Shown here: piece by piece, positions 1-64,000 of the stretch
Numbering within the stretch: position 1 is the stretch's first letter
How the letters are laid out: the number at the start of each line of letters is the position of its first letter
Origin: a virus
DNA length: 64,000 bases
IMG/VR virus record: IMGVR_UViG_3300025576_000001
Span: 12,217-76,216 of that record
Strand: one strand, 5' to 3'
Made by a program: the position numbers and the translations under genes
Notes under the pieces: model-generated
Database searches by the model: none
What the model was told of the DNA's origin: nothing
Seen by the model: the letters and a program-made list of their open reading frames with translations, nothing else

Positions 1-1
1 G

Positions 2-259
2 CTCCCGATCTGCCAGGGCGGCGGAATGCGGATCACCTGTGAGGACCCGTCTCAGATGGGCGGCTGGAACGACGCCGGGATCATGCTTCCGCCCACGGAC
101 GCGAGCCCATCGCCGATGATGCCAGCACTCTGGTATTGCCTGTACGGGTTGCGATGCCCGGCGTGTTGGAACGCAGGGACGGGGGCTTACTCCATCCCAG
201 CGGCCATCATCTGCGACGCCTCGACGGGTGGCGTTCCGGCGTGCGCGCCGTGCGACTGA
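2..259 (+). CDS. 5'-truncated Cys-rich hypothetical protein
   Basis: Frame is open from the window start to TGA at 257-259; Cys-rich (CPACW, CAPCD). Confidence 0.5.
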   Translation, partial: LPICQGGGMRITCEDPSQMGGWNDAGIMLPPTDASPSPMMPALWYCLYGLRCPACWNAGTGAYSIPAAIICDASTGGVPACAPCD

Positions 260-460
260 GGACGCCATGACGAAAGGTGCGAGCGGAATGCTTGGCGCGG
301 AAGCCTGCCGGCGTCGAGCTTGTCGTGTTGTGGAAAGACGACGGCTTACGCGGTCGTGCCCTAGCCGCCCACCGCGCGCACGTGCATCCTGACGGGACGG
401 TTGTTCTCCCTGACTGCGCCGTGATGACGAAGCTCTACTGATTGGTGTACACTAGCCGCC

Positions 461-928
461 ATGGGAAACGCCTCCGTCCAGTTCGCCAAGAGCCAGCAGC
501 AGAAGAAGCAAGACCAGCACGACGACAAGCCCCGCTGGAACGCGCAAGAGAAACTCGCGCTGAAGAAGATGCGCCGGGAAGCCAAGGCCGCAGGCGCGAC
601 GCTGGAGAACAACGGAGAGGGTGGATTGCGCCCCAGCCTCGTTCTTGGAGTGTTCAGGCGCGACAAGTGGAGCTGCCGAAACGAAGACTGTCCCGCGCCG
701 AAGAAGAACATCACGATCGATCACATCAGTGGGCACCCAGATGAGATCGCCGCCAACCCGAAGGCGCGACGACGGAAGGACTTGAAGCGCGGGATCGCCT
801 TGGGGCACGTGAACGAGATGGACGCGCTTCACACGCTATGCGCTCGATGCCACGACGCGGTCCATGGGCGGGAGCGAGAAATCGACTCAGGCAAGAAGCC
901 CGAACCGATGCCGGGCGAAAAGCGATGA
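461..928 (+). CDS. HNH endonuclease
   Basis: RDKWSC..C..ITIDHI...N..D.LHTLCARCHD matches the HNH/McrA-like pattern; ATGA overlap with the next gene. Confidence 0.85.
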   Translation: MGNASVQFAKSQQQKKQDQHDDKPRWNAQEKLALKKMRREAKAAGATLENNGEGGLRPSLVLGVFRRDKWSCRNEDCPAPKKNITIDHISGHPDEIAANPKARRRKDLKRGIALGHVNEMDALHTLCARCHDAVHGREREIDSGKKPEPMPGEKR

Positions 929-1068
929 TCCGCGAGGTCAGCAAGGGCCGCTTCCAACTCTGGACCTCCGATGGCAAGCGTCCACTCGGCAAGGTCGGAA
1001 GCAAGAAGAACGCCGAGGCCCAGGAGCGAGCCATCAAGGCGCGGCAGGCGGCCAGCAAGGGGCGGTAG
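925..1068 (+). CDS. small basic phage protein
   Basis: ATG at 925 overlaps the HNH stop; MIREVSKGRFQLWTSDGKRPLG... Confidence 0.65.
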   Translation: MIREVSKGRFQLWTSDGKRPLGKVGSKKNAEAQERAIKARQAASKGR

Positions 1069-1071
1069 CCC

Positions 1072-2010
1072 GTGGCCGAGTCGCTGTATCAGGAAGTAGT
1101 CAGCGCGCACCGCCGCACGCTCGACCGCCTCATCGACCGCGGCTCAGTCGAGCGCCTGCGAGCTGTCTACATGAAAGCCACCGCAGAAGTCCTGGCGAAG
1201 CTCGAACGATTGGGGAAAGGTTCAACCAGTTTTTCTCACCATCACCTTCAGATGGCGCTGGCCCAATTGAAAGCCGGGCAACTCTATGTGGACGACCAGA
1301 TGATCGGCGAACTGAACTCAGCCACCCGCGAGGCCCAAGTTGAATCGCTCCATATGCTCGTCAGAGATTATAAACGCCTTGAAAAGCACTTCACGGGTCA
1401 CGCGCCCGTCCTGCCAATTGAGGAGGCGGCGCGGTTCGCCGGCGTGATCGACAAGAGCCGCAGTTCGCTCCTGCGCCAGCACGCGACCAGTATCAAGCGG
1501 TACGGCGCGGCCGTCATTGACCAGACCCAGGAGGCGATGTCGGTGTCGCTGGCATCAGGCGAGACGCTGGACGGAACGATCGCCAGCGTACACAAGGTCA
1601 TCGGCGGGAACTTCTGGCGAGCCGAGATGGTGGCGCGTACGGAGTGCGCGTTCGGAGCCAACGTGGCTCACAGTGACGGCATCAAAGAGATCGCACAAGA
1701 AGACCCCGCAATCCTCCAGCAGTGGGTGGAGTTCTGTGGGCCAGACGGAAAGCCCCTCGACGCTCGCGTGGCAGTGGACAGCATCGCGATTCACGGCCAG
1801 GTGACGGACCCCGGCGGAGAGTTCACGATGCCGGAGACCGCTCCCTTTCCAGACGCCAAAGGACGAACGAAGGTTGACGACTCCTTGGTGGGCAAATCGT
1901 GGGCGGTGCCACCGTGCCGGCCCAATGGACGAGAGACCGTACTGCCATGGAAGAAGGAATGGAAGACGCCGGGCTGGCGCTACAAGAACGGCCGGCGTGT
2001 TCCCGCCTAG
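1072..2010 (+). CDS. phage minor head / head morphogenesis protein (Mu gpF, SPP1 gp7-like)
   Basis: RAEMVARTE motif, then W..., D.RV..D...HGQ and PPCRPNGR (a HPNCRC-like variant); lies upstream of scaffold and capsid genes. Confidence 0.8.
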   Translation: MAESLYQEVVSAHRRTLDRLIDRGSVERLRAVYMKATAEVLAKLERLGKGSTSFSHHHLQMALAQLKAGQLYVDDQMIGELNSATREAQVESLHMLVRDYKRLEKHFTGHAPVLPIEEAARFAGVIDKSRSSLLRQHATSIKRYGAAVIDQTQEAMSVSLASGETLDGTIASVHKVIGGNFWRAEMVARTECAFGANVAHSDGIKEIAQEDPAILQQWVEFCGPDGKPLDARVAVDSIAIHGQVTDPGGEFTMPETAPFPDAKGRTKVDDSLVGKSWAVPPCRPNGRETVLPWKKEWKTPGWRYKNGRRVPA

Positions 2011-3278
2011 CCGCGCAAGTGGTGGTAGATCCCAGCCTCCGGGTTCTCCCCGGGCTTGATGTCCTGGCGAATCTCGACCGGCGGCTCGTGAGGTCCGTCG
2101 TAGAACATCGAGTAATCCCTGAACGCTCGCCCCAGCATCTTGCGTTCGGTGGCCGGGCCGGCGTCGAGCCAGTCGGCGCCCGCCTTGAGCTTACCGGCCC
2201 GCAGCCGCAGCAGTGACTCGAAGTACTCCTCGTAGGCGGCACCCACGCGCTCGAAGTTGTTGTTGCGCTCGACCCAGGCGCGGCACGTGAACGGGTCGAT
2301 TCTGTCGGCATTGCGGGCCGCCCACACGTACTCGTCGAAGGTGTTACAGCGCCAGCCGGTGTACCCGTGAACGACCGTCTCGGTGAAGCCGCCGAAGTCA
2401 CTAGAGATCACGGGGCACCCAGACGCCATCGCTTCGAGCGCGACTGCGCCGAGCGGTTCCACGTAGCGAGTAGGCGACAGCAACGCCTTCGCGGATCGCA
2501 TGAGTTCGCGACGCACCTTCAGCGACGAGATGCCGGCGTACTTGGCGCCCTGGGGCCACTCGGCCACGAACGGGGAAGCATCGCCGCGGCCCGTGAGGAT
2601 GATGGGCGTCTGGAGTTCCCGCGCGACCTGCACGGCGATGCGGACCCCCTTGGGCTCCAGCATGCGCGTCTGCACCAGGAAGAAGTCTTGCTTGTCCCTT
2701 GTCGGCACGACCGGGCCGAACAGGTCCAGGTTGAGCCCCAGCGGAATGACCTGCCTGTACCACTTGTCGCCGCCCCAGTTGCCCTCGAGGCCCTCGTGGA
2801 AGTGCCGCCAAGCGTTCGACAGATACACGCGGAACGGTGAGACGGCCTTCGGGTAGCCGATCCCGACCTCCACCACGATCTGCGGCAGGTCCTTGATGGC
2901 GGGCTCGTAGGGGCAGAGCGTCGCCACGATAGAGCTGTAGGGCTCGCCCCCGCGGGCCAGGACGATCTGGCGGACCTTCGCCGCGAAGTCGTTCCAGTGC
3001 TTCCCGTAGGCGTGGTCGATCGACAGGATGAACGGCTCCAGCGGCCCACGCGACCCGTACAGTACGCGCCAGACCTCCTCGCTGGCGCCGTCGACGTGCT
3101 CGACCCCGGCGGGCACCACGCTCCCAGGCATTCCGATGTGGATGACCTCGTGGCCGCGGTCCACCATCATCTTGGCGAAGTACCAGAGTTGCTCGGTGAA
3201 CGGGCAGACGTTGACCAGGTCCTCGTCGCGAGGATCGATGGTCTGTGTATGGGCGAAACCTGTTACAAAAATTCGCAT
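2007..3278 (-). CDS. glycosyltransferase family 4 (GT-B fold)
   Basis: RM..PKG...A and EPLGAVALEAMASGCPVISSDFGGFTETVVHGYTGW, the GT4 signature. Confidence 0.9.
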   Translation of the reverse strand: MRIFVTGFAHTQTIDPRDEDLVNVCPFTEQLWYFAKMMVDRGHEVIHIGMPGSVVPAGVEHVDGASEEVWRVLYGSRGPLEPFILSIDHAYGKHWNDFAAKVRQIVLARGGEPYSSIVATLCPYEPAIKDLPQIVVEVGIGYPKAVSPFRVYLSNAWRHFHEGLEGNWGGDKWYRQVIPLGLNLDLFGPVVPTRDKQDFFLVQTRMLEPKGVRIAVQVARELQTPIILTGRGDASPFVAEWPQGAKYAGISSLKVRRELMRSAKALLSPTRYVEPLGAVALEAMASGCPVISSDFGGFTETVVHGYTGWRCNTFDEYVWAARNADRIDPFTCRAWVERNNNFERVGAAYEEYFESLLRLRAGKLKAGADWLDAGPATERKMLGRAFRDYSMFYDGPHEPPVEIRQDIKPGENPEAGIYHHLRG

Positions 3279-3281
3279 GAG

Positions 3282-3473
3282 TTACCCCTTGAATCCCGGT
3301 GGCCTGCCCTGCCACGCCGGCTCGGGTGCCGGTGGCAGCGTGTCGCCGTCGTCCGGCATCGGGCAGGGCAAGACGATCATGCTGACCTTCTTCGCCCGGG
3401 CGTCGGCCTTGTCCCGATCCGACCAGACCGAATCGACGGCGTTGCAGCAGTGGACGACATAGACGGTCTTCAA
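3282..3473 (-). CDS. small hypothetical protein
   Basis: TTG start overlaps the stop of the upstream gene; fills the operon gap. Confidence 0.5.
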   Translation of the reverse strand: MKTVYVVHCCNAVDSVWSDRDKADARAKKVSMIVLPCPMPDDGDTLPPAPEPAWQGRPPGFKG

Positions 3474-4099
3474 TGCTCGGTGTCTTTCTTATAAGGATTT
3501 TCGCATCCGGCTTCCGACGCAAACGCGAAAAACTTCTTGCTGCGCGAGGGATGACGTAGCTTGCGCAGGGCCATCTCTTGGATCTGGCGAATCCTCTCCG
3601 GGCTCTTACCTAGTGATACGCCTATTTCGTCCAATGTTTTGTCTGCATCTCCGCCAAGCCCAAACCGTTCCGTAAGGACTTCGCTCTCAATCGGACTCAA
3701 GCTCATCAGAGCCTCGCCCATTAGACCCTCTAGCTGCTTGCGTTCCATTTCAAACTGCGGACCAAGTGCATCTCGCCTGAGCGAGTCTGGAATCAGCGCT
3801 CTTATTTCCTCAGCGTCGAATGAGCGCTCTGCCATTGGCTTGTCCACGGCCAGCACCACTTCTGGAAACAGATCCTCGGGCAGAACTCGGTAGAACTTCG
3901 CCAGCAACTGCGCACTCGGGCACCATCCGCTTTTGTCTTTCTTACTGGTGGGGGTACACCTGAGATTCTCCAGACTGACGTATACGCCATACGACATCCC
4001 AACTTTCTCGGACAGTTCGATCGTGCTGAGCCCGAGCGCTTCCCGCCTTGCCTTCAGCAAGTTGTTCTGAAGCTTCACGACCATACGAATCGCTTTCAT
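3470..4099 (-). CDS. XRE-type HTH fused to RpoD-like sigma-70 region 4
   Basis: N-term LKARREALGLSTIELSEKVG..Y..LE; C-term LSPIESEVLTERFGL...TLDEIG..LG.S.ERIRQIQ..ALRKLRHPSRS; no region 2 visible. Confidence 0.85.
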   Translation of the reverse strand: MKAIRMVVKLQNNLLKARREALGLSTIELSEKVGMSYGVYVSLENLRCTPTSKKDKSGWCPSAQLLAKFYRVLPEDLFPEVVLAVDKPMAERSFDAEEIRALIPDSLRRDALGPQFEMERKQLEGLMGEALMSLSPIESEVLTERFGLGGDADKTLDEIGVSLGKSPERIRQIQEMALRKLRHPSRSKKFFAFASEAGCENPYKKDTEH

Positions 4100-4148
4100 C
4101 GGGTTTTCGGGGCGGAAACCCCGTCCTTTAGGGCGGGGAGGAAGTCAA
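4100..4148 (+). mobile_element. 49-bp IS200/IS605 solo-hairpin remnant (LE/RE hybrid, PATE-like)
   Basis: TCAT|CGGGTTTTCGGGGCGGAAACCCCGTCCTTTAGGGCGGGGAGGAAGTCAA; shares the CCTTTAGG hairpin and GAGGA.GTCAA end with the tnpB element's right end; removing it restores an ATGA gene overlap. Confidence 0.8.
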
Positions 4149-4849
4149 GGTAGGCACACGATGTCGTATTCCCGCTTGCCGTCGTAGGGGTTGAACGGAA
4201 CCCCCGTGCGGATGTCATGGCAGCGCGGGTACTCCAGCCAGCACAGTTCCCGGTGTAGCCCCGCGATGGATGAGCCCGCGGCCTCCAGGGCGGCGCCGTT
4301 GACCTCGATGACCATGATGGGCCGGAACCGCAGGATCGTCATGCGGGCGCCCCGCAGTGCCCGAACCTCGTGCCCCTCGACGTCCCACTTGATGAGCGCG
4401 GGCGAAATCCCCAGGCGATCCAGCGGCAGCACCATGATCGGGACGTTGCCACCGGCCTTGATGCGGCTCGCTCCCACGTTGGGGTCTCGGGCGATTTCCG
4501 CAGTGCCTATGTGGTCGGAGAGTCCGGTCTGGTAGAGCTTCACGCTGGGCAGCTCCCCGCAATTGTGCTGGAGGCACGCGAACGACTCGGGCTGCGGCTC
4601 GAACGCATGGACAACGCCGGCCTTGGTGGCGTAGGCGGCCGTGTGGTCGCCGAGACTCGCGCCCGCATCGACCACCACGCCGCCCTCGGGCATCAGGTCC
4701 ATCACGAGCGGGATGAGACCGCACATGTCGGCGTCGAGTCGGTGTTCCTGCTCGATCCACCGGCTCAGGTGCGTGTCTTCCTTCAGGACGGCGATCTGTT
4801 GCTCGCCTTCGAGGCCGGGGATTGTGCCGGTGGTGTGGATGATGGTCAC
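4145..4849 (-). CDS. FkbM-family SAM-dependent methyltransferase
   Basis: VVDAGASLGDH, VHAFEP, LIKWDVEGHE..AL.GA..TI..FRP.MVIE. Confidence 0.9.
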   Translation of the reverse strand: MTIIHTTGTIPGLEGEQQIAVLKEDTHLSRWIEQEHRLDADMCGLIPLVMDLMPEGGVVVDAGASLGDHTAAYATKAGVVHAFEPQPESFACLQHNCGELPSVKLYQTGLSDHIGTAEIARDPNVGASRIKAGGNVPIMVLPLDRLGISPALIKWDVEGHEVRALRGARMTILRFRPIMVIEVNGAALEAAGSSIAGLHRELCWLEYPRCHDIRTGVPFNPYDGKREYDIVCLP

Positions 4850-5064
4850 GGAGACTTCCCCGCCGCGTCCCGCTCGGTCAGCATCTTCTCCAGCAGCAGC
4901 GCGGTCCCCGCGTGAATCAGCGATCCCTGGGCGGCACGCTCTATCGAGTGCCGGCAGAGAGGCTTCAGGTGCCGGGCCGCTTGGCAGATGCCCTGATCGT
5001 CGATGATGGCCTTGAGCCTCGCCTGGTGCTCGGGCTTGAGCGCGACCGTGTTTTTCTGCTTCAT
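4846..5064 (-). CDS. small putative DNA-binding protein leading the antisense operon
   Basis: ATG at 5064; stop overlaps the FkbM start; helical and basic. Confidence 0.55.
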   Translation of the reverse strand: MKQKNTVALKPEHQARLKAIIDDQGICQAARHLKPLCRHSIERAAQGSLIHAGTALLLEKMLTERDAAGKSP

Positions 5065-5105
5065 GCCCGCCACGGTATCACAATCCGCAGCCAATAGACA
5101 ACATG

Positions 5106-5126
5106 CAACAAACACCATGTTTGTTG
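5106..5126. promoter_or_regulatory. putative operator in the divergent promoter region
   Basis: Perfect inverted repeat CAACAAACA-CCA-TGTTTGTTG in an AT-richer gap between divergent operons. Confidence 0.5.
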
Positions 5127-5206
5127 GTGGCTGAAATCGTGAGGTAGCTTACTCGTGATACGCTGCCAGTCTGACCAAGTTGTGTTACCCGTAAAGGTAC
5201 ACGACC

Positions 5207-5755
5207 ATGGCCAGCCAAGTAGATCCGAAGAAACTCCAGGACCTATTGAAAAACTCCCAGACGTCGGTGCCCGAGCCCGACGACGAGGAGGACGAGCCGG
5301 GAGGCACGACGGACGAAGCGGCTGGCGGCGACGAGGAAGAGACCGACGACGAGGAGCCCGAAAAGGAAGAGGCCACCGTCGAGTCGATCGCCGAGGACCT
5401 GAAGCCCGCCGTCGCGACCATCAACGAGATCATCGACGAGTTCCGCACCGGCACCGACGCGCAGCCCAAGGCGGGTGTCGAGCAGCTCGAAGAGGAACTG
5501 GACGCCGAGACGATTCACGACTTCTGCGCCTGGACCGACGAGGCCGGCAAGAAGGACTTCCGGGCGTTGGGCGAGCAGCTCGACCTCGAAGACGTCGACG
5601 GTTTCGTGGGCTGGTGCCGCGCAGTTCGCAAGATGGAAGAGGAAGGCACCGGCGAAGGTGGAGGCGACGAGGAAGAGGTCGAGACGGAGCCCGGGGGTGA
5701 CGAAGGTGGTGGCGGAGACGAGAACGAAGCCGTCGAGACACCCGAGGACGAGTGA
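5207..5755 (+). CDS. highly acidic protein in the head module
   Basis: About one third Asp/Glu by hand count; GC3-rich codons; coupled to the next ORF. Confidence 0.75.
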   Translation: MASQVDPKKLQDLLKNSQTSVPEPDDEEDEPGGTTDEAAGGDEEETDDEEPEKEEATVESIAEDLKPAVATINEIIDEFRTGTDAQPKAGVEQLEEELDAETIHDFCAWTDEAGKKDFRALGEQLDLEDVDGFVGWCRAVRKMEEEGTGEGGGDEEEVETEPGGDEGGGGDENEAVETPEDE

Positions 5756-6006
5756 TGCCAGGCAACCTCAAGCGCCCCCAGGCCGAGCCCGCCATCGGGA
5801 CCGTCAACACGGATTTGTCGCGGACCCAGGCGCCCGCCGATCCGCGATTCGTTCGCGACGACGAAGCGCTGCCGCCACCGGACGCCACGGGGCTCTCGGC
5901 CAGCGGTGGCAAGGTCGTGGCCAAGACGCCATCGCTCCCGAGCGACCTCGCGGGATACCCGAGAAACAAGCCGGCGTTCGTCGCGACGCCGAGAAAGCGC
6001 ACCTGA
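5755..6006 (+). CDS. small Pro-rich hypothetical protein
   Basis: TGATG overlap with the upstream stop. Confidence 0.6.
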   Translation: MPGNLKRPQAEPAIGTVNTDLSRTQAPADPRFVRDDEALPPPDATGLSASGGKVVAKTPSLPSDLAGYPRNKPAFVATPRKRT

Positions 6007-6007
6007 G

Positions 6008-6226
6008 ATGAGCACGCAAGCCATGTCCCCGGGCCGGCGCAAGGCGCTCGCGCTTTCGGGATCGAAGATTCGCCCGGACGTTCAGTACGCGGCACCCGAC
6101 GGCCATCCGATGGGACCGGGCGTGCCGGTGCAACTGGCCACCAAAGTCGAAAAACCTTTGCTCGAAACCGGGAGCACCAAAGCCCCCGCGGCCGAGCGTC
6201 GTTTGCCGTTCGCGGCGCGAAAGTAA
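6008..6226 (+). CDS. small hypothetical protein
   Basis: ATG 1 nt after the upstream stop; MSTQAMSPGRRKAL... Confidence 0.6.
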   Translation: MSTQAMSPGRRKALALSGSKIRPDVQYAAPDGHPMGPGVPVQLATKVEKPLLETGSTKAPAAERRLPFAARK

Positions 6227-6243
6227 CCACCGAGGAGAACCCC

Positions 6244-6396
6244 ATGTCCGAGATCAAAGACCCCGTGAAAGAGTACGACGCCCAGCACGGCACCCCCAAG
6301 GGCGAGACGCCGTTGGAGCCCGACACGGCTTCGACCGCGATGCCGACCAACGAAAAACCGTTCCCGTTCAAGTCCACGTCCGGCGGCGCTTCGTAG
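6244..6396 (+). CDS. small hypothetical protein (50 aa, absent from the ORF track)
   Basis: GAGGAG RBS; MSEIKDPVKEYDAQHG...PFPFKSTSGGAS. Confidence 0.65.
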   Translation: MSEIKDPVKEYDAQHGTPKGETPLEPDTASTAMPTNEKPFPFKSTSGGAS

Positions 6397-6436
6397 TCGC
6401 GGGCTGGAACCATCACACCCTTCAGGAGAAGAACCA

Positions 6437-7138
6437 ATGTCCAGCACCGTCACGAAAGTCAACACCGTCCGCGACAACCTGAACAGCAATAAGCTCGGCG
6501 TCCAGGCCGATGGGATCGCCAAGGCCCCGCTGGGTGACATCCTGTCGATCCTGCTCAACACCCGCAACCCCAGCGTGACGGTGTCGGGCACGACCGTCGG
6601 CAGCGCCGTCGCGCCGTCGTCCGTCGCGGTCTCGGCCGCCACGGCAGTCTCGCCCGCGTCCGCCGCATATGCGTCGCCCGACCAGACGACCCTGGCGAAC
6701 CTGGCGAACGCCCTGCGGACAGATCTGAACCTGGCCGTGACCGACATCGCCAATATCGGCACGCTGCTGAATCAGGCGCGAGCCGACATCCTGAATCTGC
6801 GGTCGGCCCTCGCGGCTGTCACGACCGGCGGGGTCATCGGCGGCGCGACCGAGACCGGCAAGTCCGTCACGTCCAGTACGGGCGTCTGCGCGGCACTCAG
6901 CCAGGCCCCGACGACCAACGGCCTCATCACCGTCAACGCCACCGCGGGCACCAGCACGGGCGTCAAGACGATCATGACCGACCCGACCCGTCTGCCGAAC
7001 CCCGGCGAAGTCTACTGGGACGGCGGCGTGAACCTGACGTTCAACATCGCCGATGCCGTCACGTCCTGCGACGTGATCTACAGCAAGAGCGACCTGTCCC
7101 AGTCGGCCTCTTGCCTGATGCGCTCGATGCCCGAGTAG
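6437..7138 (+). CDS. putative virion structural / head decoration protein
   Basis: AGGAG RBS; Thr/Ala/Ser-rich; upstream of scaffold and capsid. Confidence 0.6.
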   Translation: MSSTVTKVNTVRDNLNSNKLGVQADGIAKAPLGDILSILLNTRNPSVTVSGTTVGSAVAPSSVAVSAATAVSPASAAYASPDQTTLANLANALRTDLNLAVTDIANIGTLLNQARADILNLRSALAAVTTGGVIGGATETGKSVTSSTGVCAALSQAPTTNGLITVNATAGTSTGVKTIMTDPTRLPNPGEVYWDGGVNLTFNIADAVTSCDVIYSKSDLSQSASCLMRSMPE

Positions 7139-7336
7139 TCCCCGAACCACCTTCAACAATGAGTTTTCTTCGCGCGACATACGCCATCCCCGGATCCACC
7201 GGGGGCGTCTCTGCCGCGCACAACGTGACTCGATACCCCGCGAGCAGCCGCCCGTTGAAGTCGTCACTCGTGACGACGGCGACGATACAGCCGGATGACC
7301 GCGACGTAGACGAGTAGCCCCGACGAGGAGCGAGTC

Positions 7337-8185
7337 ATGGCAACCGAACCAGTAGCAGCAAACCAACCAGCGAACCCACCCGACCCAGCAGCAGCCCCGC
7401 CCGGGGCACCAGCGGCAGCGGCCCCAGCGCCCGCGCAGCCGGCCCAGCAAGGCAAGAACGTCATCCTCCCGAGCCGCGCCTTCACCGAGCGATTGAAGAA
7501 GGCGGAGGAAAAGGGCAGGACGGCGTATCAGGCCGAGCTGGACAAGCAGGCGCAGGAGCGAGGCTTCGCCAACCATGCGGCCATGCTCCAGCACCTGGAC
7601 GCACAGCGAACGACCCGAACGGCACCACGTCCGGCGGCCCCGGCCGCACCGGCGGCAGGTGATCCACCGGCCCCGCCCAAGAATCGCAATGACCGTCAGG
7701 CCATGGCGAAGTACGAGCAGGACAAGGCCAAGTGGAAGCGCGAGCAAGACCGGAAGGACGCCGAGATCCGCGAACAGAAGCGGCTGCGGCGCAAGGCAGA
7801 GAACCGGGCCAACGCCATTGAGGTGAAGGCCACCCTGGAACGCATCGCCCACGGCGTCGGGATCAAGGACACGGATTACGCCGTGACCTTGTTCACGCGC
7901 GCCCACGAAGGCAAGACCGAAGACGAACTGAAGGGGCTCGACGAAGAGGCATTCTTCAAGGGTCTGCGGACACAGCATCCGTATCTGTTCGGCGAAGTCA
8001 CTGTACCGGCCACCACGGGAACGACCGGACCCGTGCCAGGATCGCATGCGGCACCACGACCAGGCGCCACGGCGGCAGCGGCAGGAGCAGCGGGCAAAGT
8101 CGACGTCAGGGAGATGACGAAGCCGGAGTTCGAGGCGTACAAGCGCGCCAGGGGGATCCGAACCGCATCGACCGGGCTGGGGTAA
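7337..8185 (+). CDS. capsid scaffolding protein
   Basis: Pro/Ala-rich linkers, charged coiled coil, HPYLF motif, C-term MTKPEFEAYKRARG; directly upstream of the capsid gene. Confidence 0.75.
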   Translation: MATEPVAANQPANPPDPAAAPPGAPAAAAPAPAQPAQQGKNVILPSRAFTERLKKAEEKGRTAYQAELDKQAQERGFANHAAMLQHLDAQRTTRTAPRPAAPAAPAAGDPPAPPKNRNDRQAMAKYEQDKAKWKREQDRKDAEIREQKRLRRKAENRANAIEVKATLERIAHGVGIKDTDYAVTLFTRAHEGKTEDELKGLDEEAFFKGLRTQHPYLFGEVTVPATTGTTGPVPGSHAAPRPGATAAAAGAAGKVDVREMTKPEFEAYKRARGIRTASTGLG

Positions 8186-8240
8186 CGAGGGGCACGGGGG
8201 CTGACAGGCATCACCACAACCGAGAGAGAAAGAGGAAACC

Positions 8241-9659
8241 ATGGACTTCTCAGTCATTCAGCTAGATCCGACGATCCGAGCCCTCGTGCAAGACAACGCG
8301 CTCATCCGCGAGTTCAAGGACGCGCTGTACCCGCGCAACCTGTTCCGCAGTGAGGCCGCCCCGGTGTTGCAGCCGGGACAAGCCGGTGATCAGTTCATCT
8401 TCACCGGGAACGGCCTGATGGCGCCCTCCACCAATCCGCTGCCTCCAGGGAAGGAGCCCGAGCCGGTTTCGTTCGACAAGGAACAGTGGAACATGCAGCT
8501 CCACCAGTACGCGAACCGCTGCCCCGACACCAGCATGCCGACCAGCATCGTGGCGATCGCGAATCTGTTCACCAACAACGTCCACCAGCTCGGCCTGAAC
8601 GCCGCGCAGTCGCTCAACCGCGTCGTGCGCGATCGGCTCTACAACGCCGGCATGAGCGGATGGACGGTCGCGAACGGCGCCACCGCCTCCGGGACCAGCC
8701 TCCCGGTCATGCGGCTCAACGGCTTCACGACCGCGCGGCGCCCAGACCTGACGGCCGGAAGCCCCGTGCAGTATTCGGCGGTGTCGTCCTCGAATCCGCT
8801 GCCGATCAGCTACATCGGCACCGATGGGAACGTTCACACGGTCAACGTCGTCAACTTCACGTCGCCATTCTCGGGCGACGTGGTCGGCCCCGGCACCCTC
8901 ACGACCGACGTGAGTTTGCCGGCCGCGATCTCGAACCGTGGCGTGATCTGGAGCAACGACGCCACCTACATGGTGCGGAGCGGTGGCGGCAACGGCATCG
9001 ACTCTCTGACGAGCACGACCAGCAACGGGTTTACGTTCGACCTGTTCCGCGCGGCCATCGGTCGCCTGGAAGACAGCAACGTGCCGAAGATGCCGGACGG
9101 CTTCTACCACAGCCACTTCAACAGCTACTCGAAGAACCAGCTTTTCAGCAGTGACGAGAGCCAGAAGCTCCTGACCTCGCTGCCTGACTACTACTGGTTC
9201 AAGGAGTTCGCGCTGGGCGACATCCTCGGAACCCTCGTGTTCCAGGACACCGAGACCCCGCGGTCCAGCACCGTGGCGGGCGGCATCCAGAACGTCTACA
9301 ACGGCGACGCCCGCAAGGGCGAGCAGTTCGGCGGCGAGATGTGGAACGCCAGCAAGCTGGAAGTCCAGCGCCCGATCTTCATCGGCGCCGAGGCGGTGTA
9401 CGAGTACTACGCCGACCTGCGCGGCCTCATCACCGAGGCCGGGCTCAACGGCGAGGTGGGCGACTTCAGCCAGCTCACCAACAACGGCGTGGAAGTCAAC
9501 GCCGACCGCGTGCAGGTCTACCTGCGCGCCCCCGTGAACGTGATGGGCGACCTCGTGACCGGCATCTGGAAGACCATCATGGACTGGCCCTGCAGGACCG
9601 ACGGTGCGACCGGGGATACCGCTCGCTACAAGAGGATCTGCGTCGTCGAGCACGTCTAG
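8241..9659 (+). CDS. major capsid protein
   Basis: 472 aa after the scaffold; QLGLNAAQSLNRVVRDRL backbone-helix-like segment; LEDSNVP..PDGFY..H. Confidence 0.8.
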   Translation: MDFSVIQLDPTIRALVQDNALIREFKDALYPRNLFRSEAAPVLQPGQAGDQFIFTGNGLMAPSTNPLPPGKEPEPVSFDKEQWNMQLHQYANRCPDTSMPTSIVAIANLFTNNVHQLGLNAAQSLNRVVRDRLYNAGMSGWTVANGATASGTSLPVMRLNGFTTARRPDLTAGSPVQYSAVSSSNPLPISYIGTDGNVHTVNVVNFTSPFSGDVVGPGTLTTDVSLPAAISNRGVIWSNDATYMVRSGGGNGIDSLTSTTSNGFTFDLFRAAIGRLEDSNVPKMPDGFYHSHFNSYSKNQLFSSDESQKLLTSLPDYYWFKEFALGDILGTLVFQDTETPRSSTVAGGIQNVYNGDARKGEQFGGEMWNASKLEVQRPIFIGAEAVYEYYADLRGLITEAGLNGEVGDFSQLTNNGVEVNADRVQVYLRAPVNVMGDLVTGIWKTIMDWPCRTDGATGDTARYKRICVVEHV

Positions 9660-9661
9660 TC

Positions 9662-10160
9662 ACGTGCGCGACCTCGGGACCAATCATGTTCGGACCAGGG
9701 ACATGCTCGACACGAACGGCGACGGCGCCGTCGGGCATGTTCCTGTCGAGTTTGCCCTTCGGGGCAATTAAAGGGCCTGGGCTCTTTTTGAGCCGTAACC
9801 ACTCGCGGTCGTGTCGCAGTGGTCTGGCCCGCCAGCGTGGTGGCGGCGCTTCGGCGCCTGCCCATACGAACGCGCTGGATAGCCGCACTTGTCGCCGGAT
9901 GGTCGCGGATACGCGCTCGCTTGGTCTGGTCACTCAGCGAGAGCGCCCGCCTTTGATGGCGAACTCCAACGGGCCTCGTGCCTTGCTGGAGATGTTGTGC
10001 GGCGCTCGGGGAGCACGGAACCCTGCCTGTGGCATCGGAACCGCGATCCCCTCTGGCGGCCCCACTGCTAGTCGGTGGTCGGTGGCTTCGGCCATGACGT
10101 CGGACTCTCGCATGAGCAGAACCCATCGTCGTGGGACAAACGACGTATCTGCACGCGCCG
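9662..10160 (+). ncRNA. candidate large structured non-coding RNA
   Basis: ~550-nt intergenic gap with a 16-bp stem (9696-9711/9730-9745), three C(UUCG)G hairpins and several further stems. Confidence 0.55.
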
Positions 10161-10206
10161 GAGTTCAACGCCCCGCCTCTTTTCGACCAGCAGCAGGAGA
10201 GACCCC

Positions 10207-10590
10207 ATGAGCCTACTGAGCGACAAGGCAGCGCAGCGAGTCGCGGCGACCCGCAAGCCCGCCGAACCATCGAAGACGAGTGAGCCTGCGGCCCCAGCGG
10301 ACCCGCTGGCCGACGTCGTGGTGTCGGCTGAGGAGTTCACGCGGTCCAAGACCGAGGGGCTGGACGTGGTCGTGGACCCGCCACCCACGCCACCCCCTGC
10401 CGCCGAAGAACCGAAGGCCAAGGAGCAACCCAAGCCCACGCGCGTGCGGGTCCTGGAGCCCGGCAAGATCATGCTGGGCGGCTGCATGCAGCGATTCAAG
10501 CGCGGCGCCATTCTGGACCAGCGCCACTACGATCCCGAGCACTTCCGTCAGCTTCTGACGGTTCTCACGACGGAGCCGGTCACGGGGTAG
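10207..10590 (+). CDS. hypothetical virion-associated protein
   Basis: AGGAG RBS; ATG at 10207; Pro-rich N-term. Confidence 0.65.
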   Translation: MSLLSDKAAQRVAATRKPAEPSKTSEPAAPADPLADVVVSAEEFTRSKTEGLDVVVDPPPTPPPAAEEPKAKEQPKPTRVRVLEPGKIMLGGCMQRFKRGAILDQRHYDPEHFRQLLTVLTTEPVTG

Positions 10591-10591
10591 C

Positions 10592-11011
10592 ATGCTGAGC
10601 CCCGCCGAAAGAGTCCGGGTCAAGTACCACCTGGGGTATCCCTTGCTGTCTGCTGTCCCGGCGCTGAACGCCGGCATCCCGGTCTCGACCCCCATGTTGA
10701 GCATCGTGGATCTGGCGATGAACAGCCTTCTGCCCGACGGCGAGCCGATGGTGCGGGAGCAAATCGCCCGCTGCGACCAACTCGACCAGGCCATCATCGA
10801 CGCTCAGATCCGCATGCAGGTCAGCAAGGTCGACGGCGTGGAGATGCGGGAACACGAGACTGACCTCCTCGACGTGGAGTATGCGCGGCAAGCGGCGCGC
10901 CTATCGGACATCCTGCACGCCCCGTTCTATCCGTTCTCGACCCGCTACAGGTCGATGCAGCAGTTGGGGCTTGGTGGACGAGTTCAGACCGGCATGATCG
11001 GAGTCGCCTGA
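10592..11011 (+). CDS. putative head-tail adaptor
   Basis: MLSPAERVRVKYHLGY start; size and position after the capsid gene. Confidence 0.6.
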   Translation: MLSPAERVRVKYHLGYPLLSAVPALNAGIPVSTPMLSIVDLAMNSLLPDGEPMVREQIARCDQLDQAIIDAQIRMQVSKVDGVEMREHETDLLDVEYARQAARLSDILHAPFYPFSTRYRSMQQLGLGGRVQTGMIGVA

Positions 11012-11406
11012 TGTCGATCCCATCGTTCGTCAAGCACTCGGGGGTCGCGGTCAGCCAGGACTGCTCGGGCGGCAACTTCGGCATCGGCCCAATCGACACC
11101 AGCTTCGGCATCACGTGCGCGGCGCAAAAGAGCGGGCAGGACGACGTCGTGAACGCCACCAGCGGGTCGCCCCTGGTGCTCCCACTGGAGAATGTCGCGA
11201 AGGTGCGGGTCCTCATCATCGCCGTCTCGGGCAACAGCGTGACGCTGCAACTGACGAGCGCCGCGGGCAACAACCAGGCGATCCCACTGAGCAGCGGCGG
11301 TATGCAGATTCACTTCGCGCCGACGGTGGGTGACGAGTTCACCGCCATTTCGATTGTCGGCAATGGCGCGACCGTCAATTACTTCATCGCGGGGGACCTG
11401 TCCTGA
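11011..11406 (+). CDS. hypothetical structural protein
   Basis: Translationally coupled; beta-rich composition. Confidence 0.6.
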   Translation: MSIPSFVKHSGVAVSQDCSGGNFGIGPIDTSFGITCAAQKSGQDDVVNATSGSPLVLPLENVAKVRVLIIAVSGNSVTLQLTSAAGNNQAIPLSSGGMQIHFAPTVGDEFTAISIVGNGATVNYFIAGDLS

Positions 11407-11999
11407 TGCTGGCCGACCGCACGACCCCGAGCGACCCGCTGGCCGAAGCGCCGGCTCTGTCGGGGCAAGTGCATCCGGTGCCGGCCGGTCGGCGGACCCT
11501 CATGGAGTCGCTGGTGCCGGCAGTCGATCGCGCCCGTCAGACTCGCAACGACTTGGGGCTCGCGCCGTATCGCGTGTTCCTGGTTCACTGGCGCTGGCCC
11601 GGCAAGCGCGGCGTCGGACGGCCCGTCGAGACTTCGCGAGTCGAGATCCTGCCGACTCCCAGGGTCCAGGACATGCTCAGCACGTCCATGGGGCTGTCGG
11701 CATTCGGCATCACGGAAGCCGGCGGTCTGTTCGTCGATCGCATCAGCCCGCGATTCAGCGAAGCGGACCTGCGCGGCTTGACGCCAGACCTTCTGGACCC
11801 GGTGCGCCCGCAGACGATGAGCGGTCACGCCGAGTTCTTCTGGGAGGTGCGGGAGAGTCGCCGGACCAATCCGCCGACGAAGCCACGGCGCTACACCGTG
11901 AGCGGCGTCCCGATGCTGGCCAAGGGCGGTCTTCAGTGGCGCGTGAATCTGGCGAAACAGGACACGTCGTTTGAAGTCGAGCCCGAGGTGGCGTCGTGA
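11406..11999 (+). CDS. putative head-closure / neck protein
   Basis: Position in the neck cluster; coupled to neighbours. Confidence 0.55.
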   Translation: MLADRTTPSDPLAEAPALSGQVHPVPAGRRTLMESLVPAVDRARQTRNDLGLAPYRVFLVHWRWPGKRGVGRPVETSRVEILPTPRVQDMLSTSMGLSAFGITEAGGLFVDRISPRFSEADLRGLTPDLLDPVRPQTMSGHAEFFWEVRESRRTNPPTKPRRYTVSGVPMLAKGGLQWRVNLAKQDTSFEVEPEVAS

Positions 12000-12610
12000 T
12001 TCGCACGGTCCACCTCCGGGATCTGGGCGGCTACGTGTCGCGCATCCCCAAGGAGCGCCACGCGGCGGCCGTGCGGGGAGTCCGCCGGTGTATGCGGCAG
12101 CGCGGGCGAGTCATCGTCAACGAGGAGATCAACGCCACGAAGCCCCGGCCGCCCGTCGACCGTCGCACCTACGCGAACTCCTGGGAGACGCTGGCGATCG
12201 AGAACGGTTGCCGCATCTACTCGACGGACCCCAAGGCGTCGATCGTGGACCGCGGCCGGCGCCCTGGCGCGGGCGTGAGCCGCGCCGGCATCGAGGCCCT
12301 GATGGGCTGGGTTCACCGGCATGGCATGGATACCGTGTCGGCTCCTGCCGCTCAGCGGGTCGCGCGCCAGCAGATGATGCAGCGGGCGCTGGGGATTCGC
12401 GCCATCACCAAGGCGGTCGCCAAACGTGAGCAAGTCGGCGCAGCGGCCCGTTCCATCGCCTACGCGATCGCGGGCGCCATCAAGAAGCGCGGTCTGTGGA
12501 TGCCGAAGGGCCTACGGGTGTTCGAGCGCGCCAGCCGGAGGATCGTCGAAGAGTGCCGCGCGGCCGTCCACATGGCGATCGCGGGCGCCGAGTTCCAGGA
12601 GCGGCACTAA
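11996..12610 (+). CDS. putative neck protein (HK97 gp10-like)
   Basis: PVDRRTYANSW...RGRRPG...WV...IA.AIKKRG pattern; basic. Confidence 0.6.
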   Translation: MIRTVHLRDLGGYVSRIPKERHAAAVRGVRRCMRQRGRVIVNEEINATKPRPPVDRRTYANSWETLAIENGCRIYSTDPKASIVDRGRRPGAGVSRAGIEALMGWVHRHGMDTVSAPAAQRVARQQMMQRALGIRAITKAVAKREQVGAAARSIAYAIAGAIKKRGLWMPKGLRVFERASRRIVEECRAAVHMAIAGAEFQERH

Positions 12611-13311
12611 TGTACGCCTCCCAATACTCGACCTCGGCCACGATGGACGTGCGGGACGCCTGCGCGCTGGCGCTCTCTCGGGTCATCGAGCGCATCGACA
12701 CTATGATCGGCGGCCAGCGCATCAAGTTCAACCACGTGTTCGACGAGTGGCCGACCACACAGGATCAGTACGACCCACCGGCCGCGTGCATCGTGGCGCC
12801 TCCCGAGTGGGAATACTCCGACAGTGGCGAGCCGAAACTGCTGGAGGACACGGTTCAAAGCGTCGTGACCGCCACGACGGATCCACCCTCCTATGGCCTC
12901 TACAAGACCGCCGAGATGCTCGACCAGTTCGGTCTGCAGATCCGGGCGGGCTCATCGGCCATGCGGTCCATGCTGAAGTTGGCCGTCGAGGATGCCTTCC
13001 AGCTTCGCGAAGCCGCCATGTACCCCGCGGGGCAGCGGTACGGCCTGCAGTTGCCGCTCCCCGAGTATTGGGGGATGACGGCTCGGGCCTCACTGCAGAA
13101 GGGCAGCAACACCGACTCGGAAGACGCGGCCATGCGAAACCAGCGTGAGGCCAGCTTCGTGATTTCCATGCAGGCCCCCAAGGTACAGCTCATGGCCGTC
13201 TGGCCCATGAGCATCACTGTGACCGAAAAGACCCTCACCGGCGACGGGCGACTCATCAACAGCGCCAGCATCACGCCGACCTCCACGCCTCCCACCATGA
13301 CCAGGAGCTAG
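12610..13311 (+). CDS. putative tail terminator / completion protein
   Basis: TAATG overlap; directly before the sheath gene. Confidence 0.55.
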   Translation: MYASQYSTSATMDVRDACALALSRVIERIDTMIGGQRIKFNHVFDEWPTTQDQYDPPAACIVAPPEWEYSDSGEPKLLEDTVQSVVTATTDPPSYGLYKTAEMLDQFGLQIRAGSSAMRSMLKLAVEDAFQLREAAMYPAGQRYGLQLPLPEYWGMTARASLQKGSNTDSEDAAMRNQREASFVISMQAPKVQLMAVWPMSITVTEKTLTGDGRLINSASITPTSTPPTMTRS

Positions 13312-13315
13312 TCCC

Positions 13316-15166
13316 ATGTTCATTTACCGCACGACCACGATGCCGACCCTCGCGAAGCTCATGGAATTGGAGCGGATCGTCGCCATCGACGGCGCGGGTC
13401 CCAACCAGCCCGTCAGTGGCGGAACCGTTCGGGCCGTCGTGGTGGGGGAGTGTCTTCAGGGTCCGTTCGTCCCCACGGTCGTGAACGCCCCGAGCGACAT
13501 CACCAACTACTTCGTCGGCAACCCCGACAACTTCGACATCATCAGCCAGAGCGGGTTCGACCCGACGACGGCCGTGCAGGACGGTTCCGGCGTGGCGTTC
13601 GACGGGAACCTCTGGGCAGAACTGAAGGGCAAGACGTTCAGTGGACTGGTGATCCAGCGCGTCGACTGCGACATGGTCCAGGGCGATTCGTCGACCACCA
13701 AGGCGTACATGGCGTTCACCGTCACGGTGGCATCTGCTGACCAGGTGGCGACGGGCGGGACATACGGTTCGACCAACAAGGAGATCGTGATTCCGTCGGG
13801 CACGCGGTTCGGCAACGCCGCCCTCGGGAGCGCGGCCGAAATCGTCGCGCTGTCGCAACAGATCACGATTCCAGCCGGGACCCCCCTCACGGCCGCGAAC
13901 GTCATCGCCTGCGCCATCAGTTTCACGCAAGACCCGGCGAGTGCCCAGCTCACCTACGTGACCAGCGGAGCCACGACGGGCGCCACGGCGTTCTACGTGA
14001 AGGGCACGGCGGCGGCATCGGCCGTCATCACGACCGCCATCGACACCACGATCCCGGGTGTCCAGTCGACCATTTCGGCCAGTGGGGTCAGCACCATCGG
14101 ACTCGCCGGAACCGGCGTTGCGGCCCACGCGCCCGCGGGCGGCGGCGCGGCCCCGAGTCCCGACACGCTCGCGAACCGCATCACCCTCAACTACGCGGCG
14201 GCCATCACCAAGACGTTGCCGGGTGTTCTCGCGACCAACGACATCGTGGCGATCTGGTCGGCGCGCAACTACCAGACCAACGGCTTGACTCCCGACGGCG
14301 CCAAGACGATGCGGTTGAACCTCTGGAACAATGCGATTCAGTCCAGCACGGTCGGACGCGGGCGCGTCGCCTGCGTGACCTCGGCCCCGGCGACCAGCAG
14401 CACCAGCACCGAGCAGACGACCGTGAAGGGCGTCTACGAGGGCCTGGTGGCGAACGACGTCATCACGGGCGCCGACGCCGACCGCTACTGGCTCAGTGGT
14501 CCCTACGTCCAGGTCTTCAGCACCGAACTGAACGCCGACATCGTCATCAGTGTCTGCGGCAGCCGGGCCTGCATGAAGGTCAATCTGGCGAACAACGGTC
14601 AGTCCGAATACCAGACCAGCGTGGGCAGCCCCGAGAACGCCAGCATCCAAGCCGTCGACGCTCAGGAGCCTTGCTTCGCCGCCAACCCCATGCAGGACGC
14701 GGACTTCGTCGCCATGAAGGCGGCTGGGGTCGCGTGGTTCGGGCAGGATCGCGTTGCCGGCTGGTGGTTCTACAGCGGCGTCACCGCGGCGAACCCGATC
14801 ACCTACGAGAACCGCGTCTCCGACAACCGCCGCAGCTTCGCGGACGAGATCCAGGACATGATCTTCGGGCTGGGCACGCCCTACTCGAAGAAGCCCGGTA
14901 CTCCGCAGCGGGCCGACTCCTACATGCAGGACATCACGACCTACGTGGACAACCTCGTGAATCCACCGGTCGGCGACAGCCGCGCGATGGCGGCGCAGGT
15001 GCTCGACGGCGCAGCAGCGGGCAACAGCCAGGATCTCAACTCCCACGGCGTCTATCTGTTCGAGGCCGACGTGACGATGTACGGCGATATGAACGCCATC
15101 GTCATCAAGACCATGATCGGCCCGAACGTCATCATCAGCCAGGCCACCTCGACGGCCGGCACGTAA
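13316..15166 (+). CDS. tail sheath protein
   Basis: 616 aa; VVGECLQGPFVPT N-term; C-term RRSFADEIQD; followed by tube, chaperone and tape measure genes. Confidence 0.8.
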   Translation: MFIYRTTTMPTLAKLMELERIVAIDGAGPNQPVSGGTVRAVVVGECLQGPFVPTVVNAPSDITNYFVGNPDNFDIISQSGFDPTTAVQDGSGVAFDGNLWAELKGKTFSGLVIQRVDCDMVQGDSSTTKAYMAFTVTVASADQVATGGTYGSTNKEIVIPSGTRFGNAALGSAAEIVALSQQITIPAGTPLTAANVIACAISFTQDPASAQLTYVTSGATTGATAFYVKGTAAASAVITTAIDTTIPGVQSTISASGVSTIGLAGTGVAAHAPAGGGAAPSPDTLANRITLNYAAAITKTLPGVLATNDIVAIWSARNYQTNGLTPDGAKTMRLNLWNNAIQSSTVGRGRVACVTSAPATSSTSTEQTTVKGVYEGLVANDVITGADADRYWLSGPYVQVFSTELNADIVISVCGSRACMKVNLANNGQSEYQTSVGSPENASIQAVDAQEPCFAANPMQDADFVAMKAAGVAWFGQDRVAGWWFYSGVTAANPITYENRVSDNRRSFADEIQDMIFGLGTPYSKKPGTPQRADSYMQDITTYVDNLVNPPVGDSRAMAAQVLDGAAAGNSQDLNSHGVYLFEADVTMYGDMNAIVIKTMIGPNVIISQATSTAGT

Positions 15167-15175
15167 GGAGCGACC

Positions 15176-15622
15176 ATGTCGTCTGACTACCGAGTTCTAG
15201 GCCGAGACACCAACATCCGGGTCACTCAGAGCGGGATCCTCCTGACTGAGATCACCGCCATCAAGAACCTGGACGTCGGCCCCGAGTTGACGTTGCTGTC
15301 CGAGGGCTTCCTGGGCGAGCAGGCCGAGCGCCACCGGGAAGTCTTCAAGGCGGTGGATGTCAGCTTCGTCGTCGAGCCCGAGGGTGAGTCTATCTTCCAG
15401 CTTCAAAACGCCATCTACCAGCGGGCGCGAAGCGGGCAGGCCAACGCCCTCCAGATCAACCTAGGGTACAGGATCCAGTTCCCATCGGGCGTCATCTTCC
15501 GCATGACCCTGCCGGACCTGAAGTTCTCCGACCCCGGCAAGCTCGCGAACGCGGGCCGCGAGTCGTTCCTCGCCATGAGCTTCGCGGGCAAGACCGACCG
15601 CTACATCCCGAATTTTACGTAA
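15176..15622 (+). CDS. tail tube protein
   Basis: 148 aa directly after the sheath; beta-rich. Confidence 0.7.
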   Translation: MSSDYRVLGRDTNIRVTQSGILLTEITAIKNLDVGPELTLLSEGFLGEQAERHREVFKAVDVSFVVEPEGESIFQLQNAIYQRARSGQANALQINLGYRIQFPSGVIFRMTLPDLKFSDPGKLANAGRESFLAMSFAGKTDRYIPNFT

Positions 15623-15649
15623 CCGACCCAACGACAGAGGAGGCCACCG

Positions 15650-16203
15650 ATGTCAGACAATCCGATGACCCTTGGGGCGCAGGCGGCTGCCGCCATCTCG
15701 TCCCTTCCCCGCAAGACCTGGACGATCCCGGAGTCGGCCCGCAATGGCACGACCGACCCCGGCACCATCACGCTTCGCCACTTGACGTTTGCCGAAGAGA
15801 AGGCGGCGCTGGAAGCGCACGAGCACGGCGGTGGCAGCTATCTCCCCGAAGGAGCGATGCGCGCCCTCTGTGCCGCCGACGGCAAGCCCCTGACGTGGAC
15901 CGACAATCAGATCGAGAGCTTCTTCAAATCTCTGTCACCCAAGACCCGCGACCTCGTCGAGCGTGCCTTCGGTAACTTCTGCATCCCGAACAAGAAGGAA
16001 CAGGACGATTTTTTAGCCAGCGGGACAACCGAACCGTCAGCGCAAAACTCCTAGACTCACTGTGGGACGACGTCGTCTACATAGCTCGATACGGACACCA
16101 ACCCTTCAGCGAAATAGTCAGCCGACCGCGTTCTGAAATCACCAAGATCAAAGAAGCCCTCGGGCGGCTGGTGGACCAAGAGAACAGCAAGCGAACCACC
16201 TAA
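15650..16203 (+). CDS. tail assembly chaperone G (15650-16054) and -1 frameshift product GT (to 16203)
   Basis: Slippery T TTT TTA at 16009-16015; the -1 frame reads ...LWDDVVYIARYGHQPFSEI... to TAA at 16201-16203, just before the tape measure gene. Confidence 0.85.
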
Positions 16204-16209
16204 GCCAGC

Positions 16210-18072
16210 ATGTCCGACAACACGACACACGTTGAGGGTCTGGACTTCACGGTCCAGGACCACGCGACGGCGCCCGCCGAGCACATGGCGAAGGCGTTCG
16301 AGCGCGTTCACCACGCGGCCGAGGCGACGACCCGCAAGCTCGGCGAGATGACCCATCACGCCGCCATGTCGGGGCTGGCGATGGTGGGACTCGGGTTCGG
16401 GTTCCGCGAAGTCGCGAAGTTCGCGGGCGACGCCAATCTCGAACTCGAACACGCGGCCAAGAAGATCGCGGGTGTCCAGTTCGCGTTCAGCAATTGGAAG
16501 GCGGGGACCACCGGACAGGAGAAGTGGAACGAGTCCATGGTGGACGCCTCCCGCATCCTGGCGAAGCTGGAGCCCGCCGAGTCCAGACTGAAGATGACCA
16601 GAGCCGATCTGGCCGAGATCTACAAGTCTCAGGCGATGATGTCGGAGCGGTATCGCCAGAGCGAGGCCCAGCAGCTCGACCTGACGGAGAAGCTGGGCGC
16701 CACGCAGAAGGTGCTGGGCATCAACGCCGAGGCGGCCGGCGACATGATCGGCCGTGCGGCCATGACGGGCGCCATCCCACTGCGCAGTCAACTCGGTCGC
16801 TATCTGGCGGCCAGTGTCGGCGATCTCAAGAAGTTCAGGCACGAGTCGGAGGCGCTACGGTTCGAGAAGCTCAAGAAGGCGCTGGGCGACATGCTGCCGG
16901 CGGCGGCCGGGATGGGGAAGGGGATCGAGGGCAGCATGTTCGACGCCAAGAAGGCCCTGAACGACTTGACCCGCGACCTGACGGGGCCGGTATTCCAGCA
17001 GGTCACGAAGGACGTGGCCGAGTGGGCGCACAAACTGGCAGAGGTGCGGGAGAACGGCCAGAGCGCGGCGGCCGAATGGGGCGGGAAGCTCGTGACGGCG
17101 TTTGGCTACCTGAAGGACGCGACGGTGTTCATCGCCGACCACTGGAAGACCATCGCGGGCATCTGGGTCGCGACGAAGCTCACTGGGGGGCTACAGGGGC
17201 TCTCGACGAAATTCGGCGCGGCGGGAGCAGCGGCGGGCGGCGCAAGCGCGACCGGCACAATGAACGTCTCGGCCGGCGTCGTGAACGTGTCGGGTGGCGC
17301 CGCCGCGGCCCTGGGCGGGACGACGGCCGCGGCCATCGGCGACAAGCTGAAGCCAGGACTCGCCAGCACGGTGGGGAAGCTGGCGGGCTTTGCCGCGAAG
17401 GCCGGCATGGTCACGGAAGCGCTTGGCGGGCTCTATCTGGGGCTCCAAGCCGCCGCCACCGAGCTGGACGAGTGGCACACCAAGAGCATCAACAGGGACG
17501 CGCAGTTCGGAGAGGGCAGCGCGATCCGAGGCGGACTAGGCGCCAACGCGGCCGAGGCCATCCAGGCGTTCCGCGAGGCCGCCGACAAGGACCTGCAGGC
17601 GGGAAGCGAAAGCCTCGCGACCGCCAAGGCCGCCAAAGCCGCCTACACGAAACTACGCGGCGTCTACGGCGCCGGGGTCATCGGCGAGGGAGGGAAGGTC
17701 AACATCGAGGCCGCCAAGGACGCCTACGGCGCGATGGACCTGGAGACGCGAAAGAAGCAACTCTCTGGCCTCGGGCTTGACATCGATAAAGCCTGGTACA
17801 ACACCGACCAAGTGCAGACGGCGTTCGCCGACCGACTCGCGCAGGTGTTGGCGACACTGCTGGGGGCTGGCGCAAACGCGCCCGGCGCGACCGCCGATAG
17901 CAAGAAGAAGCTCACGGCCGCGCCCGTCACTCAGATCAACGTCGCCCACATGGAGATCACGCAAGAGTTCAAGCAGTCCGATCCCGACCGCGTCTTCCAC
18001 AATGTCCCGCGTGACATCGCCGACATGCTGCGGAACCCACGCGGTAGCAACATTCCGCCGGTGCCAGGATGA
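16210..18072 (+). CDS. tape measure protein
   Basis: 620 aa, Ala/Gly-rich and helical; follows the chaperones. Confidence 0.8.
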   Translation: MSDNTTHVEGLDFTVQDHATAPAEHMAKAFERVHHAAEATTRKLGEMTHHAAMSGLAMVGLGFGFREVAKFAGDANLELEHAAKKIAGVQFAFSNWKAGTTGQEKWNESMVDASRILAKLEPAESRLKMTRADLAEIYKSQAMMSERYRQSEAQQLDLTEKLGATQKVLGINAEAAGDMIGRAAMTGAIPLRSQLGRYLAASVGDLKKFRHESEALRFEKLKKALGDMLPAAAGMGKGIEGSMFDAKKALNDLTRDLTGPVFQQVTKDVAEWAHKLAEVRENGQSAAAEWGGKLVTAFGYLKDATVFIADHWKTIAGIWVATKLTGGLQGLSTKFGAAGAAAGGASATGTMNVSAGVVNVSGGAAAALGGTTAAAIGDKLKPGLASTVGKLAGFAAKAGMVTEALGGLYLGLQAAATELDEWHTKSINRDAQFGEGSAIRGGLGANAAEAIQAFREAADKDLQAGSESLATAKAAKAAYTKLRGVYGAGVIGEGGKVNIEAAKDAYGAMDLETRKKQLSGLGLDIDKAWYNTDQVQTAFADRLAQVLATLLGAGANAPGATADSKKKLTAAPVTQINVAHMEITQEFKQSDPDRVFHNVPRDIADMLRNPRGSNIPPVPG

Positions 18073-19394
18073 CGACCTTCGCCGAACAAAACGCGCAGGG
18101 CAACGCCTCCGACCAGGACTCGACCTCGCAGGGCCACGTCCAGATCATCCCGCTCGAAGGCACGCTGCCCACCATCGACCTGTGGGCCAGCGCGTTGCCG
18201 CTCAAGGGGATGGAGTTCCCAGGCGAGCAACGAATCTCGACGGGATACTACGTCGGCAACCCGGTGGCGACGCAGCAGCTCGGCGGCCCCACGAAACCGC
18301 CCAGCACGTGGATGGGGCATTGGATGGACGTCGACCTGGGCGAAGGTGGCGCCCGCGCACTGGTGCTCCAGTTCGAGAACCTGCGGGATCTCGGGATCCC
18401 GGTCGAGGTCCGCTGGGGTGGGCGGAACCTCGCGGCCGGCGAAGACCCGGCGGTGGTTCGCCGCGGTCTCATCAAGAAGTTCACGCCGAAGTACAATCGG
18501 CTCCAGGACGTCGAGTGGACGTGCGAGTGGGCGTGGCGAGGCGAGACCCAGCAGACGAAGCCGCCCACGTTCGCGTCCGATTCGTTCGCGACCAGCAACG
18601 ACTTCTCGGCTCTCCAGGACCAACTGGTCACTACTCAGGCCGACACTGAATCGTGGATGGACGTCGCATGGGGCATCCTCGGGACTGGTGCCAACGCGAT
18701 GCTGACCGTCTCGGACGCGCTCGACGACGTGCAAAGTTCCATCGCGAGCGGCATCAACTTGATCGACGGTGCCAGCGACATGCTGTCACAGATGGCCAGC
18801 CTGCCGAGCAACATCGCCGATCGCGTGCGCGGCATCTGTGCCCGCATCATCATCGCGTGCGCGAACGGCCGCGCAGCCCTGGGGGAGTTCTGCGGGCTCT
18901 GGCCTGGCGTCGAGGGCATCGCGACTGGCCAGGACATCACGGCGACGGGTGCGTTCATCAACCAGCAGGCCGGGCAGGCGAAGCTGGCGATGTTTCCGCA
19001 CGACGATCCGCTGGAGCACCTCGACGGGCAGACGGCACAGTACGACCTGATCCGGTCCTGGGATCTGCTGGCCCAGCAGGCTGCCACGGCCTCGGCGACC
19101 ATCGCGAGCCAGCAGGTCCCGGACATTATCGCGATCGTGAGACCGGCGGCCGGGACGGACCTGCGGGATCTCGCCGTCACCTACTACGGCAACGCGGACG
19201 ACTGGATAGCGATCGCCGACTACAATGACCTCGACAGCTCGGAGGTGCCCGCGACCGCGTCCGGTCCTAGCGACGACGGAGCGCCGCCAATCTACATTCC
19301 TCGCCTGACGAGCGACGTGGCGCTGCTCAATGATCTGTGGGGCGACAGCGGCACCACGACTTCTACATCCGGCTCGGGGGTGCCGTCGTCGTGA
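18069..19394 (+). CDS. tail tube initiator / baseplate protein with C-terminal LysM-like domain
   Basis: DLRDLAVTYYGNADDWIAIADYNDL resembles LysM/P2 gpX; follows the tape measure gene. Confidence 0.7.
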   Translation: MTTFAEQNAQGNASDQDSTSQGHVQIIPLEGTLPTIDLWASALPLKGMEFPGEQRISTGYYVGNPVATQQLGGPTKPPSTWMGHWMDVDLGEGGARALVLQFENLRDLGIPVEVRWGGRNLAAGEDPAVVRRGLIKKFTPKYNRLQDVEWTCEWAWRGETQQTKPPTFASDSFATSNDFSALQDQLVTTQADTESWMDVAWGILGTGANAMLTVSDALDDVQSSIASGINLIDGASDMLSQMASLPSNIADRVRGICARIIIACANGRAALGEFCGLWPGVEGIATGQDITATGAFINQQAGQAKLAMFPHDDPLEHLDGQTAQYDLIRSWDLLAQQAATASATIASQQVPDIIAIVRPAAGTDLRDLAVTYYGNADDWIAIADYNDLDSSEVPATASGPSDDGAPPIYIPRLTSDVALLNDLWGDSGTTTSTSGSGVPSS

Positions 19395-21580
19395 GCGAGC
19401 CTCGCCTTTATCGCCCAGCGTGGTTTATGCGTCTCTACGTCCGTCTGGAGGACTTCGGACAGACCGACGACTCCAGCGCGCAGGACGGATCGAAACCCTA
19501 CGGCGACGCCTCGACGACGCAACTCACGCAGTCGGCCGCCACCGAAAGCCAGCTCGCACAGGAGTCGGCTGGCGGTGGGTACTGTACGGCGACCCGCGCG
19601 AGTCTGATGTCGCTGTCGAGCCAACTTCAGCGCAGCGTCGCCAAGGGCAGCACGAAGTCGTCGGCGGGCGACAACGGCAAGGCCGACGAGTTCTCGGTAA
19701 ATTTCGTCACAGCCCCCATGGAGTTGTCGATCGAAGACAAGGGTTTCCGCGAGGCGGACGTCCTGGAGGCGTCGTTCCCGTTCGTCGACATGCCGCTGAA
19801 TCCGTTGATCGTGCGCGAGATTCGCGTCGAGGGCTGGGTCGGGACCGTGAAGGCTGTCGACTTCGCGAGCCCGCAGAACTGGCACCTCGAACCCCGCATG
19901 TCGAAGACCAGTGTGCTGCGGTTCAACGGCTACGTGGACCTGCCCGAGATGGAAGCCGACGAGAACGCCAACACGGTCCACGTCAAGGCGCGCAGCTATA
20001 TCGCGGTTCTCATCGACGGCAAGATCAACCCGCACGCCAAGGCGTACCGAATCCAGGGCACTGAGGAGAAGCTGACCGCCTATATCAACCGCATCCTGTC
20101 GCTGTACCCGCCGACCTCGGGCGACACCGGCGGCGACCCTTTCCGTGCCTACTGGTACGCGAGCCCGGCCGAGAAGGAGCCGACGCTTGGCGCGAAGACG
20201 CTCTACCGCTCGCTCCAGACGGCCAAGAGCCGAAACCAGAACGCGGGCCAGCCGCAGACCCAGCAGGCCAACTCGCAAGCCGATCCGGCCAATGAAGGGG
20301 CTGACCCCCAGGGCCAGGGCGGAACCGCCGGCACCGCCACGATGCCCCCCAAGGCGGTGAGCGACGACGGCATGAGCATCTGGGATCTCATCACACAGGC
20401 GTGCGAGTTGTGCGGTGTCCTGCCGATGTACAAGCCCAGCCTGCCGCCGTTCCCGGACCCAACCGCTGGCCAGGTATTCGGCGCTCTAGCGGCCACGGGA
20501 GGACCCAGCCTGACCAGCGCGGTCCCGATGATCGACCCGGCGAATTGTCTGCTCATCACACCCCCCGAGGCGTTCGCCGACGACGTGTCGAGCGCGACTC
20601 AGATCGCCGGAGGCGCACGGGATGGGTTTTCCCGCCAGTTCACGAAGGACGGCGGCGGCATCATCAAGTCAGACGTCCGCTTCATGGTCTGGGGCCACAA
20701 CTTGAGCAAGATGAAGCTGGCCCGCCAGATGGGGAAGTTGCGACCCGCTGGTGTCGAGGTACGCGGCTACAACATCGACGCCGACACGCCCGCGTTGGTG
20801 GCACGATTCCCCAAGCACAACCCGAAGAAGCCCAAGGGCAAGGGACGCTCCGCCCACAAGATGACCGAGAAGGGGGGCGGCAAGATCGACGTGATCCGCA
20901 CATTCGTCATGAAGGGCGTGCGGAATCAGCAGATGCTCGACGATGCCGCCAAGTCGATCTACCAGCAGCTCTGCCGGCCCGAGCTGACGATGAGCCTGGA
21001 GACCGACGAACTGGCCAGCTACATCGACCCCGCGGCGTCCATGCAGGCCGGCAGCCTCGTCGAGAATCACAACGACAACCCCGACATCTTGCGGCTCTGC
21101 GCCGGCACGCCCGTGCATGTCGTGGTGGCGAAGAAGTCGACGAATCCGAACGACCTCACGATCTGTAGCCTCTCGGAGTTCTACGACCTTGGGGGCGATC
21201 AGATCACGGAACTGCTGACCAAGCAAAACGACCGCTGGGGCGCGTTTCGCGTCGACGGGACGATGGGCCAGCAGAGTATCGAGGCCACGGCGCGAAAGAT
21301 TCAGGCGGCGTACCGGGCGGCACGGCTCCCGAGCGTCTACTACTGCAAGGCCATCCGGCTGCAATTCAAAGCCGAGGACGAGTTCTTCCACTGTTCGATG
21401 GAGCTGGCGAACTACATGCCGGTCAACGACCCGTCCAATATGGACGCCGACACGCAGGCCGCGAACGACGAGCGCAAGAAGAAGCCGACCTCACTGGCCG
21501 ATAAGCAGGCGGCGGCACAGGCCCAGACGACGGCCGCCATCACCGACCGGGTCGGTCGCCAATCCACGGGGGGCATCTGA
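19391..21580 (+). CDS. baseplate hub protein (Mu gp44 / P2 gpD-like)
   Basis: GTGA overlap; SIWDLITQACELCG; lies between the LysM protein and the spike. Confidence 0.65.
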   Translation: MSEPRLYRPAWFMRLYVRLEDFGQTDDSSAQDGSKPYGDASTTQLTQSAATESQLAQESAGGGYCTATRASLMSLSSQLQRSVAKGSTKSSAGDNGKADEFSVNFVTAPMELSIEDKGFREADVLEASFPFVDMPLNPLIVREIRVEGWVGTVKAVDFASPQNWHLEPRMSKTSVLRFNGYVDLPEMEADENANTVHVKARSYIAVLIDGKINPHAKAYRIQGTEEKLTAYINRILSLYPPTSGDTGGDPFRAYWYASPAEKEPTLGAKTLYRSLQTAKSRNQNAGQPQTQQANSQADPANEGADPQGQGGTAGTATMPPKAVSDDGMSIWDLITQACELCGVLPMYKPSLPPFPDPTAGQVFGALAATGGPSLTSAVPMIDPANCLLITPPEAFADDVSSATQIAGGARDGFSRQFTKDGGGIIKSDVRFMVWGHNLSKMKLARQMGKLRPAGVEVRGYNIDADTPALVARFPKHNPKKPKGKGRSAHKMTEKGGGKIDVIRTFVMKGVRNQQMLDDAAKSIYQQLCRPELTMSLETDELASYIDPAASMQAGSLVENHNDNPDILRLCAGTPVHVVVAKKSTNPNDLTICSLSEFYDLGGDQITELLTKQNDRWGAFRVDGTMGQQSIEATARKIQAAYRAARLPSVYYCKAIRLQFKAEDEFFHCSMELANYMPVNDPSNMDADTQAANDERKKKPTSLADKQAAAQAQTTAAITDRVGRQSTGGI

Positions 21581-22311
21581 TGCCGCACGCATTCGGCACC
21601 GCGATTCGGCGGAACATCGATCCCCACGCGCTCGGCAAGGCGATCGCGCAGCCGGGGCTTGACCAGCGCTACTGGTGCAGCCAGGCGATCGTCGCCACCG
21701 TCGACACCGAGACGGGCGAGATAGACCCGACGGACAACCACGCGATCTACTGTGACAGTGCGGGCGTCGACGTGGACGTGGAGTTGCAGCCGCTCGGCCA
21801 GCCCTGTACCTGCAAATACGCCGGCATTTCGGCGGGCGACGTGACGATCTACGCGCCGATCCGACCCGGCGATCTCGTGCTGGCGGAGTGCCCCGACGGC
21901 GACCTGACGACGCCCGTCATCACCCACATCTTTCACAGCCGCTCGCGCCGTCAGCCCGTCAGCGGCGGGAAGCCCATCTTCGACAACAACCGCTTGCTCG
22001 TCTACGCCAAGAATGTCCCGATCGACATCCGCAACGCGGGCGGCGTCCAGGTGTTGATCGAGCAGGATGGAACCGTCACGACGACCGCCAAGGCGATCAA
22101 GCAGGGCGACTCATCGGCGAGCCAGCACGTCATGCACGGGGAGGCGTTCACGAGCGACCTGAACCAAGCAGTGCAGGACATCCTTGCGGACCTCACGACG
22201 GCGTTTACGACGCTGGGGCTCGGCGCTCCGACGTCGACGGCATCCATCGGAACGCTGGTGGCCGGTATCGCGGCCGGCACGTACCTCTCGACGAAAGTGA
22301 CCGCCTCATGA
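21580..22311 (+). CDS. baseplate spike protein (gpV / gp45-like)
   Basis: YAPIRPGDLVLAECPDGD OB-fold-like motif; C-term LSTKV. Confidence 0.7.
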   Translation: MPHAFGTAIRRNIDPHALGKAIAQPGLDQRYWCSQAIVATVDTETGEIDPTDNHAIYCDSAGVDVDVELQPLGQPCTCKYAGISAGDVTIYAPIRPGDLVLAECPDGDLTTPVITHIFHSRSRRQPVSGGKPIFDNNRLLVYAKNVPIDIRNAGGVQVLIEQDGTVTTTAKAIKQGDSSASQHVMHGEAFTSDLNQAVQDILADLTTAFTTLGLGAPTSTASIGTLVAGIAAGTYLSTKVTAS

Positions 22312-22865
22312 GTGCCACCGGCGTCGCAATGGGGAACGCGATCCTGGCGTACAACCAGGCGGCGAGTGCTGCCTTTTTCGCTGCCCCCGGGAAGAAGAAA
22401 CCGACCCCGGCGGACTACGCGCAGTTGAACGTCTTGCTGACGCAGGCGCAGGGCAATGCCATCGTCGACAATCTGCCGGCACCGGGAACGACTGGCGGCG
22501 TGTCGGCCGTGGCGGCGGTGAATCTTCTGCCGGGCCAGCCGGTCTATGTCAACGGCACCACGGGGCAACTCGGGCTCGCGAGTGCATCCGTCTACGTGAC
22601 CAGCTTTGTCGCTGGCCTGGTAGTCGCCGCGACTGCCGCCGGTTTCATTGCGGATCTAGCGACCGACGTTCTCACGTTGCAGGACTGGACGGCCATTACA
22701 GGCAGCGCGTCTCTGCAGCCTGGTCAGGACTATTTTCTAGGCACGACCCCCGGCACGCTCTCGCTTATCGCTCCGACCGTGCAAGGACAGACGGCCACGC
22801 CGGTCGGGAAATCCGTTTCGACGACTCAACTTCTCATTCAACCCGGTCAACCAATTTTGCTCTGA
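22308..22865 (+). CDS. structural protein, paralogous to the next gene
   Basis: PGQDYFLGTTPG.L...PTVQGQ...VG...STT shared with 22876-23370. Confidence 0.65.
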   Translation: MSATGVAMGNAILAYNQAASAAFFAAPGKKKPTPADYAQLNVLLTQAQGNAIVDNLPAPGTTGGVSAVAAVNLLPGQPVYVNGTTGQLGLASASVYVTSFVAGLVVAATAAGFIADLATDVLTLQDWTAITGSASLQPGQDYFLGTTPGTLSLIAPTVQGQTATPVGKSVSTTQLLIQPGQPILL

Positions 22866-22875
22866 AAGGATCATC

Positions 22876-23370
22876 ATGGCAACTCGCACTCCTCTCGTCA
22901 TCGGGGCCAATGGGCTCATCCAGCAATTGCAGGCCGGCGATACGCTCGGCAGTATCGCAGCCGCCAAGTACAACAACGAGGTCTTTACGAACGGGGAAAG
23001 TTCGGCCGCCCTCGTGATCGGCGCGCCCGTCTACGATTCGGCCGCCGGTTCCGTGAAGCGCGCCGAGGCCAATGCTGCCGCCACGGCGAGCGTAACGGGG
23101 CTGTGGGTCGATGCCAGCACGTCCGCCAGCACTTCCGGCAATTGTGCTGTCGGCGGCATCCTGACCGCAACCACGACCCAGTGGGACGCGGTGGTGACGG
23201 GCGAAAGCGGCGGCCTGACGTTCCAGTCGTATTATTTCCTTGACCCCGCAAACGTGGGGAAGTTGACGACGACGGTTCCCTCGACCGTCGGGCAGCTCTT
23301 AGTTCTGGTCGGGCAGGCCATGAGCGCCACGGACATGCGGCTGATTCTCGCAGCGCCAATCCAACTCTAG
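22876..23370 (+). CDS. structural protein (decoration/fibre-like)
   Basis: AAGGA RBS; YFLDPANVGKLTTTVPSTVGQ...VGQA.SAT. Confidence 0.65.
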   Translation: MATRTPLVIGANGLIQQLQAGDTLGSIAAAKYNNEVFTNGESSAALVIGAPVYDSAAGSVKRAEANAAATASVTGLWVDASTSASTSGNCAVGGILTATTTQWDAVVTGESGGLTFQSYYFLDPANVGKLTTTVPSTVGQLLVLVGQAMSATDMRLILAAPIQL

Positions 23371-23373
23371 GCC

Positions 23374-23925
23374 ATGGCCAACCGAGCCCCACTCGTCATC
23401 GGAAGCAACGGACTGCCCCAGCAGGCGCAGTCAGGCGACGGCGTTGCATTTCCGGGCACCGTCGCGCCCTCGACCACCAAGGGCATCGTCGGCACGACCG
23501 GGGCCGACAACGCCCAGGCCGGCAGCGTGGGGGAGGCCATCACGGCAACGGTCGCCACCGGGTCATCCATCTCGCTCACGTCGGTCACGAGCGCCAACGT
23601 GACCAACATCGCGTTGACGGCTGGCGATTGGGACGTGTGGGGATGCGTCTGCTTTACCTTGGCCAGCACGACCACCATGGGCTACCTGAGCGGCGGCATC
23701 AACTCGACATCGGCCGCGCTGCCCGCCAACAATGCAGGCGTCGGGACGCTGGTCGGAGCGGGAACGAACGCCGTGGTGGATGTGACCGTTGACCCGGTTG
23801 TGTCCATCGCGCCCATTCGGGTCAACATCTCGGCAAGCACAACCTACTACCTCGTCGCCCGGGCGAAATTTGGCACCTCGACCTGCAAGGCATACGGGAC
23901 CATTTACGCGAGGCGCCGCCGATGA
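23374..23925 (+). CDS. structural / fibre protein
   Basis: N-term paralogous to 22876; C-term LTAGDWDVWG...STTYYL...A.F...GTIYARR beta-sandwich. Confidence 0.65.
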   Translation: MANRAPLVIGSNGLPQQAQSGDGVAFPGTVAPSTTKGIVGTTGADNAQAGSVGEAITATVATGSSISLTSVTSANVTNIALTAGDWDVWGCVCFTLASTTTMGYLSGGINSTSAALPANNAGVGTLVGAGTNAVVDVTVDPVVSIAPIRVNISASTTYYLVARAKFGTSTCKAYGTIYARRRR

Positions 23926-24767
23926 TCTCCAACCCATTCGCTCGCGCGGGCTTCGAGCAAGGCGGCCAGCAGACCGGCAGCGGCGGGTCTTTCCACGTCG
24001 CCCGGGCCATCAGCGTGGGCGGCCAGATCATCCGCGTGGTATTCAGCAGCCCCCCAAAGGCCAAGAGTTCGGGCGCGCCAGACGATGCCCTGAATGCCGC
24101 CAACTACCAAGTCTCGGTCACGACCGGAACCGGCGATACTCCGCAGTCCATCGCGACCTTCGCGACCGTGACGCTCTGGCCAGCCTTCGGGCTGCGTGCG
24201 GCTGGCGAGGCGTCAATTGACCTCCAGGTAGACCGTCCCCTCATCGTCGGCATGAGCTACACAGTGACGGCCTCGCACGCCTTGGTGGCGGCCGACGGGA
24301 CGCCGATCGGCTCGCCCTACGGTTGGACGTTCAGCGGCTCCGCCAGGCCCATCCGCAAGCGGCAACAGCGCCGCGTGATCGGGCTGGTGGACTTCGCCAG
24401 CGACCCCTTCACGGGCGGGATTGCGGTCGACAAGTCGGGCGACTGGGCCAGCCAGGAGGGCGCGTCGGGAACCCGCAAGCGTATCTGGCGGATCGCCCTC
24501 ACGCCGTTCGGCGCGTTCTCGTTCCTGTCGAACTTCGGTCTCAAATACGACATCAAGAAGCCCGGAACCCTCAGCATCCTGGGCAGCCTGCGCACCGAGC
24601 TGAAACAGCAACTCCTGCAACAGCCCGACGTGAAGGACGCCAGTTCGTCAGTCACGATGGACCAGCGCGGGTTTCTTACCCTCACGATCAATGCGCAGAC
24701 CACGACGGGTCAGAAGCTCTCTGAGACCGTGCAGGCAACCCCCAGCGGAATGGTAACGACCCAATGA
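23922..24767 (+). CDS. baseplate wedge protein (gp25/gp46-like C-term, Ig-like N-term)
   Basis: RKRIWRIALTP.G.F..L.NFG...QL.Q.PDV; precedes baseplate J. Confidence 0.65.
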   Translation: MISNPFARAGFEQGGQQTGSGGSFHVARAISVGGQIIRVVFSSPPKAKSSGAPDDALNAANYQVSVTTGTGDTPQSIATFATVTLWPAFGLRAAGEASIDLQVDRPLIVGMSYTVTASHALVAADGTPIGSPYGWTFSGSARPIRKRQQRRVIGLVDFASDPFTGGIAVDKSGDWASQEGASGTRKRIWRIALTPFGAFSFLSNFGLKYDIKKPGTLSILGSLRTELKQQLLQQPDVKDASSSVTMDQRGFLTLTINAQTTTGQKLSETVQATPSGMVTTQ

Positions 24768-25873
24768 GCGCCATGTTCGTTTCACGCGCCGATTTGTTCT
24801 CCGTTGGTCGCGCCGCCATCGCGGGCACGCCTGGCATCCGCATCAACCCAGCCGTCATCGACATTCCTGGCAGCGATCTCAACCTCGCGGTCGGCGTCGA
24901 TGCCGTCCTGGGCGAAGAGGTGTCGATGCGGTCCGCCTATGCGATGCGGGGCGCGTTCGCGGAGCTGGCGCGCGGCAATCAGCTCGACCGGGTCATCTAC
25001 GACCGCTCGGGACTCCTGCGGTTCGGTGCCACACCGTCCAGCGTGGACCCGGTGTTGAGCCGACCGACCTCCACGAATGGCGCGGGAACCTACAAGGCCG
25101 GGTCGGTCGTCCAGACGGCAGATGGCACGCAGTTTGGCCTTGACAACGACGCCGTGTTCGGAGTTGCAGACCTGAGCGTGACGGTCTCGGCGACGGCCGT
25201 GACCTCGGGCGCCGATACCAATGTTGCGCCGGGCACCGTGACCGGCTTCTCGACTGCGCCCTTCGACTCGACCCTGACGGTCACGAACCCAGCGAGCGCG
25301 GCCGGCGGGACCGACGCCGAGAGCGACATCGCGTTCCTGGGGCGATACCGCGGCTACTTCCCGACGTTGTCGAGAGGCACGATGGGTGCCATCGAGTACG
25401 CGGCCACGCAGGTGCCGGGCGTCGCGGTCGCGACCGCAACCGAGATCGTGAACCCCAACAGCGGCTACCCCGCATCCATCGTGCAGTTGGTGATCGGGGA
25501 CGCAAGCGGCAACTCCACCAGCGACATGGTGACGGCCGTGGCCAACATGCTGCTCACCTACCGCGCGGGGGGAATTTTCGTTCAAGTTTTGACCGGCTCG
25601 GTATTCCAGCAGACCGTCACGTGGTCGCTGGCGTTCGAGACTGGAGTCAACGAAGCCCTCGCCCAGTCGCGCGTTCGAGCGGTGTCCGTGGCGGCCAGCC
25701 AGTTCCTCGCGCCGGGCGCCACGCTCTACAAGTCGACCCTCATCAGCGCGGCCAAGAAAGTGCCGGGCGTCATCATCAGCGACAGCTCGCTCGTCTATCC
25801 CTTGGGCGACGTCGAAACCACCAGCCCGGGCCAGATGATCCGAGTGGCATCAACGGCGGTGACTTTTCAATGA
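24764..25873 (+). CDS. baseplate J-like protein (Mu gp47)
   Basis: ARGNQLD; AGGTDAESD..F..RY; RGT..AIEYAA.QVPGV. Confidence 0.85.
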   Translation: MSAMFVSRADLFSVGRAAIAGTPGIRINPAVIDIPGSDLNLAVGVDAVLGEEVSMRSAYAMRGAFAELARGNQLDRVIYDRSGLLRFGATPSSVDPVLSRPTSTNGAGTYKAGSVVQTADGTQFGLDNDAVFGVADLSVTVSATAVTSGADTNVAPGTVTGFSTAPFDSTLTVTNPASAAGGTDAESDIAFLGRYRGYFPTLSRGTMGAIEYAATQVPGVAVATATEIVNPNSGYPASIVQLVIGDASGNSTSDMVTAVANMLLTYRAGGIFVQVLTGSVFQQTVTWSLAFETGVNEALAQSRVRAVSVAASQFLAPGATLYKSTLISAAKKVPGVIISDSSLVYPLGDVETTSPGQMIRVASTAVTFQ

Positions 25874-28296
25874 GCGATTCCGGGCCACTTACGCAGGCGC
25901 AAGCGTTGGATGTATTACGCCGCACCTGCGACCGTGCGTGGCTCGACGCCATGCTCGCCCAGCCCGACGGCGCCGCCATCATCGCCAGCAAGCTCGCGGC
26001 GTTCGAGGCCGCCAGTCTCGCGGTGACGGCGCAGGCAAACGCCACCATGATCTCGACGGCGCCGACTGGTCGTCCGGGCGTCTGCACTCTCGCGCTTCAG
26101 CGCTCGGACACCTCGGCGAGCGCCACGATCCCAAAGGGCTATACGTTCATCACCAACCTGGGCGTCGAGCTGACGGTCGCGTGCGATGTGCAGGTTGCAG
26201 TCGGGCAAGCGACGGTGGCGCTGCCACTGGTCACGACTCGCCAGATCGATCTGGTCAACACGGCCGCGAATGCGTTCGACGACATCCTGGACCCCGGCAA
26301 CTACCCGGACGCGGTGCTGGGAACGGCGAACCCTCCGGTGTTCGTCAGCCGCTCTCCCCGCGCCCTCGTCGCGAACCGCAGCAGCAACGACGTGAGCTGG
26401 CTCGACCTCACGAACCCACTGCTGCCCGTCGTGCTCGCGACCGTCACCGTGGGCGTAGGCCCACCCGGCGTCGCTTTCTCGCCGGACGGCACCCGCGCCC
26501 TCGTCGCGAATTTCGGCAGCAACGACGTTAGTTGGCTCGACCTCACGAACCCACTGCTGCCCGTCGTGCTCGCGACCGTCACCGTGGGCTCAGGCCCGAT
26601 CGGCGTCGCTATCTCGCCGGACGGCACCCGCGCCCTCGTCGCGAACCGCAGCAGCAACGACGTGAGCTGGCTCGACCTCACGAACCCACTGCTGCCCGTC
26701 GTGCTCGCGACCGTCACCGTGGGCGTAAACCCATTCGGCGTCGCTATCTCGCCGGACAGCACCCGCGCCCTCGTCGCGAATTACGGCAGCAACGACGTGA
26801 GCTGGCTCGACCTCACGAACCCACTGCTGCCCGTCGTGCTCGCGACCGTCACCGTGGGCTCAGGCCCGGTCGGAGTCGCTATCTCGCCGGACGGCACCCG
26901 CGCCCTCGTCCCGAATTACGGCAGCGCCAACGTGAGCTGGCTCGACCTCACGAACCCACTGCTGCCCGTCGTGCTCGCGACCGTCACCGTGGGCGTAGGC
27001 CCATACGGCGTCGCTATCTCGCCGGACGGCACCCGCGCCCTCGTCCCGAATTACGGCAGCGCCAACGTGAGCTGGCTCGACCTCACGAACCCACTGCTGC
27101 CCGTCGTGCTCGCGACCGTCACCGTGGGCGTAAACCCGATCGGCGTCGCTATCTCGCCGGACGGCGAGCGCGCCCTCGTCGCGAATTACAGCAGCAACGA
27201 CGTGAGCTGGCTCGACCTCACGAACCCACTGCTGCCCGTCGTGCTCGCGACCGTCACCGTGGGCACAGGCCCATACGGCGTCGCTATCTCGCCGACGGCG
27301 AGCGCGGATGTGTTCGGCGATTTCGTCCGTTGCCTCACCTACGTCTCCTCAACTCCCATCACAGGCGCGTCGAGCGACTGGCTGAGCGCCCTTGGCAATG
27401 AGCGCGGCTGCATTCGCCAGGACGGCGAAGACGGCGAAGCGTACCGAGCCCGTGTCCGCATGATACCCGACGCCGTGAGTCCGCTCGCCATCGCGCGGGC
27501 CGTGGACGCGACCGCAACGGCACTGCCTGAGCGCTGGCTGGCCGAGCCTTTCAACGACGGCGCGGATCCCAATGTGAAGCTCGCAGCGAATCTCGGGTTC
27601 TTCGACGGCTTCTTCTGCGATAGCGACTTCTGCGACGACCCACTCGGCGTGTCGCTGGCCGACAAGCAACCGGTGGCGAACCTCGAATGCTCGGGCATTC
27701 GCGAGAGTCGCGCCTACGTGCGGGTCGACCTCGTGGGGCAATTGCAAGAGCCCGACGGTCTTGTCCTGTACTGTGACGATGGTTTCTGCGACGACCCGCA
27801 GTGGGGCTACCCGGATGTCCACACCCACCCGGTCATCCAGGGAGCCGAGCAGGCGCTGCTGCAACAGATGCAACTCAAGGTGGCGGGCGGCGTGAACTTC
27901 GATGTCTACCTGGAGAACTCGGAGACGCTCGTACAGCAGGGCACCTTGAGCGGCACCACGAGCGCAGGGGGTACGCCGGTCATCACGCTTACGCCAGTGG
28001 CCGGAACTGCCTGGTATTTGCGCGAGGGTCTGCTGACCGCCGACATGGGCAACCGCCACTGGGCAGTCACGGGACAGGGCATCGCGGTACGGCTCACGCT
28101 CGACGATGGGTCCACGCTGCAAACCCCCTGGGCGCAGGGCGTGGTGTCGCTGCGCTCCTATGAGCTGGAGGCGCTCGGCTACCGAGGCCAGCGCGTGACC
28201 AGCATCGAGTGCTTGGGGCTCACGCTCTACGACCTCGAACCGCCCTACAGCATGAATTTGATCGGTAGTTTCACCGTGAATACGGCTACACTCTAG
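25870..28296 (+). CDS. baseplate wedge protein with inserted 7-bladed YVTN-type beta-propeller
   Basis: ATGA overlap with J; seven 45-aa repeats, then LGNERG..RQDGEDGEAYRARV, a wedge-protein motif. Confidence 0.75.
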   Translation: MSDSGPLTQAQALDVLRRTCDRAWLDAMLAQPDGAAIIASKLAAFEAASLAVTAQANATMISTAPTGRPGVCTLALQRSDTSASATIPKGYTFITNLGVELTVACDVQVAVGQATVALPLVTTRQIDLVNTAANAFDDILDPGNYPDAVLGTANPPVFVSRSPRALVANRSSNDVSWLDLTNPLLPVVLATVTVGVGPPGVAFSPDGTRALVANFGSNDVSWLDLTNPLLPVVLATVTVGSGPIGVAISPDGTRALVANRSSNDVSWLDLTNPLLPVVLATVTVGVNPFGVAISPDSTRALVANYGSNDVSWLDLTNPLLPVVLATVTVGSGPVGVAISPDGTRALVPNYGSANVSWLDLTNPLLPVVLATVTVGVGPYGVAISPDGTRALVPNYGSANVSWLDLTNPLLPVVLATVTVGVNPIGVAISPDGERALVANYSSNDVSWLDLTNPLLPVVLATVTVGTGPYGVAISPTASADVFGDFVRCLTYVSSTPITGASSDWLSALGNERGCIRQDGEDGEAYRARVRMIPDAVSPLAIARAVDATATALPERWLAEPFNDGADPNVKLAANLGFFDGFFCDSDFCDDPLGVSLADKQPVANLECSGIRESRAYVRVDLVGQLQEPDGLVLYCDDGFCDDPQWGYPDVHTHPVIQGAEQALLQQMQLKVAGGVNFDVYLENSETLVQQGTLSGTTSAGGTPVITLTPVAGTAWYLREGLLTADMGNRHWAVTGQGIAVRLTLDDGSTLQTPWAQGVVSLRSYELEALGYRGQRVTSIECLGLTLYDLEPPYSMNLIGSFTVNTATL
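26359..27296 (+). repeat. 7 x 135-bp near-identical coding tandem repeat
   Basis: Unit RALVAN..SNDVSWLDLTNPLLPVVLATVTVG..P.GVAISPDGT starting at 26359, 26494, 26629, 26764 and onward. Confidence 0.95.
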
Positions 28297-28309
28297 CAAG
28301 GAAAACAAC

Positions 28310-29863
28310 ATGGCCGGCTCCAAGACCCACATGATTCAGAACCCCCGCGAGGAAGTGATCTCGCCGGACCTCACGCGCATCGGTCAGCTCGCAGCGCGTG
28401 AGCAGCAGAACGCCGACATGGCGAGAGCCGTGCGGGCGGACTTCTACCAGCCACACCTCACGGCGCCAGTAATCGACGACTTCGGGTCAAGCGACCGCAG
28501 CGCTGCGGCTGGCCCCATCGCTGCCGCGCTTTCGCCGCCTTCGCTCGATGCCATCGCGGGCAGCTTAAACATGCAGCTCGGGGCGGGAGAAGTCGAAGTG
28601 CTCGACCCGACGAACCCAGGCGGGACCGACGTGTCGCCCTGGAGCGTCGCTCGGTGGGTCGCTCAGACGATCACGTGGCCGCTGCTGGCGAACCCGGACG
28701 CGACCAACCCCAAGATCGCGACCATCATCGCGACGCCTGCAGACGTGCAGAACGATCAGCAGAGCCGCAACATCCTCCTGAATCCGGCGACGCGACAGAT
28801 GCAGCCGCAGAACGTCTACAAGACCAGCGACCCAGCGGCCACCGTTTCGGTCATCGCCGGTTCCGCCACCAACCCAGTGTTCCCCGCTACACTACCGGCG
28901 GGTGCGGTCGCGCTGTTCGACCTCCTGATGCCTCCCGGCGCCACTCAGTCGTCGCAGTTTCTCATCACACGGCGCTGCTGGCGCAATATCGAGTTCCCCG
29001 GCACCTCCCAGCACGGCATCCTGAAGGGCTGTGTCCCGACGTGGGCCTATGCCAACGAATCGACCGGCGCAACGGCTTCCCTCATAACGGGCGCAACGGT
29101 TCACCGGCCCATCATCGACGGTGAGTTGCTGACGTTCACGGCGTTCGGCTACCTCACCGCAGTCGCCGACACCGCCAACCCGCCGGGCACCGCGCCGGCC
29201 GGGAACGACCTGCCGACCTACCTGTACCTCTGCGGCGGGCGCAACTGGCCATGTTGCACGTTCGCATTCGGCGGCGCGGCTGCGTCGCCCGTACTGCTGA
29301 TTGAGAGTACGACGCCGCCCGACTGCATGGGCTACCCGTCAGCACCGCTCGGTTACGGCGGCCAGACCATCGGCCAGAACGCAGCGCTGTTCATCGGCAA
29401 CGGCTTCAGGATTGCGGGCACGACTCTCAGCAAGTCTTTGTTCTACGATGGCGACTTCGTTCGACCGCAGGCCAGCACGGTTACGCTGTGCGGTTTCCAC
29501 GTCGGCGCTGGCGATCACTTCACGACAGGCAGCACGACGCCGGTATCGTTGGCGATGGCCGGGATCCCCGCCAACACGACGGTGCTCGAACTGCAGGCCA
29601 TGATCTCGGGGACCGCCACGACCTATCCGCAGATCCTGAGTGTGCTGAACGGCATCGGAGGCGGTCCGGCCATCTACGCGACCATACCGGCCGCCAACGG
29701 AGCGGCCACCGTTGCGAGCGTGCAGAGCGCAGCGGCGCGGATCGCGCGCCCGGGGTCCGACACCATCCAGTACACGGCATACGACAACACGGCGCCGTCG
29801 AGTGCGACCATCGACATCAGACCCGCGGCCTACAACATGAACATCCCCCGCATCGCGAGGTAA
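28310..29863 (+). CDS. tail / fibre-associated protein
   Basis: AAGGA RBS; position after the baseplate; Thr/Ala/Gly-rich. Confidence 0.65.
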   Translation: MAGSKTHMIQNPREEVISPDLTRIGQLAAREQQNADMARAVRADFYQPHLTAPVIDDFGSSDRSAAAGPIAAALSPPSLDAIAGSLNMQLGAGEVEVLDPTNPGGTDVSPWSVARWVAQTITWPLLANPDATNPKIATIIATPADVQNDQQSRNILLNPATRQMQPQNVYKTSDPAATVSVIAGSATNPVFPATLPAGAVALFDLLMPPGATQSSQFLITRRCWRNIEFPGTSQHGILKGCVPTWAYANESTGATASLITGATVHRPIIDGELLTFTAFGYLTAVADTANPPGTAPAGNDLPTYLYLCGGRNWPCCTFAFGGAAASPVLLIESTTPPDCMGYPSAPLGYGGQTIGQNAALFIGNGFRIAGTTLSKSLFYDGDFVRPQASTVTLCGFHVGAGDHFTTGSTTPVSLAMAGIPANTTVLELQAMISGTATTYPQILSVLNGIGGGPAIYATIPAANGAATVASVQSAAARIARPGSDTIQYTAYDNTAPSSATIDIRPAAYNMNIPRIAR

Positions 29864-29865
29864 CG

Positions 29866-32829
29866 ATGTCCTTCGACTCGACGACAATCGGACTCAGCAT
29901 CAACGGCAACACGCCGCAGGCGACTTGGCGGCAGGACGCGGCGGCGGGTAACTCGATCGTCGCCAGTCTGTCGAGCGCCATCGGCGTCAACACCTATTCC
30001 TGGCAGCTCGTCGGACGCCCCGAGGGGTCGACGGCGGGCGGCACCGGCCCCGAACCGTGCTCACTCGGCACCGCTACGACGTGTTCATTCACGGTCGATA
30101 TTCCCGGCACCTACATCGTTTCGTGTCTGCTGAACGGCGGCGCGACCGACGCCACCATCCTCACGGCCGGGATCGCGATCCTCGAAACCATCACGACCGC
30201 CGACGGGCGCAGCCTGCGGCTCATCGGACCCGGTGAGACCAACCAGGACATCCACGACCCACTGGTGGCGCAGGGCTGGATCAAGGAGTTGAACCGCTGG
30301 CTGCGCTACCTGAGTGCCGTCAGCGGTGGAGGCGGAGGCAGCGACCACTTGGTGCTGGTGAATACTGGCGGCATCTACGGCACGCTTTCGGCCGTCATCA
30401 TGTCGGCAGACGGTTCGGTGGTGGCGGCCGTGGACCCATCGAGCGGAAAGCTCAATTTGAGCGCCGTCGGCTCTCTTAGCCCAGCGACTCTGTACTATCT
30501 TGCCGGGACGATGCACGCCTCACCAACGCAGTTGACTCGCGTGGCGACACTGAACGCCAACTACTACGCGGCTTCGCTGACTTCTTCCTACGCAGCCATC
30601 CTCGTGGCGTCCGCTCCCGCCAGCGATCCGGGCCTGATTGCCTTGCCGGCGGGCACCTACAAGCTCAAGCTATGGTGCTTTGCCGGTCAGGCCAGTACCG
30701 TGTACTTCACGGTTTCGATGGGCGGAGGCGTCGGTGTGGTGGCGACTAGCGCACCCGTGAATCTTGCCACGGGGAGCACACTGACCGAAATCACACTGAT
30801 CGCGACTAGCACCATCGATCAGCCAGTGCCCGACACGACTCAGCCGATCGTGCTGACCATCTGGGCGAAGCAGAATACTGGCAGCGGCGGGACCCTCACG
30901 GTGGGCGATGGCGTCTCGACGTTGACCAGCCTTACGGTGCCATTCGCGAGCAATCACGCTTATACACATCTGATAGCTGGTAACGATGCTCTGCCGGCCG
31001 CAAGCACCAGCGTGGCGGGCCTCATCGCTCTTGACCGAGCGACGCTACCTCAACCAAACGGCATCGCCGCGCCGGGTAGTAGCACCAAGACGCTGCCACA
31101 GGATCATGTCCACGCCGCCGACGACACGGTCAACGGCGACCTGTGGATCTATCAGGACGAAACGTCGGCTGCACTGTTTCGCTCGCCATCTCCCGACACG
31201 GGCGACAGTCTCAGTGTCGCGATCACCTCCTCAAGCCCAGGATACCTATTCCAGAATGCCATCACGCCACTCGGAGATCCGAACCTTGTGACGTGGAAGG
31301 CCGGCGTCGCGCGATTCCGCCTGTCGGTAGGCGTGACTGCTATTTCGGGCACGCCGTCGGCTGAATTGCTCGCGACGCTTAGCCGCATCCCTGCGGGCGG
31401 TGGCGCCGGCACGGCGCTCATCTCGGGCGTGTCGCTCGGTACGATCACCAACACCAGCCTCGCGCTGCTATCCTGCGATCTCGCACTTCCGGCCAGCACC
31501 GGAGCGAGCACTGATGTCATCGCGCTGACGATTCAGGCGACGACCACCAACCCAGCGTCCACGACGGTGACGATCGGTTGCTCGGCGCCGAACCCCAGCA
31601 GCATCAATCTGCCGATCGCGATCCCGGCAGGCGCCGGAACCTTCAGCGGGACCGCGACGGGGCTGCAGACCGCAACGACCGTCGTGGCGATCTCGGCCTC
31701 GGCGGCACCGACCAACGGCGATGTCTTGGTGGCGAGCGGTAGCAGCACAGCCGCCTGGGTGGCCATGCCGGATACTACGGCGACGGGACTGCGGGCCGAA
31801 GATGGAAGCATCGTCCATACGGAACCGGCCTCTCCTCCGTCTGCTGGTCAAGTTTTGACCGCCGTGTCTCCCACAGCGGCGACCTGGCAGACGCCAACAG
31901 CCGCCGCGCTCGCAAGCGCCAGCACGACAGTGAACGTCAGTGCCGCCACTGCTCCCACCGAGGGTCAGGTCTTGACCGCCACGTCCGGGACGACGGCAGA
32001 CTGGCAGACGCCCGACACGGGCGCCACGACCGCGCAGGCACTCGCGACCACAGGATCGCACGTCGTCGTCAACACCGCCGCGCCCCCCATCGCCGGGCAG
32101 GCCCTCATCGCGACCAGTCCCACCGCCGCCGCCTGGGCGATGCCATTCCCGCCGGATCTACAGTCCTACGCCATCAGCGAGGACTTCATGGGCGGCGCCC
32201 TACTGCTCGCACAGACAGCCAATGGCGCGGCCGTCGGAGCGGCCACATGCGTCGATCTCTCGGGCACCTATAGCGCCACCAGTCGCATCGTCGACACGAC
32301 CACCGGACGCGCCGGAGTGATCGAGGCCAACGCCAGTATCACCAACGGATATTGTTGGGTCAACACCACTGAGAACTTCTACAAACTGCAAACGGGACAG
32401 TTCGTGTTCGAGACCTTCGTTCGGGTGCCTGCTCTCGGAGGATTGAGCGAGTTTCAGGTGTATGCCGGATGGAACGTCGCTAACATCGGAACCGGCAGTC
32501 CGCACTTCGCGCTGGTTTACAACGAGTTGGTGAGCACGCACTGGATATTCGAGTGTGACGTGTCGGGCGCAAAGTATTCATTCGACACAAGCGTAACCGT
32601 CACCGCCGGACAGTGGTACAGACTCACCTTCGTGCTCGACGGATCCAACGTCAATGTTTTGATTGACGAGGTGGCGATCCGCACAGAAGCGTGGTCACTG
32701 GCGAGCGGGACGGGTGGACAGTTCACGGCCGTTGGAGTGACGAACCTGAACGGTCATGCCGCTGCGGTGGCAGATTGCGACAAGTATAATCTCTGGAGCA
32801 CGGCCCTGGGGCCGTCCAATACGCGATAG
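29866..32829 (+). CDS. tail fibre / receptor-binding protein
   Basis: GAGG RBS; PKD-like N-term (YSWQLVGRPEGS..FTVDIPGTY), four P..GQVL.A.S.T.A.W repeats, ConA/LamG-like C-term (GQWYRL...DG). Confidence 0.7.
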   Translation: MSFDSTTIGLSINGNTPQATWRQDAAAGNSIVASLSSAIGVNTYSWQLVGRPEGSTAGGTGPEPCSLGTATTCSFTVDIPGTYIVSCLLNGGATDATILTAGIAILETITTADGRSLRLIGPGETNQDIHDPLVAQGWIKELNRWLRYLSAVSGGGGGSDHLVLVNTGGIYGTLSAVIMSADGSVVAAVDPSSGKLNLSAVGSLSPATLYYLAGTMHASPTQLTRVATLNANYYAASLTSSYAAILVASAPASDPGLIALPAGTYKLKLWCFAGQASTVYFTVSMGGGVGVVATSAPVNLATGSTLTEITLIATSTIDQPVPDTTQPIVLTIWAKQNTGSGGTLTVGDGVSTLTSLTVPFASNHAYTHLIAGNDALPAASTSVAGLIALDRATLPQPNGIAAPGSSTKTLPQDHVHAADDTVNGDLWIYQDETSAALFRSPSPDTGDSLSVAITSSSPGYLFQNAITPLGDPNLVTWKAGVARFRLSVGVTAISGTPSAELLATLSRIPAGGGAGTALISGVSLGTITNTSLALLSCDLALPASTGASTDVIALTIQATTTNPASTTVTIGCSAPNPSSINLPIAIPAGAGTFSGTATGLQTATTVVAISASAAPTNGDVLVASGSSTAAWVAMPDTTATGLRAEDGSIVHTEPASPPSAGQVLTAVSPTAATWQTPTAAALASASTTVNVSAATAPTEGQVLTATSGTTADWQTPDTGATTAQALATTGSHVVVNTAAPPIAGQALIATSPTAAAWAMPFPPDLQSYAISEDFMGGALLLAQTANGAAVGAATCVDLSGTYSATSRIVDTTTGRAGVIEANASITNGYCWVNTTENFYKLQTGQFVFETFVRVPALGGLSEFQVYAGWNVANIGTGSPHFALVYNELVSTHWIFECDVSGAKYSFDTSVTVTAGQWYRLTFVLDGSNVNVLIDEVAIRTEAWSLASGTGGQFTAVGVTNLNGHAAAVADCDKYNLWSTALGPSNTR

Positions 32830-32844
32830 AGAAAGAAGGGAACC

Positions 32845-33231
32845 ATGAACGTCTTCGATCCGAAACGCAATCCGAACATCAGCATCCCGATCCCGGGCGA
32901 TATGTCGACAAGCTGGCAGTCCGTTCCGATCTGGATTGCCAAGCTCCAGAAGCCGCTTTCGCTTGAGGTGTCGTGGCCCGCGACCGGCAGTCCCGTCGGA
33001 GTGTTTTCGCTCGTGGCGATGAACAACCCGAACGATGCTAGCGGGGCGCCGCTCCCGGCGTTCGCGCTTTCGGGGTGGACCGCAGTGCAGCCAAACGGCA
33101 GCGCCGGGAACGCATTCGTCGACAACATCCCGACCGCCGCGAGCTACGTGGCGCTCGTCTACACCGCCGGTAGTGGCGGAGTCGGAGCGGTTCCGACGGC
33201 GACCCTCGGGCTGACGGCCATCGGCTTCTAG
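32845..33231 (+). CDS. hypothetical protein
   Basis: RBS present; beta-rich, 128 aa. Confidence 0.6.
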   Translation: MNVFDPKRNPNISIPIPGDMSTSWQSVPIWIAKLQKPLSLEVSWPATGSPVGVFSLVAMNNPNDASGAPLPAFALSGWTAVQPNGSAGNAFVDNIPTAASYVALVYTAGSGGVGAVPTATLGLTAIGF

Positions 33232-33234
33232 GAG

Positions 33235-33870
33235 ATGACCATGAAACTCCATCTTCTCACACTCTGCGCGCTCCTGGCTCTCGGCTGCCACTCGGGGAGC
33301 CATCGTCTCGGGGCGATGCCATACATCAACGGCGGCGGCAGCACGACCGGCGGCAACGGCTGCACGGCTACGCCTTTCACGGTCAGTTACAGCGATTCGA
33401 TGTTTCAGGTAGCGAGCGCGACGGCGACCAAGACGCTAGGCACGCTGACCTCGGTTCGGCAGTTGCTTTGCGACCCGACAACGATGGACCCGCAGGTTGC
33501 GTTCACGGGCTCGACCATCACGACCGGCACTATGACCGCTACCACGACCACAACCGGGACAGCAACCGCCACCAGCACGGCGACCGCCACCGGAACGTCC
33601 GCGTTTGGCGCGGGTTATCCGACGTGCTCGCTCGGCAGCGCCAACAATCCAACGCTCTATTTACCTGCTCTCTACGTCGGCCAGACGGCGCAGGGGGTGC
33701 TGACAGGGGGGATCTTCAATTCGCATTACACGGCGAGCGATAGCAGCCTTGCGGTGGTCCTCTACTGCAATACGGGCGGGGGCAATTGGGGCACCGGCGC
33801 GGCGACCAATTTGACCGCAGGCAAGCTCTGGATCACGGTCGGGACGATCACTCTCCCGGCGGGGTCGTGA
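33235..33870 (+). CDS. putative lipoprotein, Thr-rich
   Basis: Signal peptide with lipobox-like LALGC. Confidence 0.6.
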   Translation: MTMKLHLLTLCALLALGCHSGSHRLGAMPYINGGGSTTGGNGCTATPFTVSYSDSMFQVASATATKTLGTLTSVRQLLCDPTTMDPQVAFTGSTITTGTMTATTTTTGTATATSTATATGTSAFGAGYPTCSLGSANNPTLYLPALYVGQTAQGVLTGGIFNSHYTASDSSLAVVLYCNTGGGNWGTGAATNLTAGKLWITVGTITLPAGS

Positions 33871-33871
33871 C

Positions 33872-36235
33872 ATGCGGCGCGCCCTCCTGGTCCTGGTGCT
33901 GTTGGCCGGCCTCGTGGGGACGGCCCGCGCGGGCAATCTGTACGTCGCGACGACTGGCAGCGATTCGGCGGCCTGCTCGCTCGCAGCTCCCTGTCAGACA
34001 ATCGCGCATGTGCAGACGGTCGCGCAGGGACTAATCGCCTCGGGCCTGACTCAGCCGCTGTACATCTGGGTCCACGCGGGCACGTACCAGCAGAGCACGG
34101 GCCTGACATTCGGCGCGGCCGACTCGGGCACTAGCAGCTTTCCAGTGTACTGGCTGGGATTCCCCGGTGAGCCTGCACCCGTCATCTCGGGCGGCGCACC
34201 CGTGACCGGATGGACCCACGACACCGGCTCAATCTACAAGGCCAATGTCGGCACTTCATGGAATTTCCGACAACTCTACGTCAACCCAGGCTTGCCACAT
34301 GGGGTACATGCGCAGCGAGCACGGGGCACTTACCAGCCGGCCGGGTGGGTCCGCACGTCTACCGGGTACACGCCCCCGGACGATTCCATGGAGGCATGGG
34401 GCAATCCCACGGACGTCGAGATCGTGAGCCTCGGACCGTGGTCCATGGATCGCCTCAAGGCAGCGTCTCTGTCTGGAGGTCTCAGCGTCACGATCAACAT
34501 GTTATCAGGTCCCGTCACCACCTGGAATTATCAAGGACCTTATGCCTCCACGGAAGTGGGCATGCCATTTACCTCGGACGTGGCAGGTCAGGTGACCGGA
34601 CTGCGTTTCTGGCGTTCACAGCTTAATGGAGCCGACACCGGGACGCATATCGGGCACCTGTGGGACGCCGTAGGGAACCTCCTCGCCACGGCCACTTTTG
34701 CGGCATCCAGCATAACTGGCTGGGATGATGTGCAGTTGATCCCACCCGTCAGCATCTTGGCATCCACGACCTATGTTGTCTCCTACGAGACTGGCCCAAT
34801 CATAACTGCCACTTATGGCATATGGCCGGTCGACAATGCCCCGTTGCACGCGACAGGAGGATCGCTCTCGACCACCCCTGGATTGTTCCCGAGTACCCCT
34901 ACCGCTCACACCTATTGGGTAGATCTGGATTTTACTTACACTGGACCTCCGAGCAATGCCATCGTGATGGCAAATCCTGGCTGGACGAACCAACAAGGCA
35001 TCCTGGCATCGTATGATGTAAATCCCACGCCAACGTGGGTGGAAAATGCCTATGAACTGATGTCCTCGGGATACTGGTATCTCGACAGGACGTCAGGGTA
35101 CCTGTACTATTGGCCTCCCTCGGGCTCGATGGCCGGCACCACCGTCGTGGCTCCCGTGGTGGATCCCTTGTTGACCGTCTCGGGGGGAAGCTATATCCAG
35201 TTCGGCTCGCCCACCAATCCCCTCGTCTTCGCGTACTCGAACTGGGTCGGGCCGGACTCCACGACAGGGTATGTAGGAGAGCAGAATGGCTATACATGGG
35301 TGACGGTCTCCACAGCCATACAGACCCTCGATGCAGCCCTGGTGATTAATGGCAGCACGAATATCTCTTTCAATGGGGATCAGCTCTCCCATCTCGGTTC
35401 GCGGGTATTCCTGATCGAGGACGGCAGCTCCAACGTCAGCATCATCAACAACAGGTTCGACGACAATGCGGCCGGGGCCGTCCAGATTGGCACCATCGGA
35501 ACCTGTCCCGCCGGCTGTCCTTCTTTCGTGCGAGAGAATGATGTCCTGTTCGCAAACAACATCATAGCGACCGGCAACGATTTTGATTATCTGGACACTG
35601 GCGCCATCTTCGCGCCTGCCATGTCCAATTCCACAATCGCCAATAATGAGATTGACAGCATACCGTGGGGACCCGTCACGCTTGGCTGGGGATGGGGAGC
35701 GACACCCTATTGCTCGAACAACACTGTCAACAACAACAGCATAAACAATCCCTGCATCGGGCCTCCACGGCTTGGCTGGGATTGTGGAAGCATATATTCA
35801 GTGGGAGCCCAGTCCTCAGCGAGTACCTATGCGACAGGCTTGTTCGTCACGGGAAATTATTCACAGGGATCCGTGGGCGCTCTGCCAGTTTCCGGGGGTT
35901 TGTATCTCGACACGGGTACTGCCTGGAGCACCTGGGAAAACAACAACATGCTTGGCTCTTACAATTACTGGGCCGAGATCGGTTCGCAGGCCAACAACGA
36001 CAAATTGCTCAACAACTACACGGACAATAATGTCCTCATCAACAATGGGGTGAACATCACCATCGTCGGTCCCATCGTCATCCCGGGCAGTGCCCAGGCA
36101 TTCGGCACGGGAGCGCGATCCATAGTCTGCGGTGCCGGCGTGCCTGGCTCGACGGCCTGCACGACGCCAACGCTCTGGCCGACCTGGCAGAGCGGCGTGG
36201 GCGCGACGTGGAGTCACCCGCAGATTGGACCATGA
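33872..36235 (+). CDS. secreted right-handed beta-helix (GH141/pectin-lyase-like) protein with DUF4082-like insert
   Basis: Signal peptide MRRALLVLVLLAGLVGTARA; LYVATTGSD, VHAGTY, ISGG, FRQLYVN, WYLDR..G.LYY.P, Asn ladders; insert EVG..FTSDVAGQVTGLRFW...YWVD. Confidence 0.75.
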   Translation: MRRALLVLVLLAGLVGTARAGNLYVATTGSDSAACSLAAPCQTIAHVQTVAQGLIASGLTQPLYIWVHAGTYQQSTGLTFGAADSGTSSFPVYWLGFPGEPAPVISGGAPVTGWTHDTGSIYKANVGTSWNFRQLYVNPGLPHGVHAQRARGTYQPAGWVRTSTGYTPPDDSMEAWGNPTDVEIVSLGPWSMDRLKAASLSGGLSVTINMLSGPVTTWNYQGPYASTEVGMPFTSDVAGQVTGLRFWRSQLNGADTGTHIGHLWDAVGNLLATATFAASSITGWDDVQLIPPVSILASTTYVVSYETGPIITATYGIWPVDNAPLHATGGSLSTTPGLFPSTPTAHTYWVDLDFTYTGPPSNAIVMANPGWTNQQGILASYDVNPTPTWVENAYELMSSGYWYLDRTSGYLYYWPPSGSMAGTTVVAPVVDPLLTVSGGSYIQFGSPTNPLVFAYSNWVGPDSTTGYVGEQNGYTWVTVSTAIQTLDAALVINGSTNISFNGDQLSHLGSRVFLIEDGSSNVSIINNRFDDNAAGAVQIGTIGTCPAGCPSFVRENDVLFANNIIATGNDFDYLDTGAIFAPAMSNSTIANNEIDSIPWGPVTLGWGWGATPYCSNNTVNNNSINNPCIGPPRLGWDCGSIYSVGAQSSASTYATGLFVTGNYSQGSVGALPVSGGLYLDTGTAWSTWENNNMLGSYNYWAEIGSQANNDKLLNNYTDNNVLINNGVNITIVGPIVIPGSAQAFGTGARSIVCGAGVPGSTACTTPTLWPTWQSGVGATWSHPQIGP

Positions 36236-36252
36236 CCGAGGAGTAGCACCCC

Positions 36253-36780
36253 ATGACCCCGCCCCTCGTACAACTCGCATCCTACGGCCCCGGTTGGGCT
36301 ATGCTGGCAGTGTTTGCGGGCGTGTTGCTGGCGCTTGGCCTGGGCATCTGTGGCTTGCTCAAGTGGATCCTTGAGAAGCAGTACGCGACGTTTCGCGAAG
36401 ACCATCGGGACACGCGCACGTTCACCGCAACGGCCATCGAAGCATTACGGGACATTCGCAATGCCTGCGACCACTGTCACGCCGATGTGGTGGCGACGGT
36501 CAAACAGGAGTTGGGGCAGGCGGCGGACAAAATCATTGACTCCGTGTGGGCATCGAACGAGCGCATGGTGGCGCTGTCCAGAGAGAGCAGCAAGGACATC
36601 GTCTCGGCAATTGGGCGCGAAGAAGACAGGACCATCGAGACGATACGGAACGGGCTAGCGGCCATCCAGCGCGACAACGACCTGAGCCAACGAATTCAGA
36701 CCCCGCCGCCCGTGCTCGGCGTGGGCAGCCAGGTCAGAGACAGCGCGGCCCCGTCGCCATCTCGGAGGTCTGCGCGGTGA
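36253..36780 (+). CDS. single-TM protein (holin-like candidate)
   Basis: GAGGAG RBS; N-terminal hydrophobic helix followed by a helical soluble part. Confidence 0.5.
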   Translation: MTPPLVQLASYGPGWAMLAVFAGVLLALGLGICGLLKWILEKQYATFREDHRDTRTFTATAIEALRDIRNACDHCHADVVATVKQELGQAADKIIDSVWASNERMVALSRESSKDIVSAIGREEDRTIETIRNGLAAIQRDNDLSQRIQTPPPVLGVGSQVRDSAAPSPSRRSAR

Positions 36781-37106
36781 TCCACCCATGGTTCTGGCTC
36801 GACATGGGCGTGCTGATGGTGGGCTCGTTCGTGCTCGGCTGGAATGCACACCTGTGGCTCTGCATGCGCCGCAAGGGCTGTCCTGTGTGGTTAGAGGAAG
36901 ACGCGCGGGTCTGGAATCCCAAGGCTGAATTGAACGGCTGGCACCGACGGAGGAAGCGGCCTGCGCTGGTGCCAGACGAAGCGTGGCAGGGCTGGCGGCC
37001 AGCACCGCCAGTTGACAGCGAGAACGAAACGGGCATACCATCCCAACGCAGAGACACGCCCACGGCAGAAACGGACGTGGCGAACAAAGATAGGAGAACT
37101 CCATGA
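36777..37106 (+). CDS. small membrane protein
   Basis: GTGA overlap; one TM segment. Confidence 0.5.
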   Translation: MIHPWFWLDMGVLMVGSFVLGWNAHLWLCMRRKGCPVWLEEDARVWNPKAELNGWHRRRKRPALVPDEAWQGWRPAPPVDSENETGIPSQRRDTPTAETDVANKDRRTP

Positions 37107-38029
37107 CGAAAGCGATTTCCCTCATCCTCTCGATTTTCGGCGTCCTGGTGACGGCCGGGCTGGCATTCGCCGGGACGGTGCCCCCGAAGTGGGGCCTGGT
37201 CATCGGCGCGGCTGTCACCGTCGCGTATGGCGTCGAGCGCACCTTGCAGAAGATTCTGGCGGGCGCCACCCTCAAGAGTCTGCTGTCCACCACGGAAGCA
37301 TGGGGCGCGGCGCTCACCATTTTAGCCGCTCTCGCGACCGCAATCACTGGCGTTGTGCCTGTCCACTACGCGACCGCCATCGCGGCCATCGCTGTGATCA
37401 TGCTGCGATTCGGGCGAGCCCTCCAGGGAGGAGCGGCCGTCGTGGCGCCACCCACTGCTGGGCAGCTATCCGACAAGCCCGGCCCGCGTCTTTCCAGCGC
37501 TGGCCCGATGGGTCGCTCTGGTAGCGGCTACGACAAGGGCAGCAGCCTCGTCAGCGTCATGATCGTGCTGGTCGGCGCGGCCCTGGCAATTCTGGCGACC
37601 ACGCGCATCTGCAAGGCGCAGACCCCGAGCCCGCAGGCCATCGGCTGCTTTGACTTGGCGAACAAGTGGTGTGTGGTCCCCGCAGGCGCGGCTGGGTGGC
37701 AGGTCAATCTGAAGACCGGCTCCGTTGCGAACGGCGTCGCTCTCGCTGGTCTCGTCCTGCAACACGAACTCGGCTCCATCCCCGTGGGCGTGGGGCTCTA
37801 TGGCGGTCTCGGCGCCAGTACCAACAACCAGAGCAGCTATCAGGGCTGTGCGGGAATCTCCGTGACGAACTTCGGCCTGCTGTGCATCGGTGCCCAGCAC
37901 GCGACGTTCAGCGACGGTTCGACCGCGTGGCAGGGCATGCTGACGTTCGCGGGGCAGTTGACCTTCGGCGGCACGCCCGCGTACATGCGCGAGGCGGCGG
38001 CCAAGGCGGAACGGGGAGCGTCCAAGTGA
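37103..38029 (+). CDS. multi-TM membrane protein (holin-like N-term, beta-rich C-term)
   Basis: AGGAG RBS; 4-5 hydrophobic helices. Confidence 0.6.
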   Translation: MTKAISLILSIFGVLVTAGLAFAGTVPPKWGLVIGAAVTVAYGVERTLQKILAGATLKSLLSTTEAWGAALTILAALATAITGVVPVHYATAIAAIAVIMLRFGRALQGGAAVVAPPTAGQLSDKPGPRLSSAGPMGRSGSGYDKGSSLVSVMIVLVGAALAILATTRICKAQTPSPQAIGCFDLANKWCVVPAGAAGWQVNLKTGSVANGVALAGLVLQHELGSIPVGVGLYGGLGASTNNQSSYQGCAGISVTNFGLLCIGAQHATFSDGSTAWQGMLTFAGQLTFGGTPAYMREAAAKAERGASK

Positions 38030-38675
38030 CCCGCCTTCGTGACTTCTTCGGCTGCCTGGTCTGCATCGCGCTCGTGACGGCGGCGTTCTTCGCGACCGAC
38101 GGGAGGACAGCATGATCCTGTTTCTCGTAGGCTTCCTGTTCGGCGCAGTGGTGATGTACGGTGGTCTTGCGTTGTCGGATTTACCGTTTTTGCAGGAGTG
38201 CAGCCGCCTTATCGCAGACGCAAGGAAGTTGAACGACGATACCGCTTCCTACTTCAAGGGGAGGTCAGCGTGACCACCGGCAAGGCGGCAGTTTTTGCGG
38301 CTGAGTTCAACCGCAAGCGCATGGACTTCGGCGGTGTCGCGAATTGCCAGCCATCGCCCGTCGAGTGTGTGCGTGCGGGCTGCGAGGCCATGCGCTACCT
38401 GATGCTGTCCGAGGAGGACGAATCGCAGCTTTCCGTGGCTGACCAGGACATCTACACCAACATCGTGGGAGAGCACTAACATGACCCAATCCCTCGAATT
38501 TCGTCGGGCCATCTTCGCCGCTGCCTTCATTGCCGAGGGCAACAAGTTTCAGGGCCGCACGAAGGAAGACTGCATCCGTGAGGGGCTGCACCAGGTGCGC
38601 AGTCTCCAGTCCGTTGACCTGACCAAACTCACCCTCGACGAGCAAGGCGAACTTGCGGAATTGGTGACACCATGA
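38026..38675 (+). CDS. four small coupled ORFs (38026-38115, 38112-38273, 38270-38479, 38481-38675)
   Basis: Chain of GTGA/ATGA overlaps with RBSs; the first two are hydrophobic. Confidence 0.5.
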
Positions 38676-39532
38676 TCCACTACCAACGTCTCAACTGTGC
38701 CCCCAAGCAGGACTACCGCCCGCCGCGTCCCGGTCGTCTCAAGCTGTCGTGGAACCTGCACCCGAAGGCGGCGCAGTCGTCGGTGCTCCAAGCCAGCGAC
38801 CTGACGCCGTGGATGCCGCCTGTGGGCAACCAGGACCAGATCGGCGCTTGCAACTCCTACGGCACCAAGGACGGCGCCTCCACGTCGCTCGTGAAGGCTG
38901 GTCATCCTGTGCCGGGCTACTTCGCGGCACTGCCTCTCTACCGCGCAACCCGCTGTATGGAGCGCGCGGCGGCCGGGCTTGACCCGGCGACGAATCCACT
39001 CACCGATTCGGGCGCGAATCCTGACGACGTACTGGCCGTCATCCACAACTGGGGGATGCAGACCAGCGCGGCCGAGTGCGGCGAGATCGGCCCGAGTGCG
39101 GCGCTTTCGGCCTACGAGGACCAGCACTGCAACGATGAGCCAACGGCGCGCGAGTTCGAGCAAGACAGCTCGTTCAAGGTCGTGGGCGGTTTCGACATCA
39201 CCAGCACGGGCGACCAGCGTTTGCTCGACGTGAGCAACGCGCTTGCGGCCGGATATGCCGTGGGCATCTCGGTCTATGCGGCTGATGCGCGATTCCAGGG
39301 CTACTCGAGCGGCGTACTGCCAGACCCGCCGGCTGGCGCGGGCTGCGACCACTGGAATTACCTCGTCGGGCTTGACCTGACGACGGGACCGCTATTCGTC
39401 GGCGTGAACTCGTGGACAGCCACCAACTGGGGCCGCGCATGGGGCTCGGCCCCTGGCGGTCTCTGGCTCGGCGGCCCCGGCATCATTCAGGCGGCCGACG
39501 CACTCATCGTTTACGCAGTCTCGGAGGTGTGA
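38672..39532 (+). CDS. papain-like cysteine peptidase (C1 family)
   Basis: DLTPWMPPVGNQDQIGACNSY (Q...C), DHWNYLVG (H), VNSW...WG (N). Confidence 0.85.
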   Translation: MIHYQRLNCAPKQDYRPPRPGRLKLSWNLHPKAAQSSVLQASDLTPWMPPVGNQDQIGACNSYGTKDGASTSLVKAGHPVPGYFAALPLYRATRCMERAAAGLDPATNPLTDSGANPDDVLAVIHNWGMQTSAAECGEIGPSAALSAYEDQHCNDEPTAREFEQDSSFKVVGGFDITSTGDQRLLDVSNALAAGYAVGISVYAADARFQGYSSGVLPDPPAGAGCDHWNYLVGLDLTTGPLFVGVNSWTATNWGRAWGSAPGGLWLGGPGIIQAADALIVYAVSEV

Positions 39533-39534
39533 CC

Positions 39535-39855
39535 ATGGATACCAAAGACAAGAACCGCTTGAAGCGAGTGACGGCATTTGTGCTCTGGGCGTGGCTGCTT
39601 CCCATCTACACCACCGCCTCGAACTGTGCCGGAACGCAGCCCATCCCGACGCCGACCGTGGACGCGGGCTCGCCCTACGCGGCAGCGTGCGCGAATCTCG
39701 CCTCTCTAGGGTGCGCCGACGGGACCGCGCCGAACTGTGCCGCCATCCTCGGCCAGATGGTTTCGGGCCGAATGACGACGGTCAACCTGCCCTACCTCAC
39801 CGCCGCGAAAGACATCCCATCGGCCGTCGCGTGCGGCGCCGTGCTGTGCAAATGA
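39535..39855 (+). CDS. small Cys-rich exported / lipoprotein-like protein
   Basis: Hydrophobic N-term; ACANLASLGC...C...C. Confidence 0.6.
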   Translation: MDTKDKNRLKRVTAFVLWAWLLPIYTTASNCAGTQPIPTPTVDAGSPYAAACANLASLGCADGTAPNCAAILGQMVSGRMTTVNLPYLTAAKDIPSAVACGAVLCK

Positions 39856-40318
39856 CCATGACCTACCGATACGGCGGCATCTTTCCTCCAGGCAAGAAAC
39901 CAACGCAGGATACAACTGCGCCAGTCCTGAACGCCCATGAAGCCGGTCTGCGCGAAGGCCGACAGCAGGCCCTCAAGTGGGTCGCCGATGGCTTGGAAAA
40001 ACTCGGGCCGATCTTCGTTAAGGGCGGCTGGCCGGCGAAGACCTTGCTCGAAGGCTTCGCGGCGCAGGTGCAGAAGTATCTGCGCACGGGCGACCTGCCG
40101 GGAACGGGAGACGACGAGTGACCGAAAAAGAAATCCGCAAGCGCCTCGCAACCGCGAAGCCGGCGGAAGTGCCCATCGTGTGCCTGTATCTCGTCGCTGC
40201 GGTGTTCGAGGGACCACCGCTGGAACTTCCCGACCCCGCCGAATGCCGCCGTGCCGAACGCGCAGCCTACTGGCGACGAGTCCACAAGCGAGTCCGCGAG
40301 ATGGAGCAACGCCAGTGA
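39852..40318 (+). CDS. two small hypothetical proteins (39852-40121, 40118-40318)
   Basis: Coupled overlaps. Confidence 0.55.
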
Positions 40319-40782
40319 GCCGCGCCTCTCACCGTGACGCCATCCACGCGCTTCTGGACGCGGGGCTTGATCTCAAGTCCATTTCAGAGCGCTTGGGGCT
40401 GAAAGAATCAACGGTCTTTGTCCATCGCACTTATTGGCGCAAGGTGCGCAAGTTAGGACCACTCAGGTACGGGCCGCGGAAACGCAAGCTCGTGGTCGAG
40501 CTGGACAAACAGGGACTCTCAATCCCGGAGATAGCGGCTCGCATGGGAATCAGCCGGGAAGCGGTAGCGTCGCACAGAAGGCTGGCTGGCTTACCCCGAA
40601 AGGAAGTCAAATCGCCGGGTGCGACCGGCAAGACGTGGAAGAAGGAAGCCGTCCAGGTGCCGGACCTCGGGCGGTGCCGATGGTGCGGGCTCAGTAATCC
40701 CTGCACATGCACGGGTCCGCGCCACGCGACTGACCATATGGGCCGGCGCGAGGAACCGAACTTTGCGCTGGGGAACGGCTGA
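40315..40782 (+). CDS. tandem HTH DNA-binding protein with Cys-rich C-term
   Basis: GLDLKSISERLGLKESTV and GLSIPEIAARMGISREAV. Confidence 0.7.
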   Translation: MSRASHRDAIHALLDAGLDLKSISERLGLKESTVFVHRTYWRKVRKLGPLRYGPRKRKLVVELDKQGLSIPEIAARMGISREAVASHRRLAGLPRKEVKSPGATGKTWKKEAVQVPDLGRCRWCGLSNPCTCTGPRHATDHMGRREEPNFALGNG

Positions 40783-40785
40783 ACC

Positions 40786-42118
40786 TTGACATCCTCCGCC
40801 CCCTAAAGGAGGCGGATTCCCGGCTTCACAACCGAGCTTTTCTGCTTCAACTCTGACTGCACCGCATCCCGAAGAACACGATGGCTAACACCAGATCCGC
40901 AGACTTCACCCTTTCGGGCTACGTCGAGTCCCGACGCAAGGATATTCTTTGCTGCATTCTCGTCTCGGTCGTGCTGTACCTGGCAGCTTGGGCAAGTCCA
41001 GTTGCGCACGTCGAGAGGCAGGAGCTCGACGACGTGGCCACAAGCAGAGCATGTCTTGCTGCTGGGATAGAAGCGGTCGACCTTGATCAACTCCCGGCCG
41101 TACCAGGCGCACTTGTACGCGAGGACGGTCAGGAGCATGCGCCAAGCAGCGTCCGAGATTACTCGGGCGAGGCAGTGGTTGCGGACCATTCCAGCGACGT
41201 TCAAATCCTCGACTACGATCACTTGGTTCTCGCGAACGATTCTTGTCGAGAGCTTTTGCATTTGGTCGCGGCGACGGTCTGCCACCTTGGCATGGAGACG
41301 AGCGAGCTTGATTCGAGCTTTGTACCTGTTGCGGCTTCCTTTCTGTTTGCGGGCGAGCGCACGGGAGAGGCGCCGCTTGCGCTTCAACTCTCGGGCGTCG
41401 TGCTTGAGGTTGGGAATCTTCTCCCCCGTGGAGAGCGTGGCCAGGGCGTTGATGCCCAGGTCGATGCCAACGGCGGTCTTGAGCTTGGGCAGGTGCTTGA
41501 CGGCCTTGTCCTCGCAGAGCAGGGACACGTGCCAGCGCTGGGCGGCGTCCAGCGATACCGAAGCACTGGACGGCTCCGCCCCCTCTGGCAACGGGCGGCT
41601 CCAGCGGATGTCGAGGGGCGCCTCCATCTTGGCCAAGGTGAGCTTGCCAGCGGCGAAGCGGAACCCGCTGCGGGTGAACTCGGCCGAGCCGCCCGCGCGC
41701 TTCTTCTTGAAGCTGGGGTACTTCGCACGCTTGGCGAAGAAATTGGAGTAGGCGGTTTGCAGATGCCGCAAGGTCTGCTGGACGGGGACGCTCGACACTT
41801 CGTTCAGGAAGGCAAGCTCGGGCTCCTTCTTCCAGCCCGTGAGCGCGGTGCTCTGGGCCGCGTACCCGATGGACTTTTTGCCCGAGGTCCACGCTTCACT
41901 GCGCTCGTGCAGGGCGCGGTTGTAGACGAGACGGCAACACCCGATGGTCCGACGAAGCAAGACCTCTTGCTCGGCGGTCGGGTAGAACCGGTACTTGAAT
42001 CCTCTCAACGGCACACTTGCAGAATACGCTGTGCGCGTGTAAAGTCAACCATCGTAGCAACCGGACGGCGTTTCCTCTGCCAGCTAAAGCAGGCAGTATC
42101 CACGCCGGGGAGTATTTG
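40786..42118 (-). mobile_element. tnpB-only IS200/IS605-family element (IS1341-like)
   Basis: Minus strand: TCAT|CAAATACTCC...GATA CTGCCTGCTTTAGCTGGCAG left-end hairpin; right end GAAT CCGCCTCCTTTAGGGGGCGG AGGATGTCAA; no tnpA. Confidence 0.9.
40803..42014 (-). CDS. tnpB: RNA-guided endonuclease TnpB
   Basis: FKYRFYPT HTH; RuvC residues in GIDLG, VVEDL and DRDENAA are intact; zinc finger CSACG...CPSC. Confidence 0.95.
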   Translation of the reverse strand: MPLRGFKYRFYPTAEQEVLLRRTIGCCRLVYNRALHERSEAWTSGKKSIGYAAQSTALTGWKKEPELAFLNEVSSVPVQQTLRHLQTAYSNFFAKRAKYPSFKKKRAGGSAEFTRSGFRFAAGKLTLAKMEAPLDIRWSRPLPEGAEPSSASVSLDAAQRWHVSLLCEDKAVKHLPKLKTAVGIDLGINALATLSTGEKIPNLKHDARELKRKRRLSRALARKQKGSRNRYKARIKLARLHAKVADRRRDQMQKLSTRIVRENQVIVVEDLNVAGMVRNHCLARVISDAAWRMLLTVLAYKCAWYGRELIKVDRFYPSSKTCSACGHVVELLPLDVRNWTCPSCQVQHDRDENAAKNILASGLDVARKGEVCGSGVSHRVLRDAVQSELKQKSSVVKPGIRLL

Positions 42119-42703
42119 ATGACCCTCAACATCTCCGACTACTTTGCCGACCTGCAAGCCCACGAGTACGCGACCACGTGGCTCTACTGCGACCGGCTCG
42201 GGTACGTCACCATTGGGATCGGCTGTCGCGTCTTCAACGCCGATGCAGCGGCGGCGCTGCCCTGGGCGACTGGCAAGGATGACCCACGCGCAGCCTGGTT
42301 GCGCGTTCACAATGCGTTTGGGCCCGCGAAGCCATCGGCGCTGTACTACCAGAGCTTCAGCGACTTGCGGCTGACCATGGACGCCGTGACCGCCATGGTG
42401 GCGCAACGGCTCGAGACTGAGTTCATGCCGTGCCTGTATCGGCTGTGTCCCGGCTTCGATGACTTCCCGTTGCCCGCGCGCCGGGCACTCGTCGATATGG
42501 CGTGGCAGTACGGCGACGAAAGCAGCACCAGGGGCCTCGCGGGATTCCCGTCGATGCTCGCGGCGTGCAACTCTGACCCGCCCGATTGGGCGACGGCTGC
42601 GATCGAGAGTCACGGGGAGTGCAGCGCCGAGAGGAATGCTTGGCGGGCGCAGATGTTTGAGGAGGCTGCCAGCGCGCCAGCCGGGCCGGTGCCGATGAGT
42701 TGA
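42119..42703 (+). CDS. endolysin, phage lysozyme (GH24-like)
   Basis: HE....LY.D.LGYVTIGIG catalytic motif, ALVDMAWQYG; the true start is likely ATG 42119, just outside the IS end. Confidence 0.85.
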   Translation: MTLNISDYFADLQAHEYATTWLYCDRLGYVTIGIGCRVFNADAAAALPWATGKDDPRAAWLRVHNAFGPAKPSALYYQSFSDLRLTMDAVTAMVAQRLETEFMPCLYRLCPGFDDFPLPARRALVDMAWQYGDESSTRGLAGFPSMLAACNSDPPDWATAAIESHGECSAERNAWRAQMFEEAASAPAGPVPMS

Positions 42704-42736
42704 CCGCGCGCCGCAGTCGGTGGTAAAGCGCAAGCC

Positions 42737-42976
42737 ATGCCATCATCCGTTCAAGCCGTCGAAGCAATCCAATATCCCGCGCGTCTCCGAGGCGTCCACC
42801 TGGAGCAACTGCACTCAGCCGAGGCCACGGCCCTGAGCGGGCGCAACTATTACCGTCGGGCCATCGCGCGCCTGGAGGCTGAGCTTGCGGAAAAGCGCGA
42901 ACTGCTGACCGCGGCTGAGGCGCGCTACGAGGAAATCCGCCGACGGGTCGAGCAGCAGGAAGAACCGGCCCTGTGA
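42737..42976 (+). CDS. small coiled-coil protein
   Basis: Coupled to the SLT gene. Confidence 0.55.
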   Translation: MPSSVQAVEAIQYPARLRGVHLEQLHSAEATALSGRNYYRRAIARLEAELAEKRELLTAAEARYEEIRRRVEQQEEPAL

Positions 42977-43377
42977 AGCTGGCCATCGTGCTGTCCGCGT
43001 TCTGCCTGCACTGGCCATCGGCACTGCCAGGACAACTCACGCATGCAGCACGGGCAGCCCACGTCCCGGTGGCGCTGTTCGCGGCCAACATCGGAGCGGA
43101 GAGCACTTGCGACAACCGGCGCGTCTCGCGGCTTGGGGCCATCGGCTACGGGCAGATTCTTCCCGGTGGCAGCGCAGCCCAAGGTCACACCAGGCGGCAA
43201 CTGCGCCGATCGCGCCTCAACCTGCGACTGGCAGCCGAGCATCTTCATCGCGGCTTGCGGCTCTGTCACGGGAATGCACGCGAAGCCGTCGCGTTTTACT
43301 CGGGCGTCTGGCCCTGCCAAGAGACGGCGTGGTCACGTCGAGTGGTCGCTGCGGTCGAACGAGCACGGCGTTCTTGA
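42973..43377 (+). CDS. lytic transglycosylase (SLT domain)
   Basis: A.I.AES...S..GAIGYGQI...NL..AA.HL...AVAFYSG; hydrophobic N-term. Confidence 0.8.
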   Translation: MKLAIVLSAFCLHWPSALPGQLTHAARAAHVPVALFAANIGAESTCDNRRVSRLGAIGYGQILPGGSAAQGHTRRQLRRSRLNLRLAAEHLHRGLRLCHGNAREAVAFYSGVWPCQETAWSRRVVAAVERARRS

Positions 43378-43874
43378 CAGGGCAAACGTCCCGGGCGACA
43401 ATGCCGGCACGTCCCAGAGTTGGGCTCTGGCACGGGCCACCGGTCTACGTGTGGCGCACGCCAGAGGACGCGCGGGAGACGCTGGCCGGGCTGGGACTGC
43501 GGGTCTGACCACCGGGCCGCTCCTCGACGAGTAGCTCGTAGTCCGCATCGTCGGCGCACGCCGGGAATCGCACGCGGAGTGCGCGCGTAGGCGGCTGAGA
43601 CGGATTAGCGTTGACGGCGAGCATAGTATATTGATACACGATGCCGAGAGCGGAGTCAAGCAGGGCGTGGCCCGGGTACTGTCCTAACTAGGACACTCCA
43701 ACGCGCCGTGATGCTCAAACTGGGACACTCGCGCACGCCGCGCAATACAGGCTGACATCATGGATGCATGATGTAGGCATCACGGGTGTTTTGCGCGTCA
43801 TGCAATTCGTCACGGATGTACCCTAACGGACCTTGACAGACCCTAACGGGTATCGTAGGAACAGCATCAACGCC

Positions 43875-44339
43875 ATGAGTACGCAAACCGCCGGAACCGA
43901 TCACGTCATCGACGAAACCATTCGGGAAGCGCTTGCCCGTTTGGAAGCCGAACGAAAGCGCGTGACGTCTCGTCTTGATGCCAGAATTTCTCAGCTTCGC
44001 TCCATGCTGGACTCCGACGGAACGTTAGACATGTTCCCCGAGCCCATTGCGAAGCCGGAAACCGTTCCGACATCGGAAACCACTTCTACCAGGGATGGGG
44101 AGCCTGACGTTGCCCCGAGCGGGCAGTCACAAAAGAAGGTCTTTCTGTATTTGCAAAAGCATCCCCATGCCGGATATCAGGAACTGGCTGATGGCATTTT
44201 TGGAGCGCGCGATCAACTGACGTTCAACAAGCTCCGCAGCACCATCTGGGCATTGAAGAAGGGAAAGTGGATCACGGGGGGTGACGCCGGTGCATGGAAG
44301 ATCGGAAGCGGGAAGGGAGGACATCCCGCCGGTAATTGA
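43875..44339 (+). CDS. hypothetical protein (coiled coil plus winged-HTH-like C-term)
   Basis: TTGACA upstream at 43833; ELADGIF...RSTIWALKKGKWI. Confidence 0.55.
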   Translation: MSTQTAGTDHVIDETIREALARLEAERKRVTSRLDARISQLRSMLDSDGTLDMFPEPIAKPETVPTSETTSTRDGEPDVAPSGQSQKKVFLYLQKHPHAGYQELADGIFGARDQLTFNKLRSTIWALKKGKWITGGDAGAWKIGSGKGGHPAGN

Positions 44340-44622
44340 CCTACATACTCGAAGCGCCCACCGGGTGCTGAAGACATCCGATGAGCGCTGGCCGGGACAA
44401 CCCGGCTTGTCGATCTCCCGGTCCTAGAAGGTATCCGTCGAAACCAACACCGACAGGATACCTTCTAGCGAACAAGATCGCAAGCCCCTTATGACGGCAA
44501 GTAGGGCCGCTGAGAGGGAGTTGTGCGTGCGAATGCGTGCGAAAAAAGTTGAAGGCATCCCTGGTCCGGCGTCTCAGCGTCGGACCGGGGCTCTGCCCCG
44601 TCCGTCCCGTGCCACAGCGTCG

Positions 44623-44892
44623 TTAGCGCTTGGGGCTGGCAGCCATTGCCATCGGCGCTCTCGGAGCGGGCGAACACCCATCAGATCCAAGAGCATGAAC
44701 TTCCGGCGGGGCGAGCAGCGTCGTGGCGATCGTGTTCACTTTTGTAGAGATGGCGTTGGCGGTGGCATCAAGATTACTGAGACGAGCTTCTATATTGGTC
44801 AGTCGCCCCTCGATACCGGCCAGCCTTGCTGAAAGCCTATCCTCGCAAGCCTGAAGTGAAGCCACCAGATGTTCTTTTTCCGTCTGCGGCAT
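44623..44892 (-). CDS. small coiled-coil protein
   Basis: Heptads RLAGIEGRLTNIEARLSNLD; probable start at MPQTEKE. Confidence 0.55.
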   Translation of the reverse strand: MPQTEKEHLVASLQACEDRLSARLAGIEGRLTNIEARLSNLDATANAISTKVNTIATTLLAPPEVHALGSDGCSPAPRAPMAMAASPKR

Positions 44893-45028
44893 TAGGACAT
44901 TTTGAAGACGCGCTGCGCGGGTGTCAAGAAAGAACTTCTGATTCCTAAGTTCTGTCCCTATTCGGCCCATCCCTTGCAATGGCGATTATGCACTTGACAA
45001 CACCAGTTGCGAGGCGTAGTCTTGAGGC

Positions 45029-46006
45029 ATGACGACGAAGAACACAGACGGCAGCGACCTGACGCTGATGTCGGTGATGACGCGCTTTTCTACGGAAGAG
45101 GCAGCGCGTGACTACTTCGAGAGCATCCGCTGGCCCGAAGGCCCGACCTGCCCGCACTGTGGAAACGCTGACCAGGCACGCATCTACGCCCTCACTCCCG
45201 ACGCTGGCTCCAAGGTCCGGCCGGGCCTCCGTAAGTGTGGCGACTGCCGCGACACCTTCACCGTGACCGTCGGAACCGTGATGGAGGATTCACACATCCC
45301 GTTGAACAAGTGGCTGATCGCCTTCTACATGATGTGTGCCAGCAAGACCCAAGTCTCGGCGTTGCAGCTCATGCGCCAGCTTGAGATCGGCTCCTACCAC
45401 ACCGCGCTTTTCCTCTGCCACCGCATCCGGTTCGCTCTCGCCGAGTTCTTCCCGACGCAGAAACTTGCTGGCACGGTTGAGGCTGATGAAACTTACCTGG
45501 GTGGTAAGATGCGCGGACGTGGACGAGGCTACGTGAAGAACAAGACCGCAGTCGTCTCGCTCGTCGAGCGTGATGGGAACGTGCGCTCGCGCGTGATCGG
45601 CTCCGACACCGTGACGGGCAAGGCGATCACGACCCTCCTGAAAGAGCACGTTGCCGAGACGGCCCATCTGAACACGGACGAGTCACCCCTTTACACCCAG
45701 GTCGGAACTCACTTCGCATCCCACGACACCGTGAACCACAGCAAAGAAGAGTACGCCCGCAAGGACAAGGACACCGACCGCCTGGCGACCACCAACACGG
45801 TCGAGGGCTTCTTCGGAAACGCCAAGCGCAGCATCGATGGCACCCACCACAACATCAGCCGTCGGCGCACGGGCCTCTACATGGCCGAGATCGATCACAA
45901 GTACAACACGCGCAAGATGACCGATGGTGAGCGCACCGTGGTCGGCATCCGGCGCATGGAAGGGAAGCGGCTCTTTGCTCGCTCCCCGAAGCGGAAGGTC
46001 GGATAG
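45029..46006 (+). CDS. IS1595-family transposase
   Basis: RWPEGPTCPHCG zinc ribbon; VEADETY, LNTDE, VNHS..EY, TNTVEGFF. Confidence 0.95.
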   Translation: MTTKNTDGSDLTLMSVMTRFSTEEAARDYFESIRWPEGPTCPHCGNADQARIYALTPDAGSKVRPGLRKCGDCRDTFTVTVGTVMEDSHIPLNKWLIAFYMMCASKTQVSALQLMRQLEIGSYHTALFLCHRIRFALAEFFPTQKLAGTVEADETYLGGKMRGRGRGYVKNKTAVVSLVERDGNVRSRVIGSDTVTGKAITTLLKEHVAETAHLNTDESPLYTQVGTHFASHDTVNHSKEEYARKDKDTDRLATTNTVEGFFGNAKRSIDGTHHNISRRRTGLYMAEIDHKYNTRKMTDGERTVVGIRRMEGKRLFARSPKRKVG

Positions 46007-48418
46007 ATGGCAAAGCCAGCGCGCATAGCAGAGGTGCGAGCCGAGCACCTATTGACTGAGTTGCTCACGTCTCAGGGCTGGAATGTAGAACATCCCCCGA
46101 AGGGTGAACTACTGCGCCAGGGGGAATACAGGGACCACCCTCACCTACTGGACATCTTCAAAGGCAAGAGCAAGTCGTCCGGCGGTGGCGACGGAATGCC
46201 CGAGGCTTTGCTTGTTGACGAGAATCTGCAACCACTGGCCGTGGTGGAGGCCAAGGGTTCCGCCAAGGATCTTCCCAAAGCCATCGACGAGGTAACAAAC
46301 AAGTACGGTACGTGGTGCGTGGAGGCCGGATACACTCCCATCGCAATCGCGCTTGCCGGAACCACCGAGACGTCATTTGTGTTGCAGGTGTTCAAGTGGT
46401 CCAAAAACAAATGGATCACCGTCACCTATGACGGCAACCCTATCAGTTGGATTCCCAACCGCACCGACCTGGAACACTTGCGGGCACCCAACACACTAGC
46501 CGAATTGCGCCCGTCCGTTCCTCCGGCAGCGGTACTCGCCACCCGTGCCGACGAGATCAACCGCCTGCTACGTGAGGCCAATATCACCGATGCCCAGCGC
46601 CCGGCGATCGTTGGATCAATTATGCTGGCACTGTGGAAATCAAAAGGCCAAATTCGGCGCGATCCGGAGTACATCCTTGGGGACATCAACGAAGCGTCTT
46701 CCAGGGCATTTTGGACAGCCGAGAAAGCCAGCATCGCGGACAGCCTACGGGTGCCCATCGCGAACAAGGATCTGGCCAAGAGGGCGGTGCGCATCGTTTC
46801 CATCTTGGAGCGACTTGGCGTAACTGTCCTGAGCGCAGAAACGGACTACCTGGGCCAACTGTACGAGACTTTCTTCACTTACGTCGGAGGTAACACAATA
46901 GGACAGATTTTCACTCCAAGGCACATGACCGCTTTCATGGCGGAAATCGCGGACGTGCAGCGCGATGACGATGTGCTTGACCCGGCGTGTGGGACAGGGG
47001 GCTTTCTGATCGCTGCCATGAACCGCGTGCAGCGACGTGGCAAGTTGTCACGGGTGCAGATGATCGAAATTGTGAAGAAGCACTTGGTAGGCTTTGAAGT
47101 TGAGCCCACCACGGCGGCTCTCTGCATTGCCAATATGGTACTGCGTGGGGACGGCTCCACGCGGGTACATCCGGTTAGTTGTTTCACGTCGAAGAAGTTC
47201 GAGGTTGGTCAAGCCAATATCGTCTTGATGAACCCTCCATTTCCTCACGAGTCGACCGACAGACCTCCGGAGGAGTTCATTGCAAGGGCACTGGAAGGAC
47301 TGCGAACCCGTGGCCTATTCGTGGCAATCGTTCCGCAGTCCCTCTTGGTCAAGCGTGAGAAGCAGCAGTGGCGCGACGAGATCCTGCAAAAGCATACACT
47401 TAGCGGAGTGATCACCTTGCCGGATGAACTCTTTCAACCGTTTGCGGCTGCCACCACGGCCATCCTAATCTTGGAAAAGGGCATACCGCACCCCAATGAT
47501 CGACGTGTCTTTTTTGCCAGGGTGGAGAACGACGGATTCAAATTGAAGAAGGGTGTGCGCATTCCACGTGAGGGAGACGAATTGCCAACTATACTTGATG
47601 CCTATCGTAACAAAAAGACAATCCCTGGCATTAGCGGACTTTCAGTGCTTGATCGAGATCGGAGTTTCGCGCCGGGCGCCTATATCCCTGCGCGGCCTTT
47701 GAGTGAAGCGGAAGTGACTGCGGGAGTTCTCGCACTCATCCGCAACCGCACCGCGTTCACGACCTTACACGCTGCCGAGATCGTTAATCTCAGACGTGAG
47801 GCCAGTTCGTACCGTGCGATGAAGAAGTCGCCCATCCCTAGCGCGCCCACTAGCAAAACGATCGGCGGCTACTTCGATATTTTCTACGGGCAGAAAAGCC
47901 TTCACAACAAGGAGAAGTTGCTATTGGGCACATCCCTCGTGATCTCGTCAAGCGGCGTGGACAATGGTTGCTACGGTTTCTTTGATCTCGAAACCTTGAT
48001 TGAGCCTCCGTTTGTCACCGTTCCTAGCACCGGAAGCATTGCGGTGGCTCATGTTCAAGAATTGCCGTGTGGGGTTACGGATGACTGTTTGATCATGCTA
48101 CCCAAAAAGGACGTGCCGCACGAGCTTCTCTATGTTGCAGCCGCAGTCATTCGGTCAGAGGCATGGAGGTTTAGCTACGGCAGGAAGGCGACTCCGGATC
48201 GCATATCTGGCTTCCCGTTACCTGTCGGCAAGGAGTTGATTGAGTGTGTGCGCGTTTACATGGAACGAGCGGCACAGGTGGAACACCTTGCACTAGAACA
48301 TGCAGAGGATGCAATTGACGAACAGATAGCACGCAAACGACGGTTACAGGAGAAGGAGAATCCCGGAAGGCTCATTGGTGGAGATATGTTAGAGAAAAGG
48401 CTGGCGGAGCTGGAATAG
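46007..48418 (+). CDS. type IIG/BcgI-like restriction-modification enzyme (REase + N6-adenine MTase + TRD) with extra C-terminal tail
   Basis: PE...VVEAK nuclease motif; GQIFTPRH, LDPACGTGGFL, NPPF; TRD-like ISSSGVDNG...RFSYGRK; lower GC than the phage backbone. Confidence 0.85.
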   Translation: MAKPARIAEVRAEHLLTELLTSQGWNVEHPPKGELLRQGEYRDHPHLLDIFKGKSKSSGGGDGMPEALLVDENLQPLAVVEAKGSAKDLPKAIDEVTNKYGTWCVEAGYTPIAIALAGTTETSFVLQVFKWSKNKWITVTYDGNPISWIPNRTDLEHLRAPNTLAELRPSVPPAAVLATRADEINRLLREANITDAQRPAIVGSIMLALWKSKGQIRRDPEYILGDINEASSRAFWTAEKASIADSLRVPIANKDLAKRAVRIVSILERLGVTVLSAETDYLGQLYETFFTYVGGNTIGQIFTPRHMTAFMAEIADVQRDDDVLDPACGTGGFLIAAMNRVQRRGKLSRVQMIEIVKKHLVGFEVEPTTAALCIANMVLRGDGSTRVHPVSCFTSKKFEVGQANIVLMNPPFPHESTDRPPEEFIARALEGLRTRGLFVAIVPQSLLVKREKQQWRDEILQKHTLSGVITLPDELFQPFAAATTAILILEKGIPHPNDRRVFFARVENDGFKLKKGVRIPREGDELPTILDAYRNKKTIPGISGLSVLDRDRSFAPGAYIPARPLSEAEVTAGVLALIRNRTAFTTLHAAEIVNLRREASSYRAMKKSPIPSAPTSKTIGGYFDIFYGQKSLHNKEKLLLGTSLVISSSGVDNGCYGFFDLETLIEPPFVTVPSTGSIAVAHVQELPCGVTDDCLIMLPKKDVPHELLYVAAAVIRSEAWRFSYGRKATPDRISGFPLPVGKELIECVRVYMERAAQVEHLALEHAEDAIDEQIARKRRLQEKENPGRLIGGDMLEKRLAELE

Positions 48419-48427
48419 GCTACGACG

Positions 48428-48706
48428 ATGCCTTTAGTCGGTTTTTTGTGGGATCCGGAAGCCCTGGAACGATTAGCCGAGATTCCCGGCAAACAGAGAG
48501 CGCAGATCATAAAGAAAGCGCGGGCCTTAATAATAGATTCTCATCCTCCTGGGACAAAGAAATTGTCTGGCATGGAAGGAGAAGACGGAGTACCGCTTTA
48601 CCGCCAGCGTTCAGGTGATTATCGCATTCTCTACGAAGTCAGAACAAAACCACATACGATCATTGTCATTCGAGACGTTGACGACCGAAAGGATGTGTAC
48701 AGGTGA
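48428..48706 (+). CDS. relE: RelE/ParE-family toxin
   Basis: PPGTKKLSG...YRQRSGDYRILYEV...RKDVYR. Confidence 0.85.
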   Translation: MPLVGFLWDPEALERLAEIPGKQRAQIIKKARALIIDSHPPGTKKLSGMEGEDGVPLYRQRSGDYRILYEVRTKPHTIIVIRDVDDRKDVYR

Positions 48707-48870
48707 AGCCAGGGAAGTCCAAGGGCAAGAAGGAACAGGACCAGGAGATGCGGATGCCGGCCAAGGAGTTTGACCGCATCATGGGGCGAGTCATGGGAGC
48801 ACCGGAAACGCCGCGCAAACCGGAGGCCCTGGAGGACAAGCCGAAGGACCAGGAGGGTCAGAAGAAGTAA
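48703..48870 (+). CDS. small basic protein inside the IS1595 element (absent from the ORF track)
   Basis: GTGA overlap; MRMPAKEFDRIMGRVMG; 55 aa. Confidence 0.55.
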   Translation: MKPGKSKGKKEQDQEMRMPAKEFDRIMGRVMGAPETPRKPEALEDKPKDQEGQKK

Positions 48871-48933
48871 CGCTGACCGTCAGCTAGGTATGAGGGCTGA
48901 TTTTCCCCCAGTGTTGTGAAGTGCATACTCGCC

Positions 48934-49149
48934 GAACGCTCCGACGTGCTCGCCGTAGAGCTGCGCAAGCGTGAACGCGAGGTGATAGCCGAATACCTTG
49001 GAAAACACCGTGGCCACGTCGGTGAGACGGCTACGGCGCTTGGCCTGACCAGGCGTGCCCTGGAATACAAGATGGAAGCCCACGGCCTGCGGGAAGAAGC
49101 CGCCAAGGCCCGCGAGCAAGCCGGCATCGGCGGTCCCCGGACGGCATAA
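48934..49149 (+). CDS. Fis-type HTH protein; N-terminus uncertain, possibly truncated by the IS
   Basis: EREVIAEYLGKHRGHVGETATALGLTRRALEYKMEAHGL; abuts the right TIR. Confidence 0.7.
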   Translation, partial: ERSDVLAVELRKREREVIAEYLGKHRGHVGETATALGLTRRALEYKMEAHGLREEAAKAREQAGIGGPRTA

Positions 49150-49333
49150 CTGCGCAATTATCTTCGCATGATAGGGAAATGAGTTACGCACCTATATTCG
49201 CAATGAAGTTGCGCTTCTGCCATTCGGTCCAGTCGGTCATCGGCTACCTCCAAAGGCATCGTGCGCGTGCGAGATGAAAGAGTCAAGTTGTTTTTTAGTT
49301 GCCTTTCGACTTTCGCTATGCTACCGATAGAAC

Positions 49334-49525
49334 ATGAGCAAGAAAACCGTTCCCACAAAAGAAGAGGGTTTCACGCGACTATGGGGCGTCCGTTTCCGAC
49401 CGGAGGAAGCCACTCTCATCGAAGACGAAGCCCGCGCCAAGAACGTGAAGCCCGGTACGTATATCCGCATGGCGGCCATGGAATCTGCACGAATCCATCA
49501 ACGCACGAGAGGAGAAGCCAGGTGA
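49334..49525 (+). CDS. ribbon-helix-helix-like regulator
   Basis: GVRFRPEE..LIE..A...NVKPGTYIRMAA. Confidence 0.6.
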   Translation: MSKKTVPTKEEGFTRLWGVRFRPEEATLIEDEARAKNVKPGTYIRMAAMESARIHQRTRGEAR

Positions 49526-49965
49526 AGGGCCGCTTTGTTTCCCAGAAAGAATTGGCACCATCCACGGCCGTCGCCAAAAATTGGGGGCCTCCGCGTGACG
49601 GTTGGCTGGTCATTGTGCATGCATTCCTAGCACACGTGCGCGTCGCCATCCTGCCTCATCCGTGTCTAGGAACTTCCTGTTGGTTGTGGCAAGGAGCGAG
49701 GGACGATGACTATGGGCTATTCCAGCTCGCTGGGACAAAGGCCTCGACGGCGTGCAGGGCGTCCTGGCTGATCCATCGCGGTCCTATCCCGCATCGACGA
49801 TGGGTCTTGCACAAATGCGACGTCAAGCAGTGTGTCAACCCCGATCATCTATTTCTGGGAAACAACCGCGCGAATAGACAGGATTTCGGGCAGAAGCATC
49901 GGAGCGGCCACCTTGTCCTAGCGGCCGAATACGCCGCCAGTGAGCAATCCAACGGGATAGGATAG
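49522..49965 (+). CDS. HNH endonuclease (HNH_3 / homing type)
   Basis: CWLWQG....YG.F...RASW..HRGPIP...VLHKCDVKQCVNPDHLFLG...N. Confidence 0.85.
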   Translation: MKGRFVSQKELAPSTAVAKNWGPPRDGWLVIVHAFLAHVRVAILPHPCLGTSCWLWQGARDDDYGLFQLAGTKASTACRASWLIHRGPIPHRRWVLHKCDVKQCVNPDHLFLGNNRANRQDFGQKHRSGHLVLAAEYAASEQSNGIG

Positions 49966-50104
49966 CCACTATTTGTCACCATTCGCAACTTTCTAGCGTC
50001 CTAATTTGTCATCACACAACGCGCAACGCCGCTATCTATTCAAAACTATTAGTGCCTTTGACGCGACAGTGCTTGGACGCGATTTTGCAATACCCTAGGT
50101 CAAG

Positions 50105-51606
50105 ATGGCAACGACAAACGCAACGCAGGAGGCCCAGATGACCATGACGCAGACCCGCACACTGACCCGAAGCGAACTCAGCACTATCGCATATGACTAC
50201 GCGCGTGCTGGCGGACGAGACACCTCGATCGAGACTGCGCTCGACCTGCTAGACGGAGCGCGTAGCAGCATGATCGGCCGCGAGGATGTCGCAGAAATCG
50301 AGATCGAGGATGGTGACGCGGAGATCGTGCAGACCGCTCTGACACAAGCAGTCGCGCAGATGATCGAGGATGAGGCAGCTACCGCGTAGTCCCTCTCGCG
50401 GAGCCGGTCGACCGTGGCCGGCTGAGTGAGGAGGATCACACCATGGATCACACCTGGATAGCCGACCGAATCCGCGCCACCGAACGCGCCCCCCAGCCCG
50501 GCGATGCACTCGAGGCCTGCGTGGCAGACGCGCTCCAGGTCGGCTCGCGCGTCGTCCCGCAGCCGACCGGACTGTCCCGCGCTTTCGTCGAGGCGATGTG
50601 GCGCGCGAGAGGAGCAGAGTCGTCAACGACCCCTCCGGCCGTACAAGCAATGAGTTGGGAGAAACTGCCACCCGTCAATGCGGGCGCCGTCGCCTGCCGC
50701 AACTGTGGTTGTGGCGCGCATAGTGACCTGGAGATGGACCGCGTGATAGCCGTCGGCTTTGGCAGCGCTGGATACAGTCGCGACGGTGAGACGCTGTGGT
50801 CGGAAGATCACGCGATGGACGAGAGCGAATACCCGACGGTCGCGCACGTCGAGGAGTTGGCCAAGGCTGACCCGGATCATGACTGGCGCATCTTCTTCTA
50901 TGCGCCGCTGTACGAAGCCGAGTATCAGCGCCAGTGGGACAAGGTGTGGGTGCTCGTTCGCAAGGGAGAGGGCTTCGCGTAATGCCTGCCAGGAGCGCCC
51001 CCTGTCGTGGCTGTTGTGGTAACTGCGGGAAGCACATCCCCATCCCGACATTCGAGGAAGCTATCAACGCCTTGAAGGGCAGCGAGGATCCGGTCTGGCA
51101 CATGGGACACCTCATGCGGTGGTACAGCGGAACACCAGACGAGGGCGACGGCATCGAGGCAATCAAGGTTCGCTGCAAGGACTGCGGCGGGGAAGGCTTC
51201 GCGCCATGAGCTTCGACATCCACGTCACCCTGAAGGCCAAGAGCGCGAAGGCGATTCTCGTCGAGGACGAAGACGGCGAGGAAGTTTGGATCCCCAACAG
51301 TCAGATCGACGACGACTCCGAAATCTGGGAGGACAGCGAGAAGGGCGAAGAGGGCAAACTCGTCATTTCCGAATGGCTCGCAACACAGAAGGGATGGCTA
51401 TGAGCAAAGCATCGACCAAGGCCGCCCGCGAGGCCCGCGACAACTACGAGCGACGCGAGAGAATCGGCGCCGCCTGGTATTTGTTCGAGCTTGCGGTGCA
51501 GGGTATGGTGCCCAAGACGCCCTACTACTTGCTTTCCGAGGCAGAACGCGAAGACCTGCGAGCCCGCGGTGAGACCCTGGGCAAGACGCTGGTGAGGGCC
51601 ACATGA
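50105..51606 (+). CDS. five early hypothetical ORFs (50105-50389, 50443-50982, 50982-51209, 51206-51403, 51400-51606)
   Basis: RBSs and overlaps; two carry CxxC pairs; 51206 has the common phage KAIL...EVWIP.SQI...EWLA..KG pattern. Confidence 0.6.
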
Positions 51607-51880
51607 CCCGCCCCTGGGCCGACACTTTCCCGCGAACGCTTCTCGGCGCGCTGCTGCTCGCCGCGCTGCTGGCGGAAATGCTGGTGATGCTGTGACGTTC
51701 ACCGACGAGGAACTTGCGGGAAGATTCGCGGCAGCATGGGCGAGTGGTGGCACGCGGGACAATCCGCATCCTGGAGAGGCTGACCAATGGAGAGCGGTAG
51801 TCCGCCAGACCCGCCGGGATCCCGTAGCGCGGCCGAGACGCAGCAGCGGGCGGTCTGGCAAGGAATCGCGAAAGTTTTTG

Positions 51881-51909
51881 TTGACGAAATTGTCGAAATT
51901 GTCTAAGGT
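51881..51909 (+). promoter_or_regulatory. sigma70-type promoter with a direct repeat in the spacer
   Basis: TTGACG-N17-TAAGGT containing GAAATTGTC twice; GGAGG RBS downstream. Confidence 0.6.
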
Positions 51910-51930
51910 CATTCGTGGAGGTCATCCCGC

Positions 51931-52731
51931 ATGTGTAATTTCCTCTCTGGCGTTTCGCTGAAGCCGACCGACGGTCGCACGTTGGGCGATTTGATCTGCG
52001 ACCCCGAACACACCGACGAGCATCACATCCTGATCGCGTCTCGTAACGTGCGCGACGACGAACAGGCATATTTGCAGGCCAATCTCGCGCGGTGGGAGTT
52101 CACGCCTCCAGAGAACAAGGCTGATCTGCTGGACCTGAAGAAGTGGATGTTTACCGTAGACGAGCGAGAGAGTCCGCCATGGTTTGACCTCGCGGCAGAG
52201 CGCGAGCGAGCAGAGGGAATCGTAGCCCGCATGATCGTGCGAGACAGGCGTGCGGCGCTTCTTGGCGGGTGCTGGATCTTCGCCGGGAAGTATGCTGGAG
52301 CTGGATTCGTGAAAGGTAGGATCATCGCTTCTGTTGACGGCGCGAACCTGTCCCGCGCGACCCTGTCCCGCGCGAACCTGTCCCACGCGACCCTGTCCCA
52401 CGCGACCCTGTCCCACGCGAACCTGTACGGCGCGAACCTGGACGGCGCGAACCTGTCCCACGCGACCCTGGACGGCGCGAACCTGGACGGCGCGACCCTG
52501 TCCCACGCGAACCTGGACGGCGCGAACCTGTCCCACGCGACCCTGTCCCACGCGAACCTGTCCCACGCGAACCTGGACGGCGCGAACCTGGACGGAGCGA
52601 CCCTGTCCCACGCGACCCTGGACGGCGCGAACCTGGACGGCGCGACCCTGGACGGCGCGAAGATCCACAAAGGCGCCACGCTGCCCGATGGCTGGATTCG
52701 CACGGACGCCGGAATCATCGTGAAGAAGTAG
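51931..52731 (+). CDS. pentapeptide repeat protein
   Basis: About 21 A(N/T)L(S/D)(H/G/R) repeats encoded by 15-bp units at ~52336-52660. Confidence 0.9.
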   Translation: MCNFLSGVSLKPTDGRTLGDLICDPEHTDEHHILIASRNVRDDEQAYLQANLARWEFTPPENKADLLDLKKWMFTVDERESPPWFDLAAERERAEGIVARMIVRDRRAALLGGCWIFAGKYAGAGFVKGRIIASVDGANLSRATLSRANLSHATLSHATLSHANLYGANLDGANLSHATLDGANLDGATLSHANLDGANLSHATLSHANLSHANLDGANLDGATLSHATLDGANLDGATLDGAKIHKGATLPDGWIRTDAGIIVKK

Positions 52732-52733
52732 TC

Positions 52734-52949
52734 ATGGGGAAGCTCAACAAACAGTACCTCGCCGAGATGGCCCGCAAGGGCTGGATCACGGTATCGGCCG
52801 CCGCGAAGCTGTGCCGCCGTCATCGCGCGACGGTCTACTACTGGATCAACAAGGGATACGTCGCCCGCTGCGAAGTGAACGCCGGCAAGCGCAGGACGCT
52901 GTTCGTCGAGCGCGCGAGCCTCGGCAAGCTGGCAGGAGGCGCGCCGTGA
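52734..52949 (+). CDS. excisionase / MerR-like HTH protein
   Basis: ITVSAAAKLCRRHRATVYYWINKG. Confidence 0.7.
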   Translation: MGKLNKQYLAEMARKGWITVSAAAKLCRRHRATVYYWINKGYVARCEVNAGKRRTLFVERASLGKLAGGAP

Positions 52950-53661
52950 CGCCGGCCGAGCGCAACCGCATCGACCGAGCGGCCATCTACTTCATGGCGC
53001 ACAAGATGGGATTCCCGCGAGTCAACACACTGGAAGCCCCGCTAGCGCGCCAGATATTCGGCAACCTATCGCGCTTCGCGCGGGAACAGGTCGAACTGGA
53101 CCGGCGCAAGCGCGGGAAGGACAAGGAGACCGAGACATGATCTGGACATCCTACGTGGTCGCAACTTCCGAGGCGGATGCGCGCGAAATGGCCGAAGGTG
53201 CGACTCTGCTGATCAGTGGCCTGGACAACGCGCGCAAGTCGCTTAGCAACTATCATAATGCATTCCCCGGTTCGGGCTACCGGCTGTTCCAGGTACGCCA
53301 CGAGGACGTGCCCGTCATCGACATTTGCCTGGCCAGCGACGAGGCCGAAGACGCGGCCGAACGGGTCGCCGTCGCAGATGCAAAGGGAGACTGAGCCATG
53401 GAGAAGGGTGTTCTCAGGCGCACGGTTTCACTCGACGTGAAGGCCGAACCTATCGAGTGGGGCGCAATGTTCGGCTCTAGCGACGACGAGGAGCAGGCCG
53501 AGATGCTGGACGCCGCAGTGGCCGAAATGTCGAGCACCGAGAGCGGGCCGTGGGGTGCCGAAAAGCAAGCACAGTACCTCGCCAGACGCATCCCAAAGAA
53601 CAGCGCAACGGCCACATGGCTGCGCGCTCTGGTGGCATTCATCGACGGCAAGGGAGACTGA
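52946..53661 (+). CDS. three small hypothetical ORFs (52946-53140, 53137-53394, 53398-53661)
   Basis: Coupled overlaps and RBSs. Confidence 0.55.
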
Positions 53662-53663
53662 CC

Positions 53664-54752
53664 ATGGAACTCAAGACGATCCGCTGTAGTTCGCTGCCAC
53701 TAGCCTTCACTTGCCCTGGCTCAATCCACGGCGACGGCCCGCTAGTCGACATGACCCACGACGCGAGCGCCGACGGGACCGCCGTACACGCCGGGCTTGC
53801 GTCCCTTGTGCGCGGGATGGAGCCCGAGGCCGCGCACGAGTTGATGCTGGCCGAGCACCCGGCGTGCAATCGCGGCGAGGTGACGCCGCTATTCTGGGCC
53901 GGCGTCAAGATGTGGGGCGAGATTCAGAAGTGGATGCCGTATGCTGTCCAGGAACTAGCCCTACACGACGGATACTTATCCGGCCACATGGACGCCGCCA
54001 CACAGGTGGAGACAAGCGGAATCATTTTGGACTGGAAATCCGGGCGCAAGGACCACGACTATCACCACCAGGGCTTCGGGTATGCGTGGCTCGCAATGCA
54101 GGACACGGGCGAGTTGACTTCGGCTACCGTTCACTTCGCCTGGCTCCGTGAGCGCGAACTGGAGTCCTACACCGTGGACCGCGCCCGTGCCGATGCCTGG
54201 TATCAGCAGCTCCAGGACGAGGTGGTGAACTGGAGCGGCAAATACCACGCCGGCCCTCACTGCACATTCTGCCCGCGCCGGACTTCTTGCCCGGCCGTGA
54301 CGGCGCTGGTCCGGCAAGATGTGGCAATGTTCGCGGACGGCAAGACGTTCGAGCTATCGACCTGCACCGGCCCGGAACTGTGCGGGCACTTCCGCAAGAT
54401 CAAGATGCTCCAACGATTCCTCGAAGCGGCCGAACGAAACGCCCGCGTGGAAATCAGCCACCGCGTCGAAGTCGACGACGGCGAGGGCGGTGTGATCCAC
54501 ATGGTCCCGACGAAGGGCAACCGCGAGATCGCACCGTTGGCCGCGTGGCCCATCCTGAGCGCGCGGCTCACCGACCAGGAGATGGCGGGCGTCGTCGAGA
54601 TCGGGGTGGGCAGGCTGGAGGACGCCATCAAGGCGAAGGCTCCGAAGGGCAAAGGCGCGGGCGCGATCCGGGAGGTATTCGCAGAGCTGGAAGCGGCCGG
54701 CGCGGTTTCGCGCGAGCCGGGAGCCAAGCTAGTCGATGAACGTCGCCGATGA
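53664..54752 (+). CDS. PD-(D/E)xK Cas4/RecB-like exonuclease
   Basis: CPGS, GTAVH, GHMD, ILDWKSG, Q...YA, GPHCTFCPRRTSCP. Confidence 0.85.
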   Translation: MELKTIRCSSLPLAFTCPGSIHGDGPLVDMTHDASADGTAVHAGLASLVRGMEPEAAHELMLAEHPACNRGEVTPLFWAGVKMWGEIQKWMPYAVQELALHDGYLSGHMDAATQVETSGIILDWKSGRKDHDYHHQGFGYAWLAMQDTGELTSATVHFAWLRERELESYTVDRARADAWYQQLQDEVVNWSGKYHAGPHCTFCPRRTSCPAVTALVRQDVAMFADGKTFELSTCTGPELCGHFRKIKMLQRFLEAAERNARVEISHRVEVDDGEGGVIHMVPTKGNREIAPLAAWPILSARLTDQEMAGVVEIGVGRLEDAIKAKAPKGKGAGAIREVFAELEAAGAVSREPGAKLVDERRR

Positions 54753-54817
54753 AAAGCCAAACGCCGCTGCTTGCTTTCGCGAGACAACGGCGTTAGGGTG
54801 TCAGTTGGAGGCTGACC

Positions 54818-55417
54818 ATGAAAGATTCTCATAGTTGCATTCGTAAGGCAAGACCAGAGTGTTCTCTCGGATGTCATCGCCCCGTTCTTGCTCGGGGACT
54901 CTGCCGGCATTGCTACAAATGGGCCAGTAAGCGCAAGCTGCTTACAAGGCGTTCCATAGCTGAGAGATTCTGGGCAAAGGTGCGGCGTGCCCCTTCCCGC
55001 CATCCAGTTTTGAAAACCTTCTGTCTATTGTGGACAGCTGCACATCACCCAGATGGATACGGAAGTTTTGGCTATTCTCCTGGAGTGATCATGAATGCGC
55101 AGCGGGCGGCGTGGATATTGCGGTTTGGTTCAATCCCAGAGAACATACACGTACTTCATAAGTGCGACGTACCCTCCTGTGTAAATGTCGAGCATCTATT
55201 CCTAGGTACACAGAACGACAACAATAAAGATGCTGGCAGGAAAGGCCGCCTTCCCTGGGGGGAGAAACATCACAATAACAAATATACTAGGCAGCTCGTG
55301 CGCGTAGCTAGACAGTTGCGTGCGCGGGGCAATGGCTTTCGAGAAATTGCAGAAAGAATGTCCATCCCGATTGGCACAATCTACGGATGGAATACGAATA
55401 GGTGGCAGCATCTATAA
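54818..55417 (+). CDS. HNH homing endonuclease
   Basis: ERFWAKV, GYGSF, VLHKCDVPSCVNVEHLFLGTQNDN, C-term HTH; lower GC. Confidence 0.88.
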   Translation: MKDSHSCIRKARPECSLGCHRPVLARGLCRHCYKWASKRKLLTRRSIAERFWAKVRRAPSRHPVLKTFCLLWTAAHHPDGYGSFGYSPGVIMNAQRAAWILRFGSIPENIHVLHKCDVPSCVNVEHLFLGTQNDNNKDAGRKGRLPWGEKHHNNKYTRQLVRVARQLRARGNGFREIAERMSIPIGTIYGWNTNRWQHL

Positions 55418-55429
55418 AAGGAGATTCCC

Positions 55430-56311
55430 ATGGACAACGAGAACAACGAATTGCAGACCTTCGACCCTTCGACGGGCGAGATCGATCAGATCGTCAACAT
55501 CACCTCGGCAGGCGCGATCGCGCGATCTGAGGTGGAGTGCCAACTGGACGCCGCCCACAAGTATCCACGGTTCACCGCCCGGCGCGGGATCAAGCAGTGG
55601 AGCGACGAGGTGCTGACCCTCGCGACGCTGACCAAGGAGGTGGCCGAGGCGTGCATCTACACGCTGCCCCGCAAGGACAAGAACGGCGTGCCGAAGCCCA
55701 TCGTTGGTCAGTCGATCCGGCTGGCCGAGATCATCGCGTCCACCTGGGGCAACATGCACGTCGCATCCCGCATCGTTGGCGAGGAAGAAGGCGCCATCGT
55801 GGTCCAGGGCGGGGCGTGGGATCTCGAAAAGAATCTGCGGGTGACGGCGGAAGTGCGGCGAAACATCACGACCCGCAATGGTCAACGCTTCAGCGAAGAC
55901 ATGGTGACGGTGACGGCCATGGCGGCATCGAGCATCGCCCGGCGCAACGCCATCTTCTCCGTGGTGCCCAAGGCATACCGCGATCCGATCTTCGCCCGCA
56001 TTCGCGCAGTCGCCACCGGGACAGCGGCCGACCTGGAGAAGCGGCGGGGCGAGGTGCTGGACAAGCTGGTCAAGCTCGGGGCCAAGCGCGCGAACATCTG
56101 CCCGGCCATCGGCGTGGCGTCCGAGGCTGACATCGGCATCGACGAACTGGCGCTCTTGATCGGGCTTGGTACGGCCATCAAGGATGGCGGCTCAACGGTC
56201 GAGCAGGCATTCCCGGACCCGGTACAAGCGCCCGCACCGACGCAGGCCGAAGAGGGTCGCCGCATGAAGCTCGGCGACAAGGGCAAGCCGGAACCTGGCT
56301 CTGCCGGCTAA
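55430..56311 (+). CDS. putative recombination (single-strand annealing) protein
   Basis: IYTLPR...GQSIRLAEIIA..WGN; sits next to the exonuclease. Confidence 0.55.
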   Translation: MDNENNELQTFDPSTGEIDQIVNITSAGAIARSEVECQLDAAHKYPRFTARRGIKQWSDEVLTLATLTKEVAEACIYTLPRKDKNGVPKPIVGQSIRLAEIIASTWGNMHVASRIVGEEEGAIVVQGGAWDLEKNLRVTAEVRRNITTRNGQRFSEDMVTVTAMAASSIARRNAIFSVVPKAYRDPIFARIRAVATGTAADLEKRRGEVLDKLVKLGAKRANICPAIGVASEADIGIDELALLIGLGTAIKDGGSTVEQAFPDPVQAPAPTQAEEGRRMKLGDKGKPEPGSAG

Positions 56312-56438
56312 CCAACTCACACGAGGCGCGCAACCGTGGCGGCTCTGCGCGCTCCACACGGGCCGAGGAGAATCGCACCCAGGTGCAAGTCCTGGGCGGC
56401 CCACTGAGAGGACACGATACCCACCGAAAGGACGACCA

Positions 56439-57305
56439 ATGCCAACGCAGAAGACCCCCAGGAAGACCGCGCGTAAGACGAATCCCGTCGCTGACTACAT
56501 CCTGCCACCCGGCAAGGCGCTTGTCCTGCGCACGTGCAAGGCCGATATGTCGAGCAATTCGGAATACGCCAACGGCTTCAGGTGGCCGAAGTCTGGCCTG
56601 GTGAAATGCGACGATTGGCAACCGACGAAGGAATGCGGCCACGGACTGCACGGCCTGTTGTGGGGGGAGGGTGCGGGTAATCTGCTCAATTGGGATGTTG
56701 ATGCCGTTTGGCTCATCGTCGAGATTGATCCGACGACAGCCATTGATCTCGACGGAAAGATCAAATTCCCGTCCGGCGTCGTCGTTTACTGTGGCACACG
56801 TGAGACTGCGCCGAAGTGGCTCAGCGAGCACGGCGGAGCCGGGCGAGCGATCGCCAGCGGGACCGCCACGGCAGGCTACAGCGGGACCGCCACGGCAGGC
56901 TACGGCGGGACCGCCACGGCAGGCGACAGCGGGACCGCCACGGCAGGCGACAGCGGGACCGCCACGGCAGGCTACGGCGGGACCGCCACGGCAGGCTACG
57001 GCGGGACCGCCACGGCAGGCGACAGCGGGACCGCCACGGCAGGCGACAGCGGGACCGCCACGGCAGGCTACGGCGGGACCGCCAAAACGGGTGAGATCGG
57101 AATCATCGTCTGTCGCTGGTGGGACGTAAACAAGGAGCGCTATCGTCTCGCCGTCGGCTACGTTGGTGAGGACGGCATCAAGGCCAACACATTCTATCGA
57201 GCGAATGAATCAGGGAAGTTGGTCGAGGTACCCAATGCCGCGCGGGGCCACGGCGAAAACGCATTGGCTAGTGTTTTAGTGTTTACGAAGGAGCGCGCCC
57301 GATGA
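56439..57305 (+). CDS. phage protein with ice-nucleation-like octapeptide repeats
   Basis: ECGHGLHG.LWGEG N-domain; nine GTATAG(Y/D)(S/G) 24-bp units at ~56859-57074; C-term VGEDGIKANTFY. Confidence 0.85.
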   Translation: MPTQKTPRKTARKTNPVADYILPPGKALVLRTCKADMSSNSEYANGFRWPKSGLVKCDDWQPTKECGHGLHGLLWGEGAGNLLNWDVDAVWLIVEIDPTTAIDLDGKIKFPSGVVVYCGTRETAPKWLSEHGGAGRAIASGTATAGYSGTATAGYGGTATAGDSGTATAGDSGTATAGYGGTATAGYGGTATAGDSGTATAGDSGTATAGYGGTAKTGEIGIIVCRWWDVNKERYRLAVGYVGEDGIKANTFYRANESGKLVEVPNAARGHGENALASVLVFTKERAR

Positions 57306-57339
57306 CACGCGCGAGCGGGGCGGACGAAAGGACGACCAG

Positions 57340-58023
57340 ATGAGCAGAACACGAGGAGCGAAGCGAACGGGTGAGCTAGACAACTTCCCTACACCGGGCT
57401 GGTGTGTGCGGCGCCTTCTCGACATCTGGCAGCCGCCGGTCGGCGTTCTCGTCGAGCCGGCGTGCGGCGACGGCGCAATCATTCGCGAGATTCGCGGGGC
57501 TCAATGGCACTGGATTAGTTACGACGTTCGCGAAGTGCAGACGGTGGCCGAGATGCACCGGCAGTGCGACTTCCTCACTGTGGCGACACCTGGGCCGACC
57601 GTGAAAGCCGTCATCACCAATCCGCCGTACTGCTTGGCCGAGGAGTTCATTCGCAAATCGCGGGCACTGTACCCGAACGCCGAGCTGGTGTTCCTGCTGC
57701 GACTGGCGTTTCTGGCAAGTCACGAGAGACTACCATTGTGGCGAGACATCGGCGTGCCGGACATCATGGTGTTGCCCAATCGGCCGAGCTTTGGCCTCAA
57801 CAAGAAGGGCAAACGCGGAACCGACTCGACTGACTACGCCTGGTTTCGCTGGCCTGCGCGTGGGCCACAAGTCACCGCGTTCGGATGCGTGCGCGTGCTA
57901 GCCGACACGCCAAAGAGCGAGCGGATCGCCGCAGACCCGCGGCGTGCCGGACATCATGGTGTTGCCCAATCGGCCGAGCTTTGGCCTCAACAAGAAGGGC
58001 AAACGCGGAACCGACTCGACTGA
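57340..58023 (+). CDS. amino-DNA methyltransferase (NPPY type); C-terminus altered by a duplication
   Basis: FPTP.W, EPACGDGAI, VITNPPY, LLRLAFLAS, RPSF, TDSTDYAWFRW. Confidence 0.85.
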   Translation: MSRTRGAKRTGELDNFPTPGWCVRRLLDIWQPPVGVLVEPACGDGAIIREIRGAQWHWISYDVREVQTVAEMHRQCDFLTVATPGPTVKAVITNPPYCLAEEFIRKSRALYPNAELVFLLRLAFLASHERLPLWRDIGVPDIMVLPNRPSFGLNKKGKRGTDSTDYAWFRWPARGPQVTAFGCVRVLADTPKSERIAADPRRAGHHGVAQSAELWPQQEGQTRNRLD

Positions 58024-58130
58024 CTACGCCTGGTTTCGCTGGCCTGCGCGTGGGCCACAAGTCACCGCGTTCGGATGCGTGCGCGTGCTAGCCGACACGC
58101 CAAAGAGCGAGCGGATCGCCGCAGACCCGC
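57751..58130 (+). repeat. 190-bp tandem duplication
   Basis: 57751-57940 is repeated at 57941-58130 with no difference seen by eye. Confidence 0.95.
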
Positions 58131-58145
58131 GCAGAAAGGACCACA

Positions 58146-58999
58146 ATGCCGAGTAAACTGGGTCACAACAGAGACCAGCGCCTCCGCGCCGTAGCGGAAG
58201 CAATCGCCAAAGCGCGCTGGCTGCGCGAGGGAGATGGACCATTTGCCTTTGTGGCGCCCTTCCTATTCGACGAGGCTAAGGCGGCAATCGAGGCAGACGA
58301 CGCCGTCGAGTCACCCGAGTATTGCCCGAATTGCCGGTGCAAGCATTGCCTTGACATCTATTGGGCCAAGCGCGAACAGTGGGAAGCGGACCAGCGGGCG
58401 GCTGGGCTTTGGATTGACGACGACTAGGAGGACCGCAATGCCTAGACCATCACCCGAGTTTCGCCACAGCCTCACGGTCGAGCTGCCCAACGGCCGCGAG
58501 GTGAACGTGGACCTGACGTTCGCGGGCTACTACCAACCGGCGCGACTCTACGGGGCGCCCGAGAACTGCTCACCCGAGGATGGCGAGGTGACGATCCTCA
58601 CCGCCCACACCGCCGAGGAGGACGGCACAGTGGAGTGGAACGAGTGGGCAACGCGGGTGAAGCTCACCGAGGCCGACATTGAGTCAATCGAAGGCCGTCT
58701 GATGGATGTGATCCGGGAGGCGCGATATGCCGAGTAAGCCGACCGTCGACGTGAACCGGCTGCCATTCCGACACGCAGACACTTGGCCATGGCGCTGGCT
58801 CTACCGCCTCTACACCAGCAGCACCACGCTCCATCGTCTTGTCTCGCGCACGAAATGGTATCGAGGCGACGACGGGGGCACACCTCAAGCAGATGGTACA
58901 GTGCGCGGTGTGTGGACCATGACTCCCATCGAATCGCTGGCCTACTGGCGTGTCCACCTCGCCTCCGCAGCCGCCGCCAAGGCCCGGGGCGCGTCGTGA
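58146..58999 (+). CDS. three hypothetical ORFs (58146-58427, 58438-58737, 58727-58999)
   Basis: RBSs AAGGA and AGGAGG; overlaps. Confidence 0.55.
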
Positions 59000-59703
59000 G
59001 CCACAAGCGCGCCTTCACGATGCGGGACTCGCTTCCGGTGCGGCGTCCCGATTCGACGGAGCGCCACTGCCGATTCTGCGGGGGAGTCGTGGCGCGTCCG
59101 CGGTTGACGTTCTGCTCCGATGCGTGCGTCAAGCAGTGGACACTGCGGAGCCGACCACAGGATGCCCGTAAGGCGGTGGAGAAGCGGGACCACGGCGTCT
59201 GCAATGTCTGCGGCGTCGACACCCAGCAGATCGAACGGCTGGCGCGACGGCTCGACCTGCTGGCGTTTGGCGCTTGGCGGGTCCGAGAGTATGGTGTGGA
59301 GTCTCGCCCGGACGTGGATGATTCGGACATCGGCGTGCGGCCCTCGTCATGGCACCGCTACCCGAGCGCCCACAAGTCCGCCAGGTGGCTCGATTGGCTG
59401 CTCCACATGGTGCGCTGGTGGTTCGGCGTTTGGGGCGGTGGACAACCTGGAGATGAGCATCCATCGCGCCTCGCCTATTTTGCCCACCTATGGGAGGCCG
59501 ACCACATCGTGCCGGTCGTGGAGGGCGGCGGGGCGTCCAGGGATGCCGACCCGCTGGCGAATCTGCGGACGCTCTGCCGGCACTGCCACAAGGTCGAGAC
59601 GCGCGCGTTGGCGGCCCGGCGAGCCGCCGCACGAAAGAAGCAAATGGGAGCTACTACGATGACTTGCAAGACGGACGTGAGGCGTGTATCGTGGTGCTGC
59701 TAG
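58996..59703 (+). CDS. HNH endonuclease
   Basis: CRFCG, FCSDAC, RDHGVCNVCG, WEADHIVPVVEGGG...NLRTLCRHCHK. Confidence 0.85.
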   Translation: MSHKRAFTMRDSLPVRRPDSTERHCRFCGGVVARPRLTFCSDACVKQWTLRSRPQDARKAVEKRDHGVCNVCGVDTQQIERLARRLDLLAFGAWRVREYGVESRPDVDDSDIGVRPSSWHRYPSAHKSARWLDWLLHMVRWWFGVWGGGQPGDEHPSRLAYFAHLWEADHIVPVVEGGGASRDADPLANLRTLCRHCHKVETRALAARRAAARKKQMGATTMTCKTDVRRVSWCC

Positions 59704-59817
59704 CCACATGGACCATTCACCCCCTGCGATCGCGTTCGCTCCCCCGTCAGCCATGTGGCTAGCACCCGTGGACGGCAGGTCAGAGCGGGCGCGTTCGGAG
59801 GGTGCGAGCGGTATTTG

Positions 59818-60597
59818 ATGCCACTTGTCCCGTGGATTCGCTTCTACACGAGCATGCCTCGACACCGAAAGACAGTCGTGCTCAAGAGGCTGCTTGGCAC
59901 CTACGAGCACATCGTCAACTTGTGGTGCTGGGCGGCCGACAACGCCAAGGACGGCGACTTGACCGGCTTCACGGTTGCTGAGCTTGAATCGTTCGCGGAA
60001 TGGCGAGGAACCACAGGTGCCGCCGTTGCTGCCATGGTCGAGGCCGGCTTCATCGATCAGGAGGGTGAGAAACTTCGGCTGCATCGGTGGATGGAGCGCA
60101 CCGGCGCCGGTGTGGATTCTCTCCTGAAGACGCGCCACCGGCAAAGCGAACTGATGAAACATCGTCGCAGTGTTAGCGCTAACACAGACGCTAACACAAA
60201 CAATAACCCTCTCCCTCTCTCTGAGAGTAGTAGATCCCCGGATCAAGAGTCAGAGAAGAGGGAGAGGGTTAGTCGAGGAGTTAGCGCTAACGAGCGTCAG
60301 CGTCCGAACACAGCTCACGATCTGGTGTGGGCCATCAAGGCCGCGGTCGAGAGGGCGCAGCCAGAGCACGGCATGTGGGCGCCCGACACGTTCGCCCAGG
60401 AGAACGCCTCTCGGCTCTTGGTGGGGCTGGGAGACGCGGCGAAGGCCATGCCTGAGCTTGAGCGCAAGATTGCCCTTTTCGCGGACGATCCCGAGATGCA
60501 GCCATGGACGGTCAAGAAGTTCTGTGACCAGTACAACGGCATAGGCCACGCGAAGCCCAACAAGACCGGACAGCCACCGCGGGCGGTGTACCGATGA
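59818..60597 (+). CDS. phage replication initiator protein
   Basis: WIRF...RHRK...LWCWA....DGDL...MVEAGFID...LH.W; directly upstream of the DnaB gene. Confidence 0.7.
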   Translation: MPLVPWIRFYTSMPRHRKTVVLKRLLGTYEHIVNLWCWAADNAKDGDLTGFTVAELESFAEWRGTTGAAVAAMVEAGFIDQEGEKLRLHRWMERTGAGVDSLLKTRHRQSELMKHRRSVSANTDANTNNNPLPLSESSRSPDQESEKRERVSRGVSANERQRPNTAHDLVWAIKAAVERAQPEHGMWAPDTFAQENASRLLVGLGDAAKAMPELERKIALFADDPEMQPWTVKKFCDQYNGIGHAKPNKTGQPPRAVYR

Positions 60598-61988
60598 CCG
60601 ACCAAACGCCACCCCACGACCCCGAGGCCGAGTTGTCGGTTCTCGGGACCATGCTGGTGGCGTCCGGTGAAGCGTTCCCGCTGCTGTCCGGACTGCGGGT
60701 GGACGACTTTTTCCTGCCAGAGCACCGCGAAGCCTGGGCGGCTGTGCTGGCCGTCATCGAGCGTAAAATGCCGGTCGACATCGTGGCGGTGGGGGACGAG
60801 TTGAAGGCCCGGGCCATGTGGCAGCGGTTCCCGGGCGGCTGGCAGACCTGGGCCACCAACTGCGCCCGACACGCGACCGCGCCCGAAGTGGCAGAGCAGC
60901 ACGGCAAGATCATCGCGCAGAAGGCGGCGCTGCGGCGGCTCATCGCCCTTTGCGTTGAAGTGCAGGCATCGGCGTACTCGACGAACGACCTCGAAGACGC
61001 GCTCACGCGCGCTCGCCAAGGCGTGGCGGCGCTGGAGGTACAGGCCAGCGACAAGGATTCCGTGCGGCTCGGCGATGCGCTGGGCGGCATCCTGGACACC
61101 ATCGCCGACAGGACGGACGGCAAGAAGCCGGCGGGAGTGGACTACGGGATCGACAGCCTCCAGCAGATTCTTGGGAGTGCCAAGCCTGGGCAGTTCATCA
61201 TCGTCGCGGCCCGGCCCGCCGAGGGCAAGTCGGCACTTACGGGCCAGTTCTCGCTGTACTCTGCGGCTAAGCTGAAAGTTCCAACGCACCTCTTTTCGGC
61301 CGAGATGCTGGTGCAGGAAATGGGCGAGCGCTTTCTTTCGAGCCGGGCGCGCGTGCCGTCCTACCAGATGGCCACCGGGCGCCTTGACGTTGAGCAATGG
61401 AAGAAGATTCAAAGCGCGGCAGGCGGCCTGTACGAGATCCCGTTGCGGATCGACGATCGGTCCCGCTCGCTCGGCCAGATCACCGGCAAGATTCGCAAGT
61501 GGCACGCGATGGAGGTCTGCCGGAACGCCAAGGATGGCGAGGCTCCGCTGGCCCTCGTCGCGATTGACTACCTCCAGCGGATCCGCATCGACGGCCGAAA
61601 GGGCGAGACACGGGATCAGGAACTTGGGCGGGTCTCATCCGACCTGAAGGCGCTGGCGATGGAGCTTCAGATCCCAATCCTTGTCGTGGCGGCTCTTTCG
61701 CGTGCGACCGAGAAGCGCGGGGGGCCGCCGTTGCTGGGCGACCTCCGGGAGTGCGGGAACTTGGAGTACGACGCCGACGTGGTGATCTTCATCCACCGGA
61801 ACATCCCACTCGAAGACCAGAAGGCACGCCGCCAGCCAGGACCAGCCGAGCTGATCGTAGCCAAACACCGAGGCGGCCCGACAGGCGTTGCAGATGTGTA
61901 CTGGAACGCTCCGCTGATGGAATGGACCTCTCTGGACTCCCACAGCTCCCCGCCCCGCGACTTCCACGATCCCGACCGCGAACCGTAA
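60594..61988 (+). CDS. dnaB: replicative DNA helicase
   Basis: PPHD.EAE.SVLG; AARPAEGKS; FSAEM; IDYLQ; LRECGNLEYDAD; AKHRGGPTG. Confidence 0.95.
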   Translation: MTDQTPPHDPEAELSVLGTMLVASGEAFPLLSGLRVDDFFLPEHREAWAAVLAVIERKMPVDIVAVGDELKARAMWQRFPGGWQTWATNCARHATAPEVAEQHGKIIAQKAALRRLIALCVEVQASAYSTNDLEDALTRARQGVAALEVQASDKDSVRLGDALGGILDTIADRTDGKKPAGVDYGIDSLQQILGSAKPGQFIIVAARPAEGKSALTGQFSLYSAAKLKVPTHLFSAEMLVQEMGERFLSSRARVPSYQMATGRLDVEQWKKIQSAAGGLYEIPLRIDDRSRSLGQITGKIRKWHAMEVCRNAKDGEAPLALVAIDYLQRIRIDGRKGETRDQELGRVSSDLKALAMELQIPILVVAALSRATEKRGGPPLLGDLRECGNLEYDADVVIFIHRNIPLEDQKARRQPGPAELIVAKHRGGPTGVADVYWNAPLMEWTSLDSHSSPPRDFHDPDREP

Positions 61989-62003
61989 CGAAAGGACGAA
62001 CCA

Positions 62004-62375
62004 ATGGCCCACGAAATCACCGACCAGGAATGCGAAGCTTTCAGCGTCGTCGCCGCCAAGGTGTTCATGATCGCAAAGGAACACGGCTTCCATGATGGCG
62101 ACAGAGTGGAATTGGTAACACTCGACCGCATTGCCAAGTTCTGCGCGAACCTCCACGGGGAAGTCTCTGAACTATGGGAAGCCGCGCGCAAGGACAACCT
62201 CTACGAGCCCTGCGACAAGAAAGCCAAGCTGACCTGTGCCGAGGAGGAGTTGGCAGACATCATCATCCGCGCGCTCGACACGGCCCGCACGCTCGGCGTA
62301 GACATTGGCGCCGCCATCAAGCTCAAGAGTGCCTACAACGAGCAGCGCGAGAACATGCATGGAAAGCTGGCCTAG
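62004..62375 (+). CDS. MazG-like nucleotide pyrophosphohydrolase
   Basis: HGEVSELWEA...EEELADIIIRALD. Confidence 0.8.
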   Translation: MAHEITDQECEAFSVVAAKVFMIAKEHGFHDGDRVELVTLDRIAKFCANLHGEVSELWEAARKDNLYEPCDKKAKLTCAEEELADIIIRALDTARTLGVDIGAAIKLKSAYNEQRENMHGKLA

Positions 62376-62485
62376 CGCATGAGCCCTTCCGCCATCGCGA
62401 ATCGCCGCGCTCGCCTGGCCCGGCTGCGCCTCGACCTGGAGATGTCGCCCGTCCCGGCGCCGTCCCGTGAACACGTGGAGAACCC

Positions 62486-63385
62486 ATGACAAAAACTTCG
62501 ATTTCTTGGTGCATCAGCCCAGACGGCTCACCCGGCTTTACTTGGTCGCCCGTGGTCGGCTGCCGCGCGGTCAGCCCCGGCTGCCAGAATTGCTGGGCGG
62601 CTCGCTTGGCGTCCACGCGGCTTGCCCACCTGCCCGAGTACAAGGGGCTCGCCAAGGATGGCAAGTGGACAGGTGGCCCGCGCTTCCTGTCTGACAGGCT
62701 TAGCCAGCCGCTACACAAGCGAAAACCGGCGGGGATTTTCGTGAGCGACATGGGCGATCTGTTTCACGCCGCCGTCGGCGATCAGTTAATTGCGGCCGTG
62801 TTCGGCGTGATGGCTGCATGTCCACAGCATCGTTTTTTTCTGCTCACGAAACGAGCGCAGCGCATGCGGAAGTGGTTCGCGTGGATGAAACTGGAGGCGC
62901 GCACTTGCAATGCCGGCAGAGGAGCGCCAGAAGCGTTTGTGGCCGTTGCATACGCGCAGCGAGAGGGACTGTCCGCCGTCGACGTGGACGGAATAACAAG
63001 CCGCGCGTGGCCGCTCCCGAACGTCTGGATCGGTGTGAGTTGCGAAGACCAGGCGACGGCCGACGAACGCATCCCGGAACTGTTGCGGACGCCAGCCGCG
63101 ATCAGGTACGTGAGTTTCGAGCCAGCGCTGGAGAAGGTCAAATGGCGGCGCGAGTGGATCAGTGGGCCAGGCACCGTTGACCAGATCATTTTGGGCTGTG
63201 AAAGCGGACCGGGCGCGCGGGCGATGCCCAAGGATGCCGCCGAGGATTTGATTGCCCAACTCGCGGCGCCGTTGCCTTGCAAGGTGGCGTTTTTCTACAA
63301 GCAGGCCATGGTCGACGGTCGGCTTGTTCGCGAGCCACTGGCCTACGGGCGCACGTGGCGCCAGTTCCCCGAGGTGCGCCGATGA
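62486..63385 (+). CDS. DUF5131 / phage Gp37-Gp68 family protein
   Basis: GC..VSPGCQNCWA, FVSDMGDLFH, LLTKR, NVWIGVSCEDQ, SFEP, GCESG. Confidence 0.9.
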   Translation: MTKTSISWCISPDGSPGFTWSPVVGCRAVSPGCQNCWAARLASTRLAHLPEYKGLAKDGKWTGGPRFLSDRLSQPLHKRKPAGIFVSDMGDLFHAAVGDQLIAAVFGVMAACPQHRFFLLTKRAQRMRKWFAWMKLEARTCNAGRGAPEAFVAVAYAQREGLSAVDVDGITSRAWPLPNVWIGVSCEDQATADERIPELLRTPAAIRYVSFEPALEKVKWRREWISGPGTVDQIILGCESGPGARAMPKDAAEDLIAQLAAPLPCKVAFFYKQAMVDGRLVREPLAYGRTWRQFPEVRR

Positions 63386-63787
63386 AGCTCGTCTACCTCG
63401 CCTGTCCCTACTCGCACCCGGACCCGGCCGTGCGTGAGGGCCGCTTCCACCAAGACGGGCTGGGACTACTGGCAGGAGTACGACCGCGAGATCTTGAGCG
63501 CGTGCGGGGCACTGGTCGTTTTCTGTCTGGAGGGCTGGCAACGATCAGCGGGCGTACAGGGCGAGATGAAGATTGCCGAGGAGATGCGCATACCCGCCTT
63601 TCTCGTCGGGAGCTGCGCGGACTGCGCCGACATCATCGCGCCGCAACTGTTGCTCTTGCTACATGGCCCGGATGCTGCGGGCGATTGCATCGCCGACGAG
63701 GCCCGCGTGCTGGAACGCAGGGCCGAGAGGCTGCGGGAACGAGCGGAAGAAGTGCTTGACAACGAAGTGCAAAAGGGTACAAGGTAG
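63382..63787 (+). pseudogene. DUF1937-family gene with internal deletion and frameshift
   Basis: MKLVYLACPYSHPDPAVREGRF in one frame and WDYWQEYDREIL..C..LVV..LEGW..S.GVQGE in another; the expected middle segment is missing near 63450. Confidence 0.7.
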
Positions 63788-63807
63788 GGCAAGTGAGGTA
63801 AACGACC

Positions 63808-64000
63808 GTGTGCCAATACGTTAGCGTAGTCGCGACGACCGAGGGACCGCTGACCCTGTACGCCGCTCCTGGGCTCACCAGCCACGGCGACGCGCGGGCA
63901 GGATGGAAGGTGACGGGTGGCGCTGAAGTGGAATGGACAGGAGAGGCGCATGATTCGTTGCTGGTTCGACACGAGGATGCCGACACGGCCAAGACGATCC
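63808..64000 (+). CDS. 3'-truncated hypothetical protein
   Basis: GAGG RBS, GTG start; MCQYVSVV resembles the MCNFLSGV start of 51931; open to the window end. Confidence 0.55.
   Translation, partial: MCQYVSVVATTEGPLTLYAAPGLTSHGDARAGWKVTGGAEVEWTGEAHDSLLVRHEDADTAKTI

Follow-up and report, generated by a model that had tools for sequence, protein, structure and literature searches.

Genes and layout of the locus

The window, that is, the whole 64,000-nt stretch of a peat bacteriophage genome analyzed here, carries on its minus strand an FkbM-family methyltransferase gene and a gene for a protein with HTH_3 and sigma-70 region 4 domains (the sigma-like gene), between which lies a 49-nt hairpin element (Table 1). 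Read on the plus strand, positions 4096-4148 consist of TCAT, 19 nt with GAAA at their 3′ end, the hairpin CCCCGTCC-TTTA-GGGCGGGG and then AGGAAGTCAA. The element proper comprises 19 + 20 + 10 nt, namely a left segment, one palindrome copy and a right terminus (~50 bp in total). It is not a complete transposable element, having a single hairpin, no ORF, and no transposase or TnpB gene between two hairpins.

Table 1 Features of the locus and of the resident full tnpB element in the window
Feature	Position	Strand	Remarks
FkbM-family methyltransferase gene	4145..4849	-	Protein ends in VCLP; stop TGA 4147..4145; Pfam PF05050 (Methyltransf_21), E 4e-14; PHROG 8156
HTH_3 + sigma-70 region 4 protein, 209 aa	3470..4099	-	Pfam PF04545 (Sigma70_r4), PF01381 (HTH_3); homologues
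63-aa ORF	3282..3473	-	TTG start here; ATG start and ATGA overlap with FkbM in sigma-less relatives
682-nt segment (element + sigma-like gene)	3473..4154		Replaced by 7 nt (TGGCATA on +) in 97-98% identical relatives
TCAT, left target/cleavage tetranucleotide	4096..4099	+	Minus-strand ATGA, start codon of sigma-like gene plus one base
Left-end-type spacer, 19 nt	4100..4118	+	Guide GAAA at 4115-4118; resembles L025 left end
Subterminal imperfect palindrome	4119..4138	+	8-bp stem, T.G pair at stem position 6, loop TTTA
Right-end-type tail	4139..4148	+	Terminal TCAA at 4145-4148; complement of 4145-4147 is the FkbM stop TGA
Resident full tnpB-only IS200/IS605 element	40786..42118	-	Pfam OrfB_IS605, Cas12f1-like_TNB, HTH_OrfB_IS605
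Flanking TCAT of resident element	42122..42119	-	TCAT...TCAA ends
Resident left end, guide GATA + hairpin	42096..42077 (hairpin)	-	
Resident tnpB gene	42014..40803	-	
Resident right end, guide GAAT, hairpin and tail AGGATGTCAA	40815..40796 (hairpin); 40795..40786 (tail)	-	

On the minus strand the junction reads ...ATC GTG TGC CTA CCT TGA cttcctccccgccctaaaggacggggtttccgccccgaaaacccg ATG AAA GCG.... An earlier note, made from the letters of this DNA, had described a 49-nt hairpin insert at this position, and the letters, the ORF ends and the deletion product could all be reproduced: in silico excision of 4100-4148 yields GTG TGC CTA CCA TGA AAG on the minus strand. As that note had also proposed, the terminal TCAA supplies a new TGA to FkbM, and the target TCAT stays in place as the start codon of the sigma-like gene. 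Because the terminus TCAA is TTGA on the other strand, the FkbM frame closes at once (CCT TGA), and the target TCAT, which is ATGA in that reading, keeps the downstream start codon intact; neither protein is therefore altered. Homologues of the sigma-like gene likewise begin with ATGAA(A/G).

Identity with the ends of IS200/IS605 (tnpB) elements

Sequence comparison strongly supported an IS200/IS605 identity of the hairpin DNA, as had been claimed from the letters alone. Over 24-26 nt, its sequence is the same as that found at tnpB left ends; exact copies of the 26-mer occurred at 17 viral loci and on 47 genome contigs of Bacteria and Archaea, and at least eight other viral contexts had it as the left terminus of a tnpB element. 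In the viral loci L014, L017, L024 and L025, TCAT is followed by 19 nt, the hairpin, AGGAAG, a promoter-like stretch and a 388-409-aa TnpB, and in L025, a sister contig, the full tnpB element matches the 49-nt element at 41 of 42 nt of its left end. The distance from TCAT to the hairpin was constant in all left ends found, being 19 nt in every one with the exact 26-mer; spacings of 16-22 nt occurred in the wider family. A conserved 5′ UTR or translation element preceding many genes was also considered and was rejected, since the adjacent 388-409-aa ORFs turned out to be TnpB.

The 3′ part of the element is of the right-end type. The hairpin followed by AGGANGTCAA was present in 99 viral loci, and the right-end pattern of hairpin plus AGGA[T/C/A]GTCAA gave 103 viral hits, 67 of them preceded by GAAT; their flanks diverged directly after TCAA, with 89 distinct viral flanks. 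The hairpin sequence was identical to ours in 50 of the 103 hits. Most right ends (88/103) bore the tail AGGATGTCAA, and the exact tail of the element, AGGAAGTCAA, occurred at the GAAT-type right ends of L047, L111, L141, L144, L161, L162, L172, L177 and L184. Those of L141, L144, L161 and L172 are among the right ends in which the 26-mer precedes TCAA.

Guide and cut site co-varied across the family, GAAA, GAGA or GATA occurring with TCAT, GAAT with TCAA, and GAAG with TCAC (the last in ~35 copies in an Asgard MAG), in agreement with the IS608-like rule invoked in the earlier note. The lone guide of the element, GAAA, fits the left site TCAT only and not TCAA, so a left-type guide is combined with a right-type tail as had been noticed. 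By its sequence, the 49-nt element is thus a single-hairpin fusion of a left end and a right end. Its 31-mer is unique within the window and the 49-mer was found at one locus only. Other single-hairpin left/right fusions were present in L125 and L049 (TCAT type) and, with other target types, in L061, L087, L115, L126, L082, L091 and L137.

Judged by these comparisons, the hairpin sequence is far beyond chance, unlike its folding energy, which was not significant against shuffles (z -0.4 to -1.2); as the fold is no better than that of shuffles, structure alone is no evidence. The plus strand also matched the Rfam family HgcC with 31.4 bits (E 1.2e-5), which is under the gathering score of 50, and only the 3′ hairpins aligned convincingly.

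Full elements in the phage and in related contigs

The same phage carries a full tnpB-only IS200/IS605 element (Table 1), the right end of which matches HgcC at 21 bits. No TnpA (Y1) gene was found in the phage; transposition must therefore have used a host enzyme, which was not seen. A plus-strand ORF at 42119, next to the resident element, was considered as an endolysin, but it had no Pfam or PHROG match and this identity was dropped.

Among full elements that share the left end of the 49-nt element, the nearest is that of L025; it ends differently on the right (...GGGAGGGG-TCGTTGAC), and the direct parent was therefore not found. Left ends with hairpin plus AGGAAG occurred, as did right ends with the 26-mer plus TCAA, but the two were not seen together in any one element. 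The left flank of the L025 element matches the window from 38481 and its right flank matches 266..1, which are ~38 kb apart in the window; window sequences readable as empty sites of L025 are TCAT/GGCGTCC at 270..267 (minus strand) and TAAcATGA at 38477-38484. In L188, the right flank is that of the resident element and the left flank is a different ATGA gene.

Relatives of the locus and the 682-nt indel

In the relatives without the element (L005-7 and one contig of run X16), the sigma-like gene is absent too and the ATGA of FkbM overlaps the next gene, so that the indel is 682 nt and not 49 nt. The X16 contig derives from an RNA library, which is no proof of transcription. The phage is present in at least 15 peat runs. 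Among the contigs of four peat runs, neither a form lacking the 49 nt nor one with a full element occurred, the sole variant being the form lacking 682 nt; the contigs break off at 4115/4144, the hairpin being a repeat. The entire 682-nt segment was also considered as a cargo-carrying element, which was rejected because no left-end-like hairpin lies near 3474-3540.

Homologues of the sigma-like protein were found at 63% (P0002), 52% (P0004) and 49% (P0003) identity. In other phages, homologues of the sigma-like gene have ordinary upstream regions that lack the hairpin. A metagenome scan with the sigma-like protein returned identical copies only, blastn of 3400-4900 against the GenBank phage collection gave zero matches, and a search of viral contigs for the sigma start preceded by a base other than G, as in an empty site, gave 0 hits. 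The earlier note had proposed looking for relatives with an empty ATGA junction or a full tnpB element between FkbM and the sigma-like gene; neither the empty site (CTACC/ATGAAAGCG, i.e. GTGTGCCTACC/ATGAAAGCG) nor a full element there was found among the relatives examined. As the element-less relatives have no sigma-like gene and no empty site was seen, the ancestral ATGA overlap of the two genes is something that we infer, whereas both reading frames at the proposed stop/start insertion site are as the note had stated.

Proposed origin of the 49-nt element

The explanation that best accounts for the element, and one that we consider highly probable, is that an IS200/IS605 (tnpB) element collapsed by losing the core between its end hairpins and left this remnant. 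The family inserts 3′ of TCAT and terminates in TCAA, and a full element of ~1.3 kb would have lain antisense to the phage genes, directly 5′ of the ATG with which the sigma-like gene begins. One 24-26-nt hairpin block (CCCCGTCCTTTAGGGCGGGGAGGA(AG)) would have been present at both of its ends, in direct orientation. By slippage during replication or by recombination of these two copies, presumably at 4096-4148 itself, the core could then have been deleted, leaving 19 nt of the left end, a single hairpin and the 10-nt tail of the right end. [quoted passage not shown] Against this origin weigh the failure to find an empty or a filled site among the relatives, the differing right end of L025, a tail that is not the commonest one among viral right ends, and the lack of a TnpA gene in the phage. 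Retaining a single hairpin and, as its sole guide, the left-type GAAA, the remnant should no longer be mobile under canonical TnpA rules.

The remnant could instead mark an exchange of flanks. In that case FkbM and the sigma-like gene were never ATGA-joined; an IS at the junction of FkbM and the 63-aa ORF would have recombined with a copy upstream of the sigma-like gene of another phage, and the core would have been lost later. At the FkbM end, FkbM-ATGA-63-aa ORF is indeed the sole empty arrangement seen (L005-7 and the X16 contig), near-identical IS copies with exchanged flanks exist (L025, L188), and the window has a mosaic structure, one breakpoint of which falls between 4155 and 4300, adjoining the element. 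Exchanged flanks in metagenome contigs, however, could be assembly chimeras at a repeat, and the L005 junction would also result from a deletion of the sigma-like gene from an element-free ancestor through a 4-nt (TGAA) microhomology. No donor phage with the sigma-like gene in another context was found either. We regard such an exchange as rather unlikely. That the 49-mer came ready-made, as a terminal-only mini-element mobilized in trans by TnpA and inserted 3′ of TCAT, seems very improbable, even though several single-hairpin fusions exist among viral contigs and all six strain-specific insertions of ISHwa23 in Haloquadratum are of the 52-bp terminal-only form, in which the authors see possible mobilization (PMC3119063). 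The 49-mer occurs at one locus, and the other fusions have 17-19-nt left parts unlike its own, which points to independent origins. Moreover, it has one hairpin and one guide that mismatches TCAA, while IS608 requires both end complexes (PMC3201880).

We give hardly any credence to a cis-regulatory role of the hairpin (as a terminator, an attenuator, an mRNA stabilizer or a 5′ UTR of the sigma-like gene) or to an antisense or guide-like RNA, with the IS likeness being incidental or co-opted. The hairpin does occupy the sole gap between two otherwise coupled genes, it is stable on the plus strand (-19.7 kcal/mol), and Halobacterium transcribes PATE-derived RNAs (PMC4615843). However, a scan of 4100-4148 on either strand found no promoter- or terminator-like site and no T-run after the stem, and the hairpin is absent from the homologous genes, both of which speak against the conserved terminator unrelated to IS ends that the earlier note had weighed against its own claim. 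On the mRNA strand, the IS hairpin contains a C.A mismatch and lies outside the minimum-energy fold. An omegaRNA scaffold of ~100 nt is lacking, the HgcC score is below the Rfam threshold, and the resident TnpB element has a different hairpin.

Comparison with known systems

The collapsed remnant resembles the terminal-only PATEs of Haloquadratum walsbyi (52-bp ISHwa23 or HqIRS46, PMC3119063), which are likewise ~50 bp long with a left segment, one near-terminal palindrome and a right terminus, and which arose, as proposed here, when a tnpB (IS1341-type) element lost the DNA between its palindromes; neither shows a target duplication. Unlike them, it resides in a peat bacteriophage genome rather than a haloarchaeal chromosome, it lies between a stop and a start codon with its own terminus providing the stop, and its full parent was not found at the same site. 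The fused left/right-end RNA VNG_R0052 of Halobacterium (PMC4615843) is also close to the remnant.

The remnant is like IS608 (ISHp608) in its imperfect, subterminal type of hairpin and in the position of the cut sites, the left one lying beyond the element, 19 nt 5′ of the hairpin foot, and the right one, TCAA, 10 nt 3′ of the foot. It is also like IS608 in having a guide tetranucleotide 5′ of the foot, the final bases of guide and cut site forming a pair; the 19-nt left and 10-nt right geometry is that reported for IS608 (PMC3201880). In contrast to IS608, its target is TCAT and not TTAC, its guide GAAA and not AAAG, it has neither tnpA nor tnpB, it has one hairpin, and the hairpin sequence is unrelated. 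The terminal hairpin and AGGAGGUCA-like tail align with the 3′ part of the HgcC (RF00062) model, which we group with the sotRNA/omegaRNA 3′ ends of tnpB elements; HgcC includes the right-end loop of IS1341 (PMC4615843). Unlike in HgcC, however, the upstream scaffold is missing, the aligned region there being coding sequence of the sigma-like gene, and no tnpB is adjacent. ISGst5, an IscB element of Geobacillus stearothermophilus (bioRxiv 10.1101/2023.03.14.532601), is an IS200/IS605 element with (T)TCAT as left target/TAM as here; it differs in its cargo nuclease, IscB, and is likened by target/TAM and not by end sequences.

Insertion at ATGA junctions

IS200/IS605 is the most abundant transposon family. 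The remnant in itself is ordinary biology, since the collapse of IS605-type elements through their repeats has already been described in haloarchaea. Its value lies in its context, which gives a base-resolution view of a tnpB branch living in tightly coupled phage operons with the proteins unharmed, and it hints that such elements are markers of the mosaic joints of related phages and may also give rise to them. A broader reading, which we put forward tentatively as a possibility, is that the TCAT-target/TCAA-terminus tnpB branch is adapted to dense phage genomes, with its copies acting as portable joints for the exchange of phage modules such as the sigma-like gene. Such elements may slot antisense into ATGA starts and ATGA overlaps, their own terminus re-creating the upstream stop, and in many variants the left end may place a GGAG 5-8 nt ahead of the downstream start codon; the left-end complement preceding the downstream ATGA is GAAAACCCG in the window versus a GGAG-bearing one in the L048/L125 type. 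Module exchange might perhaps proceed through TnpB-guided cutting of empty alleles in co-infection.

ORFs from the ATGA of TCAT sites reached at least 50 codons in 60% of cases, versus 38% for all ATGA in the same loci (p 0.0015-0.02), a preference for gene starts that is suggestive only, as the TCAT-site set includes duplicates and the control is weak. In a literature search of incomplete coverage (TnpB with TCAT, or TnpB with ATGA and phage), targeting of start codons or overlaps was not described. If true, the preference would account for the persistence of tnpB in phages without tnpA, aid the annotation of short "orphan" hairpins between phage genes, and make TnpB-driven homing between co-infecting phages testable. 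That TCAT/TCAA elements can occupy ATGA junctions with both proteins intact, as the earlier note had anticipated, was observed in three other viral contigs (L048, L138 and L098), in which full elements sit in reconstructed ATGA overlaps with both ORFs open; one of these insertions lies between Neck1 and the tail terminator.

The 49-mer is a left end joined to a right end

The single-hairpin IS200/IS605 piece at window positions 4100-4148 (the 49-mer) lies between the gene for an FkbM-family methyltransferase and a gene with HTH_3 and sigma-70 region 4 domains (the sigma-like gene). The complement of TCA within the terminal TCAA forms the FkbM stop codon, and the complement of CAT within the target TCAT forms the start codon of the sigma-like gene. 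As the earlier note had stated, removal of 4100-4148 yields CCA TGA AAG; indeed, all of its statements on the sequence were right when checked on the window DNA. The folding energy of the hairpin was ordinary compared with shuffles, so the argument stands on sequence comparison.

Positions of the junction features and of the phage's own tnpB element
Feature	Position in window	Strand	Details
FkbM-family methyltransferase gene	4849..4145	-	Pfam PF05050; 3' end ...GTG TGC CTA CCT TGA
HTH_3 + sigma-70 region 4 gene	ATG at 4099	-	starts after a 45-nt spacer behind the FkbM stop
49-mer with target	4096-4148	+	TCAT, then CGGGTTTTCGGGGCGGAAA (19 nt), hairpin CCCCGTCC-TTTA-GGGCGGGG, then AGGAAGTCAA
Resident element, target TCAT	42122..42119	-	followed by a 22-nt spacer ending GATA
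Resident element, left hairpin		-	CTGCCTGC-TTTA-GCTGGCAG
Resident element, tnpB	42014..40803	-	
Resident element, right end	ends 40786	-	GAAT-CCGCCTCC-TTTA-GGGGGCGG-AGGATGTCAA

IS608 is cut on the left at 19 nt 5' of the hairpin foot and on the right, at TCAA, 10 nt 3' of the foot of the second hairpin; a guide tetranucleotide directly 5' of each foot recognises the cut site (PMC3201880). The 49-mer shows exactly the same distances, 19 nt on the left and 10 nt on the right. Across all loci gathered, guide and cut site have complementary last bases (GAAA, GAGA or GATA with TCAT, GAAT with TCAA, GAAG with TCAC, AAAA with TTAT and AAAG with TTAC). This pairing and the IS608 distances bear out the proposal of the earlier note for the 49-mer, a left-end-type 5' half with a right-end-type 3' tail.

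Exact copies of a 26-mer (hairpin plus AGGAAG) were present in 17 viral loci, all 17 of which carry GATGA on the complementary strand at exactly 19 nt, preceding unrelated genes. On the hairpin strand, an ORF of 388-409 aa begins ~45 nt past the motif in L014, L017, L024 and L025, and its OrfB_IS605, Cas12f1-like TNB and HTH_OrfB_IS605 domains identify it as TnpB. Hence tnpB-only IS200/IS605 elements have this motif as their left end and TCAT as their target. A reading of the 26-mer as a conserved 5' leader was dropped, the ORFs beside it being TnpB.

A search of viral loci with the hairpin right arm plus AGGANGTCAA gave 103 matches in 99 loci, with GAAT preceding 67 of them, tails of AGGATGTCAA (88), AGGACGTCAA (9) or AGGAAGTCAA (6), and a flank past TCAA that differs at 89 distinct sites. 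This motif is the right end. The 49-mer also matched the Rfam family HgcC on the + strand (31.4 bits, E 1.2e-5; below the gathering score of 50), as did the genuine right end of the resident tnpB element (21 bits); HgcC includes the IS1341 right-end loop (PMC4615843).

The phage genome (76-kb IMG/VR record) contains one complete tnpB element, on the - strand (the resident element), and has no Y1 transposase gene. The ATGA at which a 194-aa ORF (42119-42703, +) starts is formed by the flanking TCAT, and GGGGAG from the left end stands 6 nt ahead of the ATG of this ORF. Upstream, an HTH/sigma-r4-like gene (39937-40782, +) ends GGC TGA ACC just ahead of the element's TTGA; the tnpB stop codon lies inside the loop of the right-end hairpin. 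In the sister contig L025 (IMGVR_UViG_3300029889_000052; the same contig as L005), the left end of a tnpB element is identical to the left part of the 49-mer at 41 of 42 positions, and the right end is unlike that of the 49-mer (CAAG-CCCCTCCC-TTTA-GGGAGGGG-TCGTTGAC). L013 carries a two-hairpin element of ~180 nt without tnpB (5061-5244, +; TCAT-19 nt-CCCCGTCC..GGGG-AGGAAG ... AAAG-CTCCGCCC-TTTA-GGGCGGGG-TTGATTAC), both ends of which are present 1.46 kb apart in L022.

Origin of the remnant and history of the junction

The most economical route to the remnant is a deletion between the two hairpin-block copies of a full element, after which the left spacer, a single hairpin and the tail of the right end would remain. 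Precisely this route is described in Haloquadratum, where repeat-mediated core deletion between near-terminal palindromes cut a tnpB element of 1500 bp down to a terminal-only PATE of 52 bp (PMC3119063), and fused left and right ends are reported to be common in haloarchaea (PMC4615843). The 49-mer belongs to this already described kind, the terminal-only PATE. The 103 right-end matches include other fusions with a single hairpin and a left-type 5' part: TCAT type in L125 and L049, TTAT target with AAAA guide in L061/L066, L087, L115 and L126, TTGAT with CAAA in L082, and TTAC with AAAG in L091 and L137. Their left parts are unlike one another, which suggests several independent collapses and not a single mobile 49-mer. 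The remnant is predicted to be immobile, as it has only one hairpin and its guide fits TCAT, not TCAA. L052, L060 and L064 (TCCT ahead of the stem) are perfect 40-nt palindromes, TTGACATCCTCCCCGCCC-TTTA-GGGCGGGGAGGATGTCAA, with the right-end tail on both strands around a single hairpin.

The object is real and is what the earlier note had described, a single-hairpin IS200/IS605 remnant. Neither the empty FkbM-ATGA-sigma junction nor a full element there was found among L005-7, L009-11, L031-35 and a peat-run contig. All relatives with the sigma-like gene (L009-11, L031-35) are identical to the window at the junction. In the relatives that have no element (L005-7, 97-98% identical), the entire sigma-like gene is missing as well, so the difference is 682 nt (3473-4154) versus 7 nt; their FkbM gene ends ...TGT ATG CCA TGA, overlapping the ATG of a 63-aa ORF, and the peat-run contig has the same joint. 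Against L005, L006 and L007, the 682-nt segment is flush with TTGA/ATGA at both borders, and the 63-aa ORF starts with TTG where the sigma-like gene is present and ATG where it is absent. A pattern search of viral contigs for the sigma-like gene start behind a non-G base gave 0 matches. Distant sigma-like homologues start ATGAA(A/G) behind ordinary upstream sequence with no hairpin, which speaks for the element being an insertion rather than a component of the sigma-like gene. Depth in peat metagenome contigs rises ~20-fold at 3539-3572 (34 nt coding for sigma region 4), presumably from cross-matching to cellular sigma-factor genes.

Near-identical IS copies with swapped flanks make a second history possible, in which the FkbM and sigma-like genes may have come together when two IS copies, located at different ATGA sites, recombined. 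The window is itself mosaic: 4300-4700 is identical to L005, and the stretch from 4299 to ~2500 is identical to L009. The L025 element has a left flank matching the gene start at window 38481 and a right flank matching window 266..1, and in the window neither site holds an element (TAAcATGA, 38477-38531 region; TCAT/GGCG, 270..267, -). In L188 (IMGVR_UViG_3300039310_000211, 1794-4105), the resident element recurs at 99.7% identity with the same right flank, while another gene stands behind ATGA on the left (MKPWSELLKMNPEDR...), homology to the window stopping exactly at the target tetranucleotide. Both contigs may be assembly chimeras at the repeat, and the L025 joint could be a rearrangement, recombination between two IS copies or such a chimera.

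TCAT/TCAA elements at ATGA junctions

The silent stop/start fit of the 49-mer is a direct consequence of its TCAT/TCAA pair, and full elements in other phages show it too; no description of it was found in the searchable literature. The idea that such elements fit ATGA junctions generally was tested on the loci already gathered. L048 has a full tnpB element in antisense orientation, with a Neck1/tail-completion gene on one side and a tail-terminator gene on the other (PHROG 169 and 179), where the TGA supplied by TCAA closes the Neck1 frame and the tail-terminator gene opens at ATGA (reconstructed empty site GATAC/ATGAGC). L138 and L098 are arranged analogously. Of the 89 right-end flanks, 17 have at least 100 open codons in the antisense frame that the element's TGA terminates, versus 5 and 8 for the other two frames. 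An ATGA that opens an ORF adjoins the resident element, the three TCAT-type remnants, L188 and, of the two L025 flanks, the one at window 38481. A crude comparison of TCAT sites with all ATGA sites is only suggestive; if intragenic insertions were selected against in dense phage genomes, the outcome would look no different from true targeting.

The window remnant carries no CTCC/GGAG motif (…GAAAACCCG ATG). About half of the distinct left-end variants have CTCC within 12 nt of TCAT, placing GGAG 5-8 nt ahead of the flanking ATG; this CTCC could equally be an anti-SD for tnpB.

Occurrence in cellular genomes

The 26-mer also occurs in genome contigs of Actinomycetota, Proteobacteria, Verrucomicrobia, cyanobacteria and an Asgard archaeon, either as a left end or as a GAAT-type right end with the exact tail AGGAAGTCAA. 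The Asgard genome (Promethearchaeota MAG SHMU01, L142-L187) has ~35 left ends with the same hairpin, guide GAAG and target (T/A)TCAC. The majority of these copies lie close to contig ends, which points to a strongly expanded IS in this archaeon, its hairpin identical to that of the phage element.

Follow-up and report, generated by a model that had tools for sequence, protein, structure and literature searches.

Covariation across relatives indicates that the gap behind the major capsid gene of an uncultured phage (9660–10206) carries a multi-domain structured RNA read from the + strand. Our leading explanation, held with moderate confidence, is that this element belongs to a new family of large, multi-domain structured RNAs encoded on the + strand after the capsid gene in a clade of uncultured peat, wetland and soil phages. 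Its untranslated copies would be trimmed, accumulate and act as RNA, and the open frame that runs through it would let ribosomes pass. The window (the whole 64-kb stretch of DNA that was analysed) is part of a 76-kb IMG/VR virus record, and positions are those of the window unless another sequence is named.

Genomic setting of the element

A scaffolding-protein gene (7337–8185) lies upstream of the major capsid protein gene (8241–9659, + strand). The capsid gene was assigned by phrog_1357 (major head protein) and by tblastn to annotated major capsid proteins, including the 'major capsid protein' of Streptomyces phage Kromp; 619 homologues were found. The next gene begins with the ATG at 10207, and thus the gap after the capsid ORF is 547 nt long. 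The original prediction, which was made from the sequence alone, had pointed to a large gap at this place, and that gap, between 9659 and the ATG at 10207, is real. The next gene (10207–10590, + strand) encodes 127 amino acids of no known family and has a GC3 of 0.84. It is the first in a chain of small, tightly coupled head-completion genes. ARAGORN detected no tRNA genes in the 64-kb window, and a consensus scan of the gap found no promoter-like site.

A search of IMG/VR with the capsid returned 80 loci. Using nhmmer, we found the RNA element directly 3' of the capsid stop codon in every relative with a capsid identity of at least 60%, with an extra gene in between in the case of L046. The nucleotide identity of the RNA to the window is 68–83%, about equal to that of the capsid gene (68–78%). 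In L046 (IMGVR_UViG_3300037878_000134), the intervening ORF (3944–4444 of that record) resembles an HNH-type endonuclease, its translation containing CxxC ... HN ... CANCH motifs, and the RNA is intact downstream from 4506.

Covariation supports a + strand fold

Sixteen sequences from 12 lineages were aligned (alignment A3) and folded with RNAalifold, which predicted 117 pairs in 22 helices, 76 of them with compensatory double changes. In this structure 96.1% of the cells are paired, compared with 82.8% in shuffles. Covariation in relatives, which had been proposed as a check on the original prediction, is strong: the 76 covarying pairs compare with 34 ± 4 in shuffles, none of 500 shuffles reached the observed value, and the count falls to 15–22 when the 3' partners are slid by 1–3 columns. 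The covariation score is 0.428, compared with 0.172 in shuffles (again 0 of 500 reached the observed value) and 0.06–0.09 with slid partners. In the paired columns there are 106 G-U cells and 9 A-C cells, and three cUUCGg tetraloops are conserved. Since G-U cells are so much more frequent than A-C cells and the tetraloops are conserved, we read the RNA from the + strand, as had been proposed; the structure itself was predicted on the + strand.

A comparison of folding energy with shuffles had been suggested as a further check. The result is unremarkable on the + strand, with z = −2.0 for 9660–10207 and −1.5 for 9763–10170, and z is −4.3 on the minus strand. With z weak on the + strand and stronger on the opposite one, it is covariation and not energy that speaks for structure.

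The hairpins named in the original prediction are all present where it had placed them, and eight of its ten helices are upheld by covariation across relatives. These are the 16-bp P1 hairpin (9697–9747), three cUUCGg hairpins (9752–9767, about 9841–9862, and 10082–10095), ACCACU/AGUGGU, CCAGCG/CGCUGG, the domain-closing GCCGCAC/GUGCGGC, and GCGCUCGCU/AGCGAGAGCGC, which is the weakest of the eight with 79% paired. The remaining two do not hold in relatives. A crossing pairing of GGTCGCGG with CCGCGATC, which had been read as a pseudoknot, forms 8 of 8 pairs in the window and 3–7 of 8 in 11 other lineages, without compensation. CGTGC/GCACG, which had been thought to join the two ends of the element, forms 0–4 of 5 pairs and is not conserved.

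Domains of the RNA

From 5' to 3' on the + strand, the predicted fold begins with P1 (9697–9747), a long hairpin with a conserved ACACGA internal loop in which CACG is invariant; 8 of its 9 predicted pairs show compensatory changes. It is followed by a cUUCGg hairpin (helix 3, 9752–9767), which covaries (CG:12/GC:4 and others), and by a three-way-junction domain (helices 4–6, 9773–9830) with the invariant loop GGUCGUGUCG, 97–100% of cells paired and nine double-change pairs. Helices 7 and 8 form a bipartite hairpin (9832–9878) with a UUCG tip and a conserved CAUACGAA bulge; helix 7 is 100% paired and 6 of its 8 pairs are double-changed. The central domain (helices 9–15, 9882–10003) is closed by GCCGCAC/GUGCGGC, shows covariation, and contains the invariant loop UGGUC at 9927–9931. 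Next to it lies what we call the core module (10008–10051), in which a GGGGA/UCCCC flanking helix surrounds GCACGGAACCCUGCC-UGU-GGCAUCGGAACCGC; the family consensus is GCAAACCCUGG..CCAUGGAACCGC. The 3' domain (10055–10177) is closed by GGCGG/CCGCC (helix 17) and contains helices 18–22. Its pair 437/556 is CG:8 UA:7, and helices 18, 20 and 22 are rich in double changes. Directly 3' of helix 17 is a conserved U-rich tract (UCUUUUCG, 10178–10185) with nearly invariant T columns, a possible branched terminator or attenuator.

The invariant loop UGGUC is complementary to GACCA (10185–10189), which stands in the next-gene leader just past the U-tract, and GACC(A) is present there in about 8 of 12 lineages. 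UGGUC never varies, so it gives no covariation signal; the two motifs could form a long-range or regulatory pairing. Within 10121–10144, helix 22 has an invariant CCC just before it on the 5' side and an invariant GGG in its loop. These could form a competing hairpin (CCCA/UGGG) or make a tertiary contact, and the sequence of L046 does not support the hairpin.

The loop of helix 18 (CUAGU, 10068–10072; A3 columns 448–452) is a candidate intermolecular kissing loop. In A3, eight lineages have G-CUAG-U, one has G-UUAA-U and two have G-AAUU-U, and the L029-like clade has AUUUU and no palindrome. The palindrome switches amount to only two or three independent events. Switching of one palindrome into another was the argument for intermolecular bridges in OLE and GOLLD (PMC12286853). 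Pairing between two copies is suggested because adjacent bases of a single loop are unable to pair among themselves, yet the palindrome mutates into palindromes. These changes are suggestive of a loop that pairs two RNA copies.

A core module tied to one capsid family

In relatives with a capsid identity of about 50%, the core module is all that nhmmer recovers, and a covariance model of the 5' domains (R1) found only L060 in this group. The module is 44 nt long and sharply bounded, with the layout helix-GCAAACCCUGG(loop)CCAUGGAACCGC-helix. The sequence of the flanking helix differs in nearly every lineage, yet it always pairs; in alignment A6, with 28 lineages, three flanking pairs have 10–15 double changes each. 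A pattern scan of IMG/VR gave 38 loci, and in 30 of them the module lies 180–860 nt 3' of a capsid homologue on the same strand. The capsid homologues upstream of the pattern-matched modules have 37–68% identity. Judged by these alignments and scans, the core module is a hallmark tied to one capsid family across deep divergence.

In five lineages (L110, L112, L113, L125 and L139, with capsids 38–42% identical), the core module lies about 760–800 nt after the capsid gene and not 180–430 nt; the added length could be due to an additional gene or to an RNA that is much longer. The module also loosely resembles the tip of 16S helix 21 (E. coli 604–636; L265:675–707; GUGAAAUCCCCGGGCUCAACCUGGGAACUGCAU), with an A-rich internal loop, a C/G hairpin and GGAAC.GC in common. 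The likeness may be a coincidence, because this rRNA region varies between phyla and the module is invariant.

A metagenome scan with the 18-mer GGTGGCTTCGGCCATGAC returned 80 loci, 75 of which were unrelated coding sequence; the other five were real elements, all from lineages already in our set. In a blastn search of 50,697 GenBank phages the element had no match. The nearest cultured capsid by protein, that of Streptomyces phage Kromp, is 28.8% identical, and the slot after the capsid gene of Kromp holds a real protein gene (GC3 0.90) without an RNA gap. We found no cultured phages carrying the element. A profile search returned only two MAG contigs with a related capsid, from Acidimicrobiaceae and Thermoanaerobaculia.

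An apparently abundant RNA in wetland metatranscriptomes

Part of the window is present in 14 wetland or peat metatranscriptome runs from 11 studies, four of which were compared over 6400–13000. These data are assembled contigs, which have one depth per contig and do not give strand or true ends. In two low-depth runs from different studies, X8 and X9, the RNA is nearly the sole assembled part of the phage. The X8 contig covers 9763–10168 at a depth of 51, with flanks at 0–3 and Illumina adapter sequence at both ends, and the X9 contig covers 9762–10172 at a depth of 11.8, with flanks at 0. The ends of the two contigs agree within 1–4 nt; adapter sequence at contig ends is common in such libraries. 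Both contigs start within the 3' strand of helix 3. Together they outline an apparent stable RNA species of about 406–411 nt (9763–10170, + strand), whose 3' end at 10170 is the last base of helix 20. P1 lies upstream of the apparent 5' end, and no contig covers 9693–9761 in any run, a kind of hole that is not evidence of absence.

In the two other runs the contigs that hold the RNA are longer and deeper. The X1 contig (9859–10910) has a depth of 255, with the capsid contig at 31, and the X3 contig (9894–10836) has a depth of 718, with the capsid contig at 24. Both continue past the apparent 3' end of the RNA, so a discrete end there is tentative. The contigs holding the RNA have 8–30 times the depth of the capsid-gene contigs in the four wetland metatranscriptomes, and the RNA thus appears to be abundant, as had been supposed originally. 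The contig data are a consistent hint of a discrete, very stable RNA of about 410 nt that outlasts the capsid message. The X3 contig is 1338 nt long and matches the window only from 9894 on, its first 395 nt being unlike the window; it is either a chimera joined at a conserved stretch or comes from a co-occurring lineage with a different RNA 5' half.

An open frame crosses the RNA

The original prediction called this region non-coding. That holds in so far as the + frame at 9686–10210 is not protein-like, but the region is not free of ORFs. The pass-through frame extends from the ATG at 9686 to the TGA at 10208–10210, which forms an ATGA overlap with the ATG of the next gene at 10207. Stops summed over 11 lineages number 4, 48 and 50 in the three frames, and distinct stop columns number 3, 15 and 22. 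Before column 468 there are 0 stop columns in the pass-through frame, compared with 10 and 18 in the others; if the frames were equivalent, 0 versus 28 early stop columns would have a probability of about 1e-5. An ATG lies 16–30 nt past the capsid stop in 9 of the 11 lineages, and Shine-Dalgarno-like purines precede the conserved ATG in about half of the lineages. The frame is stop-free right up to the next gene in 7 of the 11, with the ATGA overlap in several. In-frame stops are found in L051/52, L047/48 and L036, and the open frame shifts at its 3' end between lineages.

The substitutions in this frame are not those of a protein-coding gene. GC by codon position is 0.60/0.70/0.64, compared with a GC3 of 0.75–0.91 in neighbouring genes, and column variability by codon position is flat (0.225/0.228/0.213). 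Among codons with a single difference, the synonymous share is 0.336 in the pass-through frame and 0.333 off-frame. The capsid gene, as a control with the same sequence pairs, has a synonymous share of 0.744 and twice as many third-position changes. The amino acid composition of the product equals the random expectation for 65% GC, the product has no match in Pfam or PHROG, and an exact look-up of the 174-aa sequence among 15 billion proteins found nothing. A conserved protein in this region had been named as an argument against a structural RNA. The relatives do share an ATG-started open frame, which the original prediction missed, but they show no selection on a protein. We conclude from these comparisons that the frame is probably translated, or at least must be traversable, and that its product is not under selection.

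Across the wider family, 17 of 28 lineages have this frame as their longest. Over the core, no long frame is open in L110 and L117, and other lineages use another frame, so ribosome transit is not essential to the RNA. On this comparison of lineages the open frame is an accommodation and not the essence of the element.

Two other coding possibilities were rejected. A C-terminal extension of the capsid protein by frameshift or read-through does not fit, since the relation of the frame to the capsid frame varies, with offsets of 16–30 nt in all three phases. A minus-strand ATG ORF (9656–10270, 204 aa) is open only in the window, the other lineages having 1–4 stops; it is a chance ORF, though one that gene callers could list.

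A proposed stable late RNA and its alternatives

Our best guess, by analogy, is a stable late RNA of the ROOL and GOLLD kind. Under this leading explanation, the element would be transcribed together with the late capsid message, the late timing being judged from its place in the head operon, and untranslated transcripts would fold into a compact, nuclease-resistant body. Trimming would leave this body with a 5' end about 10 nt ahead of the first junction and a 3' end at the foot of helix 20. The trimmed body would then accumulate and work as RNA in the manner of ROOL and GOLLD, and its copies would probably associate with one another by means of the palindromic helix-18 loop, perhaps as dimers or multimers. 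Virion assembly, host takeover and a decoy function are candidate jobs. On translated copies, ribosomes that have finished the capsid gene would begin again at AUG 9686, melt the structure and arrive at the overlapping start of the next gene. Because ribosomes would be delivered through the fold to the next gene, the frame would have to stay open without making a useful product.

A bolder form of this idea, which we consider rather unlikely, is a self-assembling, ornate phage RNA nested in the head operon as a translated, non-coding pass-through frame. Translated, it would be a conduit for ribosomes to the head-completion genes; untranslated, it would be a self-pairing RNA that accumulates above the capsid message. 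If this were true, the strict association with a single capsid family would suggest that the RNA takes part in capsid assembly or works beside it.

The main alternative, which we regard as possible though doubtful, is that the element acts purely in cis, as an attenuator and insulator that separates the capsid gene, with its very high expression, from the low-copy head-completion genes. The GGCGG/CCGCC domain and the U-tract would stop most transcription, translation of the frame would melt the domain so that some polymerases and ribosomes continue, and the abundant RNA of about 410 nt would be a mere nuclease-resistant leftover. Terminators after capsid genes are common, e.g., T-phi of phage T7. 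The conserved U-rich tract lies directly 3' of the covarying helix 17, and both are conserved in the clade with at least 60% capsid identity, where every lineage checked has the tract at +158 to +162 from the core. The frame is open up to or near helix 17 and has the ATGA overlap with the next gene. Moreover, conservation extends to P1, helices 3 and 17, and the U-tract, all of them outside the apparent stable species or at its edge, which fits a cis role of the precursor at least as well as a role in trans. However, a terminator needs neither some 400 nt and about 20 helices with invariant loops and junctions, nor a core kept down to about 40% capsid identity. The consensus scan found no simple intrinsic terminator in the gap, the position of the U-tract is not conserved in the group with about 50% capsid identity, and some lineages have no open frame. 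Contigs end at 10168–10172 in two runs and read through in the two others, X1 and X3, where they reach 10836–10910 at high depth.

The two remaining alternatives are much less likely than either the cis-acting attenuator or our leading explanation. A self-processing RNA, or an element of ribozyme or intron origin, that excises itself at about 9762 and about 10170 is improbable. It would account for the close agreement between the contig ends of X8 and X9, to within 1–4 nt in different studies, and for a large RNA with invariant internal loops, and the HNH endonuclease gene between the capsid gene and the RNA in L046 is frequent company of introns. Contig ends, however, are weak evidence for RNA ends. 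No group I or group II intron and no self-cleaving ribozyme matched in Rfam, even at E ≤ 10, and there is no interrupted host gene, since all homologues share the conserved C-terminus of the capsid protein and the next gene carries a start codon of its own. Least probable is an ordinary protein-coding gene (174 aa, 9686–10210) whose mRNA is structured by chance. The conserved ATG, the purines before it in about half of the lineages, the stop-free path to the next gene in 7 of 11 and the overlap of stop and start would all suit such a gene. Against it stand a GC3 of 0.64 that lacks the bias of the neighbours, substitutions without codon-position periodicity, a synonymous fraction at the off-frame level where the capsid control has 0.744, and a composition that is random at 65% GC. 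The in-frame stops in L051/52, L047/48 and L036, the changes of frame at the 3' end, and the lack of any Pfam or PHROG match or of the exact product among 15 billion proteins also argue against a protein.

Comparison with known systems

Bacteria and phages have few RNAs longer than 400 nt with so much conserved architecture, namely rRNA, RNase P, group I and group II introns, OLE, GOLLD, ROOL and raiA. To our knowledge, every such large RNA has so far proved to be catalytic or structurally remarkable. The present RNA offers experimental handles: a species of about 410 nt that is already visible in public metatranscriptomes, an invariant core module of 44 nt as a natural candidate for binding a partner, and a palindromic loop that predicts the formation of dimers or multimers. 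The arrangement also matters, in that the frame appears to be selected open, without selection on its product, for ribosomes that cross an RNA gene within an operon. We found no published description of such an arrangement.

Scanning with Rfam 15 (cmscan) gave no match in the window at the gathering thresholds, and none for 9500–10350 at E ≤ 10 beyond chance miRNA-like matches. The 16 relatives had no match at gathering either, in agreement with the original view that this RNA was not a recognised one. In particular, the models of ROOL (RF03087), GOLLD (RF01998), phi29-type pRNA (RF00044), Mu-gpT-DE and other Rfam phage motifs were matched neither in the window nor in the 16 relatives.

Terminators behind capsid genes, such as T7 T-phi, and translation-coupled attenuation share with the element the same slot, a closing helix with a U-tract, and a path for ribosomes. 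In contrast to them, the RNA is far larger and more conserved than termination needs, the consensus scan was negative, and read-through contigs exist. The sfRNA of flaviviruses is a stable RNA left when an exonuclease stalls on a compact fold (xrRNA). The likeness lies in an abundant sub-transcript downstream of a coding region with apparent ends at the edges of a compact structure; it is an analogy only, since the two RNAs have no homology and the ends of ours are known from contigs only. The pRNA of phi29 self-associates by loop-loop pairing, works on the portal and serves head morphogenesis; it is 120–174 nt long and is encoded at the genome end. Our RNA resembles it in being a phage RNA with a candidate loop for such self-association, and differs from it in lacking an Rfam match, in being larger and in its location after the capsid gene.

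The motifs reported from a large structured-RNA screen of IMG/VR were all 29–151 nt long (PMC10690425), and thus that screen would not have captured this RNA in full. The closest systems by kind are ROOL and GOLLD, which are phage-encoded, hundreds of nucleotides long and abundant, have many covarying helices and multistem junctions, and are of unknown function (PMC5737381; PMC12286853). They usually occur near tRNA genes or in tRNA islands in phages and prophages (PMC5737381). Like them, the RNA described here is large, phage-borne and apparently abundant, with many covarying helices, and the palindrome switching of its candidate kissing loop matches the signature used there for intermolecular contacts (PMC12286853). 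Unlike them, it matches no Rfam model and has no tRNA context, and it is smaller (about 410–520 nt), lies inside the head operon behind the capsid gene and has a maintained open frame running through it.
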